Position numbers and translations under genes: made by a program. Positions 1-64,000 of a DNA stretch of 64,000 bases are shown piece by piece. Within the stretch, counting starts at the first letter, position 1; each line of letters begins with the position of its first letter. The stretch is from the IMG/VR virus record IMGVR_UViG_3300048597_000634, positions 124,001 through 188,000 of that record; one strand, given 5' to 3'. The notes under the pieces were generated by a model. It ran no database searches and was not told the origin of the DNA. It was given only the letters and a program-made list of their open reading frames with translations.

Positions 1-374
1 GCAGAGCTTACTATGATGTGGTCTTGTTTGCTGAGGTAAGTTAGGTTTTCTGGGCGATTATCATCAGTAACACCATTGATGTGATGTACTTCGACGACGC
101 CTTCTTCAGCCTTGAAACCATTTGAGAGAGCTTTATACCCACCGCAGGCGTAGAAAGCGACTATTTGGGAGACGCCGACTATTTCACCGTTGTTCGTGGT
201 GTGAAAATCAAAGAAACCTGAGCGGGTTAAGGTGCGAAAGACCGACTTATTATCTGCACGTTTAGCGAAGAGTCTGCCAGACTTTTTGCACTTGATGGTT
301 TTAATGACATTGAGAATGGCGCCTAATCGGAGTTTAGCCCGTTCGGCGCCCATGCTAGCATTCTTATTACTCAT
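1..374 (-). CDS. HNH endonuclease (3' end runs off the window)
   Basis: Not in the ORF track. Manual translation from ATG at 374: MSNKNASMG...EVHHINGVTDDNRPENLTYLSKQDH, a typical HNH motif. Confidence 0.8.
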   Translation of the reverse strand, partial: MSNKNASMGAERAKLRLGAILNVIKTIKCKKSGRLFAKRADNKSVFRTLTRSGFFDFHTTNNGEIVGVSQIVAFYACGGYKALSNGFKAEEGVVEVHHINGVTDDNRPENLTYLSKQDHIIVSS

Positions 375-665
375 AGGCTTAGGGATGAATGGTAGACACA
401 CTGATCCTATCGAACACTCAGATAGAACCACGGTTTAAACATTCAGCCCCTACGGCTTTTTATGCACAGATCTTGGGGTGCGCCGGCCTATCATCCCTTG
501 TCTCTAGGATCAGTTCCGATGCTATCTGTCCCGGCGAATTAAGCCCGTAGGCCTACCCTCTTCCGTATGCTGATTAATGGAAGGTCCCACGCCCGGACAC
601 ATAGGGTTGTGGTATCGACATCCGGCCCATGTCCCCAAGAGGATGGTGTCCGGCTTGCCGATAAA
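375..665 (-). ncRNA. Putative structured RNA/leader upstream of the HNH gene
   Basis: GC-rich intergenic region with helices CCGGACAC/GTGTCCGG (593-600/646-653), CCTACGGCTT/AAGCCCGTAGG (449-458/541-551), CGCCGG/CCGGCG (481-486/531-536), plus six complementary blocks between 374-425 and 486-528. Confidence 0.55.
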
Positions 666-675
666 AATAATCATA

Positions 676-1185
676 TCACAGCTTACCTAATCTTTCTAAA
701 CAATCTCTACAAACGCCGCAATGGCGGCAGTCTACTTTGCTGGATAGTATTTGTAAGTCATTATTAGAGCCGAGGTCAACCGTTACAAGACTACCGGAGA
801 AGCCACGTTCAATCTCTTTATAGCGGGACGCTATAGTTAGTCTTTTATTCTCTATTAAGGCTTTTTTCCTAGCTTCTTTCTGCTCTAGAGACTCTAAGCG
901 TAGTCGAACGCCTTTCGTCGGTAAAGCTATGAGGTTGACAGTGGTTGGGAGAACATGTTTGAGATAGTTAAAAACCTGCGGTATTTCTTTAACACGGAAC
1001 ATATACGCAGATCTGGGGCTTTGTACGAAGCGATAGTTGTTTAAGCCGGGCTCTTTTGCTACCCACTGGCTCCGTTTGTTAATCCAGTCAACTCTAATAT
1101 AGCGGGTAGATACTATGTGTGGTCCTGGTTTGTGCACCTTCTCACGAGGTCGTCGCTCTCTCTTAGGTTTAGTTTTTCTCGCCAT
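676..1185 (-). CDS. Hypothetical basic protein with C-terminal CxxC-x-CxxC
   Basis: 169 aa ORF ending CRHCGVCRDC; coupled to the upstream gene. Confidence 0.6.
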   Translation of the reverse strand: MARKTKPKRERRPREKVHKPGPHIVSTRYIRVDWINKRSQWVAKEPGLNNYRFVQSPRSAYMFRVKEIPQVFNYLKHVLPTTVNLIALPTKGVRLRLESLEQKEARKKALIENKRLTIASRYKEIERGFSGSLVTVDLGSNNDLQILSSKVDCRHCGVCRDCLERLGKL

Positions 1186-1715
1186 TAAACTCCTCGAATA
1201 ATATCCACAAATTCAGCAGGTAAGTCACAATTAACTGCCAGGTCTGCCCATTCATCTCTATGTGCTTGAGTAACGCCGGCTAGTTGACAGTACAACGGGA
1301 ATATCTGGCTAAAGTTATCTAGCCCATGGGTAGTAATCATCAGATATGCCAGGTCTAGCTTGCCCGCCAGCGTCGGGTTAATGGTAACTAATGCTAAATC
1401 ATAACTGACTTTAGCTGCGTTGGTAGTAAGGGCGGCGTTAAAGGATATCCAATTGGGGGTAGGGGGCGGTGTTGGTAGGGGTTCTGTGACCCAACCTAAG
1501 ACCCATACACCGTTGACCAAGTCAGGGTGGCTAGCTAGAAATAAGCGGTGGGTTTCCGGGTTGTAAGTAGGTGGCTCAGCAGTGATTACTTCTGCCGCGT
1601 TGTAATCTTCTAAGTAGAAATCTTTTAAGTCGACTGGGAAACTGGTGTTTGGGTAGTCTTGCTGTAAGTCGTAAAGGGTGTAAGGATACTTTTCGTCAGA
1701 TAGTCTAATTAACAT
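1185..1715 (-). CDS. Tail fibre-associated/assembly-like protein
   Basis: YPYT..L..DYPNTSFP and PTYNPETHRL...NGVWV.GW pattern common in phage tail-associated proteins; lies downstream of tail fibre genes. Confidence 0.55.
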   Translation of the reverse strand: MLIRLSDEKYPYTLYDLQQDYPNTSFPVDLKDFYLEDYNAAEVITAEPPTYNPETHRLFLASHPDLVNGVWVLGWVTEPLPTPPPTPNWISFNAALTTNAAKVSYDLALVTINPTLAGKLDLAYLMITTHGLDNFSQIFPLYCQLAGVTQAHRDEWADLAVNCDLPAEFVDIIRGV

Positions 1716-1717
1716 TT

Positions 1718-2563
1718 TTAAACATCCCCTGTGTTAGTAGACGGGAAAGCGCGCCCTGCACCCCATATTATACGTACAGCACCAGCACCACCAGTACCTG
1801 TGTTTGAGTTAGCAACGCCAGCGCCACCACCATAGAATCCTCCATTTCTTACTTCTGCTTGATTAATTCCAGCAATAAGATTCGAACTTTTTCCTCCGTG
1901 CTGTCCCCCACTCCCACCAGATCCTCCATTAATAACTCCTGCAGAATTAGTGCTCCCGTTGTTGGAGCCATTACCTCCTACACCATTTTCTCCTTGTCCT
2001 AATAGTCCTACTCCGCCGCCGCCCGAGCTACCACCACCACCACCGCCAGCGCCACCAAATCCATTACCGCCTAAAATATCAAAATTACTAGAGCCAGTTC
2101 CACCATTTCCGGTGTATCCAGCTGCTCCACCTCCCCCCCCTTGGGCGCTAGCACGGTAATTACCGCCAGTGCCACCACCATCTCCTACTATGATAGTACC
2201 CGGACTTCCACCTGCTGCGCCGCTAGACGCTTCAACCAGCGTAGCTGAATTAGACGCTCTCACGATTTTGACCGTATTCGGACGAATAGTAGAAACACCT
2301 CCGGCACTACAATAAATCTTCAAGGTCTCCCCTGGGGTTACTGGTATATTATTTTTCCAGGCCAACCCTCCACCGCTGCCGCTATAGTATAAACCGCTAT
2401 TACTGTATGAACCACCACCGGCCCCCACGCACACAGCACAAATAGACGTTACATTTGCCGGGACTGTCCAATTTGTTAGTCCGTCAGCAGTGAAAGTCCG
2501 CTGTCCTTGTGGCGTCATTGTTACTCCGCCAGCAAAAAATAAAGATTGACTTATAGGGTCCAT
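1718..2563 (-). CDS. Glycine-rich virion/tail-associated protein
   Basis: WTVP.NVTSI..VCVGAGGG ... GGAGAVRIIWG glycine-rich domain. Confidence 0.7.
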   Translation of the reverse strand: MDPISQSLFFAGGVTMTPQGQRTFTADGLTNWTVPANVTSICAVCVGAGGGSYSNSGLYYSGSGGGLAWKNNIPVTPGETLKIYCSAGGVSTIRPNTVKIVRASNSATLVEASSGAAGGSPGTIIVGDGGGTGGNYRASAQGGGGGAAGYTGNGGTGSSNFDILGGNGFGGAGGGGGGSSGGGGVGLLGQGENGVGGNGSNNGSTNSAGVINGGSGGSGGQHGGKSSNLIAGINQAEVRNGGFYGGGAGVANSNTGTGGAGAVRIIWGAGRAFPSTNTGDV

Positions 2564-2571
2564 ATAGCTTA

Positions 2572-4200
2572 TTAACTATTAAAGTTTACGGATGCAGAGC
2601 CATACCATTTAGTGCCATTATCTCTAGTAACAAAGGTAAAGATATGCACTTTACCCGTCGTCAATACTGGCGCGGTATTGTTAGACCATCTAACGCTGGC
2701 AGGCCAAGTAATCGTCCCACCAGTATGGTTTATCTCTATAGTAAATGAATAAGCGTTGGTGCCAGTGTCAGGGGCAGAAAACGTAAAGGTGGTATTACTA
2801 CTTACCGTCCGAATAAAGTAATTACCTAAGGTCGTCTGGATGTTAGATGCCCCGACTGTGGTTACAGTCCTAGCGTAAGGCTGGGCAATAGCTGCCCCTA
2901 CAAACTCCGTAGTGGCTATTTTAGTAGAACTATCACCGACAGTAGGAGTATTAGCCGTAGGGTTAGTAAGACTAGCACCGCTAAGATTTGCTTTACTAGC
3001 TAGACCATTATTGGCGGTAGTAGCCAGGTCAAAGGCAGTCTTTAGGGCGTTTGCTGTGGCAGCTTGGGTAGTAGAAGTACTGCTCGTCGTGTTGTTGAGT
3101 TGAACTACACCAGCTTGACCAGTAGTAGCACTTTGAATAGTAGCCGGAGTTACGCTAGCTACGTGACCATTAGCATCAAAGGTCATTGACTGGATATAAG
3201 ACAGTCCGGTATTAGAGCTGTTGGTAGCCTTTGGGCTGATAGTGGGGTGTGACGTCAGATAATTAGTTGTATCTAATACCCAAGCACTAGCGCCATTCTT
3301 CCGTAATAACCCGGCGGTACCTGTTAGGTACGAGATATTAGTGAGAATATCATTGGTCGTCTGTTTGGCGTCTAATGCGCTTTGTAGTCCACTGACTGTA
3401 GATATAGCTTGGGTGCCAGTATGGTTGGCTCTAGACCGGTTAGCTGTGTCTCTGGCGTTTAACTGGGTAGTAGTCTCGTAGTCATTAAGAGCGCTGGGTT
3501 GTAACGCTGTAGAGGCTAAAGCACCTTGTGCAGCGGTAGCAAAGTCTTCAATATCAGATAGGGCAGCGGTGCCGAATGCAGGCTTACCGGTGATATCAGT
3601 CCAACCTACGTTAAGAGTTACTTCGCCTAGTTCGTCTAAGTCAATAGCTGCTAACTTTTGTTTTTCTAGTGTGGTGTAGTTTTCTTCAGTAGCAACATAG
3701 TTGGGGTCAATAACTACCCCGGCGTTATACGCCATTACCGAGACACCTATGTCTGCTGCTTTGAGGATAGTGGCGTCGGCGGGCTCTTTGCTATTTACGT
3801 TGTCGGTTAGTTCACCTAGAGCTTGATCTATACCAAATAATGTAGTGCTGAGGTCTGCGATGCTAGATATAGGTTGGGTGCCGGTATGGTTAGCCCGATC
3901 ACGATTAGCTGTGTCTCTGGCGTTTAGTTGGGTCGTCGTCTCGTAGTTGTTAAGGGCGCTCGGTTGTAACGCAGTAGAAGCTAAGGTGCCTTGGGCAGCG
4001 GTAGCAAACTCATTTGAATCAACTAATGCTGCCGTTCCAAATGCAGGTTTATTTGTAATAGTATCCCAGGCTATGGTGATTTCTGTCTGCAACTCACCGA
4101 GCTTTGCTTTCTCTGCGTCAGTATACGCGTTAGTGTCTGGATGGCTTTCGTATAAAGCCTTAATTTGGGCGCTGGTTAGATGACTGACATTGTTGCTCAT
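2572..4200 (-). CDS. Tail fibre protein
   Basis: T/A/S-rich 542 aa; GVVQL...AATANALK and KIATTEFV fibre motifs; internal duplication; C-terminal ITWP..VRW domain. Confidence 0.8.
   Translation of the reverse strand: MSNNVSHLTSAQIKALYESHPDTNAYTDAEKAKLGELQTEITIAWDTITNKPAFGTAALVDSNEFATAAQGTLASTALQPSALNNYETTTQLNARDTANRDRANHTGTQPISSIADLSTTLFGIDQALGELTDNVNSKEPADATILKAADIGVSVMAYNAGVVIDPNYVATEENYTTLEKQKLAAIDLDELGEVTLNVGWTDITGKPAFGTAALSDIEDFATAAQGALASTALQPSALNDYETTTQLNARDTANRSRANHTGTQAISTVSGLQSALDAKQTTNDILTNISYLTGTAGLLRKNGASAWVLDTTNYLTSHPTISPKATNSSNTGLSYIQSMTFDANGHVASVTPATIQSATTGQAGVVQLNNTTSSTSTTQAATANALKTAFDLATTANNGLASKANLSGASLTNPTANTPTVGDSSTKIATTEFVGAAIAQPYARTVTTVGASNIQTTLGNYFIRTVSSNTTFTFSAPDTGTNAYSFTIEINHTGGTITWPASVRWSNNTAPVLTTGKVHIFTFVTRDNGTKWYGSASVNFNS
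3400..4068 (-). repeat. Internal ~68 aa duplication in the tail fibre (about 3400-3603 and 3865-4068)
   Basis: W..IT.KPAFGTAAL....FATAAQG.LASTALQPSALN.YETTTQLNARDTANR.RANHTGTQ occurs twice, 465 nt apart. Confidence 0.9.
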
Positions 4201-4310
4201 TGCGGGTAACAGCGGGACTAGCTTCTGTTACCAACTTAATGGCTTTGTCATAATTGTAATCAGTCACCAACACTAGGGGTTGGGCGGTAGCGCGTTCAAT
4301 ATAAGTGGTG

Positions 4311-4559
4311 TTAGGCATTGCTGTATTGAGGGAGGCTTAAGGTTTCAATTAGCTCGGCTTTGGTTAACCGGCTATACTTCTTAACCTTAGCTACTTTGGC
4401 TAGCTCTTTTAACTCTCGAATAGTGTACTTTGCTAACTTCCGTCGTTGTTTACATTTAGGCGCTGCTAAAACACCTACTGCGACGATATAGCATAACACT
4501 AAAACAATTAGGTCTTCCATGGTATTTCTTGGTTGATTGGTTAGGGGGCGGGGCGCCAA
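4311..4559 (-). CDS. Small membrane protein with Rho N-terminal-like domain
   Basis: Hydrophobic helix followed by TIRELKELAK...KYSRLTKAELI. Confidence 0.65.
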   Translation of the reverse strand: MAPRPLTNQPRNTMEDLIVLVLCYIVAVGVLAAPKCKQRRKLAKYTIRELKELAKVAKVKKYSRLTKAELIETLSLPQYSNA

Positions 4560-4580
4560 GCCCCGCGGTTAGTCGGTGAT

Positions 4581-4889
4581 TTAAAGCTTCATAAAGATAA
4601 GCAGCTTAATCTCATCAGTGGTTTCGTAAGATATGGTAGCCACCTTTATGGTCTGTGTTTTTGGAGTAATCCAAATAGACAAGGAGTCTTCGGCTTGCCA
4701 GATACAAGACCGCATGACTTCAGTCTCTTTATCTATGTATTCTAAGAAGATGCCATGCTCGGTGTCTGCTTCTACGTTGGTGGCTATGGAGCTATTTACC
4801 ATAACGGCGTCGGCATGGTCTATTAGCCTGACTAGGTCTTCAAAGGTAAGGGTCGTATAATGCTGGAAGCTGTTAAGTCTATAAACCAT
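4581..4889 (-). CDS. Hypothetical protein
   Basis: 102 aa ORF in a minus-strand operon. Confidence 0.6.
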   Translation of the reverse strand: MVYRLNSFQHYTTLTFEDLVRLIDHADAVMVNSSIATNVEADTEHGIFLEYIDKETEVMRSCIWQAEDSLSIWITPKTQTIKVATISYETTDEIKLLIFMKL

Positions 4890-4895
4890 AGGGTG

Positions 4896-5420
4896 TCACT
4901 TGATACTGACCATCATTCTGGTTTCAAGACTAGCCCATTCAGTGGCTTGTCCTGACTTAAGAGCCAGCTTGAGCGCCGCTTTGTCAGCAGTAACCTTAAC
5001 CCGTTGGAACTCCGGCGGCAATTTATCTTCTTCCACCTTGAGTACAACGGAGCCCGGCGACTTACGAAGACTCACTACCCCATCTACACCTTCGATCTTA
5101 GTCTTACCGGTGATTTGCATTTGGTTAGCCAAGTATTGCTTAAGACGCTCAGCCCGCCCTTCCGCTGATCGAGCAAGGTCAGTTAACCGTTTGGCTTCAG
5201 CCTTACGCGCTTCAGCTAAGGCAGCCTCATGACGTATATAGGACGCTACTGCTAACACCTTGTCATTGAAGTTTTCTCCAAGGGCAATCCATTGTTGGAA
5301 TAGTGCTTCGCGGGCGGCTTCGTCTAAGTCGTTATTGTCATCTAGGGAATCCACTAAGTGGCGCTCTAGTTCAAGCACCTCTTTAGACAATTCCCACAGC
5401 TTCGAGTCAGTATTGGTCAT
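4896..5420 (-). CDS. Siphovirus Gp157-family protein
   Basis: Coiled coil, K.EAKRL...LKQYL..M...GKTKI...SLRKS..SV...LP.EF...DK.ALK. Confidence 0.8.
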   Translation of the reverse strand: MTNTDSKLWELSKEVLELERHLVDSLDDNNDLDEAAREALFQQWIALGENFNDKVLAVASYIRHEAALAEARKAEAKRLTDLARSAEGRAERLKQYLANQMQITGKTKIEGVDGVVSLRKSPGSVVLKVEEDKLPPEFQRVKVTADKAALKLALKSGQATEWASLETRMMVSIK

Positions 5421-6400
5421 AGTGTCAGGGCTAGTTGTTTAGCTTCGTCGAGTAGTTTGCTGTCAGGTCCAAACCAAATGGAGTTATACCGGTTATCGCG
5501 GTTACTAGACCGGTCTTTAATGGCTTCTGTTACGGCATTAAACGCTGCCCAAGCAGTACCTTCAACACCGTCTAATTGCAGGTCTTCGGAGAACATATAG
5601 TTTTCCAAGCACTTCTTGGTAAAACGGTTTTGTTCTAAACTTACGTCTTCAGGTAGGATATCAAGGCGCTTGGCTGTGTCGATTAGCTGCTTCTCAAATA
5701 GTCGTTCTAAGTAAGAGCGGGTGGCGTTTAAACCCATAGTGCGATTAGCCAGCTCTTTATAGATGGATACTTCCTGCTCGAAACTACGCTTAAATAGGTT
5801 GATAGAAGCCCGTACTTCAGACAATTGTTGCATTTGGCTGGCGGTATGGCGAATAGTTCGGAACTCGCCGCGTTCTGCCATAGCAGCTCGTAAAGTATTA
5901 GAGCACACTACCCGGACATTAGTAAACTTTACAGTGGTGCCAATGGAACCATCATGACTAGTAGCTAATAATAGATAGGCTTTGACGGGGTCGTTAGTAA
6001 CTACCTCACGTTCATTATCTTCAATCTCTGCTAATAAGCAAATCTTCTTTCCAGCGTTAAGGGAAATAGCACTGCTGATAAAACAACCTTCATGGAGGAA
6101 TGGTTCGAAGAACTGGAAGGCTTCAGCATTTTGCAAGGGATGATAGCTAGATGATACACAAGGGTTTAATACGGTATTGTCTGTGTCTCTTACTAGAGCA
6201 AAGTAGTTATCTACAGGGATGACGACATCAGGGTCTACTTCGTCAGTGTAGGCTAGGGGACGTTTACTGACGGTCCAGTCTAGCCCACCGAGGGTAAGGG
6301 CGGTGGGAATATCACGGAGCTTCTCTGGTAAGACAGCGCCTAAACTATGCCAGGCTTCCTTATTGTCAGAGAAGACACCGGATTCAAATTCGTGGGACAT
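5417..6400 (-). CDS. DUF932-family phage/plasmid protein
   Basis: AWH.LG, GLDWTV, Y.PLQN.EAF.F, SHDGS, VRVVCSNTL, GTAW.AFNAVTE. Confidence 0.85.
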   Translation of the reverse strand: MSHEFESGVFSDNKEAWHSLGAVLPEKLRDIPTALTLGGLDWTVSKRPLAYTDEVDPDVVIPVDNYFALVRDTDNTVLNPCVSSSYHPLQNAEAFQFFEPFLHEGCFISSAISLNAGKKICLLAEIEDNEREVVTNDPVKAYLLLATSHDGSIGTTVKFTNVRVVCSNTLRAAMAERGEFRTIRHTASQMQQLSEVRASINLFKRSFEQEVSIYKELANRTMGLNATRSYLERLFEKQLIDTAKRLDILPEDVSLEQNRFTKKCLENYMFSEDLQLDGVEGTAWAAFNAVTEAIKDRSSNRDNRYNSIWFGPDSKLLDEAKQLALTL

Positions 6401-6459
6401 AGGAGTTGATTATTTGTTTGTGATTTGGTGGGTTTAGTAGCCTTTTTGCGTAGCGGAGG

Positions 6460-6783
6460 CTAGTGTTGCCATAAAGTGTAGGATGGGTATTCGAAGTCGA
6501 CAGCTTGGGGATTAGTGGTGTCGTAGTAGGCGAGGCTAAGACGTTTTAGCTTATCTATGGTGATATCGTAGGTGTCATTAGGGGTAGCGGCGGCGCATTC
6601 TAGTAGTACGGAGGTTGAGCGACTCAGAATTAGAGTTAGGTTGCCTTGCCATTCGTCGGGCTTGATGGTGACGAAGTCGTAGCATATGGTTTGGTCGAGG
6701 CGCTGGCTGCATTCTTGTAGCCAGTCACTTTGAGTTGGTACATCTTTAGCAGTAGGTTGATGGTGAGCGATGGCGTTGTTCAT
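6460..6783 (-). CDS. Hypothetical protein
   Basis: 107 aa ORF. Confidence 0.55.
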   Translation of the reverse strand: MNNAIAHHQPTAKDVPTQSDWLQECSQRLDQTICYDFVTIKPDEWQGNLTLILSRSTSVLLECAAATPNDTYDITIDKLKRLSLAYYDTTNPQAVDFEYPSYTLWQH

Positions 6784-6867
6784 TGGATTAGTCAGGTGGT
6801 GATCGTATTTGTTAGGAATATAGTCTCTTCAACACTATTACTCTCGTTGGCTGGCGCAACGGTAGTG

Positions 6868-7509
6868 ATGGTAGATAGTGATACTCAAAAGACTATTAGC
6901 CATGCCACTAGTGATAATGCCCAAGCGCCCGCAACTAAGTCTGAGGACCCTCCTAGTTGGATAGAGAAGGCGGCGGACCCTACGGTATCTATACCTCTGT
7001 TTTTAGCGCTTGTAGGTGCCTTATATTTTGTTACCAGTCGGTTCTATGATGTTCATCAAGAATTAGGTCGTGAGCGCTTTCTACATACGATTGCCAGCTC
7101 TATAGACGACGTTCTTAGTGAACGGTTAGACCCTCGACTAGACAAGGTGGATAAACATATAGAATGGCTGCGGACTGAACTCCAAGAAGTACGCCGCAAG
7201 TTATCCAATATCCAGACCAGGCACTATGCTATTGAGTCTAAGCTGACTGAGGACGAGGAGATTATTGATGAGTACTTTGAGAAAGTAGACGATGAGCTGT
7301 CTGAAATTTTAAGTGAGATAAGTGGCACTCAGATTAGGGTGAGGATTTATCGTAATCGCCGGGCTAATGCTCGAAAAGGGCACACCAGTAGTTGGTATGC
7401 CCGGTATATAGAGCCGACATTAGAAGACTCTAGCCATACTATGTTTGGCGAAGAAACAGAGACTCGGCGTATTTCTGGTCAACCACCTGAGCAGAATCAG
7501 GATAGCTAG
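6868..7509 (+). CDS. Membrane protein with coiled coil (one of two plus-strand genes)
   Basis: TM segment ISIPLFLALVGALYFV followed by a coiled coil; ATG at 6868 avoids overlap with the 6460-6783 ORF. Confidence 0.6.
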   Translation: MVDSDTQKTISHATSDNAQAPATKSEDPPSWIEKAADPTVSIPLFLALVGALYFVTSRFYDVHQELGRERFLHTIASSIDDVLSERLDPRLDKVDKHIEWLRTELQEVRRKLSNIQTRHYAIESKLTEDEEIIDEYFEKVDDELSEILSEISGTQIRVRIYRNRRANARKGHTSSWYARYIEPTLEDSSHTMFGEETETRRISGQPPEQNQDS

Positions 7510-8965
7510 TGTTCATCAACTTAATCCGTTTATACGCGTGCTGCTGTAGGTAAAATGGCTCCTCGTCAAAGAAGTCAATGATGTAGGCGTTTTGTTTAGT
7601 TCCTGATTTGTCTATCCTTAGAGCTCGCCCAATGCGCTGGGTAGTAATCCGTTTATTGGCCTGCCCGGCGCAGTTGATTAACAGTTCTAGCTGGGGTAAG
7701 TCTTCACCTTCGTTAAGGATAGAGCTGGCGATTAGACATTTAAGTTCCCCAGACCGGAAGGCGTCTAAGACCTCCATCCGTTCTTTACCTTTGACATTGC
7801 CGTCGATAAAAGGGACGTCTTTTAGTCCTTGGGCGCGGGCTTCATCTTTTAATATCTGACCATGGACTAACAACTTAACGATTAACAAGACATTACCGCC
7901 GTCAGGATTAGCGTCTAGGAACTGCTTGGCATACTTGATAGCCAGTCGGTTCCTCTTATCGTTATAGACGATGTTAGCCTTATAAACGTCTTCTGGGTCT
8001 GGTTTACCGTTAGGGCTTTTAGGGTAGGTTTCTACCTGCTTACCGTCAGACGTGTTTATCATTTGCACGCCTGGATATTGCTTGACCTGTGGCTTTACTC
8101 TGACGAAGTAGGCTTGTGGTGCGTGGATTACCTTGAGGTTTACCATGACTGACGGAGGCACTATCAAGACCTTAGGTCCTGCAACACCCTCTAGTACCAA
8201 GTCTGCTCCGTCTGATCTGAAGGCTGTTGCACTCAAGGCGAGCCTGTATGCTGTATTAACACAGGCGCTGCTGAGTCTTTGATAGGATTTAGACGCCCCT
8301 TGATGGCACTCGTCTATAACCATTATTTCTTGTAGAGCTAGCTCTTCAGCATATTTACCTTCACAGTGTTTAGCCAGTGAATTGATGATACCTACAGTGA
8401 CACGTCGCCAGATAGACTTGCCATCTCCAATCATACCAACCTCTTCGCCTAGGATGCCCTCTAAGGGTCGCTTGATGTTGTGCAAGAGGTTTACACTTGG
8501 TACGCACACTAGAGCACGTTGGGTAGGGAATTTACTAAGGAAGAATGCTGCCGCCGACGACTTCCCGGAGCCGGTAGGAGACTGTACTACACTTCGTTCG
8601 TGTTTTAGGGCTGTATCTACAATTACCCGTTGATGCTCATAGGCCCAATCGGGCAGCTCCACTGAATTATCTGGTAGCACACGTTTATATAAACACTTAG
8701 CCTCGAACGGCACTTTAAATGCCTCTAGGATACTAGCTACCCGTGGTAATAGCCCAGTGGGGAACTCATGGTAAGCGAGGTCATAACAGCATTCGGTGGG
8801 GTCAATCCAATCAAACTTCTTTTGATGCACCAGGTAAGACTGTGACTTATTCTCCCAAGTAAGGTTAGCTACTATATGGTCAATGACGTTGGGGCTGATA
8901 TCGCCAGTTATACGGGCAGTGGCGGCGTCGAATTCGATAGTTATTGGTTTTACTTTGGTTTCCAT
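7439..8965 (-). CDS. SF2 DNA helicase (UvsW-like)
   Basis: SPTGSGKS, DECH, SAT, EGEDLP, QRIGRALR. Start moved to METKVK because 8972-9000 is a terminator-like hairpin. Confidence 0.9.
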   Translation of the reverse strand: METKVKPITIEFDAATARITGDISPNVIDHIVANLTWENKSQSYLVHQKKFDWIDPTECCYDLAYHEFPTGLLPRVASILEAFKVPFEAKCLYKRVLPDNSVELPDWAYEHQRVIVDTALKHERSVVQSPTGSGKSSAAAFFLSKFPTQRALVCVPSVNLLHNIKRPLEGILGEEVGMIGDGKSIWRRVTVGIINSLAKHCEGKYAEELALQEIMVIDECHQGASKSYQRLSSACVNTAYRLALSATAFRSDGADLVLEGVAGPKVLIVPPSVMVNLKVIHAPQAYFVRVKPQVKQYPGVQMINTSDGKQVETYPKSPNGKPDPEDVYKANIVYNDKRNRLAIKYAKQFLDANPDGGNVLLIVKLLVHGQILKDEARAQGLKDVPFIDGNVKGKERMEVLDAFRSGELKCLIASSILNEGEDLPQLELLINCAGQANKRITTQRIGRALRIDKSGTKQNAYIIDFFDEEPFYLQQHAYKRIKLMNTSYPDSAQVVDQKYAESLFLRQT

Positions 8966-8971
8966 ATTAAT

Positions 8972-9000
8972 AAAAAAGCCATCAATGGTTAGTTGATGGC
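8972..9000 (-). terminator. Intrinsic terminator
   Basis: GCCATCAA/TTGATGGC stem with a U6 tail on the minus strand. Confidence 0.75.
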
Positions 9001-9025
9001 ATGGTTGATTCACAAAGTTAGTGGT

Positions 9026-10462
9026 TTAGTCAATGTCCGGGGCGGGGGCAGTGAAGGCACTGAAGGAGGTAGTTGGTTTCTCTTCAACGACCTCGGTGGC
9101 TACTGCTTCGGTCTCGGCTACGGGTTCTGTAATAGGGGCAGCGCCTGTTAAAGAGCCATACTCATCAGCTGTAGCAGTTTTAGGCAACGCTTTAGGGCTA
9201 GCATCGTCAGGCTTCACCTCACCATTAATCAAGGCTTCTTCATACTGAAGACACTGTAAGGCGGTCTGTAGCCAGTCGATTTGGGTTAAGCCTTCGCCTC
9301 GACTAATGATGTTAGGGTCAGTGACAGGGCAGAACACCGGCAAGTGGGTGGCACCAAACTCAGTTTTCTTGAGCTTAGCCAAGTGTAGTTCAGTAACAAC
9401 GGGGAATACTGTGTTACCGCGGAGTGCTAGCCGGCGGGGCTCTCCACTAACGTTACGAGCATTCAAGTAATTACGGTAGTAGTCACCCCAGCTATACAAC
9501 TGAGCACCTTCTGGCAAATAACATTGGCGACCACTGGTGATAATGTCCCGTTCGTATTCACCGGTACCTAGAGAGCGGTGTTGAACTGGGCCCATACCAT
9601 TAACTTTGATGATGAACGGTGCTTCCCGTTGACCTTCGAAGCCTAAGGGGTGATGATAAGTCAGCTCAGCGTCCTTAACGTCTACCCACTTAATGGTAGG
9701 CTTGCCGCCCTTAAGGACATTAGACGAGTCTAGAATGCCGATTTGGAAGACGCAGAACTTGAAGTAGCCTTCTAGCTTACATTTAGTGATCTCAGTATTA
9801 GGCGCCTGAAACTGCTCTAAGGTACCTACATAGTGCTCACCGGCGGCCACACAGTCAGCACAGGTTCGAGTCTCGCTGGTCTTAACTTCTTCCGGGGTGC
9901 CTACTGGAGGACGAGAACCTTTAAGGGTTAGCCAAGGGCGCTCCCCAAACCAGTTGTTAATTGTATGGGGGTTCTTCTTGGATTGGCTAATGCTATTGAT
10001 GGGGATTTCCAACGGATGGTTATCAGTAATGGTCTTCCCACTGTCCTGGTCAATCAGCTCGGTGGTTTGGCATAGGGTGGTGAACTTATCCCCTACTTTG
10101 CCAGACATGCGGAAGCCATAGGCTACCTTGACTACTACACCGCGTAGGGCTACAAAGTGGTGTTGGGCGGCGGCAGTTACTTCACTAAACTCTTCTAAGC
10201 CTTCTTTAGCCAAACGTTCCCGTTCTGCTTTAGTGATGGGGAAGGCCCAACTAAGACGGTCAGAGGTGCCGAACTTAGCTTCTACATGTGCTTGCCAGCG
10301 GCGGTCGCCAGAACCAGAACCAAAGCCTTCTTTAATAGCTAAGGAGTCATTAGACTGCTTAGCCTCTTCGATAAGGCTTTTAAAGTCGCTGAGGTCGATA
10401 GACCCTAAGTCTTGGGTAATAGGTCCGCTAGTGGGTTGAATAATGCTGGTGGTTGAATCCAT
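9026..10462 (-). CDS. Hypothetical protein in the replication module (acidic flexible tail, possibly SSB-like)
   Basis: 478 aa, CxxC, acidic low-complexity C-terminus; function is a guess. Confidence 0.55.
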   Translation of the reverse strand: MDSTTSIIQPTSGPITQDLGSIDLSDFKSLIEEAKQSNDSLAIKEGFGSGSGDRRWQAHVEAKFGTSDRLSWAFPITKAERERLAKEGLEEFSEVTAAAQHHFVALRGVVVKVAYGFRMSGKVGDKFTTLCQTTELIDQDSGKTITDNHPLEIPINSISQSKKNPHTINNWFGERPWLTLKGSRPPVGTPEEVKTSETRTCADCVAAGEHYVGTLEQFQAPNTEITKCKLEGYFKFCVFQIGILDSSNVLKGGKPTIKWVDVKDAELTYHHPLGFEGQREAPFIIKVNGMGPVQHRSLGTGEYERDIITSGRQCYLPEGAQLYSWGDYYRNYLNARNVSGEPRRLALRGNTVFPVVTELHLAKLKKTEFGATHLPVFCPVTDPNIISRGEGLTQIDWLQTALQCLQYEEALINGEVKPDDASPKALPKTATADEYGSLTGAAPITEPVAETEAVATEVVEEKPTTSFSAFTAPAPDID

Positions 10463-10533
10463 TTATATTGCGTGATTGGTTGTTGGTTGATTTATCTAGT
10501 TGCCTTTGGTTTTCTTTTTGTTTGTCGGCGGAC

Positions 10534-11559
10534 CTAGTAGCTTAGGTCATCTACTATTTTAGCGAATGCCCGCCGCGCTTTTACACTGGGTTTAAAGGAC
10601 CAATACGGTGCTTTAGCACGATACCCAGTGGTCTGGAAAAATCCTTCATAACCAGGCTCGGCATAAACATGGTTACATGCCCATACCCAACTGGCAAAGC
10701 GAGCCAACATCATGGGGGCACTGGTTAGATTTTCCCTCATCTGGTCTAAGAAGGGTTCTAAATATAAGGCTAATCCCCAGGCTCTGGCAGCAGACAATGC
10801 TAATGGTATTAGTTGTCCTTCTTTATTACCGCTGCCGTACACCAGGAACCAGCGGAAGTAGTTATGGGACTCAGGGAAGTGATACCAACGGTTAACGCCC
10901 TCTTCAGTAGCCAGATAGTCGAATAATTGAATGACGCTAGCGGTCTCTTTGTCATAAGGTTGGGACTCCTCTGACGCCAGGTTCCACTGCTCCGCTAAAT
11001 ACGGTAGGTAGAAGTTAGTATCTTCCCGTAGCAGTTCGGCGTGCTCCAGTGCTGTCATAGGGAATCTATTGAGCCAATCTGGCAGTCCTGGCACCCCTAA
11101 AGTTTCTACTTCAAAGTCTACAGTTCTGAGGTCTAGTAGTTTAAAGTAGCCGCCCTCTAATGACTTAGCCTTAGACATAGCACTTTTATCTATCTCACCA
11201 GTAATAGGGTCGGCTAGAACCACAAAGATATATTTATTAGATGGTACTGTTACTGTTTGGTCATTGGGGATTAAGTCTTCCACTTCAGTAGGCTTAAGGG
11301 TACCGTAGGTTCTAGGACCAGTTCTAATACGCCCAGTACCTTCTAAACGTGGGTAGAAGATGATATCGGCGCAGGTCCCGTATAAAGGAGAGGGTATGAG
11401 CAGTCGACGGAATTGTTGGACTGTTGGGTTATAGTGTCGTTCAGTGTGTTTAACCAGCCCGCCGCTTAGCCTAGTTATTTGTTGTCCTGTGCCTATGGTT
11501 AGGTAAACATAGCCTGGCAGTAGTTGGTCCTTAACTGTTCTAAAACTAATCCTCTTCAT
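10534..11559 (-). CDS. Hypothetical protein coupled to the clamp loader gene
   Basis: 341 aa; overlaps the stop of the DnaX-like gene. Confidence 0.6.
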   Translation of the reverse strand: MKRISFRTVKDQLLPGYVYLTIGTGQQITRLSGGLVKHTERHYNPTVQQFRRLLIPSPLYGTCADIIFYPRLEGTGRIRTGPRTYGTLKPTEVEDLIPNDQTVTVPSNKYIFVVLADPITGEIDKSAMSKAKSLEGGYFKLLDLRTVDFEVETLGVPGLPDWLNRFPMTALEHAELLREDTNFYLPYLAEQWNLASEESQPYDKETASVIQLFDYLATEEGVNRWYHFPESHNYFRWFLVYGSGNKEGQLIPLALSAARAWGLALYLEPFLDQMRENLTSAPMMLARFASWVWACNHVYAEPGYEGFFQTTGYRAKAPYWSFKPSVKARRAFAKIVDDLSY

Positions 11560-12679
11560 CGGCTTTGATTCCTAGGTCTAAATGGTTAAACATAGCTAGA
11601 TAATCGCTAAGAATGATAGACCGAGAGTGTTGCACGTATCGCATTAGGTAGTCTATGGCCAGTAGTTGGTCTTCTATAGTGCCGGCGCGGCGCTTTATAG
11701 CCCGTTGAATATCACTAATGAGGTCTAAACCCAGCTGCTTGAAGTTGGCGGGGTCATATATCTTACCGAGTTTATTTAGTAACTCATCTACTTCAAACCA
11801 TTTGCCCAGGCGCACGGCTTCCCATAGGGGTAATCGGTCTTGGGCGTCGGCATAACTGAGGAAGTATTTGATAGTAGCCGGTCTTATATATTCACACCCC
11901 ATATCATAGGGTGCTACAGAGGCATAGTAGCTAATAGCTTGTCGTAGAGAGTATTTAGACTTTAGTGCTATGACTTTGGCTTCTGCTGGTTGTAGTTTGG
12001 GGTAACCATCAGGGACTTTATTAGATACCTTGTTTAATAGAAAGTCTTCTATCTCGTCAGGTAGTAGACCTTTAAGGTGTACTTCTACCCCTCGGCTGGC
12101 TAAAGCAGTTCTACTGCGCTCACCCAGTTCCTCTTCTGCCATAGTAATGAAGAAGAATAATGTATAGGCTGGCGATGCTTCAACCTGAAGTAATACGTCT
12201 TGTCGAAGTCCTTTGTGTATTGTCTGCCACTCATCAAAGATAATAAAGCGGTAGGCTTTACGATTATTAAACATAGTGGGAGGGACTTTACATAGCTGTA
12301 AGGCCTCTTTAACCTGTTTTTCTGGCGTCATGTCGTCGCCTTTACCTTTCTGCACCAGTTTTATGTTGGTGTAATTAGATGCTGCATCTCGGAAGTCTAA
12401 AATCGATTTACAAGTTTGACATTTACCACAGGGATCTACTTTCTCATAAAGAACTCCATCTAGCGTATAGTCTTGTGGGTCTTCACATATGTAAGACCTA
12501 ATCATTAGGTTGACTAAGGCAGTCTTGCCCGTGCCCGTTTCTCCTGAGACGTAGAAACTATTAGGTGTGAATTTAGAGTTATGGGTTATACGACGTAGTA
12601 GATTATGGATAATGCGTTTATGTCCGTAGTAATCTGCCCAGCGCATGGGCGCCAGGTATCTAGGAAGATTAATGCTCAT
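11546..12679 (-). CDS. dnaX: Clamp loader AAA+ subunit (DNA pol III gamma/tau-like)
   Basis: P..W.D..GH..I, GETGTGKT, DPCGKCQTC zinc module, IIFDE, ALASR, SLRQA. Confidence 0.8.
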   Translation of the reverse strand: MSINLPRYLAPMRWADYYGHKRIIHNLLRRITHNSKFTPNSFYVSGETGTGKTALVNLMIRSYICEDPQDYTLDGVLYEKVDPCGKCQTCKSILDFRDAASNYTNIKLVQKGKGDDMTPEKQVKEALQLCKVPPTMFNNRKAYRFIIFDEWQTIHKGLRQDVLLQVEASPAYTLFFFITMAEEELGERSRTALASRGVEVHLKGLLPDEIEDFLLNKVSNKVPDGYPKLQPAEAKVIALKSKYSLRQAISYYASVAPYDMGCEYIRPATIKYFLSYADAQDRLPLWEAVRLGKWFEVDELLNKLGKIYDPANFKQLGLDLISDIQRAIKRRAGTIEDQLLAIDYLMRYVQHSRSIILSDYLAMFNHLDLGIKADEED

Positions 12680-12686
12680 GTGAAGG

Positions 12687-13055
12687 TCAGCCTCGGAAGA
12701 ACTTATGCGGCTTATTAGTCACCGGTAGTCCTTTAAATAAGTCTTTTAATGGTGTGCGGAACTTAACAGAACAGGTCAGGTCTAGCTTACTTTGGTTGTT
12801 AGACCAGTAGACTGTGCCTTTAGTGTCCTTTTTACAAAACAGCAGCCCAGCTTTACGCCGGGCTTGTAGATATTGTTCAACGCTTACACATCGCCGTTTA
12901 TACAACGTCTCGTTTTCAATATCCTTTTTAGGGTAGGTAGCCACTACAATGTCAGCGACGGTGCGTGCTACCTCAGAGTCAGACAAATACTGCTCGACTT
13001 TAATTCGGAATGGGGGCGGGCTCGGATGGTTCGTCGTCATTCTTCTTATTGGCAA
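12687..13055 (-). CDS. Hypothetical protein
   Basis: 122 aa ORF. Confidence 0.5.
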   Translation of the reverse strand: MPIRRMTTNHPSPPPFRIKVEQYLSDSEVARTVADIVVATYPKKDIENETLYKRRCVSVEQYLQARRKAGLLFCKKDTKGTVYWSNNQSKLDLTCSVKFRTPLKDLFKGLPVTNKPHKFFRG

Positions 13056-13218
13056 TCAGCTTAGTGACTTCTTTTACTATACGAGCACCAGCCCACCGAT
13101 GGTTAGAAAGCATCACTAACTCATCCACAGACAATTGATTTAAATGGTATTGGAGCTCATCTTCGGCGTAGTAATGTAGTCGATTAAGCGTTTGTAATGC
13201 GTTGAATGGTCTAGGCAT
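13000..13218 (-). CDS. Hypothetical protein
   Basis: 72 aa ORF. Confidence 0.45.
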   Translation of the reverse strand: MPRPFNALQTLNRLHYYAEDELQYHLNQLSVDELVMLSNHRWAGARIVKEVTKLIANKKNDDEPSEPAPIPN

Positions 13219-13228
13219 GGCGGAAATT

Positions 13229-13260
13229 AAAAGGGGTGGTCTACTAATAGACTACCCCTT
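13229..13260 (-). terminator. Terminator downstream of HU
   Basis: AAGGGGTGGTCTA/TAGACTACCCCTT stem with U tail. Confidence 0.7.
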
Positions 13261-13304
13261 CATATAAATCTTGGACGGTTTCCACTAAGTGGGTAGGTAG
13301 CTTA

Positions 13305-13577
13305 TCAGCTAACTCGGTCTTTGAACTCTTTGCCGACGGTAAATACGACGACCTTCCGTTCCGGGATGGTAATGGTCTCACCGGTTTTAGGGTTACGACC
13401 CTGCCGCTCAGCACGGCTTTTCAGCTTCCAACTACCAAATCCAGGGATGACTACAGAGTCTCCTTCCTCAACTGCGTCTTCAATAATGCTAAACACACTA
13501 TTGACACAGTTACTGGCTTCGACCTTAGTCAAACCAGTGTTGGCAGCTAATCGGTTAACAAGTTCGGTTTTGGTCAT
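13305..13577 (-). CDS. hup: Histone-like DNA-binding protein HU
   Basis: MTKTELV...GFGS...R.GRNPKTGETITIP...F..GK.FK. Confidence 0.95.
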   Translation of the reverse strand: MTKTELVNRLAANTGLTKVEASNCVNSVFSIIEDAVEEGDSVVIPGFGSWKLKSRAERQGRNPKTGETITIPERKVVVFTVGKEFKDRVS

Positions 13578-13626
13578 CGGGTTTTGTTAGGACGTTATTA
13601 CGACAGGCATTCTACCACGCTGGCTA

Positions 13627-14076
13627 TTAGTCGGCCATACGTTTGAGGTCGTCGGCGTATTGACGTTGGTAGGTGACGAAGTAGATACCGGGGTCTAACA
13701 ACTGGTCGCCGTGCTCAGGGTGGGTAACTAAGGTCTGCTCTTCGTTAACCCAGATAGGACCTTGCAAAGCATTAGCGTTAGAACGAACGTAGAACTTAGC
13801 GTTAGCTACACTGGCTTCGTCTAAGCAATGACGGGAACCACGGGTATTGCCGGGGGCCAATTGGTAAACAGGTGCGGTTTCAGTGACAGTGCCTAGGTCT
13901 TCTAAGGATTCTACTTTCCAGATATTGATGTCGCCTTGGGCACTAAACCGGTCATTGGTGATAAGCGTCGGGCGGGCGGCGGTATCGTTGGCGTTCTCCT
14001 GACCATGGCGGATAATCTGCTGGATTACTTCAGCAGCGGTCATAGGGGTATCGGCGGCGATAGTGGAATTGCTCAT
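13627..14076 (-). CDS. Conserved hypothetical protein (QGD...H...HPEH...QRQY family)
   Basis: AQGDI, LAPG...GSRH, THPEHG..LDPGIY..YQRQY. Confidence 0.65.
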   Translation of the reverse strand: MSNSTIAADTPMTAAEVIQQIIRHGQENANDTAARPTLITNDRFSAQGDINIWKVESLEDLGTVTETAPVYQLAPGNTRGSRHCLDEASVANAKFYVRSNANALQGPIWVNEEQTLVTHPEHGDQLLDPGIYFVTYQRQYADDLKRMAD

Positions 14077-14136
14077 ATTGGAATTGGAGTTGTTTGTAAT
14101 GATTGGGTAATTTGGTTGGACTTCAACCTATTATAG

Positions 14137-14370
14137 TCAGTGCGTCAGTAAATAGACAGTTATGTCTACTGAAGCTGAAACCACGTTGGCATGGATTTGT
14201 TGAGCGTAACCCACTGTATTGCTACTAAGACGAGCTCTGTTACTTATATGGTTATTAACCAGTACTTTACAGATGCCGTCTATAACCGACGAGAAGTACA
14301 TAATGCCTGCCTGTCGGTTAGGTACGATACTAGGTGCGTCTAGCCCTAAAACTGCAGCTTTGTTAATCAT
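14137..14370 (-). CDS. MLTK-family small protein (MINK)
   Basis: ATGA overlap with the upstream member. Confidence 0.5.
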   Translation of the reverse strand: MINKAAVLGLDAPSIVPNRQAGIMYFSSVIDGICKVLVNNHISNRARLSSNTVGYAQQIHANVVSASVDITVYLLTH

Positions 14371-14591
14371 ATCAAGCACTGCCTTAATCCTACTTCTACG
14401 GCAATAATAGCGGAGCTATAAAACCCGTTAGAGCCATCGTAGTAGGATACTCGTTCAGCGCTGTTAATACTCATTTGTAGGACGTGCAGTTTTAAGTTAA
14501 TCAAGCTGGTGTAATCCCGGCAATAGATAATTAAACGACGTTGGAGGTCTGCTTGCTCAGCTAATTTATCCACTGTACGTTTAGTAATCAT
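14367..14591 (-). CDS. MLTK-family small protein (MITK)
   Basis: Internal ATG ATT ACT AAA. Confidence 0.5.
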   Translation of the reverse strand: MITKRTVDKLAEQADLQRRLIIYCRDYTSLINLKLHVLQMSINSAERVSYYDGSNGFYSSAIIAVEVGLRQCLI

Positions 14592-14643
14592 TGCCGGGCT
14601 ACTCGTTGCTGCTTGTGGTGTACTTTTTGTGTTTAGGTGTGTG

Positions 14644-16344
14644 TCAAGCACTTAGTAATCTCCTTACTGCTTCTGCAGGGCTCAAGTCACCACCATCACC
14701 GGTATCATCTCCCTCTAAGTCATCTAGGTCGAAGTCCATCAGTAACTTAGACCCCCGGATTTTCTCTACCGCTAGCGCCACTTGGTGGGTATCAATCAGC
14801 CCATTGGTGTATATGTAATGGGTATTGACTTCTTTGTTAGGGTTTCCAGGGCGCACGGCACGCTTAAGGCTTTGCAATATAGAGAGGCTAGACCAACCAC
14901 AACAGTAATAGATAACGTCTGAGGCGGCGGTTAAGTCAATGGATTGGGCGGCTAAGTTAAGGGAAAAGACGCCGGCCTTAATGCCGGGGTCATACTGGAA
15001 CTTAGTCCGTCGGTCTACTTGTTGCTCCTGACTAAGACTGTTAGGGTCAGCTAATGGGTCACTGGCATATAACCTAGTGACAGCATTTGCTCCGAAGTAC
15101 TCTGACAGGTATTGGGTCACTAACCTGGCAGACGCCACATAATGACAGAACACCACTACCTTGCCTTTAGCACGCTCTACTAACTTCCTTACTTTGATTA
15201 TCTTGTTAGATTCTGGCACTCCATTGGCTACTTGTATAAGCGGTACGATAAGCCTTAAGGTCTGAGCATTAGCCCCTTTATGGGTGGCTAAGGTCAGTTG
15301 ATGGCGGTGGGCGGTTAAATATGCCTTATGTAGTTCTAGTTGGTCTGGGGTGGCTTCTACCGGGTGCATATGGACAATAGACTCAGGCACCGTGATGCAC
15401 GACTTAACTTGTGGGTCGTCTACCCTTACTCGGTAGATATAGCGTCGCATTAAATCGTAATAGTCAGGCGCTTTAGTGGTGTCTAACGCCTTTAGCCACC
15501 GTTCAGGTCCATTAAGGGTATTAGCCTGACCGGTATAGTTAGTCCTTAGCTTCTGTTTAGTAGTGAAGTGTCTGGTAAAGGTATTGCGGTCGCTATAGGG
15601 GAATTCATTACGGTAGATAAGGTCAGCACATACCGTATAGATATGGTTTATTTCCGTAAGGGTACCAGTTAAGCCGATGCGCCGTTTAGCGCAACGCCCT
15701 ACTAAAGACAATTGTTGGGTACGACTAGACCCGGCTTGGCAGTTATGGATTTCATCTATGACAAAGCAACTGGGTCGACAATGGCGACGCAACCAACGGC
15801 TAACCGTAGCCCGCTTCCCCTTATAAGCTCTGCATCTGTTCTTAGGGAAGTCATGGTTGTATATTAAGACGGGGGCTGTGGATTGCCGTAGCTGTTTATC
15901 GGTACGGATTACTTCGTACTCAATGGGGTGTGAGAGTGACTTATTAAGACGGTCTAGGTCTTCTGTCCAACGTCCGGCACTTAATAGGTTAGGCACGGTA
16001 ATTTGGATAGCCCCCCGGCGACGGCCGACCATTGGATAATACAGCGAGTACAACGCTAATAGAGTAATAGTAGTTTTGCCTAATCCAAGTCCATGGGTCA
16101 GGACATGGTTAGGTCTGGTGCAGAGTATGGCGGCGTCACTAACTTGATATGGTCTGAACTCCAAGTTAGTATTTTGTTTGATTAGCTGTTGGTATAAGTC
16201 GTTAATGCGCCGGTGGTGCTGACTATATGACTCTAACTCCGTTAATAGGTCGTCTTCTATTAACTCGAATCGTTCTAGTTGGACGTAGTCAGTTAAGACC
16301 ACCTTATCGTCAGTAGCGGGCGGGCTTGTGTTTTGATATAGCAC
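14644..16344 (-). CDS. SNF2-like helicase
   Basis: RPYQ, GLGLGKT, IDEIH, LTGT, KVVVFC, SIDLTAA, RAVRPG. Confidence 0.85.
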   Translation of the reverse strand: MLYQNTSPPATDDKVVLTDYVQLERFELIEDDLLTELESYSQHHRRINDLYQQLIKQNTNLEFRPYQVSDAAILCTRPNHVLTHGLGLGKTTITLLALYSLYYPMVGRRRGAIQITVPNLLSAGRWTEDLDRLNKSLSHPIEYEVIRTDKQLRQSTAPVLIYNHDFPKNRCRAYKGKRATVSRWLRRHCRPSCFVIDEIHNCQAGSSRTQQLSLVGRCAKRRIGLTGTLTEINHIYTVCADLIYRNEFPYSDRNTFTRHFTTKQKLRTNYTGQANTLNGPERWLKALDTTKAPDYYDLMRRYIYRVRVDDPQVKSCITVPESIVHMHPVEATPDQLELHKAYLTAHRHQLTLATHKGANAQTLRLIVPLIQVANGVPESNKIIKVRKLVERAKGKVVVFCHYVASARLVTQYLSEYFGANAVTRLYASDPLADPNSLSQEQQVDRRTKFQYDPGIKAGVFSLNLAAQSIDLTAASDVIYYCCGWSSLSILQSLKRAVRPGNPNKEVNTHYIYTNGLIDTHQVALAVEKIRGSKLLMDFDLDDLEGDDTGDGGDLSPAEAVRRLLSA

Positions 16345-16347
16345 TGG

Positions 16348-17196
16348 TTAGCTTAAGTGAGGTTTTAACATTAAGAGGTCTTGGTGGAAAGACCAAGATG
16401 GGCTGCCTGGTAGGTATGGTGTAAGCCATTCATTACGGGTTACTACGTTATGCCCTTTCTTGTATTTAGTGATAGCTTCGACTCTAGGTTCACACCGAGC
16501 TGGGCGGGCTGGATTTAAAGTAAAAACCGCCGGTCGCCTGCCTAGCTTTAGGTCAGACCGCCGACGGCATTCATTTAAGCCCATTCCATCCAATACCTTG
16601 GGATATAGCAGCCTAATGCCTCGGTAAGCTAAAGAACCGCACACCAACATGGGAACCGTAGATGGTAATGCTTCTAACTCTAGCTTTAACCATGTCAAAA
16701 CACAAGGCTTAACGTGGGTATGTAACAACGGCTTGCGCGCCCCTGGGTCACACTTCAACACATTAGTAACCCAACAGTCATCATAGGTGTTCAACCCAAA
16801 TATCTCATTGAGCTTATATCTGATGTAGCCGCCGGCGTTATACGGTCTTAACAACCCAGTCTTCAGTCTCAATCCGTTATCACCCCGTCTAGTATCCCAG
16901 AAGGGTTCGCCGTTGGCTGCTTCCCAATGTCCACTAAAATCACTGATGACTATCAGTTTTACTTTGGTTAAGTCGTCAGGGCCTGCACCAGGTGCGACTA
17001 AACTGAGGGGCTCTGACCTACGACTACCATCGTTTAATTGATTAGCTTCCATAGCCTTACGGTTACGGGCTTCTCTGACCTCACCTAAAGGGCATACGCT
17101 GCACTTAGTATCGCAACGGATAGTAGGGTGGTCACCGGCTAAATATCGAGTAGGTGGGTCGTTAGGCAGTGGTGGTGTGATTTGTGCTTCGGGCAT
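16348..17196 (-). CDS. Uracil-DNA glycosylase family 4-like protein
   Basis: CxxCPL, GxGP, GEPF, WVTNVLKC.P, C..WL..EL, (L)NPA. Confidence 0.7.
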   Translation of the reverse strand: MPEAQITPPLPNDPPTRYLAGDHPTIRCDTKCSVCPLGEVREARNRKAMEANQLNDGSRRSEPLSLVAPGAGPDDLTKVKLIVISDFSGHWEAANGEPFWDTRRGDNGLRLKTGLLRPYNAGGYIRYKLNEIFGLNTYDDCWVTNVLKCDPGARKPLLHTHVKPCVLTWLKLELEALPSTVPMLVCGSLAYRGIRLLYPKVLDGMGLNECRRRSDLKLGRRPAVFTLNPARPARCEPRVEAITKYKKGHNVVTRNEWLTPYLPGSPSWSFHQDLLMLKPHLS

Positions 17197-18085
17197 GGTT
17201 ATGTCTAAAGAAGTTGGGGTCGTCGGTCTTGATTACTACGGCGTGTTCATGCCCTCTAGGTTTCCACGATTGGACTAGCTCGTTGATGTTAGGCGCGCCA
17301 TTGTTAGGGTTATTCCTCAAAGTCCATACGCCATGGCTACCCTTAAGCGCTACAAAGGGAGCGTTGGGGTACATATGGTAGAGTTCCTTAGCTAAGTCGC
17401 TGGTCAGGGGTCTTTCATTAGTTCTAAGTAAGAGGTATGGGATGTTATTAATGCCGGCTACTTGTCCTAATTTATGCCGCTTGACTACCCTACCAATAGA
17501 CTTTTGGAAGGGGGCGTTAATTTTAGCGCCCAAAGGGCACATATAGTCTAAGAACTCTTCGTCAGTCATAGTGGCTAACTTCTCGTACAACTCGAAGGAT
17601 CTACCGGTTAATCCGTAAGCAGCGTGGACCAAGATAGTCTGGTTTAGTCGGTTGAGCATCAGGTCACGGTCGCTGATGTATTTAAGGAAGGCGGGGGCTG
17701 GCTTATTTGGGAAGCAATGTTGCCAACAGGTAAGGGCGGCGGATTGTTCAAAATTAACCACCATGGTTAAGTTAGGATGGTCTAGCTCGGCGTCTAATAG
17801 GTCTCTAGCGGCTAGATGATGATCTATAAGGGTTATCTTATGTCCTTCTTTCAGCCAGCGTTTTAGAACCTTAGCAGGGTAATGGTAGTCAACGATGTAG
17901 ATGTTTTTGGGACTATCACCGAAGAATAGTTTATTATTTTCTATCTGGTGGCTGCGCCCCACTAATTTGATGCTGGTGATGTTTTGTTCTTGTAGCCAAC
18001 GGTTGACTACCCAGGCGGCGGCATAGCCATCTGGGCACACCTGACTATTATTGACCATGTGGTAGATGATGTAGTTATTCGGCAT
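17162..18085 (-). CDS. DHH-family phosphoesterase
   Basis: IYH..CPDG, IVD, IDHH, YISDRDL, GH..A. Confidence 0.85.
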   Translation of the reverse strand: MPNNYIIYHMVNNSQVCPDGYAAAWVVNRWLQEQNITSIKLVGRSHQIENNKLFFGDSPKNIYIVDYHYPAKVLKRWLKEGHKITLIDHHLAARDLLDAELDHPNLTMVVNFEQSAALTCWQHCFPNKPAPAFLKYISDRDLMLNRLNQTILVHAAYGLTGRSFELYEKLATMTDEEFLDYMCPLGAKINAPFQKSIGRVVKRHKLGQVAGINNIPYLLLRTNERPLTSDLAKELYHMYPNAPFVALKGSHGVWTLRNNPNNGAPNINELVQSWKPRGHEHAVVIKTDDPNFFRHNHARSTNHTTTA

Positions 18086-18311
18086 TTTCTTTTAGTAGCT
18101 CCAGCACGATGCGTGGAGGTTCTCCTTGGATGGGGGATCTAGTTACGTGGTCTACTTTGTAGATAGTTGGTTCGGTGGGCTCGTCGCCTAGGTGTTCTTC
18201 AATTAATACTTGTCCTCGACGAAGTACCCACTGGCGCCGGCGCCAACTCATATAATGCGGGTACTTTAGTTTACTTTTGGGATCGGTGATGGCGGGCTTC
18301 TTTTTAGGCAT
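18075..18311 (-). CDS. Hypothetical protein
   Basis: 78 aa ORF. Confidence 0.5.
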   Translation of the reverse strand: MPKKKPAITDPKSKLKYPHYMSWRRRQWVLRRGQVLIEEHLGDEPTEPTIYKVDHVTRSPIQGEPPRIVLELLKENAE

Positions 18312-18316
18312 AATCG

Positions 18317-19741
18317 TTAATCAGCTAATTGGTCAGCGGTTACTTCCGTTGCACAGCTAAGGCACACCGAGAAGTCTTCTGAATAAGGTACAGAGTCTAC
18401 GAACATAGTCCACAGCTCCCTGTCCTTAGAATACCCTTGGGTCAAAGACATCAAGTGGTCATTATCTGTATTGTCTACACCACCGTTTAGGTCACTATCA
18501 GTCCATAGCATTAGGTCATCAGGGTCTTCTGGTAGTTCGTTATCGCCGGCGCCGTCTTCGTAATAATAGAGTTCGTCTTCTGTTAGCTGCTGGCAGAACT
18601 TATAGGTGGCAATGAGGGCGCACATGAAATAGCTGTGGTTTACGATTAGCGCCGCCCAAGGCGTTTCATCTCCAGTAAGGTCAGCGAACAACGCAAAGGA
18701 CTTGTCTTGCTCCATTAAGTCAGAAGACTTGGTTAGCTCTAGGTGTGAGTCTAAGCAACGTAACCTTACGCCTTCAGAGTCATTAGTAGAGCGCCGCTTC
18801 TGGATATTAGTCTTATGGATTAGTTGCTTAGCCCCGAAAGTTCTAGTGCTGTGACTATCTAAGGGAATCTTATTGTTTAGGATTAGCGGCGCGTATTCAC
18901 TAACAGCTCGGCTTAGATACGCTTCAGTGGTGGGCAATAATAACCAGTCTTTGCCCGACCATACTTGTACGTGTTTTTGGTCTGTGGTGATTCTGAAGTT
19001 AATATCTCCTTTAGTCTGTAGGTTAAGGATACGAACTAAGTGGCGGGCTGGCACCCCGAAGCTTACGTCACCTTCAATGGTGCATTGAGCGTCTATGCCT
19101 ACCTTGATAAGACTAATGCCTGTATCGGCGCCGCTGTATTCAGAGCCGAAGAGCTGTAGTTTGCCTAGTTCTCTGTTGTAGTGGAACCATACTGAGCGGC
19201 GGCTAGTGTCATTGGCATACTTACTAAAGGTGTTAAGGATAGCTGCTCGTCGCCGGAAGGGTATTATGTCAGGCACGTTTATACATCCTGGTAGCCAGTC
19301 GGTAAACGTAGGTGGTCTAAACTCATCAAAGCCGCCGGTATAAATGGGACTAGTAACCCGGTCAATGAGGTCTGGGTCAGCACTAAGACTACAGTCAGTT
19401 ATGCATTGGACTTCCACCACATTACGTTTAGTAGCCCTAATTCGCATTGGGTTACTAGACCACGGCTCTTCTCTCAATTGTTTTATGTCGGTGCCATCTA
19501 TGAGGAATTGAGACTCACCTACGATGCCAGAGCTAGGTATTACCTTAGACCCCCAGGTGGAGCGTTTTAGTAGGGCAGTTAAGCGGCAATGGGATTCATC
19601 TATTTGGGCTAATCGCATGTAACGTAAGGCTGAGCCAGCGGGGCTAGCGTCTTCGTCTATGTCCAGCAGAAACTTAACTGCTTGGACTAGTTGGGCACCC
19701 GTAGCAAAGTCCAGGTAGTTAAGATTATTGTTCTTGGTCAT
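18317..19741 (-). CDS. Probable sliding clamp (DnaN/beta-like)
   Basis: Motif spacing resembles the three beta-clamp domains (QLVQAV...LTA, FGVPARHL, IVNHSYF..AL); a clamp loader is nearby. Confidence 0.45.
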   Translation of the reverse strand: MTKNNNLNYLDFATGAQLVQAVKFLLDIDEDASPAGSALRYMRLAQIDESHCRLTALLKRSTWGSKVIPSSGIVGESQFLIDGTDIKQLREEPWSSNPMRIRATKRNVVEVQCITDCSLSADPDLIDRVTSPIYTGGFDEFRPPTFTDWLPGCINVPDIIPFRRRAAILNTFSKYANDTSRRSVWFHYNRELGKLQLFGSEYSGADTGISLIKVGIDAQCTIEGDVSFGVPARHLVRILNLQTKGDINFRITTDQKHVQVWSGKDWLLLPTTEAYLSRAVSEYAPLILNNKIPLDSHSTRTFGAKQLIHKTNIQKRRSTNDSEGVRLRCLDSHLELTKSSDLMEQDKSFALFADLTGDETPWAALIVNHSYFMCALIATYKFCQQLTEDELYYYEDGAGDNELPEDPDDLMLWTDSDLNGGVDNTDNDHLMSLTQGYSKDRELWTMFVDSVPYSEDFSVCLSCATEVTADQLAD

Positions 19742-19795
19742 GGGTTTTTACAAAAGATTAGGGCGGGATGGTCAACCACCCCCGGTTCAACTAGT

Positions 19796-20140
19796 TTACT
19801 TTTTGCCTAGCAAACCTTCAGCTTTATCTAGCCATACTCCTAGGGAGAACTCAGACAATACAGCTTGCTTTAGTTCACTGCGTAGTTTGTCGTCTTGGAG
19901 CTCTTTAGGTAGGATGGCGTCGTCTACAAACTCAAAGGCTTCTGCTAATTGTCCATCAAGTTTATCTAGGGTTTCTTGGAGGTACTTGTCTTTGACATAG
20001 TTGTACGACATGCGCCCAAAGCGTGCAGCTATAGGCTCTACAAAGGCTTTTGAGGTAACGGTAAGAAAAAAGCCTATTAAGACCCCCAGCACGAGGTCAA
20101 TAGCATGAGTAATGAAGTTAATCATAGCCAGTCTTTCCAA
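19796..20140 (-). CDS. Putative holin/membrane protein
   Basis: One TM helix; directly downstream of the endolysin-like gene. Confidence 0.45.
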   Translation of the reverse strand: MERLAMINFITHAIDLVLGVLIGFFLTVTSKAFVEPIAARFGRMSYNYVKDKYLQETLDKLDGQLAEAFEFVDDAILPKELQDDKLRSELKQAVLSEFSLGVWLDKAEGLLGKK

Positions 20141-21012
20141 AGTAAAGTGAAATCGAAGCGAGCAGCGCGGCTACTCTTATACTGGGTGGAAGCCTTCACT
20201 AGACGCATAAAGCTTAGGAACTCATTTGGGTCTCGTATTAATACACAACCGGCCGACCAGGTAGAAATAAATGTATTATATGCGCCGCGCCAACCAGTCG
20301 TTTTAGTTGTGTGCAAGTTAATCCCATTCCCTGCTTCTCTAGTAACGCGGTCATCCCGAAGGAAATTATGGTTACTATCTCTGACCAGAGTAGCCACGCC
20401 GACTTGTTGCATAGCTTCATAGCCCCGGTGCTGTCCTACTGCCCAAAGTTGTTTATGCTGCCCTAGTTGTAGTCGAGCGGCGCCACCCCGGTTCAAAGGG
20501 TTCAGGGTGTAGTACCGACCTGGCTCCGTGGTGCCAACGTATAAACAAGACCATTTGGGTTGGTTAGGAGCATCAAACTGCATAATACCCACCAAGTCAT
20601 TCCAGCGGTCTGGTGCGTCATTATTAGGTGTACCGTTAAGATTTACACCTTCAATGCCAATGATATTGATAGCGCCTGGGCGTTGGTCTAAGGTATAACC
20701 CCGCTCAACACAACAACGGAATGCACGGTCTATTAGGGAATTAGTGCTGGGTAGCTTAGGGGTTTTAAGAAGTTTTGCTATGGAGCCAGCGCCGATTAAC
20801 TCAGGAGATTTCTGATAAATACTCTCTTTAAAAGTATTCCAACCGCCTTGGGTCATAGGACCATAGATGCCGTCGATACGGTTCTTAGGGTATAACCCGC
20901 GGTGGGATAGTAGAGTTTGTAGCTCGGTTAATTCTGTGCTGGTGAGGGCTTTTACTTCCTTGGGGTCACCTTGGTTCATTAAGGAAGTAAGAGCCGGGTA
21001 TTGGTTAGACAT
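20122..21012 (-). CDS. Peptidoglycan-binding endolysin-like protein
   Basis: LQ..L..RG.Y...IDGIYGP.T PG-binding domain; GINLH...WSAGC catalytic motif. Confidence 0.75.
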   Translation of the reverse strand: MSNQYPALTSLMNQGDPKEVKALTSTELTELQTLLSHRGLYPKNRIDGIYGPMTQGGWNTFKESIYQKSPELIGAGSIAKLLKTPKLPSTNSLIDRAFRCCVERGYTLDQRPGAINIIGIEGVNLNGTPNNDAPDRWNDLVGIMQFDAPNQPKWSCLYVGTTEPGRYYTLNPLNRGGAARLQLGQHKQLWAVGQHRGYEAMQQVGVATLVRDSNHNFLRDDRVTREAGNGINLHTTKTTGWRGAYNTFISTWSAGCVLIRDPNEFLSFMRLVKASTQYKSSRAARFDFTLLWKDWL

Positions 21013-21019
21013 AGCTAAG

Positions 21020-21328
21020 TTATTGGGCTTTCATCTTCAACTTAGCCTTGAGCTTAGTCAAAACACCTTCGAGGGCGTCTAGCATAGACTTATGTTGGCA
21101 GGAACAAACCACGTTCATAGATTCGTTTTCTTCTAGTTCTGCTTCGTAGTATCCACTGGACGTGGGGCGTGTGAGAACGATGGTGAAGGTCTTAGATTTA
21201 TCTAGTTTGTTAGTTAAGGTAATCCACACCTCACAGTCATCTACCGGTTTAATGGAAGAGTTGAAAGTTTTGGTGCCAACTACCTTTCTAATAGTTCTAC
21301 GGATACTCTGCTTTTGTTCCTCGGTCAT
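21020..21328 (-). CDS. Hypothetical protein
   Basis: 102 aa ORF. Confidence 0.5.
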   Translation of the reverse strand: MTEEQKQSIRRTIRKVVGTKTFNSSIKPVDDCEVWITLTNKLDKSKTFTIVLTRPTSSGYYEAELEENESMNVVCSCQHKSMLDALEGVLTKLKAKLKMKAQ

Positions 21329-21332
21329 TGCT

Positions 21333-23367
21333 TTAGTGAGCCCAGACGGGCGCTATAGAATAAGAACAGGCACCTTTGATCTCAGAGCCTAGAGCCTCAA
21401 ACTGTTTGGTTTGCACGGACTCCATTATCTGCTTAATGGTCTCTGCTATTTCTATAGCTAGCTTATCGGATGTGAAGGCTAATTCTGTGTATAGCCCATC
21501 GTCATTCACTTTGCTGTTGTCCCAGTCTATGGTAGATGTACCAGGAGAGTATATCAAGATTTCCATTTGATGTTGCGCCCCGCCCGATTCCGACGGGGCT
21601 CCTTAGCTTACACTAAGGGTCAGACTATATCATCACCAGCTTATGCGCTGGTGCAACCTGTTTCGAGACCTCTTGGTCCCTACTCCCTTGCGGGATAGTC
21701 GTTGAACCTTGGTCATGTGGTATGACCCTTGGCTGCTGATTGCCCTGCTTTAGCGTGGGGGTTCCCAGCAATTAAGGTTGTTTACCCACGACAAAATCTA
21801 TCGTGCACCTGTCCAATCAGTTGAATATCCTCCTGTGTAAACGTTGAATGGTTATCAATCCACCGTTGGATTAATATCATGGATTCTTTGGTCTGGGTTG
21901 CTGAAATGCTTTGGCATTGTTGTTATCGTAGAGCCGTTTAAACTCTACTTCCGCTGGTCACCCAACGGGTCAGGTCATATCATCGACTCTAGGAGTCGCC
22001 GGGCGCTCTTGGATAATATTATAGTTTGGGTCCATATTATCTGACCGTCACACCTTCCTAGGGACTAAAACCCATCCTAGGCTTGGCTCGGTATTGCCTG
22101 GCTAGACACCAGGGGTCCACCGAATTCACCCGGTTATCACTTAATCATCACTGATTAAGGCCACCCATTAGTTGATGGCGCAATTCACAGCAGCCCGCAC
22201 AGCGGAATCTCCTTCCTTGCCGCCAGACCTTTCTTCAGCTCGATGTTGTTATCGTCAGGCTCTTTATCCTGACTTCTATTGGTTTCCCAATAGTCCAGAC
22301 TATTTCTTAAGCGTTGCCATTTTGACAACCCTTTCGGGCGCTCGTGGGGATTATTATTGTTGGAACTCAAATCCCTAGTCGTTGAACCTGACGTAGAACC
22401 AAAGTCCTCTACGTATTGGCTTAGCGTTACCATAACCTTCTTATAAGCGTTAGGCTTTCACTAAATTCACCCGATTTAAGGTAGGCTAACTATTCACTTT
22501 ACCCACCGGTGCCGGCCTGTCAACGGGACTATACAAAAGCCCCTGGCGGCGGCTAAAGCACCATAATTCTCCGCCCAATCATAATACCCAGCGTAAGTTT
22601 CGCGATGGTTTTTTACCCAGGACTCAGCGACGTCTAGTTTGACATGATTACGCTCACTGATTGACTGGGGTGTGCTTAAGTAAAGCATCAATTGCCCCCG
22701 GCTTTCACCGAGGATTAGACTATACCTTTACAATCATTGATTGCACTCGCCGTGTTACCCAACCTTAGGGTTGAGTCTCAGAGTCACCATAGTGTCGGCA
22801 CCTTAGGTTATCGTCAGTCGTTGAACCATTCGCGCCGCTTTCACGACGCCCTGGCTGCTGATTGGCATCGACGTTAGTCGGAAGCTTTCCAGCAATTGAG
22901 CGAGTTTGTTTTCGCCAACTCTACTTAGCGAAATTGAGCGTCTTAGCCGTGTCACGGGGTTTACGCTTTTCTCCAGGCTGTAGTTTTCGTACTATTTCAT
23001 CCCACTCGCTTTCAGGTTTTCCTTCTACTAAGTGAGGATGGGTGCAGTTAGAACAAGTCCAAGAATGGAGGTCCCCTCTAGGGTTTGTATAGGTAGTTCC
23101 GTCGGGCAATGCGAGCTTTTTAGGTAATAATTGCGCTTGAGTCATGGCCGGGTCTTTACTAAGCACTGTAGCTACTAAAATTTCCTGGGATGAGTAGTCT
23201 AAAGATACTATACTTTTCCCCGACCCATTACCACAGGTAAAACCATTACGAGGGTTACTCATAAAGGTAATAACCTGTTCTTCGGTTTGAGGCTCGCTTA
23301 ATACTACGCCGCCGCCCGTGGGGGCTGGGCGGGTAGTCAGTCTTCGTTTACGTTTCGGTTGGTTCAT
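21333..23367 (-). CDS. polA: Family A DNA polymerase catalytic domain, 5 exons (23367-22927, 22688-22501, 22240-22175, 21914-21800, 21563-21333), 346 aa spliced
   Basis: The spliced product restores motif A DYSSQE, GDLH, motif B RDTAKTLNFA|MLYL, TGRHRW, AVNCAI|QS...K..MI and motif C QVHD|EIL. Exon sum is 1041 nt, in frame. Confidence 0.9.
21564..21799 (-). mobile_element. Group I intron 4 (236 nt)
   Basis: P1 CACGAU/GUCGUG with U.G; GGUUCAACGACUA and GAUAUAGUC (P7); terminal G; splits VHD|E. Confidence 0.9.
21915..22174 (-). mobile_element. Group I intron 3 (260 nt)
   Basis: P1 GCCAU/GUGGC; variant P7 GGUCA/UGACC; terminal G; restores NCAI-QS. Confidence 0.85.
22241..22500 (-). mobile_element. 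Group I intron 2 (260 nt)
   Basis: P1 GGUGGGU/GCCUACC; GGUUCAACGACUA and AAAUAGUC; terminal G. Confidence 0.9.
22689..22926 (-). mobile_element. Group I intron 1 (238 nt)
   Basis: P1 UUUCGCU/GGCGAAA; GGUUCAACGACUG and GUAUAGUC; terminal G; splits motif B. Confidence 0.9.
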
Positions 23368-23599
23368 CGTCGGTGTTAGTTAATTCTTTGAGCTTCTGTT
23401 TGCCTTTTTTGGTTAGAGACAATGGGGCTGACTGTTTAAGTAAATCGAGATGCTTAAGAGACTTAAGGGCGGCGGCGATTTGCTGTTTAGTCAATCCTTC
23501 ACAGTCCGCAGGATAAGCAATAGGATTATGGTCAATGAACGACCGTAATACTAACTCCTCATCCTGGGATAGTTGTTGGCTGAAGTGGTTGGGCGTCAT
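23348..23599 (-). CDS. Small winged-helix-like protein
   Basis: LS.DE..VL...IAAALKSL...LL....LT.KG. Confidence 0.5.
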   Translation of the reverse strand: MTPNHFSQQLSQDEELVLRSFIDHNPIAYPADCEGLTKQQIAAALKSLKHLDLLKQSAPLSLTKKGKQKLKELTNTDDEPTET

Positions 23600-26064
23600 A
23601 GTGGCGCGGTGCCTCGTCTGGTTTCTAATTCATTAATAATCTCTAGTAACTGCCAGAATTTATCATGACTAACATTAAATGCCGCAAGCAGGTCCCAATA
23701 CTGCATAATCACTTTGCCGTAGAGTAAGCGTCGGTCATCACAAGACTTTCTGTTTAATATGCTGTATTCCTTGCACAATCTCAGGAAATTAGGGTGCCAA
23801 TCAGCTATACGCTTAGTTTCTTTGGGGATATAACGCCCTAGTAGTGTTCGTATAGCTCGGTACTGCTCGCCGGACATATAAGGGTCTCCAGCAAAACCCA
23901 GCACCTCCCCAGAATGGTTAGATTCTAACCACTTAAAGAGCCGATCTCTCACTGTGTCTATAGAGGTCCAGTTACATAACCCTGCCTCACATAGCGTTTC
24001 AATCTTAGCCGCCGCGTTGGGTGAGATGGTAAACCGGAATGGGTGGTAATGCTTAATGAAACACCGCGGCGCCATGGACACACAGCTATATTCCTCATCA
24101 GTTTTGATAATGGTGTAGATGCCGTTATTTTTTAAGTAAATGACCGGCTCCATTAATAGCGCCTCGTTAATATCATTGAGGTCATCTACGGTGTGCTTAT
24201 GCTCCCATGAACCTACATTGATGACGTCATCGCTAGTGTTCCGCAGTTGCCGAAGCAGCACTGCTAAGTCAACACCAGTCTTATCCTCTACCTCATCCTT
24301 ACTAGACTTATTAACGGACTTGGTACTCTTAGTTCTGTATAGCCCAAGGTAGTTAATGATTGGGCCGTAAGGTTTTAGCTGGTCCTCTAGCATGTTGAGA
24401 GCTGAAGAGTCCTGGGATAGCTTTAATACTAGGACGGGGCCGGTTATCTTATCTCCATAGACCCGCTCAAGTTGTTTTAAGGTTATATCGCGCCCCCGGA
24501 GGGCTATTACGGTCAGACCAAGGTTAATAACCTTTAATGGGTTCATACGGGCGCGGTCATTGGGCGTTGCCTTGACCTTAGCGTGCCGGTAATAATCCTT
24601 AATTTCTTTCCATAACTCGCCATCGTAGTCATAAGACATATCACTGTCAGCTAACAGGTAATACTTAGACACGGCGTAACTGCACCCTAGACTCTTGTTG
24701 TTAGATAAGTAGTCGTAGATATAACCATGGCTGCCCCGCGGCTCAATTAGCGTAATCAGACCGTCAGTGTATGTAAAGGATGGGAATTGTTGCTCACTGT
24801 CAACCCCGTTAGATACATAACGTAGTTTATGGGGACCAGCATCTACGGTGAAGGATAATTTGGCTTCAGCATTGAGATAGTATCTGATACGCTGTGTTAG
24901 CGCTGTGCAGTAATTAAGAAAGACCTTGGACACCTCAGCCACATTGGTTAAGTCAGCACACTCGTGGTGCTTCTTAATATGCTGGTCAAAGGATTGCTGG
25001 ACCAATGCACTGAGCCTTCTATTGACCTCAACACTAATGACTTGCGAGGCTAAAGCTTGTAGTTTGTCTAGGATTGGCTGCGTTTGGTCATTCTTCAACA
25101 ACTCTTCTCGGCTTGTGTTTAAAGGCAAATATCCAGGCGGTACTCGAATAACCACCACGCAGTGCTGTTCTGTCGCTGAGCTGCTTCGATACCCTAATAG
25201 GTCTGAGCTGAGGATTTCTTCTATAGTTAGCTGTTTGCTTATGGTAGTAGCGTTACTATACACGTAGCCTTTATTTTGTTTGAGGTAATATAAGGCGCCG
25301 CCTAAGTCTAAAATCACACTACCGTAGCTATAACGGTTAGCAGTGTAATAATCTACAGTTACTGGCGTGTCCGCCTCTTCCTTTGTGTTTAGAGAAAAGT
25401 AACGGTGAGGCTTTAAGCCTTGACCAAACCACCAATCATCCTGCGACGTTAGTGACTCACCTTTAATAAGGTTGAAGTCATAACGAGAGACGTCTATTAA
25501 GTCTAGTAATGTATGTATGACTTTACTTGTAGCTACATTACCGAAAGGGATGGTGACTTCTAACCCAGTGTTATCTGCTTCTACGGGTTCTGGGTCAGAC
25601 CATATTGTTAACTCAGGGATGTGGTATTCATTCAGGTTACAGAGGTATAGGGTTTCATAGCCGCCGTGGAAACTACGAATGTAAAACTGTTTAGATAAGG
25701 CAAGCGGCGCCAGCCGACCCACACCATAGGCACCAATGGCATTAGCGTTATCTTCCTTAGTGCTCTCACCAATGTGGGTATATAACCCGTGCATTGATTC
25801 AGGACTTAGCCCCGGACCATGGTCACGGATGATTACCCGGTCTACTTCTACCGTTATATCTACTGATAATCCAGGACCTACTTCGTTGTTAGCGTCGTAG
25901 GCGTTGCTGATGATTTCACGGAAGGCGGCGCTAAGGGGGTCGGCGTATTGTTGGGTGATTAATAGTTGACTTAGCTTAGCTAACTGCTGGCGTTCTAGCT
26001 TAATGCTGAATTCTTTGCCAGACTCGTTCTTGATGGCGGTGCGTTGTTCTAAGATAGGCCTCAT
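23596..26064 (-). CDS. rIIA-like protein with N-terminal GHKL ATPase
   Basis: REIISNAYDA, IRDHGPGLS, STK...IGAYGVG, TGLEV.IP, SREEL. Confidence 0.8.
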   Translation of the reverse strand: MRPILEQRTAIKNESGKEFSIKLERQQLAKLSQLLITQQYADPLSAAFREIISNAYDANNEVGPGLSVDITVEVDRVIIRDHGPGLSPESMHGLYTHIGESTKEDNANAIGAYGVGRLAPLALSKQFYIRSFHGGYETLYLCNLNEYHIPELTIWSDPEPVEADNTGLEVTIPFGNVATSKVIHTLLDLIDVSRYDFNLIKGESLTSQDDWWFGQGLKPHRYFSLNTKEEADTPVTVDYYTANRYSYGSVILDLGGALYYLKQNKGYVYSNATTISKQLTIEEILSSDLLGYRSSSATEQHCVVVIRVPPGYLPLNTSREELLKNDQTQPILDKLQALASQVISVEVNRRLSALVQQSFDQHIKKHHECADLTNVAEVSKVFLNYCTALTQRIRYYLNAEAKLSFTVDAGPHKLRYVSNGVDSEQQFPSFTYTDGLITLIEPRGSHGYIYDYLSNNKSLGCSYAVSKYYLLADSDMSYDYDGELWKEIKDYYRHAKVKATPNDRARMNPLKVINLGLTVIALRGRDITLKQLERVYGDKITGPVLVLKLSQDSSALNMLEDQLKPYGPIINYLGLYRTKSTKSVNKSSKDEVEDKTGVDLAVLLRQLRNTSDDVINVGSWEHKHTVDDLNDINEALLMEPVIYLKNNGIYTIIKTDEEYSCVSMAPRCFIKHYHPFRFTISPNAAAKIETLCEAGLCNWTSIDTVRDRLFKWLESNHSGEVLGFAGDPYMSGEQYRAIRTLLGRYIPKETKRIADWHPNFLRLCKEYSILNRKSCDDRRLLYGKVIMQYWDLLAAFNVSHDKFWQLLEIINELETRRGTAPL

Positions 26065-26066
26065 TA

Positions 26067-26414
26067 TTATTTGCTGTGTAGGTCGTGCTGTTTGGACTCG
26101 TAGGACTGCTTAAGGGCGGCGGCTAGTAGTTGTCCTTTCTCTACTGCCATGGACGCTAGGGTAGCTGCGTCAAGGTCTGGATTCTGGTCCATGAGGCGTG
26201 GTAGGTAAAGGGTGGCACAAGTAAGTTCTTGTTCTTGCCAGTATTCTTCGGACTTGAGAAGGAAAGGCTCGTCTGCTAGTAGCGTGTAGATGTCGCACAG
26301 TTGGTCTTCGATGGAAGATAGGTAACGGTCACGGTCGGCGATTTGTTTGAGGTAGTGGGCTGTGTAGACCGCTGCTTTCTGGATGGTCTTGAGATAGTTA
26401 AGGATTGGCTGCAT
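26067..26414 (-). CDS. Hypothetical protein
   Basis: 115 aa ORF. Confidence 0.55.
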   Translation of the reverse strand: MQPILNYLKTIQKAAVYTAHYLKQIADRDRYLSSIEDQLCDIYTLLADEPFLLKSEEYWQEQELTCATLYLPRLMDQNPDLDAATLASMAVEKGQLLAAALKQSYESKQHDLHSK

Positions 26415-26438
26415 TGTAGTGATGGTTGGTTAATGGGC

Positions 26439-26477
26439 AAAAGAAAACCCGCCTACGTTTGTTGCGTTGTAGACGGG
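26439..26477 (-). terminator. Intrinsic terminator
   Basis: CCCGTCTAC/GTAGGCGGG stem followed by TTTTCTTTT. Confidence 0.65.
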
Positions 26478-26690
26478 CACGAGACGAAAGATACGAAGTG
26501 ATACTACCAGCTTAGCGCCATTGACTCTGCAATAGCACGGCAGCGCTGGCTCGGCGATTCTTAGCTTTAAGCCGCTTGTTGGCGTTTAAAGACCTAAGAT
26601 AGGCAGTGGTCTTCGTTTGGTAGTTTAGTTGAGGTTGGTTAGTTTCCATGCTTGTTAGTTTGGTATAAATTTATACCATTTGATTATAAC

Positions 26691-26954
26691 TTAAGGTTCT
26701 TCATCTTGGACTAGAAACGGCACCCATTTGGCGTGCCAGTCTGCCAAGATATGTTTGACAATGATGGTGGCTTCGGGGATGTAAGTAGTTAATGGTTCGT
26801 AGGAGTCGTCTGCTGGTGGAAGCCCGGTGTATTCGGTGATTAGGTTAGTGTTCATTAACCGGGTGGTGGTGCCGTCTGGTTTAGCGGCTTCGAGTAGTAA
26901 GGAGACTTTGTTTGGTTCTGGAAGGATTTCAAAGGTGCAAACTAAGTGAGTCAT
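26691..26954 (-). CDS. Hypothetical protein
   Basis: 87 aa ORF. Confidence 0.5.
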   Translation of the reverse strand: MTHLVCTFEILPEPNKVSLLLEAAKPDGTTTRLMNTNLITEYTGLPPADDSYEPLTTYIPEATIIVKHILADWHAKWVPFLVQDEEP

Positions 26955-27035
26955 GGTTGGTTAAAGGCGGCGCTTGATTAACTTTTTATCTGGCTGCGGC
27001 TAGGTTGAACGTAGTCGGACATTATCCCAACTACC

Positions 27036-27296
27036 ATGGCCAGTTTATTAGAGCTGTATAGGCTGCAAAATACACTTACGGGCGAGCAAATTAAGAGTTT
27101 GTATGAGGGTGAGTTTGACACTAACGCTTATACAGATGCTGAGAAGATTAAGCTGGCTTCTACTTTAGTAGTAGTACCTGTTCCCGTTACATCTACTTCT
27201 CCTGGACAAGTAGGAAATATTGCAGTTGACACGGATTACATCTATGTTTGTGTTGCGTCTAATACATGGAAGAGAAATGTATTAACTGATTGGTAG
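27036..27296 (+). CDS. Small virion-type protein sharing the tail-fibre N-terminus
   Basis: LT..QIK.LYE...DTNAYTDAEK.KL is shared with 2572-4200; C-terminal D.DYIYVCVA.NTWKR. Confidence 0.7.
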   Translation: MASLLELYRLQNTLTGEQIKSLYEGEFDTNAYTDAEKIKLASTLVVVPVPVTSTSPGQVGNIAVDTDYIYVCVASNTWKRNVLTDW

Positions 27297-27494
27297 TCTG
27301 TATCGCTGTGCATAGCTAGCCTCAACATACTGCCCTACGAGCCCTTTAGGGATGAACGAGAAAATCCATGCATAGGAGCACTTATAGATCAAAGGCATAA
27401 GAGATTCGATTTTTAAGTGGTGGGCTACATGTAAGCACATCAAGTCTCTATCAAAGACTAGCCTTCGTGGTTTAGTTCTTGCTTTGGTTAGCAT
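27282..27494 (-). CDS. MLTK-family small protein
   Basis: MLTKAR start. Confidence 0.5.
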   Translation of the reverse strand: MLTKARTKPRRLVFDRDLMCLHVAHHLKIESLMPLIYKCSYAWIFSFIPKGLVGQYVEASYAQRYRLPIS

Positions 27495-27495
27495 A

Positions 27496-29766
27496 TTACT
27501 CGTAGTCCCTAAATGCTACACCAATAGGGAATCGTGGCAGACCATCATCTGTATAACCATGGTGCTTAATGGTTATTAAGGTTTGTGATTCCGGCGGGTT
27601 GTCATAAACTTCCTGCTTCTGTGCTACCGTGCCTTGCATTTTAGCCTTAAACACCAGACCAATACACGTCGAACACTCAGCTATTAGGTCTTCAACGCCC
27701 CGCTGCCCTAACAAGAACCTCTCAAAGACGAACTCATTGGTATCGTACTCCTTAACCTTCAGTAGGTTGCTAGACCGCTGCCCTTGGTCGTAAGTGCCAT
27801 TAAGGAGACGGATCATTACACCCTCGTAACCTTCGCTAACGTAGTGCATGTGAAGCTCCATCACTTCCTCCTTGTTGTCGCAGGTAGAGGTAGGTAGGGC
27901 TTTAACATGCTGCCAACTAATAGTGGATGTCAGGCGGCGCACCTCCAACTCCCGCTCTAGCTGCTTCTGATCGTTGACAATGTCGTAGACCCAGAACTCT
28001 AGCTGTAAGGATTGCTCTTGTTGTTTCTTAACAGCAGAGACAATCTCTTGGAAGGTTAGCTCTCTAGTGAATATCTCCCCGTCGAGGATGACAGGCTGGG
28101 TGAGCTTCTCTTCTAGTTCCTTTTTGATGTGCCCTAGCGTAGTGTACTTTTTGCCGGTGCGGGACAGGAAAGTAACGGTCTTACCGTCGAACACAGCCAG
28201 GGCTCTACAATTGTGAATAACAACGCCGTTAGCGACGTAGTTATGATTGTCTTCTACCTCTAGGTCGTACTTAGTGTATGGGGCAGAGCTACGCTTAGCT
28301 TTAGTTTTATGAAACTTACTCCAAGCGAACTCGTCTTTTGCGGCTTGCACGTAGTCTTCCGTAGGGAAGTAATATTTGTACTCTACTCCTTTACAATGGC
28401 ACTTCCGTAAACTGTTAAGTAAATAAAGAGTGTCTTTAGTGTTGAACTGTAGGAATATTCCAGAGCAATTAGTGGTGTCGACACGTTTATCCCGTATTTC
28501 TGTAGGCGTGCAATGCCACTTTTTCTGAAAGTATTCGACAAACACTTTTATCTGGTCGAGAGAGTGCTTATGTGTGGATATACTTAGCACCGGTGTGTTA
28601 GGGTTTCCGTTGTTAAAGCTTATACTTCCGTCATCTGCAATCCATAGACTTAGAGCTTCTGGGCTCATGTATTTACACATGTTATCGTATGTGATGTGCT
28701 TCCTGTGCCCTAGCCGCTTACAGTGCCCTGTAAAGTAGATTAACTCGATAGGAAAGTCTGTCTTACTTAATGCGACACTATCAAACCGATAGCCTTTAGA
28801 CCCATAACCTGTTGTGTATTCGGTACACCTACCATCTAAGTTTAGAGTCTTAACCTTAAAATCGAATAGCTCTTTATTGGTATGACTAAAAGCTAATCTG
28901 TAACTGGTACCGCTACCTCTTTTTTCTATGTTCATTATGCTATCCCCCAGTAAGGTGCCAAAGACAAGAGACGTTCTATACTCGGAGAAGCAATTTACGT
29001 AGATTAAATCTTCCTTCTCATTAAGGTCGCGAGCTTCTTTCCAGCCTTGGTTGGTAAAGTATTTATGGTTGGCAGTTGTCTTCAATCGTGTACCTGTAGG
29101 CAGAGTAACATCTAACCAATCTTTGTACTTAGAGCTTCCGTTATTAAACCAATTTGTTATGGGCTTGTACTCAAAGACCTTTTTGGCTTCGTTGTAAGAG
29201 AGCACTTCCACCTTCATTTTGGTCTCTACTATCTCTTCAATGCTTATTAGTCCTTTATTAGTAGAGACTAGAGTTTTACCGTAGACGCAGCCGTCCAATT
29301 TGGGCTGCACAAGGCAGCGGTACTTAACTTTATTCCACTTCACGGACTGGGCTAGCATTGGCTTCCGCATTCCGTTAGCGTCAGTGTTAAAGGTAGGTAG
29401 AGCGGCTTCTAAAGCATTCTTTAAATGCGAATAGAGAGTATTCTCGTAGGAGAAAGCTGACGCGGCTGTTCCTTCTACCCAAGAGATGCCTAGGTCTTCT
29501 AAAGACTTGTAGCCCTCGTCTTGCTTCTTCTTCCAGTCGCTGCGGGCTTCAGACTCGGCTTGTTGTTGGGGTGTCGTGGCGTTACTTCTGTTTAAGTTCT
29601 TACCTTCGCTAATGGTCTTGATGTTAACGAGGGGTTTGTCGGTGCCGTACTGTCCTGAGGTCTTGATGACCTGATACTCGTCGGAGCCGAGGACAGCTTC
29701 AGTCTCGATCTCCCAATAGGCTATAGATAGATTCTTTGTGCGCTTGTAAAGTATTGGTAGTTTCAT
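27496..29766 (-). CDS. lig: ATP-dependent DNA ligase, intein-containing
   Basis: PMLA, QPKLDG|CRA, LDGEI, YDI, GYEGVM, RS..LLKVK, PRFP. Confidence 0.9.
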   Translation of the reverse strand: MKLPILYKRTKNLSIAYWEIETEAVLGSDEYQVIKTSGQYGTDKPLVNIKTISEGKNLNRSNATTPQQQAESEARSDWKKKQDEGYKSLEDLGISWVEGTAASAFSYENTLYSHLKNALEAALPTFNTDANGMRKPMLAQSVKWNKVKYRCLVQPKLDGCVYGKTLVSTNKGLISIEEIVETKMKVEVLSYNEAKKVFEYKPITNWFNNGSSKYKDWLDVTLPTGTRLKTTANHKYFTNQGWKEARDLNEKEDLIYVNCFSEYRTSLVFGTLLGDSIMNIEKRGSGTSYRLAFSHTNKELFDFKVKTLNLDGRCTEYTTGYGSKGYRFDSVALSKTDFPIELIYFTGHCKRLGHRKHITYDNMCKYMSPEALSLWIADDGSISFNNGNPNTPVLSISTHKHSLDQIKVFVEYFQKKWHCTPTEIRDKRVDTTNCSGIFLQFNTKDTLYLLNSLRKCHCKGVEYKYYFPTEDYVQAAKDEFAWSKFHKTKAKRSSAPYTKYDLEVEDNHNYVANGVVIHNCRALAVFDGKTVTFLSRTGKKYTTLGHIKKELEEKLTQPVILDGEIFTRELTFQEIVSAVKKQQEQSLQLEFWVYDIVNDQKQLERELEVRRLTSTISWQHVKALPTSTCDNKEEVMELHMHYVSEGYEGVMIRLLNGTYDQGQRSSNLLKVKEYDTNEFVFERFLLGQRGVEDLIAECSTCIGLVFKAKMQGTVAQKQEVYDNPPESQTLITIKHHGYTDDGLPRFPIGVAFRDYE
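28210..29289 (-). mobile_element. Intein (360 aa) with LAGLIDADG homing endonuclease
   Basis: Starts CVYGKTLV and ends YDLEV..NHNYVANGVVIHN followed by Cys; GTLLGDS and LWIADDGS motifs. Confidence 0.92.
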
Positions 29767-30097
29767 GAAGGCTGGTTAAGTATGTAATGGTTAAAGCTAG
29801 ATGCTCTACTTCCTCTTTTGTCGGCTGACAGTTGTACAGTCTGAGTACGCCCTTGTAGAGTCTTATATCCGGCGGCAGCTTTAGTTTGGGCTTTTCTTTA
29901 TCAAGGCTGTGGAACCACCGTAAAGTCTCTCCGAGGTCTACTAGGATACTAGAGGTAGGCATATAGTAGATGTCAATCAGGTCACCGTCTGGGTAGGTGA
30001 ATGGGGTGCGTATACGGGTTAGAGGTCCGAAGACGCAGCACTTGTAGTCGGAACCCAATTCAGTCTGTATCTTGCTTGTAATCCTATCAAGTGCCAT
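29699..30097 (-). CDS. DUF1828-like protein
   Basis: IRTPF.YPDGD.IDIY...DLGETL.W. Confidence 0.6.
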   Translation of the reverse strand: MALDRITSKIQTELGSDYKCCVFGPLTRIRTPFTYPDGDLIDIYYMPTSSILVDLGETLRWFHSLDKEKPKLKLPPDIRLYKGVLRLYNCQPTKEEVEHLALTITYLTSLHETTNTLQAHKESIYSLLGDRD

Positions 30098-30137
30098 GTT
30101 GTTATTTGTAGTAAGAAAGGGTGCTTGGGGAGCTCTT

Positions 30138-30368
30138 CTAGGAACCTAGGACAGCTTCATGCTGTTGTTGTTGAAGTAGCTGGTACAAGTCGAATCTACA
30201 TACGTCCTTGTGGAAGTTGAAGATAGAATTTCGGCTTAGATGCGATTTGTGGTGTACATCTGGTCGACGCGCCTTAAGCTTTTTCAATGCGTCTAGAAGA
30301 ACGATGATCTCAAGACGATCTTTTACTTTTGCGGCTTTGATAGTCATAACCGTTTGTTTGGTGATCAT
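30138..30368 (-). CDS. MLTK-family small protein
   Basis: MITKQT. Confidence 0.55.
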   Translation of the reverse strand: MITKQTVMTIKAAKVKDRLEIIVLLDALKKLKARRPDVHHKSHLSRNSIFNFHKDVCRFDLYQLLQQQQHEAVLGS

Positions 30369-30622
30369 GGAAGTACTCTGAACTTGCTTTCTTTTAAGGC
30401 TCTAAGCGCATCTTCTGTAAATCGCTTAAACAGTCGATAAAGATAGAGGTTCACCTTATTAAGGTACATGTCGGCCTTATTGAACCCGCTATAGTCCCAG
30501 CTGTTTTTGTTAAGCGCAAAGTACTCTACAGCGCACAACTTCTTTCTTAACCTATCAATATCTTTTAGTCTCAGGCGGTTGGGCTTTCTAATGTAAACCT
30601 TGGCTAGTTGTTTGGTGAGCAT
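30365..30622 (-). CDS. MLTK-family small protein
   Basis: Internal MLTKQL. Confidence 0.55.
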   Translation of the reverse strand: MLTKQLAKVYIRKPNRLRLKDIDRLRKKLCAVEYFALNKNSWDYSGFNKADMYLNKVNLYLYRLFKRFTEDALRALKESKFRVLP

Positions 30623-30812
30623 CAATAGTCTTTGTGTAGGAGGCGATGCCTCTGAATATATCGTAGATATCGCTTCTTGCTTCGTGAACACTTGGGCTGA
30701 GCATCATATTCCCGAAGAGCTTTGCTCTTATCTCACCAATCTCTGAGACAAAGGAGCAATACATTGTCTCCGGGTCCTCCCTGGCCTTTTTAGCTATATG
30801 TTTACTCAACAT
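30588..30812 (-). CDS. MLTK-family small protein
   Basis: MLSKHI. Confidence 0.55.
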   Translation of the reverse strand: MLSKHIAKKAREDPETMYCSFVSEIGEIRAKLFGNMMLSPSVHEARSDIYDIFRGIASYTKTIDAHQTTSQGLH

Positions 30813-30996
30813 AGACTACTATCTCTCTAAGAGGGTTAGGGGCGCTTGAGTACTCGAAGGGACTGACTCTAGGCGGAGGGAGTTTGGAGAGGTAGTAGGT
30901 TCTTTTCTGCACTCGGCTTTTACCGTCTTCGTCAAGGTTTTCCCACCGACTGTAAGAGTAAAGTAGGTAATACTTCTGAGGCTCAGGCTTCGTCAT
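30802..30996 (-). CDS. Hypothetical protein
   Basis: 64 aa; stop lies in the next MLSK motif. Confidence 0.45.
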   Translation of the reverse strand: MTKPEPQKYYLLYSYSRWENLDEDGKSRVQKRTYYLSKLPPPRVSPFEYSSAPNPLREIVVYVE

Positions 30997-31384
30997 CTTT
31001 GTCCACTGTGTAGTCTGCTATACGGAATATCCCACGCTTGACTACATCTTTAACCCAAGCTTTGAGTTCTTCCTGTATCTGCTTTTCGCCTGCTTCTTCC
31101 GGGTCGGTATCCGTTGGGTAGCAGAAATCCACACCGAAGTTGTAGGTGTACTTGTAGGGCTTAACAGGCTCTTTTGGGCGCTCTTCTATCTTCTCTGTTA
31201 CGTCTTCCGGGCTCACCCCGTAGACCTCAGGAAGGACGGATAGAACTTTAATGGTGCAGCCTTTGGATAGGTCTAGCTGCTGGTGTAACTCGTCGACTCG
31301 GGCTTGAGCTTCGGTTAGGTTAGCAGCTTCAAACTCTACTTCGACGTGTTCCTCTCTTAGTCCGGTAACGGTATAGGTTGGCAT
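30983..31384 (-). CDS. Hypothetical acidic protein
   Basis: 133 aa ORF. Confidence 0.6.
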   Translation of the reverse strand: MPTYTVTGLREEHVEVEFEAANLTEAQARVDELHQQLDLSKGCTIKVLSVLPEVYGVSPEDVTEKIEERPKEPVKPYKYTYNFGVDFCYPTDTDPEEAGEKQIQEELKAWVKDVVKRGIFRIADYTVDKDDEA

Positions 31385-31581
31385 GATATAAAAAGTCCGT
31401 AGATGGGTAGGTTGTAGTGCATCTCTCTTATGTCTTCGACTATGTCGAATATCTCAGATGTTAGGTCGAACCCAAATCTTGAGTAGGTGGCTTCTTTAAG
31501 CTCATTGATTGGGCTTTTAAGCACAGTGTCTCTCCAAGAGGTTCTGACTTTAATGTTACTTAGTAGCTTTTTAGTTAGCAT
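31357..31581 (-). CDS. MLTK-family small protein
   Basis: MLTKKL. Confidence 0.55.
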   Translation of the reverse strand: MLTKKLLSNIKVRTSWRDTVLKSPINELKEATYSRFGFDLTSEIFDIVEDIREMHYNLPIYGLFISCQPIPLPD

Positions 31582-31610
31582 TTTGTCCTCTTAGAGGTCT
31601 TTAAAGAGAG

Positions 31611-31844
31611 TTAGCGGAAAGAATTGGTCCCGAACATCTTCGACGATGTCAAAGGTCTCTGGTGTTGAGATAGTTGTCTGTAGCGGTCTTTTATTAGCAA
31701 CCCGGCGTCGTAAATCTTTTTACTTACACACAGGTCTGAGTGAAGGCGCCTAAACAGACAGCTATATATCGGTCTAATTGTGACCTTAGGAGTCTTGATG
31801 TCTAAACGTTTAGGACATGACGCTGCGGTTTGCTTAGTCAGCAT
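31611..31844 (-). CDS. MLTK-family small protein
   Basis: MLTKQT. Confidence 0.55.
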   Translation of the reverse strand: MLTKQTAASCPKRLDIKTPKVTIRPIYSCLFRRLHSDLCVSKKIYDAGLLIKDRYRQLSQHQRPLTSSKMFGTNSFR

Positions 31845-32052
31845 TCTTCATTAACCCCGTTAACAACCCAACAGTTATTGGTCTGTAGAACACCCAACTA
31901 TGTCTGAAGTTTCTCTTGGATGACATGTCTATCGCCGGGCATCTTCTTTGCATTTTATCTTTAATGGTTAGGCGCACGGAAGTGTACTGGCGCAGTCCCC
32001 GGTACTCTTGGTAGACAAACCGGTCGCGCACTAACCTTTCTTTAGTTAACAT
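31834..32052 (-). CDS. MLTK-family small protein
   Basis: MLTKER; ends NAD* in the next motif. Confidence 0.55.
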   Translation of the reverse strand: MLTKERLVRDRFVYQEYRGLRQYTSVRLTIKDKMQRRCPAIDMSSKRNFRHSWVFYRPITVGLLTGLMKNAD

Positions 32053-32056
32053 TGTG

Positions 32057-32260
32057 TTAAAACCACCCCCTATATTTATCTTTGGTGATGACTAACGAGA
32101 TGGTGTAGAGCATTTCATTGATAAGCGGTAGGTTATGTTCATGGAGCTTCACCCTAAACACGTTCTTAGAGCTTATCGCCGCCCTAAGGTTTCTTTGCAA
32201 CCAACCAGTGTGGTTAATGACCCTTACTTTGCGGCCCTCAACGGTTTCTTTAGTTAACAC
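32057..32260 (-). CDS. MLTK-family small protein
   Basis: GTG-LTKET. Confidence 0.55.
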   Translation of the reverse strand: MLTKETVEGRKVRVINHTGWLQRNLRAAISSKNVFRVKLHEHNLPLINEMLYTISLVITKDKYRGWF

Positions 32261-32417
32261 TGTGTCCTCTTTTATTGCGGATGACCATGGATACTGCGTA
32301 GATCATGCGGTTAGTTGGCATTCTTCTATAAACGTTATTGCTGCTGACCGCCTCCCGTAGTTTGTAATTTACCTGTTTATCCTTCAACCTCTTCTGACCA
32401 AGGTTCTTCGTCAACAT
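32250..32417 (-). CDS. MLTK-family small protein
   Basis: MLTKNL; paralogue of 32057. Confidence 0.5.
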   Translation of the reverse strand: MLTKNLGQKRLKDKQVNYKLREAVSSNNVYRRMPTNRMIYAVSMVIRNKRGHSVN

Positions 32418-32643
32418 TTGTATAACCGTTATAAACATCTATAGCTTTAGTCAGGTCATCTCCTTGATATAGAGTGGTAGACCTCCGCTGATACCCTTCG
32501 GACTCTTCTACAAAATACCGACCATTGGCATCGTAGTGGAACGTAATGAGCTTATTATTTACACCAGTGGCGGCGGCGTATAGCCAGCGCCGGGTAGTGA
32601 TGTAATCAAGGACTTGCTCGGGCTTAAGGTTGGTCATTTCCAT
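32377..32643 (-). CDS. Hypothetical protein
   Basis: 88 aa ORF. Confidence 0.55.
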   Translation of the reverse strand: MEMTNLKPEQVLDYITTRRWLYAAATGVNNKLITFHYDANGRYFVEESEGYQRRSTTLYQGDDLTKAIDVYNGYTNVDEEPWSEEVEG

Positions 32644-32846
32644 TTGGTCAGATAATTGTTTAATAATCCGTCATTGTTTTGTAGAGTCCTACCTACTGAA
32701 TGGTTAATGTCTGGTGGCGTCAAGTACTCATCGTACTCTATATCAATATCAAGCTCTAGGCTCTGACTAATGCTAGAAATAAGGTTGTATAGTGCTTGGT
32801 CTATGCTTCGTTGATGGTTAGCACGGCACGGCGCTTTACTTAACAT
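32634..32846 (-). CDS. MLTK-family small protein
   Basis: MLSKAP. Confidence 0.5.
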   Translation of the reverse strand: MLSKAPCRANHQRSIDQALYNLISSISQSLELDIDIEYDEYLTPPDINHSVGRTLQNNDGLLNNYLTKWK

Positions 32847-32886
32847 GAGTGATTGTTGTTTTTAGACTTATTACATCTTAATCACT

Positions 32887-33081
32887 TCACCTTATTAGTC
32901 CACTATAAACATCCAAAATAAAACCTACTTCACTATCAAGCGAGTGGCTACTGCTGAGGATGCCATAGTGAGTATTACCCAAATGTAATGCGCGCTCCAA
33001 TGTCTGGTATTTAACCCACATAACGTCGTCTATAGGGCGACGCATAGACACTATGCTCCAGGTTGATCGTTTAGACAGCAT
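32887..33081 (-). CDS. MLTK-family small protein
   Basis: MLSKRS. Confidence 0.5.
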   Translation of the reverse strand: MLSKRSTWSIVSMRRPIDDVMWVKYQTLERALHLGNTHYGILSSSHSLDSEVGFILDVYSGLIR

Positions 33082-33208
33082 AAGCGCCGGCGATAGCCCA
33101 CCCTACGACCAAACACAAGGCTAGCTTTAGGTTAATGGGTAGTCTGTATTTAAAGAGCCAATACAGGGAAATGGCGCCGCCGGCCAGATAAATAAGTTGT
33201 TGGTTCAT
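33071..33208 (-). CDS. Small two-TM membrane protein (45 aa)
   Basis: Manual translation MNQQLIYLAGGAISLYWLF...LALCLVVGWAIAGAYAV. Confidence 0.45.
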   Translation of the reverse strand: MNQQLIYLAGGAISLYWLFKYRLPINLKLALCLVVGWAIAGAYAV

Positions 33209-33216
33209 GATGTATC

Positions 33217-33447
33217 TTAGATGTTCATGATCAAGTGGTTAAAGCAATCAACTGCGTTCTGGTGGCCACTGCCCAACATCAAAGCGTGGAACACAGTCCA
33301 CAGCTGTTCTTCGTTGTCGAACTGCAATGTATGACCGTTTTCTGTAAGAATCCAATGAGTAGTTGGCTCTGTATGTTTAGTGAACGTGCAACCTTTCTTC
33401 TCACATAGAAGTGTTATGATTCGTTCCATCGTTTCTAAGTCGTCCAT
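33217..33447 (-). CDS. Hypothetical protein
   Basis: 76 aa ORF. Confidence 0.5.
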   Translation of the reverse strand: MDDLETMERIITLLCEKKGCTFTKHTEPTTHWILTENGHTLQFDNEEQLWTVFHALMLGSGHQNAVDCFNHLIMNI

Positions 33448-33483
33448 GATTTTTAAAGGTAGGTTGTTGGTTAATAGTAATAG

Positions 33484-33511
33484 AAAAGCCTCTGCCGGTT
33501 AGGGCGAGGCT
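33484..33511 (-). terminator. Intrinsic terminator
   Basis: GC stem with CUAACC loop and U tail. Confidence 0.65.
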
Positions 33512-33552
33512 ATGCGGTTGAGTATAGGCGTGGCTATTAATGGTCTTTTTAC

Positions 33553-34233
33553 TTAGCGGGCGCCTTGATAGCTAAGCAAAGCTTCTAACTCTTCGATGCG
33601 ACGGTGGCTGATTTCTAGTTCCACTTCTAGGTTCTGCATTCTTATCATCTGGCTACGTAGATAGGACACTTCAGCTTCTAGTTCCTTATAGCTGGGCTTG
33701 GTCTCTGCTTCTTTCTTCTTAGCCTCCCGTGCAGCCTGGATTTCTTGCCAGTACAATTCACAGGTGAATGTATTTGGGTCAACGTCTGGGTTTTGTTGTA
33801 GCTTCCTCTTAAACCAAGAGACGATTTCTAAGGTACGGCTGAGACGATAAACGTGCTTGACTTGGAAGAAGTCAGGTATTTGTTGGAGCACTTCCCAGTT
33901 CTTAGCTAACATCATGGTTTTGGCGGCGTGGGATTCGCTGAAGTACTCTACCAAGTCCGGGTCTATTTCTCCCACTAGAGCTTCATAGATAAACTGGAAG
34001 TCTTTGAGCAAAGCCTTAAATGACGTATATTCCTTACCCTTAATTACCAAAGGGTGGGCAGTGCAGTATCCTTCTTGGCTGAATGTAGCTTGGGCTTCTA
34101 GTAGTAGCTGCCCGGCTATACTAGCTTTCTCCAGGTACTGCTTTCGTAAGTCTTGCGACTGCTTATAAAGGTTCATCGTCTTACCGTATTCAACTAAAAG
34201 CGAGCTTAGCTTCTGTGTTAGCATAATTGGCAT
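33553..34233 (-). CDS. Putative DNA-binding protein, paralogue family A (DUF3102-like helix plus coiled coil)
   Basis: LA.NW, RTL.I..W.K.K, DP.T.T...YW.E shared with 46474 and 54655. Confidence 0.65.
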   Translation of the reverse strand: MPIMLTQKLSSLLVEYGKTMNLYKQSQDLRKQYLEKASIAGQLLLEAQATFSQEGYCTAHPLVIKGKEYTSFKALLKDFQFIYEALVGEIDPDLVEYFSESHAAKTMMLAKNWEVLQQIPDFFQVKHVYRLSRTLEIVSWFKRKLQQNPDVDPNTFTCELYWQEIQAAREAKKKEAETKPSYKELEAEVSYLRSQMIRMQNLEVELEISHRRIEELEALLSYQGAR

Positions 34234-34250
34234 GAAAGATGTTGGTCACT

Positions 34251-34298
34251 AAAATCGATTCCGAGTGTGGAATCGATTTTCAATTTTAATTATAACAC
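34251..34298 (-). promoter_or_regulatory. Extended -10 promoter and 12 bp inverted repeat
   Basis: TGTTATAAT on the minus strand; AAAATCGATTCC-N6-GGAATCGATTTT at 34251-34280. Confidence 0.6.
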
Positions 34299-34394
34299 CT
34301 TAATTTCATGATTGGCGGCTAGAACGCCCTACAAGACGTCCCAGCCCCGCGCCGCAGTCAATGGGTTGGGCGGCGGCTAAAGCCCGTTTAAGGG

Positions 34395-34802
34395 CTAAAA
34401 GAGGCAGTCGCCAAATTTAGACGTTAGCGTATAGTCAATCCTGCCACTATTTTGAAGCTTTAAATGGAGTTGTAGGTACGCGTCTCCATTACTGGTAAAG
34501 CCGTCGAATATAATTTCTGAGGGTAAGAATAAATGCCACAACTCATCAAACCAAGGCGTTAGCTGTAGGAAGATTTGGTCGTGGTTTTCCATACGCCCTT
34601 TATACGGATGCCCGTCGGCTAAGTAATATATGTTGGTGGACCCACCGAAGTCAAACTCATGCTTCGTAATTAAGCGCAGTTCATCTACGTTGTGTTCGGT
34701 GAATAAAGAGATGAAGGTGGCTTTAGCCTGTTCGCCGTGTTCTTTATTTAGTAGAACCTCTAATCCTTTAGGGAATTGTATGTCGATTTTATTAACGTTC
34801 AT
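34395..34802 (-). CDS. Hypothetical protein
   Basis: 135 aa ORF. Confidence 0.6.
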   Translation of the reverse strand: MNVNKIDIQFPKGLEVLLNKEHGEQAKATFISLFTEHNVDELRLITKHEFDFGGSTNIYYLADGHPYKGRMENHDQIFLQLTPWFDELWHLFLPSEIIFDGFTSNGDAYLQLHLKLQNSGRIDYTLTSKFGDCLF

Positions 34803-34811
34803 GGTTGATTC

Positions 34812-35027
34812 CTATGTTTTTAGTTGTTGACGTGCCGCTGTTAAGAGTATCGCGGTTTGCATAGCCCTAGTTATGTGCCTTAATGGTCTATCTACAATCC
34901 AACGGAGGTTATAATGCATACGCAACTCTTTATTGGCTATGGCAGTTAACTCTTCTTCGAGAGCAATCAGCTGCTTGCCTTGGTTGAGCGCCGCCATACT
35001 ATTGGTTAATGTCTGTTTAGTGACCAT
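34812..35027 (-). CDS. MLTK-family small protein
   Basis: MVTKQT. Confidence 0.6.
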   Translation of the reverse strand: MVTKQTLTNSMAALNQGKQLIALEEELTAIANKELRMHYNLRWIVDRPLRHITRAMQTAILLTAARQQLKT

Positions 35028-35229
35028 AAAGTCCAGCTACCGGCATTGCGACTCGTGTGCCCCGGGTTATGTGTCTAAAGGGCCTGCTTATAACCCAACG
35101 CAGGTCATACAGTGATAATCGGTCTTCAAACGCGATAGAAGGTAGTGACCTTTCTAATATTGTCGGTAACTTAGATGGTCTTATTTTGGTGTTAGCTACC
35201 GTGTTGGTTAATGAATGTTTGGTAATCAT
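35017..35229 (-). CDS. MLTK-family small protein
   Basis: MITKHS; LRW..RP.RHITR shared with 34812. Confidence 0.6.
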   Translation of the reverse strand: MITKHSLTNTVANTKIRPSKLPTILERSLPSIAFEDRLSLYDLRWVISRPFRHITRGTRVAMPVAGLYGH

Positions 35230-35453
35230 AGTGGTAGCTGGCTGTTGATAAATCCTTTAAGGCGCCAATGTATTCTACTCATATGTGAAAGTGGTTTCTC
35301 AACAGCCCAAATAACATTAAAGCATGCTATGAGCTCGTCATAAGGCATCTCTTTGGGGTATAAGACAAATACTGGGACTTTTAGTGGTTCTTTTAAGACT
35401 GCAGGAAGTTCCCGAAGCCGCACGATATTAGTTAAAGATTGTTTAGTGATCAC
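35226..35453 (-). CDS. MLTK-family small protein
   Basis: MITKQS. Confidence 0.55.
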   Translation of the reverse strand: MITKQSLTNIVRLRELPAVLKEPLKVPVFVLYPKEMPYDELIACFNVIWAVEKPLSHMSRIHWRLKGFINSQLPL

Positions 35454-35617
35454 GGTAAAAAGGCTAAGGTGGCGTGCCGGGTCGGGTTTTCCAATACCAT
35501 GCAGAGAATTGTCAGCTCTATTGGGACTGTGTTATCTATCTTGTTAGCCAATAGGTCGGCTAAGTTTATTGGTCGTCCCGGCGGCTGGGTGTTAATTAAG
35601 CGCTGTTTGGTGACCAT
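35450..35617 (-). CDS. MLTK-family small protein
   Basis: MVTKQR. Confidence 0.5.
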   Translation of the reverse strand: MVTKQRLINTQPPGRPINLADLLANKIDNTVPIELTILCMVLENPTRHATLAFLP

Positions 35618-35619
35618 AG

Positions 35620-35829
35620 TTAGGAGTAGCGTTTCCTCCAAGCTACGTCTTTAAGCGGCTTTACATTGAGTACGGCTCTTTGTGTATGCTTGATAACTCC
35701 TTCTACTTCCCACCAAGGATTATGGCTCAGTATAGGCATAGCGCTCTTTAACCACCCTTTAATGATAATTGGCACTCGTGGTTTTGTATTTAGTTTGGTA
35801 GCGTATACGCCGTACTGTTTAATGATCAT
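35620..35829 (-). CDS. MLTK-family small protein (variant)
   Basis: MIIKQY. Confidence 0.5.
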   Translation of the reverse strand: MIIKQYGVYATKLNTKPRVPIIIKGWLKSAMPILSHNPWWEVEGVIKHTQRAVLNVKPLKDVAWRKRYS

Positions 35830-36026
35830 TGTCTTGGGTGCTGGTTTAGTGCGTGTCTTGTGCTGTAACTGACCATTTGATGGGTCATAGTCCTTTTTAT
35901 CACGGTGCGATGCACCACCATATAATAATCATAGGAATAACAGATTAAGTTGATCTCAGGGTTTATTTGCGAGCGCAAGTCAAATATTACGCTCTTTGAT
36001 CTTTTATGGTGTTGTTTTGTAAGCAC
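35826..36026 (-). CDS. MLTK-family small protein
   Basis: GTG-LTKQH. Confidence 0.5.
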   Translation of the reverse strand: MLTKQHHKRSKSVIFDLRSQINPEINLICYSYDYYMVVHRTVIKRTMTHQMVSYSTRHALNQHPRQ

Positions 36027-36029
36027 TTC

Positions 36030-36218
36030 TCGTCTCCGACAATACCAAGCAAATCTAACGTGTCTTCTATAGCAAACTCCAGCACCAAGAACTTACTGAT
36101 TACGTCTCTCTTAGCGGCGCTTGTACGCTTTAAAGTTGTGGGGGAGGCGCCGCCTTACTTCGTCACATATATTGTCTTGCTTGTCTATCAGTTTGGCTAA
36201 TGTCTGTTTGTTAATCAT
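36030..36218 (-). pseudogene. Frameshifted MLTK-family copy (MINK), paralogue of 36211-36429
   Basis: Stops at 36111; homology (AKRDV..FL.LEFAIEDTL) continues in another frame after a C5 run. Confidence 0.6.
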
Positions 36219-36429
36219 TTAACTTCAGTCTTATCCTAGGGCGTAAGCCCAACGCGTCTTCAATGCCTAACTCGATAGCCAGTAATGGTTCACTTATGTC
36301 CTGCTTAGCCAGCCCGATGGTGCCCATATATTCTTTGAGGGATTTGGCGTGGACTTGTGGGTTGGCAGTGTGCCACACAATATCTTCTTGCTTGTTTGTC
36401 AGCCTGGTTAGAGACCGTTTGGTAATCAT
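36211..36429 (-). CDS. MLTK-family small protein
   Basis: MITKRS. Confidence 0.6.
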   Translation of the reverse strand: MITKRSLTRLTNKQEDIVWHTANPQVHAKSLKEYMGTIGLAKQDISEPLLAIELGIEDALGLRPRIRLKLND

Positions 36430-36431
36430 AT

Positions 36432-36671
36432 TCAGCTAAAGAACTTAATCATTTGCGGTGACCGGTCTAAGCCTACAGCTATGGATAAACAGGGGTTAAC
36501 CACACGCCGCTTGGTAAAGACTCTGATTTGGTGGTATTTGTTGATGTAATCGGAGTCGTGAGTTTGTCTAACGCCGGCTAAGGCTTCTAACCCGCGGCGG
36601 AAGATGCAGCGCAGTTGGTCTTCTGGTTGGGGGCGGCGGTTATAAGTTGGTAGTTGATATTTGCTAATCAT
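36432..36671 (-). CDS. MLTK-family small protein
   Basis: MISKYQ. Confidence 0.5.
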   Translation of the reverse strand: MISKYQLPTYNRRPQPEDQLRCIFRRGLEALAGVRQTHDSDYINKYHQIRVFTKRRVVNPCLSIAVGLDRSPQMIKFFS

Positions 36672-36873
36672 ATCCCAGTCCATTTCTAATTGCTGTAGTG
36701 ATGGTTCCGTATGGTCTATAGACTGACTGCTTAACCTTAAAGCTCAAATAAGAATAACTGGTTATCCTGCGGTTCCCAACCACATCCGGGTGTGGCAGGG
36801 TTTTTACTTCGTAAGTTAAATCAATGACTGGACCATATTTTGTGTTTGAAGGTAAATGACGTCTTTTAATCAT
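36664..36873 (-). CDS. Small basic protein in the array
   Basis: MIKRRH; ATGA overlap. Confidence 0.45.
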   Translation of the reverse strand: MIKRRHLPSNTKYGPVIDLTYEVKTLPHPDVVGNRRITSYSYLSFKVKQSVYRPYGTITTAIRNGLGYD

Positions 36874-37008
36874 ATTCTTATGGTGACAGCCCTGGCTAAT
36901 GACCAATAGAATGGTAGGATTTCTGCCTGTTTAGTAGGGTTGAAATTCCTAATATGATACTTCAAGTAGTAGGTGGTGCTTTGGTCTATCTCTTGTGTTA
37001 GTAGTGGT

Positions 37009-37209
37009 TTAGTCAGCAAGGTTCGGCAGGGATATAGATATGTAAGCGCCTTCTATGCTGTATAGAGCGCCATAAAACTCATCGGGTGAGTGTGGTATAT
37101 GAGCGATATTAGTTAGCCGTAGTTGATGGACAATGTTGTGGCGTAGCTCATAGGCTAACAATCGTCTTGGGTCGGCGGGTTGGTACGGAATATTTTTAAC
37201 GCTGAGCAT
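37009..37209 (-). CDS. MLTK-family small protein (variant)
   Basis: MLSVKN. Confidence 0.5.
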   Translation of the reverse strand: MLSVKNIPYQPADPRRLLAYELRHNIVHQLRLTNIAHIPHSPDEFYGALYSIEGAYISISLPNLAD

Positions 37210-37382
37210 TGGTAGACCTGATGGTTTTGTCGGCTGCTAAATCTACGCGTAAATACATCTTTCTGATGTCGTATAGAGTACCCTTGGTGGTGGCGCCGAC
37301 TATTCTAATTTTATTAACGGCTGCTTGTAGCTTCTCGGTATCAAACAATAGTAGCTGGGTGGTTTGTTTAGTCAGTCAGCAT
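37196..37382 (-). pseudogene. MLTK-family copy broken by a 4 nt duplication in the start motif
   Basis: ATGC-TGAC-TGAC-TAAA; removing one TGAC restores a ~60 aa MLTKQT ORF. Confidence 0.7.
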
Positions 37383-37540
37383 TAGCGTAAAAGCCTCATA
37401 TATAGAGGGAAGAACCATTTACTATGCCTGTCGTTAATAGCTTTGATTAGTGGGGCGAATATTGCTCTGGATAAGGCATTAAACTCCTTAGTCCAGGCCT
37501 CCTTCCATAGATTATCAACACCATTAAGTTGAAGCCTACG

Positions 37541-37789
37541 CTAGCTTCGTCTGACTGTCTCTTTATTTTGGGGGTGCTTGTTTTGGTTAACATGGCTCCA
37601 ATCCTTTGCTATTGCCTCAGCGTCTAACTGCCGGGCTTCTTTATCTGTCATTGGGCGGCGCTTTAGTCGTCTCCTGATATACTCAAAGCGCCTTGGGCGT
37701 GCTTTATAGGTGGCGCCGATGTCTAAGGTGCGGGCTACGCCGTCGGTAAATGCTTTAAAGTAGTTGTTCATAATAGAAGGCACCAGCAA
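37541..37789 (-). CDS. Hypothetical protein inserted in the array
   Basis: F..G.ARTLDIGAT...D.EAI..DW..V. Confidence 0.55.
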   Translation of the reverse strand: MLVPSIMNNYFKAFTDGVARTLDIGATYKARPRRFEYIRRRLKRRPMTDKEARQLDAEAIAKDWSHVNQNKHPQNKETVRRS

Positions 37790-37977
37790 TGTTCGATGAC
37801 AGCGGCGTAATAATTGGTTACTGCATCATGGTAATCCGCACAGTCAATATCGTACTCAGTTTGCCTTAGTTGGCAGAAGACATGGAACCCGGCGCCGGTC
37901 AGTACCTTCTCTTCGGGGGAGTCAGTGCGCGGGTCGTATTCCATTAAAGGGATGGATATGGTGCGTTTAGTCAGCAT
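37768..37977 (-). CDS. MLTK-family small protein
   Basis: MLTKRT. Confidence 0.55.
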   Translation of the reverse strand: MLTKRTISIPLMEYDPRTDSPEEKVLTGAGFHVFCQLRQTEYDIDCADYHDAVTNYYAAVIEHCWCLLL

Positions 37978-38121
37978 TATCGTAGGTGCCTCCCATTTAC
38001 AGCTATGCTGAACGGCATTAGATTCCTAATGGAATTCTTTACGTACACATTATGTTTCTTCTTAATAGCTCTTGTTAGTACACTTGCTATTTTTAAATTA
38101 GCGGGCGTATTTATAAGTTGT

Positions 38122-38307
38122 TTAGTCAGCATCGTCTTTTGGTTTTGCAAAGTAGTCTTTTATTTGCCGCCCAACGCCGGCGTTCATTAAATATCGGCCT
38201 AGTCTTGCGCTTCTAGTTAGCCTTATTTTGACGCAGGGACAACTATAAAGTGCTCGCCATAGATGGTCTACAGCACTACGTTTGGGTTTGATTTGTTTAG
38301 ACAGCAA
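38122..38307 (-). CDS. MLTK-family small protein
   Basis: TTG-LSKQI. Confidence 0.6.
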   Translation of the reverse strand: MLSKQIKPKRSAVDHLWRALYSCPCVKIRLTRSARLGRYLMNAGVGRQIKDYFAKPKDDAD

Positions 38308-38491
38308 TATCTCTTGTACCTCTATGATAATCGGACAGCAGTCTTCCGACGTTGGTATTCACTAGGTATAGTCCTAACCTTGTGTCTTTAGTAGAGCTGG
38401 GGATTAGATATCTTAGGGGATGAAGTACGTCCCAGAGATAATATTGGGCATTAATAGCGCTAGCTGGTGGTTTACCTGGCTTGCTCAGCAT
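38297..38491 (-). CDS. MLTK-family small protein
   Basis: MLSKPG; paralogue of 38122. Confidence 0.6.
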   Translation of the reverse strand: MLSKPGKPPASAINAQYYLWDVLHPLRYLIPSSTKDTRLGLYLVNTNVGRLLSDYHRGTRDIAV

Positions 38492-38660
38492 TCATTCTCA
38501 AGTCATAGTGGTAATTAGCCAAGCAATTCCCTACTCTGGCATTTGCCGACTGGATATTTCCTACCCACTGTGGCTCATTAAGTAGCATTGGTTTGCTCAG
38601 CTCTTGTATAAGTCTAAGGGGGATTATTTTATATTTAGGCTTGATGTGCTTGGTTAACAT
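38472..38660 (-). CDS. MLTK-family small protein
   Basis: MLTKHI. Confidence 0.6.
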   Translation of the reverse strand: MLTKHIKPKYKIIPLRLIQELSKPMLLNEPQWVGNIQSANARVGNCLANYHYDLRMNAEQAR

Positions 38661-38892
38661 AATTCGTTAGGGGGGCGGCTAAGGCGACTGCGGTAATGGT
38701 TTTCTGTTTAGCCGGCGGCCATTCATTAATCCCCACGTCATAAACTGATATCATCTGCGGCTCTGGCAGCCTATCTACAAACCAATCCTTGATGGTCTCT
38801 TTAAGTATATAGTTCGGCGGGCATTGCCTATAGGAGATTACAGTAAGGTGGTCTGGTCTAACGCGCCGCCGGCTATCGTATTTAGTGAGCAT
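38635..38892 (-). CDS. MLTK-family small protein
   Basis: MLTKYD. Confidence 0.55.
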   Translation of the reverse strand: MLTKYDSRRRVRPDHLTVISYRQCPPNYILKETIKDWFVDRLPEPQMISVYDVGINEWPPAKQKTITAVALAAPLTNYVNQAHQA

Positions 38893-39085
38893 GGCTAAAG
38901 GCTATTGTTGACCACAAGGCATTAAGGTTGGCGTCATCAAAATCTAAATTATGGTGAGTTCTAATCCATTCCACTTCGTTATAGAAGTCATAAAGCTTGA
39001 CCTCGGTTTTTATCGTCATAGCTAACCATATGTTGATGATGTCTCTTTTAGATGCGTAGGGGCGGGCTTTAGACTTGGTTAACAT
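38882..39085 (-). CDS. MLTK-family small protein
   Basis: MLTKSK. Confidence 0.55.
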   Translation of the reverse strand: MLTKSKARPYASKRDIINIWLAMTIKTEVKLYDFYNEVEWIRTHHNLDFDDANLNALWSTIAFSHAH

Positions 39086-39251
39086 AATCCCCGTCCGCAA
39101 GGTTAATTGCTAGTCTAAATAACATTAAATTTGTAATGGCATGCCTGTTATATTTATTATGCTCACGTTCTAATACTACTGTTAGTGTAGAATTAGTGCG
39201 AGTAATATACGGTCTAAGTACATAAGAGCGCACTTTACGTTTAGTCAACAT
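39069..39251 (-). CDS. MLTK-family small protein
   Basis: MLTKRK. Confidence 0.55.
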   Translation of the reverse strand: MLTKRKVRSYVLRPYITRTNSTLTVVLEREHNKYNRHAITNLMLFRLAINLADGDYVNQV

Positions 39252-39253
39252 AA

Positions 39254-39454
39254 TTAGCGGCGGCAATGTTGTAGATAATGAACTGTTTCTAGTGCTAATC
39301 TAATCCTGGACTCACGCGCTCTTGGGAATACTCCTATAGGTAGCGCGGCACGAGCAATGGATTCTTTGAGTAGTGAGTATACAGGGATGCCGCCGTAGAT
39401 AACGAATAGCTCTAATTGATTGACGTAGGTTCTAGCACTATGTTTATTCAACAT
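39254..39454 (-). CDS. MLTK-family small protein
   Basis: MLNKHS. Confidence 0.55.
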   Translation of the reverse strand: MLNKHSARTYVNQLELFVIYGGIPVYSLLKESIARAALPIGVFPRARESRIRLALETVHYLQHCRR

Positions 39455-39794
39455 TAGAAGGCACCTTAGTGAATTTGGTAGGTCTAGTTAGCTTGTAATC
39501 TAGAGTTCGCTCATCAATGAAGTGGCGATGATTAACGTAGCCTTTCCAGTACTCTTCGACCCGTGCATCAAACTCTACTATGTCGCCTGGCATTAAACAT
39601 AATGAGTCTAAAGTCTTGCCCACAGTGAACCAAATATGGTCTGTTACGATTTGACCAGTAGTCATTAATACTACGTCTTTAAGGAGTATTGTCGGCAATG
39701 GAGGACCTTTAAATGCCGCCTTCGTACCAAACTTCTCCACTACTCCTCTGAACCTCAGTCTTTGTCCGTGTAGCTTTTTAAGCTCTTTTCTCAT
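39444..39794 (-). CDS. Conserved hypothetical phage protein (OB-fold-like)
   Basis: F.G.V..FG...T.LL..V...DHIW...GD.VEFDARV..Y.KGY. Confidence 0.6.
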   Translation of the reverse strand: MRKELKKLHGQRLRFRGVVEKFGTKAAFKGPPLPTILLKDVVLMTTGQIVTDHIWFTVGKTLDSLCLMPGDIVEFDARVEEYWKGYVNHRHFIDERTLDYKLTRPTKFTKVPSNVE

Positions 39795-40555
39795 AGCATA
39801 TCTCCATAGAGTAGTAATGCTGTGGCATATAGCTTATCTATGGCTCCCACTTGCTCTGCGTAACTTAAGACATTTAACTTTTGATTCTTTGCCCGAGTCA
39901 CTAAGTCTACGTGATGGCGGTAACGATACTCTTTGTACAAGTTGGTCCACAGGTAGCGATATTCTTCACCGGTGCGATAAGAATAAGATCGAATTAACTC
40001 GTTGATGGCGCTTCTTGTTGATTTTTCTGGCACCACCTCTGTACAAGCAGGTAGTGCCTTAAGTTCTGCATCTACGCGGGAGAAGCGGTCTTCAATCTTA
40101 TCTAACCGTTCATCATGTTTCAGAAGGTGTTGTTGTTGTAGAGCCATATTCCGCTCAAGGTCTACTGTCAGTTGAACGGAGGCTAAAAGTTGTTCCGCCA
40201 GTGTCATCTGTTTAATAGACACTGTGCCTTTGGTAAGCAATTCTTCTACCCAGCCATCTACCTGTACAGCTAACTCAGGAGAGCACCACTGAGCAAATCG
40301 GATACAGGCCCGGCGATGCGCCCATGTACCACGTTCCTCATTAGTCCCTCCAGATTCATTAACCTGGATTATTTGGTCTACCGGAATTCCGATAGACTCC
40401 TCTAACGCTTGTAGATATTGGTTCGTAGTTTTATTTGCTAGCCAATGTCCCACTGACTTGCCAGTAGCGTGAGCCATATCTGTTAGGCTGCCGTACTGGT
40501 CTTTCTCCCTCCAACGGATAGATTTGTTATTCCATATCTTGATGATGTTCGACAT
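39791..40555 (-). CDS. KilA-N domain protein (antirepressor-like)
   Basis: SLTDMA...GK....WL....T, GTWAH...FAQWCSPEL.V.V. Confidence 0.85.
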   Translation of the reverse strand: MSNIIKIWNNKSIRWREKDQYGSLTDMAHATGKSVGHWLANKTTNQYLQALEESIGIPVDQIIQVNESGGTNEERGTWAHRRACIRFAQWCSPELAVQVDGWVEELLTKGTVSIKQMTLAEQLLASVQLTVDLERNMALQQQHLLKHDERLDKIEDRFSRVDAELKALPACTEVVPEKSTRSAINELIRSYSYRTGEEYRYLWTNLYKEYRYRHHVDLVTRAKNQKLNVLSYAEQVGAIDKLYATALLLYGDML

Positions 40556-40557
40556 CT

Positions 40558-40986
40558 CTAGTCCTCTAGATAATATAAACGGACGGCGACCCCATATAGC
40601 TTATCAATCACACCTAGTTCTTCAGCGTAATCCACGACTCTTTTCTTTGATTTCTTTGCTCTAGCTATGAGGTCGACGTTATAACGGCGGTGGTACTCCT
40701 TAAATAAGTTTTCCCATAGATAGTCAAAGCCCTCGCCGGTACGGTACGCGTAATCTTGGATTAACTCGTTGAGGCTACTACGAACAGACTTCTCAGGTAT
40801 ATCCAAGTCAATAACTTGTAGTTGCTTTTCTAACCTCGTTAAACGAGCATTATGGTGCTGCAGTAGGTTATGGTGCTGGGCCAACTTCTGTTCATGCCCT
40901 ACTGCTAGCTGAGCTATAGCCAGTAATTGCTCGGCGGTGGTTCGAGGTTTAGATTCAGTAGAATATACTTCTTCAAAGTTAGTCAT
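40558..40986 (-). CDS. Paralogue of the KilA-N protein C-terminal region
   Basis: AEQLLA, PEKS.RS..NELI, YRTGE...LW..L.KEY, IDKLY shared. Confidence 0.75.
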   Translation of the reverse strand: MTNFEEVYSTESKPRTTAEQLLAIAQLAVGHEQKLAQHHNLLQHHNARLTRLEKQLQVIDLDIPEKSVRSSLNELIQDYAYRTGEGFDYLWENLFKEYHRRYNVDLIARAKKSKKRVVDYAEELGVIDKLYGVAVRLYYLED

Positions 40987-41129
40987 GATAGTAATTGTTA
41001 GTAAACAAAAGGCCCCCGCTGACTAGAGTCAACAAGGGCTTGGTAACCGTAAAAACAGAAAAGTTGCTGGGTGCCCCTATATGGCCCGGCACTGCCCTTC
41101 AGGCACAAAAGGGAGGCCGTCGTGATTAA

Positions 41130-41447
41130 TTAGTCAACACAAACATAGTCATCACGGACGAACCCGCGCTGCCCGTTACCGGTGTAAACTTCATCCCAAT
41201 ACCAACCTTGGCTGGGGATAAACGCCCGTACAACGGTTAGTCGTTCACCGTGGCGTAGTTGTCGCACTGTTCGATGATTGGTGCCAGGGCCAGCTCGTAA
41301 GTTTAATGTGGTGCGCGTGTCATTAAGGCATACATAGCCGTTAAAGCCTGGGTCGGGATTGTTAAAACTGGCAGGGCGACCGATAAAGCCGGGGCCTGGG
41401 TTAGCTTGAGACAGTAATAAGGCGGCGGAAAGGATAGTTTCGAACAT
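41130..41447 (-). CDS. Secreted SH3b-domain protein
   Basis: Signal-like N-terminus; LNLRAGPGT...L..G...W..V...GFV..DY. Confidence 0.8.
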   Translation of the reverse strand: MFETILSAALLLSQANPGPGFIGRPASFNNPDPGFNGYVCLNDTRTTLNLRAGPGTNHRTVRQLRHGERLTVVRAFIPSQGWYWDEVYTGNGQRGFVRDDYVCVD

Positions 41448-41468
41448 GTTATTTAGGGGGATGGGTGA

Positions 41469-42077
41469 TTAGTTATCAAGCGTTAGGTGCTCAGTTAATA
41501 TCGGCGTAATAGCTTCTATTAGTGAATCGACTTCTCTGGTTGTGTAGAGTCTTACTCGTTTAGTGCCACGAAATCTAGTGTCTATATCTACTGGAATAAC
41601 CTGCCTGTTTGTCGTGTAAGTGGAGAGTAAGTCCTTTAGCTGAGACTGTGTCAGCCTGGCAGATTCTTCCACGTATTGGTTATAACTAGAGCCTACCCAA
41701 TAGTATTCTTCCGAGTCACTTACTTTGGGCGCTCTTTTGAACAAGCAACCGAAGACGGCCTCCTTAAAGCTTACGTTGAGGTACTTAACTCTGTCATTTG
41801 AGTTGTAGTAACATAAACTGCCGCTGCTGTAACTAGGTTTGAAAGCATAGTAGTTTTTCTGTCTATACGCAGTTAAGGGTAGGTCTAAGTCCATGACTTT
41901 TTTCTCGAAGTAGTCCTGAAAACTACATAACCCTACACTAGGTATAGTTTTGTTATGTGTAAGGTTTGTCAGTAAGGTGATTAAGTCCAGCTGCTCGTCA
42001 ACAGCTATCTCTATTTTTTTCGCTTTACCTTCTACGACTAAATTTATGGACCCTATAGGTAAAACAATCTTGGACAT
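41469..42077 (-). CDS. Hypothetical protein
   Basis: 202 aa ORF. Confidence 0.6.
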   Translation of the reverse strand: MSKIVLPIGSINLVVEGKAKKIEIAVDEQLDLITLLTNLTHNKTIPSVGLCSFQDYFEKKVMDLDLPLTAYRQKNYYAFKPSYSSGSLCYYNSNDRVKYLNVSFKEAVFGCLFKRAPKVSDSEEYYWVGSSYNQYVEESARLTQSQLKDLLSTYTTNRQVIPVDIDTRFRGTKRVRLYTTREVDSLIEAITPILTEHLTLDN

Positions 42078-42670
42078 TAGATAGAAACGTTTAGGTAATG
42101 GGGTTTATGGATACGGACAAAAGCTAACACTACATCCAAGTCTTGTTTGTTGGTGGTAGCAATACAACCCTCAGTGCCGTCTTCTTTAGGATTACGCTCA
42201 AAGGATGGGTCATAGTGTATGCCTAAGGCAAACCGACCGGTGTTGAATTGGGGGTTGATTGGTAAGAAACGCCCGCCCACTTCAGCACTACTACCTGCTA
42301 CCCATTGCCGGGAGACGGTGTACTTGCCGTTTGGTAACGGAGCTTCGGTACCACTTTGGTTTCGGTTACGGGATTGGGTATGGGCGCGCCCAGATACTGT
42401 TAATACCGACGCTATTAGCTTACCATCGGCGAACATCTGCAATTCGTATAATGGGTTGCCAAAGCGGTTAGTTATGGTAGTGGGGCGCATGACCATGAAG
42501 TTGTAGTTTGGGATAGTGGCGGCGGCGGGTTCGGGCGGTGGAATTACCTCAATAGGTACAGCTTGTGAAGTGTTAGGTAATTCACTGAGGATGGGTCGGA
42601 TGGGGGTACCGTTGCCGCAACTTGATAGTAGTGAGCAGAGGGATAAGGCGGTTAGGAGTTTGATAGACAT
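42077..42670 (-). CDS. L,D-transpeptidase-family lipoprotein
   Basis: Lipobox LLSSC; APLP.G.Y; LGIH...GTEGCI. Confidence 0.75.
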   Translation of the reverse strand: MSIKLLTALSLCSLLSSCGNGTPIRPILSELPNTSQAVPIEVIPPPEPAAATIPNYNFMVMRPTTITNRFGNPLYELQMFADGKLIASVLTVSGRAHTQSRNRNQSGTEAPLPNGKYTVSRQWVAGSSAEVGGRFLPINPQFNTGRFALGIHYDPSFERNPKEDGTEGCIATTNKQDLDVVLAFVRIHKPHYLNVSI

Positions 42671-42840
42671 TGGTGTATTTCTCTAGATATTAATAAGTGC
42701 CAATCTAAGGCAGTTATGCTCACGTTAATCAGTCTTATCGGTATATACAGAGAGTGACGGGACTCCACTACTATCCTTATATGCTTACCTAGACTGCTTA
42801 CTTTGTGGACCTGGCGCTGCGTGTTTTGTTTACTTAACAT
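42652..42840 (-). CDS. MLTK-family small protein
   Basis: MLSKQN. Confidence 0.5.
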   Translation of the reverse strand: MLSKQNTQRQVHKVSSLGKHIRIVVESRHSLYIPIRLINVSITALDWHLLISREIHQCLSNS

Positions 42841-42896
42841 GATTTTGAAAGAATAAAGCCCCCGCTTTAATCGAGGGCTAGGCTTAGCAGTAGCTA

Positions 42897-43967
42897 TTAA
42901 GTCCGTAACACAGGATAAATAGACGAAGGACGGAAGCTGCAACCTTCTAACGCCTCGCCGGGGCTAGCCAAGTATTCTTGAGCCTCTTCACAATTACGGC
43001 AACCAGGGTCCACTTCTAAGGCATAGGGGCGCCCGGTGCTGGGGTCATAGGTGAACAATACCTTCATATCTTCCAACGCCATTAAAGACTCCATCCACAT
43101 AGAGTTAGTATTCGGCAACTGAATGGTCTTAACATCCAGTACTTCGGCGTTCATCTCAGTGCAATAGCGGTCCCAACCATAGCCGGTGATCCGCAGGCGT
43201 TTAACCTCTTGGTCTTCTTCCTTATTGATCTGCTCCAGAGTTTGGGTCTCAGGACGCATGACGATTTGTTCGTCTACAATGACGCCGCCGATAGCCCACA
43301 CTGCAAATCCATCGGGGTAGAGAATAGCCGGGCCCTCAGGGTTATTAAGGCACTCATTTTCTGCGTCCCAATGCACTTCCACGGGGTTCTCAGACACAAT
43401 GGCCACGCCGTCGTAGACAATGGCACAGCTAATCATCTGACCGAAGTCCCGTAGGAGCTCTACGGATTCCATATCTACTTCGATATCGTGGGCGATGCAA
43501 GCCTCTGCGTAGGCTAAGGAACCTTGGAGCCAATAGGAGTAGAGGAAGTCAGAGCTGAGGTAATAGCGGAGGTTATCTACGTCTGATTTGTATTGCTCTA
43601 GGGTTTCGGTTACTAGTGTGTCGATGGTAGCCAGGTCGTCTACTAAGGGTTGCTCGCCGGTTACTTTGTAGTGAACGTATTCATCAGTGCGTTGGGTGCT
43701 GACGCCGGCCTTTTGTTCAATGGTTTGCCATTGTTCGGGGGTGATAAAGCCCAAGGAGTTTAGTTTGAGGGCTTTATTAGTCATATCGGCGGGGCTATCG
43801 GCGAAGATAACTTCAGGCTTGTCGAGGTTAGCCATGGAGTAGACTTTGCAGAGGGCGTTGGTGAAGCGGGGGCGGTCAATGGGTCCTTTAAGGATAGTAG
43901 CGTTAGCCCGCATATGGGCTTCGAGTTTCTGCAGAGTGGCTTCGTCGAGTTGCTTATTGTTAGACAT
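42897..43967 (-). CDS. DUF6745-like protein
   Basis: A...VY..A.L..P.VI..DSP, SE.P..H, GPAI.YPDG..W...GV, I..E...E..R, DPSTGR.Y.L.V.P. Confidence 0.7.
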   Translation of the reverse strand: MSNNKQLDEATLQKLEAHMRANATILKGPIDRPRFTNALCKVYSMANLDKPEVIFADSPADMTNKALKLNSLGFITPEQWQTIEQKAGVSTQRTDEYVHYKVTGEQPLVDDLATIDTLVTETLEQYKSDVDNLRYYLSSDFLYSYWLQGSLAYAEACIAHDIEVDMESVELLRDFGQMISCAIVYDGVAIVSENPVEVHWDAENECLNNPEGPAILYPDGFAVWAIGGVIVDEQIVMRPETQTLEQINKEEDQEVKRLRITGYGWDRYCTEMNAEVLDVKTIQLPNTNSMWMESLMALEDMKVLFTYDPSTGRPYALEVDPGCRNCEEAQEYLASPGEALEGCSFRPSSIYPVLRT

Positions 43968-44031
43968 AAGTTATGAATGATGGTTGATTAATTAGATGGA
44001 GGGTAATTAGCGCGGTTAGTCGTCTTTTTAT

Positions 44032-44427
44032 TTAGCGGAGCATAGAGTAGTTTGACTTAATATACTTCCTACGCTGAGGTTCGTCCCGATAATCTGCTGC
44101 ATGTACACGGTCGAAGAAGTATAACTCAGGCTCACCTGGGATTGTGTAGAGTTCTGTATGGGCGCCGGCGTTATCAAACACTTCTAAGTTAGTTACCACT
44201 TGATGGTCGATTTCAGTAATAGGCTCACCATCGGGGTAGTGTAATTGCTTGAGTAGGTTGGTGGTGTGATACTCACGGAACTTGGGGTGGTTATAGATCC
44301 ATAGTTCGGAGCCATGGGCGCGCCACTCTTGGGGCATTAGTTTTGACTCAACGAAGGTAAGTAGTAGGTACTCAGTGATATCGTCGTTGAGTTTAGAGAT
44401 GGTTACTAAGTTAATAGGGGGTTGCAT
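44032..44427 (-). CDS. Hypothetical protein
   Basis: 131 aa ORF. Confidence 0.55.
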   Translation of the reverse strand: MQPPINLVTISKLNDDITEYLLLTFVESKLMPQEWRAHGSELWIYNHPKFREYHTTNLLKQLHYPDGEPITEIDHQVVTNLEVFDNAGAHTELYTIPGEPELYFFDRVHAADYRDEPQRRKYIKSNYSMLR

Positions 44428-44450
44428 GGGGGGTTTAGTATCCTTTTTGT

Positions 44451-45761
44451 TTAGCGGTGGTTATGCACCCTGACCGCGCGGTACATGATGTCCCAGCACG
44501 ATTCTAAGCGGTCGTAGTAGGACTTAATGCTATCAAAGACCGGCGCCTCAATGTAGTTAAGGTTATATGGTCGGCAGACGCGTAAGATGTTGGCTATTAC
44601 CTTGGTAGTAAGCGTTTGGTTACTGGCTAATGGCATATACCACGCGTCTATAGACTGTACCGCTTTGTAGTTGTCGGCTTGGTTAATGGCGGCGGCTTTG
44701 GTAATCATTTCTGCTCTGGGAAATAGGCATAAGCTTTGTACATAGAGTAAGGATAGTAATCGTTAATACCCTGACGAGTGTTGAGCTTTTTGAGTTTAAG
44801 CATCACTAAAACCCGGACTAAGTCTACCTCGCATCTATGTTTAATTCTGGTGGTTTTGGTGATCATTCGTAGCTAAGGGGGCTTTGGCACATGCTTGGCA
44901 CATGCTTGGCGCATGCTCTGTACCAAAAGTGAAAGTCAATAAAGAGGTCGTAGAGTCTTCTATTCCACTGAGGTTTACTATCTTCGACCTTTATCCTAAC
45001 TGCAAGTAGTGTATTTTCTAACTCTTCGTTTGATTTAGTAAACTTACTGATGTTTTTGTAGAGCATGATTAAGCAGGGCTATGCGAGTTCCACGTAATAA
45101 ATTGGCTACTTCTTTGACTTTAATGATTCTGTGCCCTTTATGTAAAATCATGATGCGTAGGTCGTTTTCTATGCGGTCACTGACCTCATCAAATACAAAG
45201 ATGCTCCTGTAATTACTGTGTATGTTAAAGGCTATGGTTTTAGTAATCATTCGTCATTAGGGGCGTTTGCTGCACGTCTATACCTCATATATGTTTTTCT
45301 GAGCTCTTCAATAGTTCTAGCCCATGGTGGACTACTTTTTGTAGATACCCTCCTACAATTAAGTAGCACTAGCTCCAAGTCTACGGTTAATTTAGTAAAT
45401 TGACTAATGTCTTTCGCTAACATGTCGGTAATATAGGTGCTTGTAGTCTACGAAGGGTGCTACGCCAAACCATAGTCCTGCGGGCCTTACATATTCAAGG
45501 CGCCGCAAGACTCTAGATACGTAGAGCTGTATATGCCTCTCTTTTGTAGTGTGTTTAGTTAACATTTCTAAACATCCTAAGCAAGATCGCGCAAGTACCC
45601 ATTAGCAAGTTAGGTATTTCCTTAACCTTTATGGTGGTGTGTACCTTAGACATGGTCATGAATCGCAGGTAATTCTCAATGAGGTTCCAGACGTTACGAA
45701 AGGGTGGGTAAATGTCGCCATACCTGGTTTGTTGGTTGAGAAGGGTTGATTTAGTCAGCAT
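44451..45761 (-). other. Array of 7 MLTK-family ORFs (44451-44708, 44705-44866, 44863-45066, 45044-45250, 45247-45423, 45404-45565, 45555-45761)
   Basis: MITK, MITK, MLYK, MITK, MLAK, MLTK, MLTK; all overlap their neighbours; three members are under 60 aa and were translated manually. Confidence 0.8.
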
Positions 45762-45975
45762 CGCTGCCGCTCCACGCTACTCGTTCTAACAATAGCCGTT
45801 CTAAGTCGTTATGGGTTTGTGACCAATCCATTTTATATTCTACGGAGTCGGCGTGCTCCTCCCATTGCTCTTTGGTCAAGGAGTCAGAGAATGCATCGTA
45901 TTCCCACCAGGCGGCGATGATTTCATCTTCAGGGTCGAGTTGTGACAATGCTTGGATAGCTTCTTGTACGGTCAT
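45751..45975 (-). CDS. Hypothetical acidic protein
   Basis: MTV.E.I..L..LDP; ends DAD* in the next motif. Confidence 0.55.
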   Translation of the reverse strand: MTVQEAIQALSQLDPEDEIIAAWWEYDAFSDSLTKEQWEEHADSVEYKMDWSQTHNDLERLLLERVAWSGSDAD

Positions 45976-46241
45976 AGGTGCAAGTTCCTCTTAACGATGG
46001 GGGTTGTTGTGCATAGTGGCGCGGTCAGATAGGCTTTGGTGTTTAAGTAAGCATTACATGCGACTAAGGCCGCGGCCCTAGCACAATCAGAGTGCCGGCA
46101 GTAGTAATATTGAAAGCTGGTAGTTGATGTAGTTTCTGCTTTGTTAAATAGTCTAGCCTGCCTTATTCGGGTATGGACTGTGTTACAAAGTGCCCGGGCA
46201 ATGATGTCATTTCGTCCGGTTTGTGTTTGGTATTTGAGCAT
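45972..46241 (-). CDS. Small basic protein
   Basis: 89 aa ORF. Confidence 0.4.
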   Translation of the reverse strand: MLKYQTQTGRNDIIARALCNTVHTRIRQARLFNKAETTSTTSFQYYYCRHSDCARAAALVACNAYLNTKAYLTAPLCTTTPIVKRNLHL

Positions 46242-46425
46242 GGTTAAAGATTAGTTTGTGCCGTATTGGGGTTTTAGCACACGCGATATGTGGTAAGTCG
46301 TAATGCTTGTGTAGAAACATCACTAATCTGGGACGCCCAATTACTCTGGTATGTCGTTCGAGTATTATGCTAAGCTTCCCGGCAGTGTCCTGCTTCTCTA
46401 CATGTTTGCCTTTATGTTTAATCAT
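46207..46425 (-). CDS. Small basic protein
   Basis: 72 aa ORF. Confidence 0.4.
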   Translation of the reverse strand: MIKHKGKHVEKQDTAGKLSIILERHTRVIGRPRLVMFLHKHYDLPHIACAKTPIRHKLIFNHAQIPNTNRTK

Positions 46426-46473
46426 ATTTACTAAACGCCCCGGCTAATTATTAACCGGGGCTCCTATTGTTTA

Positions 46474-47310
46474 TTAGTTAGGGCTAAGTGCTATCTCGGC
46501 CAGAATAAGTTCTTCTTTGAGCCTTGCTATTTCGCGGTCTTGCTGCATTATCTTCTTACTTTGCGAATCCACTAATGCTCGTAATCCCATCAACTCAGCT
46601 TGCATCTCTTTCTTAGATGGACCAGCGGCGCGGCTATTACCTTCTACCTCTGCCCAATACATATCCAACGTTAGAGTATCAGGGTCAAACCCGTCGGTCA
46701 CCTTAGTTTTAAACCAGCGGATAATCTTTAAGGTACGACTTACAGCAATACTTTTCCTCGTTATCTTTTGGACGTCATCATCTTGTAGTCTTAATTTAAT
46801 GACTATATCCCAGTTCTCAGCTAAGTAGATATAGTCATATGCGGTACCTTTAGCCCAACCGCTCTTCTTTAGATAATCTTCCCATCCAGTATAAGTTCCC
46901 ATTTCTGTAGTTATAGGAACTTGATTTGTCGCCTTCCTATACATCTTCCGTAGTTCTATAAGATTAAGACCTGTGTTCCTATGATGCAGAAGCCATTTTG
47001 ACTTTGTAGTGCAGGGCTTGTATTTTAGGTACAATGGGTGCAGATTTGAGTCATCTAGCTCGTTGTACGTGGTGTTTAGTACCGGATTGAGTTTTCTTAC
47101 TAACTGGAATTCTAAAAGATCTAGGCTATCTATTTCTGCTAGTTGATAATGTATAGCGTAGTCTATACCCTCACTTGACAAGAATCGTCTCACTTCATGG
47201 CTTCTCAGTCTACTGTGTAGGCTCTTAGCTTTCCCTACATAAAGCACCTCTTTATTTTGTGTATTTACTAAGTAGTAGACCCCAGACTTATTCGGAATAT
47301 CACTTAACAT
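46474..47310 (-). CDS. GIY-YIG nuclease fused to a paralogue family A domain
   Basis: SGVY...LYVGKA.SL..RL.SH...E...L.P.LN, then YDYI.LAENW. Confidence 0.8.
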   Translation of the reverse strand: MLSDIPNKSGVYYLVNTQNKEVLYVGKAKSLHSRLRSHEVRRFLSSEGIDYAIHYQLAEIDSLDLLEFQLVRKLNPVLNTTYNELDDSNLHPLYLKYKPCTTKSKWLLHHRNTGLNLIELRKMYRKATNQVPITTEMGTYTGWEDYLKKSGWAKGTAYDYIYLAENWDIVIKLRLQDDDVQKITRKSIAVSRTLKIIRWFKTKVTDGFDPDTLTLDMYWAEVEGNSRAAGPSKKEMQAELMGLRALVDSQSKKIMQQDREIARLKEELILAEIALSPN

Positions 47311-47406
47311 AGATAACAGTTTGTAGTAGTGAAATAAGCTTTAACTAGCACTGGTTCTTTGCATTATACATTACTTTTGAACTAACTAGGTTTAGGCACT
47401 TCTATA

Positions 47407-47634
47407 TCAACCTTTCTTATAATGGTTCTGATAATAATCCTGCAACAAAGCGATTAAAGATTGTATGACGGCGGGCTCTGCAGGAATATCGGTTCTGGGG
47501 TCTGATTCACCGTCTAAGTACGCTTCAAGGCAGTGAGTCTCTTCGTTGTAGTTGATATGAGTGAAGTATAGAGGTTCAGTGTTGTAGTCGGAGGGAGTTT
47601 CCATAAGGGTAGCTGATGGGCGGCGCTTAGACAA
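47407..47634 (-). CDS. Hypothetical protein
   Basis: 75 aa ORF. Confidence 0.5.
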   Translation of the reverse strand: MSKRRPSATLMETPSDYNTEPLYFTHINYNEETHCLEAYLDGESDPRTDIPAEPAVIQSLIALLQDYYQNHYKKG

Positions 47635-47812
47635 GTCTTAGGTCACCATTCCTAAGTAGTTTTAGTTGGTTAACGCAATGGCTCTTTATTGTCTGATGCA
47701 CCAGGATTATTTTTATACCTTCGGCACAGGCTAATATCGTTAACAGCTCGACGATGTGGCTTTCTACCTCCTGGGTAATTAGGCGGCACCTAGTCAATTC
47801 TTTGGTAAGCAT
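47627..47812 (-). CDS. MLTK-family small protein
   Basis: MLTKEL. Confidence 0.5.
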   Translation of the reverse strand: MLTKELTRCRLITQEVESHIVELLTILACAEGIKIILVHQTIKSHCVNQLKLLRNGDLRLV

Positions 47813-48014
47813 ATTGCACATATAACACGATTAGGTTGCGGTTTTGTCCAAAGCAACTGAAGCCGTACTCAAGGTAGACTCTCATAGCGCGGTTGATTAT
47901 TACATTGTGGGCGCCGCGCATTATGGGAGTAATGTCGTTATCTATAAGGACACCGCCTATATCCCATTCAGTGTCGCTGATAGTTAGCGCTAAGCATGAG
48001 GATTTAGTAATCAT
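47790..48014 (-). CDS. MLTK-family small protein
   Basis: MITKSS. Confidence 0.5.
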   Translation of the reverse strand: MITKSSCLALTISDTEWDIGGVLIDNDITPIMRGAHNVIINRAMRVYLEYGFSCFGQNRNLIVLYVQYAYQRID

Positions 48015-48021
48015 TACTGGT

Positions 48022-48399
48022 CTAACTGTACACCACCCACCAGCCTTTGCTGACTAACCCGGAGTCTAAAGCCTTGGCGCCGGCGATGGTAGGACTAACA
48101 ACACCTTCAGCGTAGTAAAAAACGCCATCTACGTCGTCATGACAGCTACCGTCGGCTTCACTGTCGTGATAGTCGATTAATATATTAAGGTTAGTGACCT
48201 CAGAGAATTCTGTTTGAACGGACTTCCATAAATCTTCTAGTTCTTCATAGGGCTCCCCACACTCTAACCAGTCTTGTAAATCTATCAGGCTATATAGTTC
48301 TAGCTGTTCTTGAAACGCAGCCCAGCTTGGTAAGTTTAGTTCTTTAAGTTTGTCTTCGTTAATGATGTATGCGCTGCACGCGCCATATCCCATACTCAT
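48022..48399 (-). CDS. Hypothetical acidic protein
   Basis: 125 aa ORF. Confidence 0.6.
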   Translation of the reverse strand: MSMGYGACSAYIINEDKLKELNLPSWAAFQEQLELYSLIDLQDWLECGEPYEELEDLWKSVQTEFSEVTNLNILIDYHDSEADGSCHDDVDGVFYYAEGVVSPTIAGAKALDSGLVSKGWWVVYS

Positions 48400-48404
48400 A
48401 GTGT

Positions 48405-48836
48405 TTAATTCCTAGTTGTGCTGTTGTCTAAAGTAAGACGGCGTAAGCCTCTTAATCTACTTTTTAGCGAAGAGTTCCAATCTGCCTCTTGTTGAGCCTT
48501 TATTTTCTCTAAGTTAGATTCTCTTAGCCGGGCTATTGTGGGTTGGAGGTACTTATTTAGATCGTCTAATACTTCTGTGATTATACGTTTTAAGTCTTGT
48601 GGCCGTCTCACGCTGATAATATCAAAGTCTTGCTTGTATTTGTCTAGGCCTGGGCTACCCCAACAGATACTCACTTCACCAAAGTATGACTTCTTCCTTA
48701 CATATAAGAAGGATACTAACTCTTTTGGGTCGCAGCATAGCTCTTTTGATAGCTTGTCAGTTACTAACTCTATTGATTTAAATAGCACGTCTTCTTCAAA
48801 CGGTCTTATTTGTGGGTTATTGTTATTATTATGCAT
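48405..48836 (-). CDS. Hypothetical protein, paralogue of 59676-60089
   Basis: LCC.P.ELV.FL, W.SPGL, YLQPT.A.L...NLEKI.A shared. Confidence 0.7.
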   Translation of the reverse strand: MHNNNNNPQIRPFEEDVLFKSIELVTDKLSKELCCDPKELVSFLYVRKKSYFGEVSICWGSPGLDKYKQDFDIISVRRPQDLKRIITEVLDDLNKYLQPTIARLRESNLEKIKAQQEADWNSSLKSRLRGLRRLTLDNSTTRN

Positions 48837-49637
48837 AGGTAGTCTCTGGTGGTTATTTCCTGTAGTAACTTAACTGGTCTTTCTATCTTAGAGGCTATAT
48901 AGTCGTAGTAAGGCAGTAATACGCTACGTTTAAGTGTGCATAGTTCTGAGCCTATTCGACCATAAGTAAAATCGAGGTTAGGTTTGGCACTTAAGTTAGC
49001 CTTAGTCAACATGATAGGTCGGCTCGTAATCTTTGAGTCTGAGTAGTGTTGTTTAGTCAGCATACTGCTTGAATTGACATTATTGGTTCTTCTATCCTAT
49101 ATACGTTGTCTGATACGTGATTCAGGTCTCCATTTTTAAACTTTAAAGCTAAGAGTGGTACGTCTAGTTTGTCTAAGGCGCTATAGCTATGAAATATTGG
49201 GTTTAGGTGGAGGTCGTATCTAACCTTTAAGTTGTCTTTAGTTAACATATTAGTAGCTAGACTTAACTTTATATTGGACTACTCTAAACGGCCCTTCTAC
49301 TGTGGTTAGAGCGTCGTTAACATGTACCAATCGACCATTACAGAGCTCTAAGGCTCTTAACTGCTCTCTAATGACTAAGCAGCTGTCGTGTCTAGCTATG
49401 AAGACTGATTTAACTTTTAGTTTAGTTAGCATTAAGGGTCGGTTTGATAACTGCGTTTACTATCCTAAAGGGTTCTTCTAATTCAAGCCTGACATGGTTT
49501 ATGCATATATGGACTTTATGTCTAGACCTAATGATGTCTAGTTGACATACTAGGTCTGCTATTGTGTCCGGTCTAGGATAGAAGTTTGGATGGAAGCTGA
49601 AGTTATACCTGACCTTTAGGTTACTTTTACTCAACAT
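48806..49637 (-). other. Array of 4 MLTK-family ORFs (48806-49063, 49057-49248, 49250-49432, 49422-49637)
   Basis: Shared NL.V/A and (I/V/L)E.P motifs; 48806 has two MLTK starts 17 codons apart. Confidence 0.75.
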
Positions 49638-49641
49638 TGGG

Positions 49642-50016
49642 TTATTTATAAAGCTCGTCATATATTGGTAAGTCTGACGATAAGTCTGCGTCATTACCTA
49701 TGACTAAGTAATTTAAACCTTCACGGCGCGCCGCCACTATTAACTCAGCAAACTTATCTGTGAATCCGGCGGCTCTTAACAATAAATAAACATCATAGTC
49801 GAGAAATCGCTCGTCATGCTGCATCAAATAAACAATGCCTAGATGAATCTTAACTGAGTAGTCTTCTTCAAACCATTCGAATGTGGTGTAAGCTTCACAG
49901 TCATCAGACTTCAGTTTCTTCTGTTGTTTGGCTAAGTCTAGACATAGTTTCCAATCAGCAGGCTGGATATGGAAGGGATTTAAGTGTCCAGCCATTAAGT
50001 TTTTAAACGTGGGCAT
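49642..50016 (-). CDS. Hypothetical protein
   Basis: 124 aa ORF. Confidence 0.6.
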   Translation of the reverse strand: MPTFKNLMAGHLNPFHIQPADWKLCLDLAKQQKKLKSDDCEAYTTFEWFEEDYSVKIHLGIVYLMQHDERFLDYDVYLLLRAAGFTDKFAELIVAARREGLNYLVIGNDADLSSDLPIYDELYK

Positions 50017-50237
50017 TAAAATAAATCCCGCTTTGCTTTGATGTGGTTGATTGCATCATTTAACACTTGGTCAAAGGTGCCGTCGTTAATGAAGTGAGCT
50101 TGAATGCGGGCCAACACCTCGTTAATCTCTATTGGTGTAGGGTGGGGGCAGCCCCGCTCAGTGAAGTCTTCTTTGTCTAAGAAGAGGATTGGTAGTGGTG
50201 TGGAAAGGTTAGGGGCGGCGGCGGTCGGTTGAGTCAT
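50016..50237 (-). CDS. Hypothetical protein, tandem paralogue 1
   Basis: P.LFLD..DF.E..C..PT..EI...FI.DGTFDQV...AI.HIKAKR. Confidence 0.7.
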   Translation of the reverse strand: MTQPTAAAPNLSTPLPILFLDKEDFTERGCPHPTPIEINEVLARIQAHFINDGTFDQVLNDAINHIKAKRDLF

Positions 50238-50278
50238 TGTAGTTATAGATAAAGGAAACGCATCAGGGGGCTGGCTGA

Positions 50279-50488
50279 TTATTGTTTACGCTTCGCTTTG
50301 ATGTGGCTAATAGCTTCACTAACTACTTGGTCAAACGTTCCGTCATCAATAAAATAAGTTTGGATGTAGTCCACCACCTCTTCAATTTCTGTAGATGTAG
50401 GGTTAAGGCATTCTTGTTCGACAAAGTCCGCATTGTCTAGGAATAAAACAGGTACCGGGTTAAATAGGCTAGTAGTCGGTTGAGTCAT
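50279..50488 (-). CDS. Hypothetical protein, tandem paralogue 2
   Basis: Same motif as 50016. Confidence 0.7.
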   Translation of the reverse strand: MTQPTTSLFNPVPVLFLDNADFVEQECLNPTSTEIEEVVDYIQTYFIDDGTFDQVVSEAISHIKAKRKQ

Positions 50489-50617
50489 TGTTTGTAATAG
50501 TAAAGTGAAGCCTCTTACATATAGTAAGAGGCGGGGGCGAGGCAGTTAACAGCCCGGTTTGGGCTTAGGTTTTCCTTTCTTAGGCATAGCTTTGCATGTA
50601 GTAGGTACAAGACTAGC

Positions 50618-51061
50618 TTAACCTTGCATCAGCTTTTCCCAATGCTCAGCTTCTTGATAGAACCCATTAGGGCGCCAAGGGCGGGCATCTCTAGACGCAT
50701 ACTTACTGGTGCCCGGCAATCCTCGACTTAAGGTAAGCATTGTAGAATACACATCCTTAGCCACCTTTTGCTTAGCTTCTGCGTCTTCACTGCCCCCGCC
50801 AATAGCGCCTTCCCAATCCTTATGGAACGGCAAATCTAATTGGTCTTCTAGGTGAGCAATGTACAGATACAGAACGTGAATAGCTTTGCTATATTCGTGG
50901 ACGCAGCTAATGAGTCTATGAGTAGCTTCATCACAGACCTTGGACTCCGGCAATATCTGCTCTGGCGTTAACTCGATGGGTTGTGGGGCTTGGGCGGAAG
51001 AGCGGCGGCGGGTACGGCGCTGACGGGGTGGGTCGGCGGTAGGCTGAGGTTTAGATGGCAT
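50618..51061 (-). CDS. Hypothetical protein
   Basis: 147 aa ORF. Confidence 0.6.
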   Translation of the reverse strand: MPSKPQPTADPPRQRRTRRRSSAQAPQPIELTPEQILPESKVCDEATHRLISCVHEYSKAIHVLYLYIAHLEDQLDLPFHKDWEGAIGGGSEDAEAKQKVAKDVYSTMLTLSRGLPGTSKYASRDARPWRPNGFYQEAEHWEKLMQG

Positions 51062-51067
51062 GGATGG

Positions 51068-51391
51068 TTAGTTGTGGTCTGGTAGATAAGCGACGTCAAA
51101 GGGGCCGGTGCTAATAGCTTCCCATTGTCTAGTGATTTCTCCGTTGGGTTCACAATAGGTAAACCGTTGGAATTGAATGGGTTGCTTTGCTTGAGTCCCA
51201 AAGTCAATGGTAACTATATTAGCGTTGGGCTGGGGTTCTTCTACCACGTAACCATATACAGCTTTTTCATCTACTACGTCTTCTAACCCATCGAAGGATT
51301 CTACGCAGTCGACACTAATGAATATAGCTTTGACTTTGGCGCCGCGCTTAAGTGAAGGTGAGGCGGTAGCTATCTGAAGGAATGGAGTCAT
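51068..51391 (-). CDS. Hypothetical protein
   Basis: 107 aa ORF. Confidence 0.55.
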   Translation of the reverse strand: MTPFLQIATASPSLKRGAKVKAIFISVDCVESFDGLEDVVDEKAVYGYVVEEPQPNANIVTIDFGTQAKQPIQFQRFTYCEPNGEITRQWEAISTGPFDVAYLPDHN

Positions 51392-51581
51392 ATATTTCTA
51401 ATGTGAGTTGGCAGGTTATGGTTTCAGCTACGACTTCTGCCCTGGCATTGATATAGGCAGTGGCTATTATATAGCCGAATAGTGGTTTACCTTGGGCTTC
51501 TACTCGATGTAGTTGGTCATCAACGGTTATATGGACGCCGCGGCTAATGGTCTTTTTATGTACGAGGCGCTTGGCGAGCAT
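51348..51581 (-). CDS. MLTK-family small protein (MLAK)
   Basis: MLAKRL. Confidence 0.45.
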   Translation of the reverse strand: MLAKRLVHKKTISRGVHITVDDQLHRVEAQGKPLFGYIIATAYINARAEVVAETITCQLTLEIYDSIPSDSYRLTFT

Positions 51582-51849
51582 CTTTTAGGGCTTCTAATTC
51601 TGTTACTAATCCTTTGGCGTATAGAATTGCGCGGTCTAGTGCTTGACCATACGCGTCGTCTATATCTTTAGCACGGACAACGGCGGCATCCGCGAGGAAC
51701 TCGTTGGTCTTACAGTTTCTACCAATGAATTCGACTCTGTATTTGTTTATACCTTTAGTCTTATAAACGTGTATAGAAGACCAGAATGATTCACTAACGC
51801 CAGGTATTGACCAGTTAAGGTGCTCTAAGATGTGATTATCTATTTTCAT
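51556..51849 (-). CDS. Hypothetical protein
   Basis: 97 aa ORF. Confidence 0.55.
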   Translation of the reverse strand: MKIDNHILEHLNWSIPGVSESFWSSIHVYKTKGINKYRVEFIGRNCKTNEFLADAAVVRAKDIDDAYGQALDRAILYAKGLVTELEALKDARQAPRT

Positions 51850-52181
51850 TACTGACCACCCACCGCTTCTTCTGCTAACTTGGTCAGCCCACCAGCAACC
51901 AGGGCAATTAACCGTAATGTAGCCGCGCGGTCGCCATTACGAATGTCTTCCATATAGGAGTCTACATCAACTGATGGGTCTTCACTTAGGGCTAGTAACT
52001 TAACGTTCTGGTTAGCAGTGTGGTTATCAGGGTCATCAGCGGCGCAATATACGGCAACGCAAGACGCAGAATGTAGGTCTATGAGTTCTTCCTGAGAGCC
52101 GTCCGGTAAGGTAATGACGGGGCGGTCTTTGGTCATTAAGCTGCTCTTGAATTGCTTAGGGTTGAGGTTTAGTGTGGTCAT
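51849..52181 (-). CDS. Hypothetical protein
   Basis: 110 aa ORF. Confidence 0.55.
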   Translation of the reverse strand: MTTLNLNPKQFKSSLMTKDRPVITLPDGSQEELIDLHSASCVAVYCAADDPDNHTANQNVKLLALSEDPSVDVDSYMEDIRNGDRAATLRLIALVAGGLTKLAEEAVGGQ

Positions 52182-52192
52182 TGGTTGAGTTC

Positions 52193-52495
52193 TCAGTGTT
52201 TATGGTTGGCTTCGCTCTCACTGCTCATATGGTCAGTCTCCGGCAGCATTTCCAATAATAGGTCTGATAGCCAAGGTGTGTTAAATGTGATGCTTATGGG
52301 GCCGATGATTAAGCAAATAGCACTCAGGTCTTCTTCTGGCGGGGTGACAATACACATAGCTATCAAACCAACATACCGCCCGCCGCTCTTGTTAGTAACC
52401 CACCATACTCCGTCGGAGGCCCAGTCGAACTTAATTAGTGGAATGTGCGCCTTAATGTTGAAGAACGGGACTTTCTCTAGCTTAGTCTTGGTCAT
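52193..52495 (-). CDS. Hypothetical protein
   Basis: 100 aa ORF. Confidence 0.5.
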   Translation of the reverse strand: MTKTKLEKVPFFNIKAHIPLIKFDWASDGVWWVTNKSGGRYVGLIAMCIVTPPEEDLSAICLIIGPISITFNTPWLSDLLLEMLPETDHMSSESEANHKH

Positions 52496-52525
52496 TGTCT
52501 TTGTCTTTGCCAGTTAGGCTGTAGT

Positions 52526-53029
52526 TTAGTCAGTACCGTCTTCATTTAGTAAAGGCTCGGAGCCGACTAATTCTAGGTTACCTAGCTCCGACCCTATTAG
52601 TGTTTTGGCGACCACGTGGGCTTCTTTTAGTAATGTTGTGGGGTCTTGGTGGACGCTGTAGATATCAAACCTTAATACGAAATGGTGGATGTATTCTTTG
52701 GGTCGGTAATGTTGAAGCCAGGCGCGGGCACTATCTGCATCTACAGTGACTTCATATCCAGTATCAGCTTTATTGTAGGCGTAGAAGAGCTCCGAAGTCC
52801 TAGTTTCCATGTAATACTCAGCTAAATATTTAGCTTCTCTGCAGTATTTCCAACTGTTAGCCTCTAAAGCTTGTAATTGCTCTTTGGTTAAGGACTCAAA
52901 AGCTTCTGTGCAGTCAAAGCGGAAGTCAACGTCAATACTATTAGTAGTAAAACAACGGGCGGTGACTCTAGGACCATCAGGTATTGACTCAGTCATGCTG
53001 GTCATTACGTTGTAAGTTAATTTTGGCAT
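52526..53029 (-). CDS. Hypothetical protein
   Basis: 167 aa ORF. Confidence 0.6.
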   Translation of the reverse strand: MPKLTYNVMTSMTESIPDGPRVTARCFTTNSIDVDFRFDCTEAFESLTKEQLQALEANSWKYCREAKYLAEYYMETRTSELFYAYNKADTGYEVTVDADSARAWLQHYRPKEYIHHFVLRFDIYSVHQDPTTLLKEAHVVAKTLIGSELGNLELVGSEPLLNEDGTD

Positions 53030-53057
53030 GGTAGTACGTTATTTTTCGTTGTGGTTT

Positions 53058-53261
53058 TCAGGCTTGGATATAGCTCCAAGCGCTAGCGTCTTTGTCTTTT
53101 AGTCTTTTACAGAAATGTCTGGCTTCTTTAAGCGTTTCAAATACGGTTAGAGCACTAAAACAGGACTCATGGTAATAGAGTCCCCAGAATTTGCCGCCGT
53201 AGTACGGATAATAATCCCACTTAAGGTAGAATCCATGACACTCTTGGTCTTGTCTTGTCAT
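53058..53261 (-). CDS. Hypothetical protein
   Basis: 67 aa ORF. Confidence 0.45.
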   Translation of the reverse strand: MTRQDQECHGFYLKWDYYPYYGGKFWGLYYHESCFSALTVFETLKEARHFCKRLKDKDASAWSYIQA

Positions 53262-53452
53262 ATCAAACCATCCTTTATTAATTTGCGTTCGATATTGTCA
53301 CATACTGCTCCACATAATCCAAAGATATTTGAAATCGTATTTAGATTTACTTTATGGAACACTGCCCGCAGAATGCGTTGCAGCACAGAATAACTACACT
53401 CTACAGGCAGGCTATAATCATATGCTTTACGAACGGTCTGTTTGTTGAGCAT
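53258..53452 (-). CDS. MLTK-family small protein
   Basis: MLNKQTVRK.Y; paralogue of 53427. Confidence 0.65.
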   Translation of the reverse strand: MLNKQTVRKAYDYSLPVECSYSVLQRILRAVFHKVNLNTISNIFGLCGAVCDNIERKLIKDGLI

Positions 53453-53627
53453 ATAACCTCTTTGCTATTGTGATATCAATAGCCTTGCAAAGTAGATAAG
53501 TCTGTGAAATGCGACTGAAACCGGTCAAACGGAATAATGCCTGTAGAGTTCGCTGCTTCACAGATTCATGCACAACTGTTGGTCGTGTAAAGGCATATGG
53601 TTTACGGACAGTGAGTTTGCTTAGCAT
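53427..53627 (-). CDS. MLTK-family small protein
   Basis: MLSKLTVRK.Y. Confidence 0.65.
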   Translation of the reverse strand: MLSKLTVRKPYAFTRPTVVHESVKQRTLQALFRLTGFSRISQTYLLCKAIDITIAKRLYAQQTDRS

Positions 53628-54610
53628 TGCGGCGTGACGATTAGATTACAACTACCTCCAAATACTACCGTTAACGCAGCAATCACAGCTTCTGCTTCTT
53701 CTTGGCTGTTAAACACGTCAGCCTCATTATTGTTGCTGGTCCAGCTAACCCAACCTTCTTGTCGGTTAAGGTAGTCACCATTGAACATAATGTAATAGCC
53801 GGCGGCTTTGAAGTAAATAGCCTTGTCTTTAAACACTTTCTGCAGAGCCAAAGCTTCATCCAAATTAAACAGGGTAGCTTCAGATTTATAGGTGAAGTGG
53901 ATGGAACTTTCACCTAATACGGCGTAAGCAGTTTCTTCCCGGTCATCACCGTAGTCATAGCACACGTAGAGCTTTGTCTTAGGTATTGCGTCTTCGCTGA
54001 CTACTTCAGCCTTAATGGTCTCACGCTCTGGGTTGTTGTACTTATTAAACAAATCAGTGAACGCTTCGTTTGCAATGTCTTTTAGTTTGCGTCCTTGCTG
54101 CTTAGCTAACTCTTTGATTTGAGAGTGTATGTTACGACTAGCTAATACACCGCCGGCGTCGGCATGAAGATATATGTAATCCTTTTCCTTCTTAGTAGTT
54201 ATAGTAGTTCCACCGTTCATATAGACCAGCTTGTTGCTATGTAGAGTAAGGCCGTGACGCTTAACGATATAGGCTACTTGGCTTTTGACTTGATTGATGG
54301 GCTCTAACAGTTCTTCACTGGTATTGTCGGTGTTGTATAGGTGTAAGCACATCATGCTTAGCCATTCTGAGTATTTGAACGGCTCTTGCCGGCTACTAAC
54401 AATATCTCCTTTAATTTTTATGCGCCGCCGAATGTAATTAATGGCATTAATCAAATGGGTGCGGGTAATTTCTTTGAGGAGTATGCCTTCTGGGAAGTGA
54501 TGGGACGACCAAGTCAGATTGCCGGTGATGGTTAACAGTTCTTCCCTGGTGTAATTATTACGGTGTAGTTGGCTCATGATTAAGTTTTGGGGTTTGGGAT
54601 TTGGGTTCAT
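53621..54610 (-). CDS. Hypothetical multidomain protein
   Basis: 329 aa; central ribbon-helix-helix-like IH..IK.LA...G..L.DI..EA..DL..KY. Confidence 0.6.
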   Translation of the reverse strand: MNPNPKPQNLIMSQLHRNNYTREELLTITGNLTWSSHHFPEGILLKEITRTHLINAINYIRRRIKIKGDIVSSRQEPFKYSEWLSMMCLHLYNTDNTSEELLEPINQVKSQVAYIVKRHGLTLHSNKLVYMNGGTTITTKKEKDYIYLHADAGGVLASRNIHSQIKELAKQQGRKLKDIANEAFTDLFNKYNNPERETIKAEVVSEDAIPKTKLYVCYDYGDDREETAYAVLGESSIHFTYKSEATLFNLDEALALQKVFKDKAIYFKAAGYYIMFNGDYLNRQEGWVSWTSNNNEADVFNSQEEAEAVIAALTVVFGGSCNLIVTPQC

Positions 54611-54654
54611 ATAAATAACCCGGACTGGTTAGGCCCGGGCATTGCTGCTAACTA

Positions 54655-55296
54655 TTAGAACATAGATGGAACCATTTGCCTGGCATCATAGGCACGTAGC
54701 TTATGTACCTCGGCCTCTAGTTCGGTTATGCGAGTATAGGCTACTTCTAGTTCTTTCTCAGTCATGTTTAGCTTTACCTGCACAGACTCTAGCGCCTCTT
54801 TGAGTTGTTCTTTGGTAGGGCCCGGCGTCTTCTTAGGTTCTTGTTCTTCCCAATAAAGGTCTAACGTTAGCGTGTCGGGGTCACAACCCTGTGCTACTTT
54901 CTCTTTGTACCAGCGTATGATTCGCAGGGTTCTGGCAAGCCTCATACTATTAGCTAATGTTTTCTCATTAGATGTGTCTTGCATGCCTAGCTTAAGAACG
55001 ATATCCCAATTCTCCGCTAGGGTGATGTAGTCATATGCATATGTCTTTCTTACTCCACTAACCCCGCTTTTAACGTAATCATCAAATGAAGTAAAGGTCC
55101 CTAAGTCTGTGGTTACAGGATTTTTTGTGCTGGCGCCTGCCTCTCTTAACTTTGTCCTAATAGCTATTAGAGCGTCACCCGCTGCTTTTAGCGCCGCTAT
55201 AGCTTCTATACGTTTTAATTGAGACTCTCGAAACTTAGCGTCGTGTTCGCTAACCATAGTGCCGACCAGTAGATTTTCTTGTGATATACTTAACAT
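54655..55296 (-). CDS. Putative DNA-binding protein, paralogue family A
   Basis: AGDALI.IR, KTYAYDYI.LAENW, RTL.IIRW.K.KV, DP.TLTLD.YW.E. Confidence 0.7.
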   Translation of the reverse strand: MLSISQENLLVGTMVSEHDAKFRESQLKRIEAIAALKAAGDALIAIRTKLREAGASTKNPVTTDLGTFTSFDDYVKSGVSGVRKTYAYDYITLAENWDIVLKLGMQDTSNEKTLANSMRLARTLRIIRWYKEKVAQGCDPDTLTLDLYWEEQEPKKTPGPTKEQLKEALESVQVKLNMTEKELEVAYTRITELEAEVHKLRAYDARQMVPSMF

Positions 55297-55402
55297 AGCT
55301 TATGTGTTGATAGACGATTCACGTTCGCAACTCCGAACGTGACTAATAGACTAACACACTGCCATGTAAAATGGCGTTAAAAATATGCATATTTTTAGAC
55401 TA

Positions 55403-55434
55403 TAAAAGCGGGCTGCTAACTAAGTCCGCTTTTA
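55403..55434. terminator. Bidirectional terminator-like hairpin
   Basis: AAAAGCGGGCT...AGTCCGCTTTT. Confidence 0.65.
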
Positions 55435-55444
55435 TCTTTAGGTC

Positions 55445-55846
55445 TCACTCTTCATTTTCTACCAGTTCCCAGCTGATCACTTCGTCATCGTCTGATAGGT
55501 ACTTCACTTCACCGGACATTATCTTACCGAAATCTATCAACGAACAATAATAGTAAATACTTTCATCACAGATGCCGAAGGTGTCTAGCTCGGCGGCTTC
55601 TATGTATTCTCCGAAGCTGACATAGACTGTTTTAATACTCCCCTGTGCTTTCTTAATTGCGCACCAGGCGCCGCGGTATTGGACCTTAGCTTTTGACATC
55701 TTGCGGTAGCTACTCAGTTGGTCTAGTACGTACTCTGCTAGTATCCAATCTGGAGTGTCCAGCTCGTTGTCTATGCTATGCGTGTTGATCGTAGTGGCCA
55801 GGTCTTTATAGAAATCGCTGCCTGGTTGTAATTTGTTATTCATCAT
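55445..55846 (-). CDS. Hypothetical protein
   Basis: IN.HS.DN..DTPDWILAEY. Confidence 0.6.
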   Translation of the reverse strand: MMNNKLQPGSDFYKDLATTINTHSIDNELDTPDWILAEYVLDQLSSYRKMSKAKVQYRGAWCAIKKAQGSIKTVYVSFGEYIEAAELDTFGICDESIYYYCSLIDFGKIMSGEVKYLSDDDEVISWELVENEE

Positions 55847-55866
55847 TCAAGTTAGTTAAAGTTTGT

Positions 55867-56115
55867 TTATTCACGTCTTACCTCCTTCAATGCCAGCCAT
55901 TTAGTAACCTTTTGAGTCTTAGTCCACGGCTCTGAGACGCCAGCGATTATCTTAGCTTTAGCTCTAGAAGACGTTTCTCTAACAATGCCCACTAAGTCAA
56001 ATAAAATCTTTGTCAATTTAATATTCCAATCAGTAGCTCTTATGTAGGTGACTGGCAGTCTATTGCAATGCCCTCTTAGGCTTTCATTAATCCTATGTAG
56101 AGTTTGCTTATTCAT
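55867..56115 (-). CDS. Small basic protein
   Basis: MNKQTL. Confidence 0.45.
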   Translation of the reverse strand: MNKQTLHRINESLRGHCNRLPVTYIRATDWNIKLTKILFDLVGIVRETSSRAKAKIIAGVSEPWTKTQKVTKWLALKEVRRE

Positions 56116-56175
56116 GGTTGGGGGCGTCGCTAGGGCGCAGCACTAGAGTTTTGTGATGCAAGGTGTTAAGTTTAC

Positions 56176-56406
56176 CTAGCGTTTTTGTTGGATTGGTTTT
56201 GGAGGTAATCCTGGCGTTCGGTGCGGGGTCAACGTAAATCCTAGACGATTTACACTCTCTGGGCTTTTTATACGGTACCAAGGATAATAACCGTATTTAG
56301 AGCCCCAAGTGTCCATTACAAAGCTTGTTAAGGCGCGCCTAATTCTCCAAGAAAAAGGATACTTTTTAGAGGTGTCACTGGGTGGAAGCTTAAGTTTAGT
56401 TAGCAT
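56176..56406 (-). CDS. MLTK-family small protein
   Basis: MLTKLK. Confidence 0.5.
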   Translation of the reverse strand: MLTKLKLPPSDTSKKYPFSWRIRRALTSFVMDTWGSKYGYYPWYRIKSPESVNRLGFTLTPHRTPGLPPKPIQQKR

Positions 56407-56441
56407 TACAACAAATGTCTATTACTTAATATTCTAAGTGT

Positions 56442-56600
56442 CTAAAATACTTCTCCTGAGACATTACGCCTTTGATTTATTTCTACCGCACGGGCAATCT
56501 TCACTTGTCTTACGTGGACCAGAAGATTATTTACCACAGTGGAAAGACAGCAAAGGTTCTCTATTTTGCTGTTGGTTTTTGTTTGGCGTTTAGTTAACAT
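56442..56600 (-). CDS. MLTK-family small protein
   Basis: MLTKRQ. Confidence 0.45.
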   Translation of the reverse strand: MLTKRQTKTNSKIENLCCLSTVVNNLLVHVRQVKIARAVEINQRRNVSGEVF

Positions 56601-56601
56601 A

Positions 56602-57891
56602 TCAAGTCTGTGACAAGTAATTTTTAATCCACTGCAGGCGCTGCTGTTCATCTAGGGCAGTAAACTCTTCGACGTTCTCCCGCACGTAGTCCACCAATGG
56701 GTAGTATTCTTCATCGACTACCTTCTTAAACCCTTCAGTCATAATCTTAGAGGTGTCAGGGTTGCGGGCCAACCACTTGTTAGTCAAGTAGTAGGGGCTT
56801 TTAACCTTGGCGCTGACACCCTGCTTCGTGTAAAAGACATAGCCTTCGTGGGTGACAGTCTTAACCTTTTCCAGGAGCTCTCCGACGGTGGTGTGGTGGT
56901 GAGACACTGCAGTGGTGCCAAGCATGCGACTGAACTCGTCGAGTTGCTTGGGGTCTGCCTTAGGTTTGGAGTCCCAGTCTTTGGTGCGGACTGCTAGCAG
57001 GTAAAGACCTGGTTCTTCTCGAACAATGTGAGGATCTTCTGGGCTGACGCACTCAAAGATGAAGCTTTTATTCTGGTAGGAGAAGCAAAGTTCCTTGAGT
57101 TGTGCCTCGATGCCTTGGGCTCTGATCACATCCCAACCGTAGCCTACAAACTTAGAAGTCAGAGAGCCTGTAGTGGATAGGAGCAGTTTATCGTTGTGCC
57201 ACGTCACACATAACATAAAGCCATTGACCTTACGGAAGGCGGTCACCTTGGTGTCAAGGTCTAGCACAGGCGCTTCCTTTTCTACTCCGTAGTTGTAGAT
57301 CTTGATTAGCGGTAAGGAGATGGGGTTGTAGTCTTCATCCACGACAGCACCACGGCACATCTCCAGATAAGGATTCCAGTGCCAACCGTAATACACCTTC
57401 TTAGTGTATTTGAGGACATAAAGTCCGTCGTGAGCAGCGGTGCGGCGCACCCATTTAGGGTTGTTCTCCACATACTGCTTCAGCCCCGCTTGGTTGAACG
57501 GGATGTCGTCGGCAATGTCGTGCTCGAAGCGCTCCCGCATACTTTTCATAGTGCCTGCTGGAATGTCATGCACAGAACCAAAGTTGTTTTGGCATTCAAT
57601 AACCTGAGGCACGATCTTAAACTCTTTAGCCAGGTCGAAGTAGGGACGCAGTTCCCATTTGGTGGTAAAGGTGTTGGAGACCACGGCATGCTCCCCTTCA
57701 GCTAGCCACGCTCTGGTGCGGGCTAAACAGTCAGCGTGAGCTTCTTTTAGTTTGTCTCGGTCGAACTTGTAACCGTCTTCTGTGTTGAAGTATTGGTCGG
57801 CTTCAAATACTTGGCCGTCGGCACTCGCTAGAGTATGGGCTAGGGTGGTTTTTCCAGACCCTGGCAGTCCTCGAATGATAGTTAATTTCAT
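56602..57891 (-). CDS. P-loop polynucleotide kinase fused to an Rnl1-type RNA ligase
   Basis: RGLPGSGKTT, VVSNTF, MCRG, K.YN, KVNG, FE...P...IV, EGYV, KVKS..Y. Confidence 0.85.
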   Translation of the reverse strand: MKLTIIRGLPGSGKTTLAHTLASADGQVFEADQYFNTEDGYKFDRDKLKEAHADCLARTRAWLAEGEHAVVSNTFTTKWELRPYFDLAKEFKIVPQVIECQNNFGSVHDIPAGTMKSMRERFEHDIADDIPFNQAGLKQYVENNPKWVRRTAAHDGLYVLKYTKKVYYGWHWNPYLEMCRGAVVDEDYNPISLPLIKIYNYGVEKEAPVLDLDTKVTAFRKVNGFMLCVTWHNDKLLLSTTGSLTSKFVGYGWDVIRAQGIEAQLKELCFSYQNKSFIFECVSPEDPHIVREEPGLYLLAVRTKDWDSKPKADPKQLDEFSRMLGTTAVSHHHTTVGELLEKVKTVTHEGYVFYTKQGVSAKVKSPYYLTNKWLARNPDTSKIMTEGFKKVVDEEYYPLVDYVRENVEEFTALDEQQRLQWIKNYLSQT

Positions 57892-57904
57892 AATTTCCTC
57901 AACA

Positions 57905-58114
57905 CTAATTTCCTTTAAAGGTTTGTTCTTTTCTTACCCAGTCTTCGATGTAAAGCTTAGTTAAGTCCTCTACCTCTTTCTCTGTGAAGAGGTCTGTTCT
58001 CTCGTAATAGGCTTTGACGACTTCGTATAGAGAGGGCTCAAATTGTAGGTCGTTATCTGGGTCAAAGTCAGCCTTGAGGATGAAAGGGCGAATCTCTGTG
58101 AATCTTTTATCCAT
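57905..58114 (-). CDS. Hypothetical protein
   Basis: 69 aa ORF. Confidence 0.45.
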   Translation of the reverse strand: MDKRFTEIRPFILKADFDPDNDLQFEPSLYEVVKAYYERTDLFTEKEVEDLTKLYIEDWVRKEQTFKGN

Positions 58115-58263
58115 TGGTTCTTAAGGTTTAAAGTTACAGACTTGAGAGCGTAGATCTTCGCAGGCGATCTCAAAGCCCATAGAGATGTTAAGTAGACTGG
58201 AGATCGCCAGGAGCATCAGCAGGATGATGCTGATAATACAGAGCTTGACGACAAGTTTCTCAA

Positions 58264-59061
58264 TCATTGAGGTGTAGTATTCCTTTGTGGAGAAGCACCG
58301 TCGAAGATTACTTCTACTCTGTTTACAACCTTATTAAAGGAAGGCATAGGTAGATAGTCAATGTGGTGCCGCTCAATAGGTTTAGTTGGTCGGTACTCGG
58401 CGGGTATGTCCGCCATTTCTGCAGGCTCTAGGAGCACTAATTTTCTTTGTATAAAGCTGCCGCGCTTAAACTGCTCTGGGTAGTCGTTGAAGTTGATGCC
58501 ATGCTCTTGCCACAGCATCTCTTGTAACTCCTTACTGTTCTTATTCTGCATCTGCTTGTGGCTGATACGTGCTCTGGCAGCCATCGAGATTGCATTTCTT
58601 GTAGCGTCCAACTCTCTCCAGAGGATGGCGTTGGTGGCTTCTTCTTTGGTAGGCACGGTAAACGCTCTGCAGTCAAACACAGCGGGGATGTCTACCTTAA
58701 AGTTGGGTATATACTCTGGTCGAAGTTGGTTAAACCACGCACTAGCCGTGGAAGCCAGCACAGAGATTAGCTTTTGTTTCTTCCCCCCAAAGGGGAGCTC
58801 TTTTAACAGGTTCTCTTCGTAGAGTACAAGGTTGATCTCATCGGACTGGGTGTAGCCAATGCGGGCGTTGGTCTCTGAGACTAACCGTTTAGTAACCTCT
58901 ACCATCAAGTCGATCAATCTCTGGTCATAGGGACGAGCGAGCCCTTTAGTAAAACTACTAAAGCACTTGCCGTCTACTCTTACGATGATGGGCAGTAGAG
59001 GCAAAAAGCGCCCTTTACTCTCGTAGCCTTTCATCCGATCGCCGAGGGAATCTTTGTTCAT
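58264..59061 (-). CDS. thg1: tRNA(His) guanylyltransferase Thg1-like (3'-5' polymerase)
   Basis: RMK.YE, VRVDGK.F..FT, YTQSDEI, FD.R, WR..DA.RN, KRG. Confidence 0.92.
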   Translation of the reverse strand: MNKDSLGDRMKGYESKGRFLPLLPIIVRVDGKCFSSFTKGLARPYDQRLIDLMVEVTKRLVSETNARIGYTQSDEINLVLYEENLLKELPFGGKKQKLISVLASTASAWFNQLRPEYIPNFKVDIPAVFDCRAFTVPTKEEATNAILWRELDATRNAISMAARARISHKQMQNKNSKELQEMLWQEHGINFNDYPEQFKRGSFIQRKLVLLEPAEMADIPAEYRPTKPIERHHIDYLPMPSFNKVVNRVEVIFDGASPQRNTTPQ

Positions 59062-59168
59062 AGTTTATTTCCTTAGCATATCTAAAAGCATTCTGTCCTC
59101 TAGCGCTTGTCTTAACCCTGTCTTTACTTTCATGTAGGCTTCGTAGGGGCTATAGCTATAGTTGGTGA

Positions 59169-59648
59169 CTAAAACTGATTCTTTTCTAAGGGTTCTACCC
59201 GCTCTTTGGCAGAGGTAGGTATGCTGTACAGCAAAAGTTGGTGTGTTTCTTTGGGCAGGGGAGTGTTGAGCACTCGCACCTTAATCACCTCGTCGTATTC
59301 GTGGGTCCAGTAATAGGTAACGGTCTTCGTTTCTGCTATCAGTAGGTCTTGGAACACCGGGGCTAGCACATCGTAATAGCTCAGCTCCGGCGACACTTTG
59401 ATACTTTGGAGGATAGTTCTTAACCCGTATTGGATGTGTGCGAGGGGAGTAGCGAGCTCATCAATGTGCAAGGGCAGTTTGACGCTCTTTCGCTCTCCGG
59501 TGACTACCCTCTGGAAGAGATTGCGGAGCACATACTCCTTTGTTTCTCCGTAGGGTTTTGGGTAGCGAGTCTCACTTATTTCTAATGCTGCGAAGACTTG
59601 GTCGTAGACCTCTTTGTCCACTTGAAAATACTGGTTATCCATATGCAA
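59169..59648 (-). CDS. Hypothetical protein
   Basis: 159 aa ORF. Confidence 0.55.
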   Translation of the reverse strand: MHMDNQYFQVDKEVYDQVFAALEISETRYPKPYGETKEYVLRNLFQRVVTGERKSVKLPLHIDELATPLAHIQYGLRTILQSIKVSPELSYYDVLAPVFQDLLIAETKTVTYYWTHEYDEVIKVRVLNTPLPKETHQLLLYSIPTSAKERVEPLEKNQF

Positions 59649-59675
59649 CTAAATGGTGGAGAGTGGTCACTAGGC

Positions 59676-60089
59676 TTAGTATAATCGTAAGCGGCGTAGG
59701 TGCCGTAATCTTGTTTTCAAGGAGTCATTCCACTCTGCTTCTTCCTTGGCTCTTATCTTCTCTAGGTTGGCAGCTTTTAGCTTTGCTACGGTGGGTTGGA
59801 GGTAGTCTCGCAGTTGATCTAGCGTTTCCTCAATAAGACGATCTAAATCTGCATGCTCTCTTATCGCGTAGATGTTTCTTTCCTCTACGTGCTCTTTCAG
59901 CCCGGGGCTTTGCCAATAGATACTGAGCGTTCCCATGTAGTGGTCGACACTCAGTTTTAGAAAGGTTACGAGCTCATTTGGGCGGCAACATAGAGTGTCT
60001 GCAAGGTCGTCAATCACCATTTTTGCGCTCTTTACCAAGATGTCTTCGGTAAACGGCGCTATTAACGGAGTGTCTCTATGCATATGCAA
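59676..60089 (-). CDS. Hypothetical protein, paralogue of 48405-48836
   Basis: Shared motifs with 48405. Confidence 0.7.
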   Translation of the reverse strand: MHMHRDTPLIAPFTEDILVKSAKMVIDDLADTLCCRPNELVTFLKLSVDHYMGTLSIYWQSPGLKEHVEERNIYAIREHADLDRLIEETLDQLRDYLQPTVAKLKAANLEKIRAKEEAEWNDSLKTRLRHLRRLRLY

Positions 60090-60144
60090 TTAGGAGGATG
60101 ATCAGAGTAGCCAATAGAATAGCCCAAAAGGTATCTTTCATTGG

Positions 60145-61152
60145 TTAGTCCTTCTGCTTGAGCAGGAACGCGTTGCTGATGACTTTAAACGACAGAGTGT
60201 TGTCGAAGTTGCGGTACACGACCCCTTCCCGTTTAGTCTCTTTGTTGAGGACGCTCGGTCCATCTGCCAATTCGATGAGCTTCTTACGGTCTTGGGGTAA
60301 CTCTACGTCAGTCTCTAACAGGGGTACCATCTCTAGCTCCAGCTTGTGACACCAATCCTGGAGGTAGTAGAGCTACTCCTTGACGAACTTGTCGATGTTG
60401 AAGACGGTGAAGGGACGGAAAGTGTGGGTACTCAGCTTATAAGGATTACCTTGGATGCCGGGGCCGATTAGCTCGCCTTGGATAGCAATGTTAACCCCGT
60501 AGGCTGTAAGCTTCTCTCTGAGCTTGAACTTGTTAGCGACCTGCCAGAAGGTGTTAGTCTCCGTTTCTACTAGGTTCATGTTCCTAGAGCAGACACCGAA
60601 CTCTCCGTTGTTGAAGAATACGGTCATTGAGGAGCCGTCAAGTTTTTCCGTGGTGTAGTAACGGGCTTCGAGGTAGTCTTGGTACTTGAGGTTTTGCACC
60701 CGTTCCTCATCGGTCTTGGTGATAAAGGAGGGGAAGTTACCCTTGCTGATACCTGCTAGCTGGGGCTTAACAGGGGGTTCGTAGAGGGTGACGTTGAGGT
60801 ACTCTGAGACATCGTCACCTATAGCGTAGGTAGAAAGGTTGAAGCCTTTCTCTTCTACGGCGGCGATCGGCAACAATAATCCCTGAGATACCTGCCCGCG
60901 TAGCTTAACGGTGCGGAGACGGTTGCCGGGGATGTCGTTAAAGCTTTTAGGCTGGTCTCCTTTGGTTAGGAAAGGAGCGAGAGAGTGTGGTACCCAGGAG
61001 TCAATCTCAAAGTACACAGCGGAGTCTCCGACGGAGAACTCTCCTTTCTTAACCACCACTTGCCAGCCTTGGACAGTCGCTACTTCAATCAGGTCTGCTC
61101 CTTCTATGGGGTTAAGTTCAATGATAGTTTCTAGTCTTGCTAGCTTTCTCAT
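60145..61152 (-). CDS. RNA ligase, DRB0094 family, with an in-frame TAG at 60373-60375
   Basis: MRKLA...GAD.IE, KLRGQVSQG, KTDEERVQN, EKLDGSS, QGELIGPGIQGN; after TAG the same frame continues VP...REGVV...SFKVISN. Confidence 0.85.
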
Positions 61153-61156
61153 AGGT

Positions 61157-61753
61157 TTAATAATTGCGTTTAAGGACAGGGCGTTGTTTAAGTTCTTCGA
61201 TCAGAGCGTAGTAATCGCTTAGTAGTTTACCAGTGGCGTCGTAGCCTACATCAAGAGCTCTATACTGTTCGAGACCAGAGTGCCCCCCGTGAAGATGGGC
61301 ATAAAAGTGGATAGCGCCGTGGTGACACTCGTTCCAATAGTTGATGGGGTAGTGGAACATTGTCACGAGAACCTTGTGGTCTCTTTCCCTCAGTTCTAAG
61401 TAGTCGTGGGTGCTGGCAAAGCACTCCATAAATTGTGGGTACTTGCAGTTTTTGTAGTCGTGGTTGCCCTTGATTAGAATCTTCTTTCCCTTTAGCTGTT
61501 GAAGAATCTCTACGGTGGGGCCAATACCTTTAAAGGAGACGTCTCCAAGGATGTAGATCAAGTCTTGGTCAGCAACGATGTCGTTCCACTCTTCGATCAT
61601 CCTTCGGTCCATGTCGTCCACATCTTTGTAGTGACCCCGGACATCGGGCGAGAACTTAAGGATATTCTTGTGCCCGAAGTGGAGGTCGGAGGTAATGTAA
61701 ATCATTGTTCGGTTTCTGTGGTAATGCGAGCTACTACTTCCGCCCTGTGGCAA
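61157..61753 (-). CDS. Calcineurin-like metallophosphoesterase
   Basis: SDLHFGH, LGD, GNHD, HYP, HLH; true start probably MIYITSD. Confidence 0.9.
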   Translation of the reverse strand: MPQGGSSSSHYHRNRTMIYITSDLHFGHKNILKFSPDVRGHYKDVDDMDRRMIEEWNDIVADQDLIYILGDVSFKGIGPTVEILQQLKGKKILIKGNHDYKNCKYPQFMECFASTHDYLELRERDHKVLVTMFHYPINYWNECHHGAIHFYAHLHGGHSGLEQYRALDVGYDATGKLLSDYYALIEELKQRPVLKRNY

Positions 61754-62911
61754 ATAACAAGACTGCTGCTGGGCTTAGTCCACTCAGAGCTGTTACTTAC
61801 TCTTCGCAGGCAGGAATAGGTTTTAGTGTGGGCAGAGGCTTTAACTCTATTCTTTATTCTCTGGTGAGGTATCAGCTCGCAGAGCATAGATTTTGTGATC
61901 ATCGTGTTTCCTTAGTTAACGATAGATAGGTTCTTACAGCAGACTTACTGCTGAGTCTACGAATTACTCTGCACCACTCTCTATAGAGGATAGGGTGAAA
62001 AACGATGTAGATATAGCTTCTGGCGTATTTGGGTGCAGACCAGCGCAGTGACATCATACTCTTAGTCCTGGTGTAAAGCTCATGTAGTTCGTCCTTTAGG
62101 CTATCGACTGTCATGCCTGCGGTCGCATCACCTATGTTGGCTATTTTCTGTTTACTTAGCATTGAACAGTGTCCTCTCTAAGACGAACTCCAGGTCGTTG
62201 TAACATTTTGGGATGTTAGCTTTGTAATGTACATAACCCCCTTTGTGCTCTCTCTGGATAAAACCTACTCTACCGCTCAAGACACGTATTTGGTCTGCGA
62301 TAGCTCTATTCCGTCTTGGATAGTACTTGGCTGACCTCTTACTTAGCATCCGATAAATACTCCGTATGATAGGTCATCGATTACTCCAAACTGTCGTGGT
62401 GGGTCGAGCTTAGAGTAGAACCAACCGTTACTAATGTCGCTCAAATAACCCACTCTTATTCCTAATCTTAGGCACTCTTCATTAAAGGTTTCCGTATTCA
62501 TTGAGAGTCTTTGAGTCTTCTCTTTAGTTAGCATTGTTTACTCTACAATCTTTACCGCCAGCCTAATTGCTACGAAGCATCGGGGTGGTATTAGTGTGTA
62601 TAGGTAGTTGCAGCGAGACCCTATAGATTGTGACCGTTTCAAGTATCCTACGTTGCATCCTAAGCCCAACCCCATTTCATTGAGTGTTTGTTTGTTTATC
62701 TTTAAGTGACGGGTTCTCTTTTTAGTCAGCATAGCTTACTCACTGTCACTCTTATCACTGCAAAGCATTGGGGTGGTGTTATATCGTAAGTGAAAAAGCC
62801 TGGGGTTTTTGAAGGCTCTAAATACCCTACACTGCACCCTAATGCGAACTGTAGCTCCTTGTGTCTTTCCTTATCTATCTTTAGGGGATGAGTTTTCTCT
62901 TTAGTCAGCAT
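61702..62911 (-). other. Array of 6 MLTK-family ORFs (61702-61902, 61899-62162, 62152-62349, 62343-62534, 62538-62732, 62726-62911)
   Basis: MITK, MLSK, MLSK, MLTK x3; the last three are clear paralogues (LG..VGYL...PP..F). Confidence 0.85.
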
Positions 62912-63854
62912 GGTGGTCTAAGTAGTAAGAGACTAACTTAGCATCCCAGAACTCTCTATCAGGTTCCGCAGGCAGGACCGACTTGAGTTCTCGCAGTTCA
63001 TCAAGCTCATCCGCTAGCAATCCTTGCAGGTAGGGATAGGTATGCTTACCCTCTTTAATCTCCCTAAGAAACTTGGCCTCCTTCAAAGGCATCTCCAGAT
63101 GTCCTGTGGTGAGCAGTTCTTTAATCTGATAGACGCAGCGGAAGGCATGGCTGACAGCTTTAAAGTCAACGCCACGGTTTTCCATAGCATCGACGCTGCG
63201 GGCTCCGTACTTGTCGATCCACAGCGAGAGGGAGTGGGCTAAGTTGCCTATCTTCTGATTAAGTTGGTAGTGCTTCTCTAGCACGCGGATGTAGTAGACA
63301 GTGTTACCCACCTTGTCTTGCTGCTCGACCTGGCGGATGTGCTCCGAAACCTCGAACTTTTCAAAGACTTCTCCCACCTTAGTATCGCTGGGATGAGTCT
63401 TTAACCAATCTCGGAAGCGGATTACTTCTCCGAGGCGGCTACCCTTCAGTCCATATTTAGCAGCCTGCTGGGTGGCGTAGCCGATGAACGGTTTAACGTT
63501 GCTGCTGAGCAGCTTACTGCGATGCTCGATGATATCTAACCACACCTCGTTGTGCTCCAACCACATCTCTTTAGGAGAGAACAGAAGGTCGATGGCGTAG
63601 ATCTGTCCGGTCAGGGCGTCCTTAATGAACCGGCGTAGCTCTTTGTATTGGTAGTCGATGTCGTCCTTGGTGTTGCGGCGGCGGTCGCTGGCTGCCTTTG
63701 TGTTGTAGATGATGGTTTCTTGGTCAATGCCTAGGATGACATCTTCTACCGGAGCTTTGTAGATTCCTTTGTAGTCCTTGTCAGAGTTGGGGGTGTCGGT
63801 GCCGTAGAGGTGGGAACCGTGGAGGCATAGAAGAATGGTGTTGAGTTTTTTCAT
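62901..63854 (-). CDS. Pol-beta-superfamily nucleotidyltransferase
   Basis: HGSHLYGT.TP.SD.D.KGIY; D.KA..HA.R; L..IK.G. Confidence 0.85.
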   Translation of the reverse strand: MKKLNTILLCLHGSHLYGTDTPNSDKDYKGIYKAPVEDVILGIDQETIIYNTKAASDRRRNTKDDIDYQYKELRRFIKDALTGQIYAIDLLFSPKEMWLEHNEVWLDIIEHRSKLLSSNVKPFIGYATQQAAKYGLKGSRLGEVIRFRDWLKTHPSDTKVGEVFEKFEVSEHIRQVEQQDKVGNTVYYIRVLEKHYQLNQKIGNLAHSLSLWIDKYGARSVDAMENRGVDFKAVSHAFRCVYQIKELLTTGHLEMPLKEAKFLREIKEGKHTYPYLQGLLADELDELRELKSVLPAEPDREFWDAKLVSYYLDHHAD

Positions 63855-64000
63855 TGCTTATTGGTGACTTTAATAGCGTCTTTAATGGCTTGCGCTAACG
63901 GTGGCACTACATATGCGTAGACTGGGGCTTTGTTGTATCTCAAAGATGTCTCTCTTGCTCCTAGAAGATGAGTTTCTATCCAGAACATGGAATCATGGAG

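What the first reader, a model, noticed from the sequence alone, without database searches (positions are those of the whole stretch)
374..528. Six blocks reverse-complemented in place, in the same order, in the non-coding leader of an HNH gene
Seen (+ strand): TAGGC 374-378 / GCCTA 486-490; AGGGATGA 381-388 / TCATCCCT 491-498; AGACA 394-398 / TGTCT 499-503; ACTGATCCTA 400-409 / TAGGATCAGT 505-514; TCGAAC 410-415 / GTTCCGA 513-519 (one bulge); CAGATAG 419-425 / CTATCTG 522-528. A normal hairpin needs the partners in reversed order; here the order is parallel. The second set abuts and fills the loop closed by CGCCGG/CCGGCG, and the first set runs into the HNH start codon. Inference: these pairings probably cannot all form at once. 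They could be serial pseudoknots or a stepwise switch controlling HNH translation, a guide-like loop, or the footprint of template-jumping synthesis.
Basis: seen in the sequence. Interest (0 to 1): 0.8.

Follow-up and report, generated by a model that had tools for sequence, protein, structure and literature searches.

The report
Structured leader RNA of mobile HNH gene
The odd block-by-block complementarity is really in this phage's DNA and is hard to get by chance, but its closest relative lacks it; what relatives share is a previously undescribed folded RNA leader of about 300 bases that travels with a mobile HNH nuclease gene.

Summary
The six blocks exist as described: five exact, one bulged. 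The parallel-order chain scores 35. One of 30,000 dinucleotide shuffles reaches that, and the next best tile in the 64 kb window scores 21-23. The only close homologue, L003 (HNH 79% identical), has no such chain. Its block pairs show nine breaks and no compensatory change, and the CGCCGG/CCGGCG closing stem drops to 3/6 pairs.

What is conserved is a structured non-coding leader (window 375-675, minus strand) of a free-standing HNH_3 endonuclease gene in a T4-like jumbo phage. Its 5' domain is 89% identical between the two phages, although the upstream protein is only 50% identical. Four helices each carry one compensatory change. No Rfam family matches.

Every family member examined sits behind 300-680 gene-free bases, with different upstream neighbours.

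The block complementarity is therefore specific to this phage. It is either alternative pairings that mask the start region, a footprint of templated mutation, or coincidence. The leader family is the more solid and moderately novel result.

The parts
1..374 (-). 5' part (124 codons) of a free-standing HNH_3 endonuclease gene. The full gene is 224 aa (L002:4001-4672).
   Evidence: Translation. Pfam HNH_3 E=2.7e-8 and 6.9e-8 on the full length. PHROG HNH endonuclease families. No RuvC or other domain.
375..675 (-). Non-coding structured leader between the stop of the 169-aa gene and the HNH start codon.
   Evidence: No conserved ORF. The substitutions between the window and L003 are not concentrated at third codon positions, and 12 of 17 would change the amino acid in the one open frame. 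There are four compensatory pairs. No Rfam hit.
613..663 (-). P1: a long hairpin with an 8-bp outer stem (663-656/613-620), a CCGG/CCGG stem (653-650/622-625) and an apical stem-loop.
   Evidence: A-U to G-C compensatory change at 656/620 in L003. Pond-metagenome contigs carry the same G-C pair plus a U-A to U-G change at 661/615. Comparable modules (outer stem, internal loops, inner hairpin) appear in the single-sequence MFE folds of L032, L034, L009 and L015.
448..606 (-). P2: a long-range helix pairing CCCUAUG.GU (606-597) with GC.CGUAGGG (456-448), enclosing the central domain.
   Evidence: 9/9 pairs in both phages, with a C-G to U-A compensatory change at 606/448.
530..597 (-). P3 (597-590 with 530-536) enclosing the P3a hairpin CUUCC/GGAAG (583-579/560-564).
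Evidence: Compensatory C-G to U-A at 595/532 and at 580/563.
484..518 (-). B module: a hairpin with stem AUCCU/GGGAU (510-506/497-493), loop AGAGACAA (505-498) and outer pairs 518-511/484-490.
   Evidence: 10/10 pairs kept in L003 with 3 one-sided changes. In five leaders (window, L003, L032, L034, L036) the core AGACAAG (loop plus first stem G) is invariant and 3 of 5 stem pairs show compensatory changes. Model R2 finds exactly these.
403..429 (-). A hairpin GGUUCUAUC/GAUAGGAUC (429-421/411-403) with a 9-nt loop. It contains blocks f', e' and d'.
   Evidence: 9/9 pairs in both phages, with one U-G to U-A change. Present in every predicted fold.
374..425 (+).
   Evidence: Verified. This region is 72% identical to L003.
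486..528 (+).
   Evidence: Verified. This region is 69% identical to L003.
348..378 (-). Predicted hairpin pairing the start-codon region (378-369) with codons 6-9 (359-348), which include a second in-frame AUG.
   Evidence: Base-pair probabilities of 0.8-1.0. This is a single-sequence prediction. The L003 partition-function fold shows no such downstream pairing. One gene caller started the protein at that second AUG (P0001, 217 aa).
670..698 (-). Sigma-70-like promoter match (TAGAAA, 17 nt, TATGAT) that would start transcription at the foot of P1.
   Evidence: A consensus scan only, 9 of 12 matches.
676..1185 (-). Upstream 169-aa gene of unknown function with a conserved C-terminal VDCxxCGxCRDCLER motif.
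   Evidence: ORF list. 50% identical to its L003 counterpart. The C-terminal motif is shared with otherwise dissimilar proteins in L015, L032 and L036.

Best explanation
What it is. Window 375-675 (minus strand) is the structured 5' leader RNA of a free-standing, mobile HNH_3 homing-type endonuclease gene in a T4-like jumbo phage. The leader belongs to a previously undescribed family of 300-450-nt or longer leaders that accompany this HNH family.

Its conserved parts are:
- hairpin P1;
- long-range helix P2;
- helices P3 and P3a;
- a hairpin with the invariant loop AGAGACAA (module B);
- a hairpin about 45 nt before the start codon (module A).

What the blocks are. That complementarity is real but exists only in this phage. 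Each of the three long blocks pairs a segment that is variable between the two phages (d, b', f) with a segment that is conserved (d', b, f'). The helices cannot all form together. In both phages the two modules fold locally.

How it most likely works (inferred, not shown). The leader keeps translation of the endonuclease low by burying the start region, which has no Shine-Dalgarno sequence. In this phage the cross-pairings offer additional, mutually exclusive ways to mask positions -11 to +2. The main ones are b/b' (8 bp, -11.6 kcal/mol), a/a' (6 bp, covering the AU of the AUG) and d/d' (10 bp, -13.9 kcal/mol). They probably arose by templated (template-switch) mutation or by selection in this lineage. 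They are not a conserved device.
For: Conservation of the leader core:
- The 5' domain is 89% identical between the window and L003. The upstream protein is 50% identical and the HNH protein 79%.
- P1, P2, P3 and P3a each carry one compensatory change, four in total, and none of these pairs is broken.
- A third variant in pond metagenomes keeps P1.
- There is no coding signature.

Family level:
- All 10 distinct leaders examined precede HNH genes of this family and are gene-free for 300-680 nt.
- The AGAGACAA hairpin covaries in 5 leaders.
- The L034 and L036 leaders are 84% identical although their upstream proteins end differently.

Blocks:
- They are verified and statistically unusual.
- They are absent in L003.
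- A fold forced to contain b/b' has -111.7 kcal/mol, against -112.5 for the MFE.
- The start region is predicted mostly paired, with mean unpaired probability 0.12 against 0.41 for the whole RNA.
- L037 has a weaker parallel chain (27, p about 0.014) whose second set covers its Shine-Dalgarno sequence and start codon.

Established knowledge: T4 homing-endonuclease genes are held down by RNA structures that occlude their ribosome-binding sites. Template switching can create in-place reverse-complement copies and RNA hairpins (PMC8794818, PMC5453318, listed; I did not read them in full).
Against: - There is only one close homologue plus partial metagenome contigs, so covariation rests on one or two events per helix.
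- Folding z-scores of the window and L003 leaders are weak (-1.4).
- The fold restricted to the conserved helices is 14 kcal/mol above the MFE.
- In the thermodynamic ensemble the start region is masked by local hairpins, not by module B. Start-region pairing is strong only in the window and L009.
- There are no transcript data. No RNA run was shown to hold the region.
- The direction of change (gain in the window or loss in L003) cannot be set without an outgroup.
- The parallel order itself has no functional rationale in this model.
Confidence: 0.5

Rival explanations
1. Coincidence in a word-poor, highly structured RNA. The leader reuses a small vocabulary of 5-6-mers and their complements. 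With many windows and many pattern types screened, one parallel chain of this strength is expected somewhere.
For: Six 5-mers occur 4-5 times in 315 nt where 0.4-0.9 are expected. Shuffles that keep 4-mers reach a score of 35 about 25 times more often than dinucleotide shuffles (3/4000 against 1/30,000). The pattern is not conserved in L003. The pattern class was defined after seeing the data.
Against: It is still at most 1e-3 per region and is the strongest chain of either orientation in 64 kb. The second-strongest parallel chain among the other family leaders examined (L037) also lies on the start region.
Confidence: 0.27
2. Pure mutational footprint. Several short template-switch (quasi-palindrome) events during replication copied nearby sequence in reverse complement, leaving perfected short inverted repeats with no function.
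For: For the three long blocks, the differences from L003 cluster in one arm while the other arm is nearly unchanged. Block d has 3 changes against 1. Block b' has at least 5 changes plus an indel against 1. Block f has at least 4 changes plus a 5-nt indel against 1. Short seeds such as ACTG/CAGT are shared by both phages. The mechanism is established (PMC8794818, PMC5453318).
Against: No outgroup sets the polarity. The unchanged arms are also the structurally constrained ones, which predicts the same asymmetry without template switching. Known template switches give antiparallel hairpin extension, not five collinear blocks at a constant offset of about 105 nt.
Confidence: 0.15
3. One reading: a conserved serial pseudoknot or stepwise switch in which the blocks pair one after another to control HNH translation.
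For: Three of the helices (f, d, b) have 6-11-nt linkers, so pairwise H-type pseudoknots would be sterically possible (inference). The individual helices are stable.
Against: L003 has 9 broken and 0 compensatory block pairs, a chain score of 11, and a duplex energy at shuffle level. Both partner regions are occupied by conserved local hairpins.
Confidence: 0.04
4. The leader is a scaffold or guide RNA for the HNH protein, an OMEGA-like RNA-guided homing nuclease, with module B as the guide.
For: There is a family-wide association of a small HNH protein with a long structured upstream RNA inside a mobile cassette. This resembles HEARO/IscB in layout.
Against: No Rfam HEARO match. The protein has only an HNH_3 domain. 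The 'guide' would match the cassette's own DNA. Leader-to-flank matches are at chance level in 8 loci. The supposed guide is a conserved hairpin, not a variable segment.
Confidence: 0.04

Closest known systems
Translational occlusion of phage homing-endonuclease genes by mRNA hairpins (T4 I-TevI and free-standing seg/mob genes; from general knowledge)
   Same: A mobile endonuclease gene in a T4-like phage, with its start region predicted to be buried in RNA structure. It has no Shine-Dalgarno sequence, although the neighbouring gene has GAGGAG.
   Different: Here the leader is about 300 nt (up to 450-680 nt in relatives). It has a conserved multi-helix core shared across a protein family, far more than a single occluding hairpin. 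Regulation is inferred, not shown.
HEARO RNA / omegaRNA of IscB (Rfam RF02033)
   Same: A structured RNA of about 300 nt lies immediately upstream of an HNH-containing ORF and moves with it.
   Different: There is no covariance-model match. The protein is a 224-aa HNH_3 protein without RuvC or PLMP domains. There is no variable guide segment matching flanking DNA.
Short-range template-switch (quasi-palindrome) mutations (PMC5453318, PMC8794818)
   Same: They produce in-place reverse-complement copies of nearby sequence. These appear as mutation clusters in one arm that perfect an inverted repeat.
   Different: Five collinear blocks at a constant offset of about 105 nt have not been described as far as I know, and polarity is unresolved here.
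H-type pseudoknots
   Same: Two helices whose strands alternate in the order a, b, a', b'.
   Different: Here there are six alternating pairs with 0-5-nt linkers, which cannot coexist, and none covaries.
Lariat-capping (GIR1) ribozyme upstream of an intron homing-endonuclease ORF
   Same: A structured RNA domain sits directly 5' of an endonuclease ORF.
   Different: GIR1 is eukaryotic and group-I-derived. There is no Rfam match, and no intron context here.

Membership tests
HEARO / IscB omegaRNA | Covariance-model match to RF02033 | tested here: not met
   No hit at E up to 10 on 361, 3000 or 30,492 bases.
HEARO / IscB omegaRNA | The adjacent protein has a split RuvC domain with an inserted HNH (IscB architecture) | tested here: not met
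   Only HNH_3 at residues 94-119 of 224.
Group I intron carrying an endonuclease ORF | Match to the group I intron model, and flanking sequences that form one interrupted gene | tested here: not met
   No Rfam match. The upstream gene ends at its own stop. The downstream gene is a complete endolysin with its own ATG, 3 nt after the HNH stop.
tRNA / tmRNA | ARAGORN detection | tested here: not met
   0 genes in the window.
Conserved RNA switch or serial pseudoknot formed by the six blocks | Block pairs kept, with compensatory changes, in homologues | tested here: not met
   In L003, 25/35 pairs remain, 9 are broken and 0 are compensatory. Its chain score is 11 against 35.
Conserved RNA switch or serial pseudoknot formed by the six blocks | The closing stem CGCCGG/CCGGCG is conserved | tested here: not met
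   3/6 pairs in L003. One arm is used by the covarying helix P3.
Structured cis-acting leader RNA (new motif) | Non-coding, more conserved than its neighbours, with compensatory base-pair changes | tested here: met
   89% identity against about 70% background. Four compensatory pairs between the window and L003, and three more in the AGAGACAA hairpin across five leaders.
Structured cis-acting leader RNA (new motif) | Transcribed as part of the HNH mRNA | not testable with these tools
   No RNA run holds the region. There is only a promoter-like consensus match at 698-670.
Hairpin occlusion of an endonuclease start site (T4 type) | Start codon and upstream region base-paired | tested here: inconclusive
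   Predicted mean unpaired probability is 0.12 in the window and 0.15 in L009, but 0.41-0.60 in the other leaders. This is in silico only.
Template-switch mutation footprint | A mutation cluster in one arm that perfects complementarity to an unchanged arm, polarised by an outgroup | tested here: inconclusive
   The asymmetry is seen for blocks d, b and f. No usable outgroup exists, because L015 is too divergent.
Box C/D K-turn | GA pairs on both strands, conserved | tested here: not met
   There is a weak sR3 hit (15 bits, E 0.1) on the plus strand at 384-406. L003 has CUGC in place of CUGA.
Guide RNA of an RNA-guided nuclease | A variable segment complementary to the target or flank | tested here: not met
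   The longest leader-to-flank matches are mostly 8-9 nt, at chance level, in 8 loci.

The most novel reading that the evidence does not exclude
The 300-450-nt leader is a functional partner of the HNH protein rather than a passive 5' UTR. It could be a ribozyme that processes the mRNA to a leaderless form at the conserved UAAGCCUAUG, or a scaffold RNA that the endonuclease binds for homing or self-immunity. The AGAGACAA hairpin would be its conserved core. In that case the in-place reverse-complement blocks would be a phage-specific self-recognition device between that core and the gene's own start.
Probability: 0.07. Interest if true: 0.85.

Novelty: new variant of a known kind. Interest (0 to 1): 0.42.

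Why it matters
Free-standing homing endonucleases are common in large phages, but how they are kept at harmless expression levels is known for only a few T4 genes. The result here is a protein family that always carries a long, covarying, unannotated RNA leader, including an invariant AGAGACAA hairpin loop. That is a candidate new RNA motif, and a testable handle on endonuclease control or mobility.

The block pattern itself is a caution. A statistically striking complementarity can be specific to one genome and overlie modules that fold differently in relatives.

Tried and rejected
- Known RNA families: six Rfam searches, including permissive ones on the bare leader and on relatives' leaders, found nothing relevant. 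ARAGORN found no tRNA or tmRNA.
- Hammerhead idea: L034 has CUGAUGA...GAAA, but extra bases separate the core from stem II and there is no Rfam hit. Rejected.
- K-turn (C/D-like) reading of module B: rejected because L003 lacks the GA.
- Hidden ORF in the leader: one frame is open in both phages, but the substitutions are not codon-like.
- More homologues: a phage GenBank blastn search found none. Two conserved DNA patterns and two protein queries against IMG/VR found only the window's contig and L003. The metagenome scan gave only relatives at about 30% identity. Model R1 of the 5' domain finds nothing beyond the window and L003.
- Aligning L015's leader with the window's gave no trustworthy homology. 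A MAFFT alignment of P1 across seven leaders was too poor for RNAalifold.
- Guide hypothesis: there are no consistent leader-to-flank matches and no alternative target for L003's module B.
- Simple explanations of the parallel order were considered and do not reproduce the block order: direct repeats of palindromic units, an inverted copy of a hairpin, paralogous hairpins about 105 nt apart, and mirror repeats.

Full report
**Observation**

Reading 1-1500 and checking by script confirms every block. TAGGC/GCCTA, AGGGATGA/TCATCCCT, AGACA/TGTCT, ACTGATCCTA/TAGGATCAGT and CAGATAG/CTATCTG are exact reverse complements at the stated coordinates, in the same left-to-right order. TCGAAC/GTTCCGA needs one bulge. 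The HNH ORF begins at ATG 374-372 on the minus strand and matches Pfam HNH_3. All large ORFs of the window are on the minus strand, so the sense RNA reads 675 down to 375.

I scored chains of exact complementary blocks (at least 5 nt, parallel order, gaps of at most 10 nt).
- The region scores 35.
- Dinucleotide shuffles average 12.7, and 1 of 30,000 reaches 35.
- Shuffles preserving 3-mers give 0/4000, and shuffles preserving 4-mers give 3/4000.
- Tiles of the real window reach at most 21-23 for parallel chains and 27 for ordinary antiparallel chains.

So the pattern is real and is the strongest such chain in 64 kb. Part of the excess comes from a small reused vocabulary: six 5-mers occur 4-5 times in 315 nt.

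**Where it sits**

The window is part of IMG/VR contig 3300048597_000634, about 205-214 kb. Three neighbouring features point to a T4-like jumbo phage, probably of a cyanobacterium:
- tail-fibre and glycine-rich proteins upstream;
- an endolysin immediately after the HNH gene;
- a Kyanoviridae Gp96-like protein beyond that.

The 300 nt between the 169-aa gene (676-1185) and the HNH start have no Rfam match at permissive thresholds and no tRNA or tmRNA.

**The close homologue**

L003 comes from another contig of the same metagenome and has the same gene order. Its HNH protein is 79% identical and its upstream protein is 50% identical. Leader identity varies by segment:

| Segment (window coordinates) | Identity to L003 |
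|---|---|
| 5' domain (663-530) | 89%, the best-conserved stretch locally |
| Module B (529-481) | 69% |
| Middle (480-457), where L003 has a 34-nt AT-rich hairpin insertion | 26% |
| 3' part including module A (456-375) | 72% |

RNAalifold and direct counting give the following helices.

| Helix | Window coordinates | Support |
|---|---|---|
| P1 | 663-613 | A-U to G-C at 656/620 |
| P2, long-range | 606-597 with 456-448 | C-G to U-A at 606/448 |
| P3 | 597-590 with 530-536 | C-G to U-A at 595/532 |
| P3a | 583-579 with 560-564 | C-G to U-A at 580/563 |
| Module B hairpin | 518-484 | 10/10 pairs kept, three one-sided changes |
| Module A hairpin | 429-403 | 9/9 pairs kept |

None of these pairs is broken. 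Short contigs from pond metagenomes carry a third variant that keeps P1. One reading frame is open across the 5' domain in both phages. However, the 17 substitutions fall 5, 8 and 4 on codon positions 1, 2 and 3, and 12 would change the amino acid, so it is not coding.

**The blocks in the homologue**

- L003's best parallel chain is 11, at shuffle level.
- Column by column, the five exact block pairs are 25/35 paired in L003, with nine breaks and no compensatory change.
- The best B-against-A duplex is -36.8 kcal/mol in the window (14/500 shuffles as good) and -22.6 in L003 (381/500).
- The CGCCGG/CCGGCG stem falls to 3/6 pairs, and its arm 531-536 is the 3' strand of the covarying P3.

**The wider family**

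A profile search with six HNH proteins found about 30 relatives. Together with four loci fetched earlier (L009, L010, L011, L015/L016), I fetched L032/L033, L034/L035, L036 and L037. In every case the HNH gene follows a gene-free stretch of 300-680 nt.

- Upstream genes differ. Five of them share only a C-terminal VDCxxCGxCRxCLxR motif.
- The L034 and L036 leaders are 84% identical although their upstream proteins end differently. The leader therefore travels with the HNH gene.
- Several modules recur. One is a P1-like hairpin with an outer stem of different sequence in each leader (MFE folds).
- The other is a hairpin with loop AGAGACAA. The core AGACAAG is invariant in five leaders, and 3 of its 5 stem pairs show compensatory changes. 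The stems are AUCCU/GGGAU, UCUC/GGGA, CGACC/GGUCG, CUAUC/GGUAG and UCUAUC/GAUAGA. Model R2 recovers exactly these.

So the "loop" of the finding is a conserved, self-folding module lying 119-167 nt before the start codon.

**What the blocks can and cannot do**

The second set is contiguous and the order is parallel. Two neighbouring helices would therefore need linkers of 0-5 nt to span a whole helix, so they cannot coexist (inference). Only f, d and b, with 6-11-nt linkers, could combine pairwise as pseudoknots.

| Quantity | Energy (kcal/mol) |
|---|---|
| Helix a | -6.6 |
| Helix b | -11.6 |
| Helix c | -3.7 |
| Helix d | -13.9 |
| Helix f | -7.0 |
| Unconstrained MFE | -112.5 |
| Fold forced to contain b/b' | -111.7 |
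| Fold forced to contain d/d' | -103.2 |
| Fold restricted to the conserved helices | -98.4 |

In the ensemble the start region is strongly paired, with mean unpaired probability 0.12. The partners are local: 391-380 with 440-452, and 378-369 with 359-348. Module B is not among them. The gene has no Shine-Dalgarno sequence, although its neighbour has GAGGAG.

One other leader, L037, has a weaker parallel chain (27, p about 0.014) whose second set covers its Shine-Dalgarno sequence and start codon. This is suggestive but not significant after ten tests.

**Origin**

Comparing the window with L003, the three long blocks each pair a variable arm with a nearly unchanged arm:
- d has 3 changes, against 1 in d';
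- b' has at least 5 changes plus an indel, against 1 in b;
- f has at least 4 changes plus a 5-nt indel, against 1 in f'.

That is the signature expected of template-switch mutations (PMC5453318, PMC8794818). It is equally expected if the unchanged arms are simply the constrained ones. No outgroup is close enough to decide.

**Alternatives tested**

- There is no guide-like match between leaders and flanking DNA in eight loci.
- L003's module B has no alternative target.
- A CUGAUGA...GAAA string in L034 is not a hammerhead.
- A weak C/D-box-like hit on the plus strand is not conserved.

**Verdict**

The solid finding is a new, family-wide structured leader of a mobile HNH gene. The in-place reverse-complement blocks are specific to this phage. 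Most likely they are alternative start-masking pairings or templated-mutation residue (combined about 0.5-0.65), with coincidence a serious rival (about 0.27).

Noticed in passing
loci L003, L009, L010, L011, L015, L032, L034, L036, L037 (upstream of each HNH gene): Every member of this HNH_3 family that was fetched sits behind a gene-free stretch of 300-680 nt. Several stretches share motifs: a P1-like hairpin, GYGYGRCC..CUUCC, and the AGAGACAA hairpin. This looks like an undescribed RNA family tied to a mobile endonuclease.
   Followed up: partly
window 676-740 (-); L015:890-956; L032:1985-2049; L036:2050-2119: The upstream proteins are otherwise dissimilar (50% identity or none) but end in the same VDCxxCGxCRDCLER motif just before the leader. 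This may be the homing site, or a co-converted flank of the cassette.
   Followed up: partly
L037:2377-2510: A second, weaker example of five in-place reverse-complement blocks in parallel order: TAATC, ATATAA, TCTCCT, TAGTT, GCTCT against GATTA, TTATAT, AGGAGA, AACTA, AGAGC. The offset is about 90 nt. The second set covers the Shine-Dalgarno sequence and the start codon. Score 27, reached by 86/6000 shuffles.
   Followed up: partly
L011:3893-3975: In this distant relative the AGAGACAAG motif with flanking arms lies on the strand opposite to the HNH gene (model R2, E 0.27). A GC-rich terminator-like hairpin with a T run follows, 40 nt before the HNH start. If real, the orientation of the module is not fixed.
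   Followed up: no
L003:3862-3905 (equivalent to window ~470): L003 has a 34-nt AT-rich perfect hairpin inserted in the least conserved part of the leader.
   Followed up: no
window 348-378 (-): The start codon is predicted to pair with a segment containing a second in-frame AUG (codon 8). One gene caller started the protein there (217 aa against 224 aa).
   Followed up: partly
window 596-606 and 372-381 (-): CCUAUG occurs twice in the sense RNA, once in the 5' strand of P2 and once at the start codon. Both copies are complementary to CGUAGG (455-450) and all three are conserved in L003. This is a possible conserved two-state pairing (P2 versus start-codon masking).
   Followed up: partly
L003:3785-3795 and L003:4799-4809; window leader ~537-547: An 11-nt identity (GGGCTCAATTC) links L003's leader and the endolysin gene 120 nt after the HNH stop. 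It is 10/11 in the window's phage. L036 has a 12-nt identity between the 3' arm of its AGAGACAA hairpin and a downstream gene. This is a slight excess over chance.
   Followed up: no
window 562-836 and 1079-1294: Pond-metagenome runs of one study hold short contigs of a third, related phage variant. Two of these contigs, one in each of two runs, end at window position 562. That may mark a polymorphic point just before module B.
   Followed up: no
window 384-406 (+): There is a weak match (15 bits, E 0.1) to the 3' half of an archaeal C/D-box sRNA model: GAUGA, 12 nt, CUGA. The same words occur in the sense strand of module B, and they are not conserved in L003.
   Followed up: yes
window 1718-4200 (-): A 281-aa glycine-rich protein (Pfam Gly_rich_2) and a 542-aa tail-fibre-repeat protein with an internal duplication lie upstream. 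Together with the downstream endolysin and the Kyanoviridae Gp96-like protein, they place the locus at the end of a tail-fibre module.
   Followed up: no
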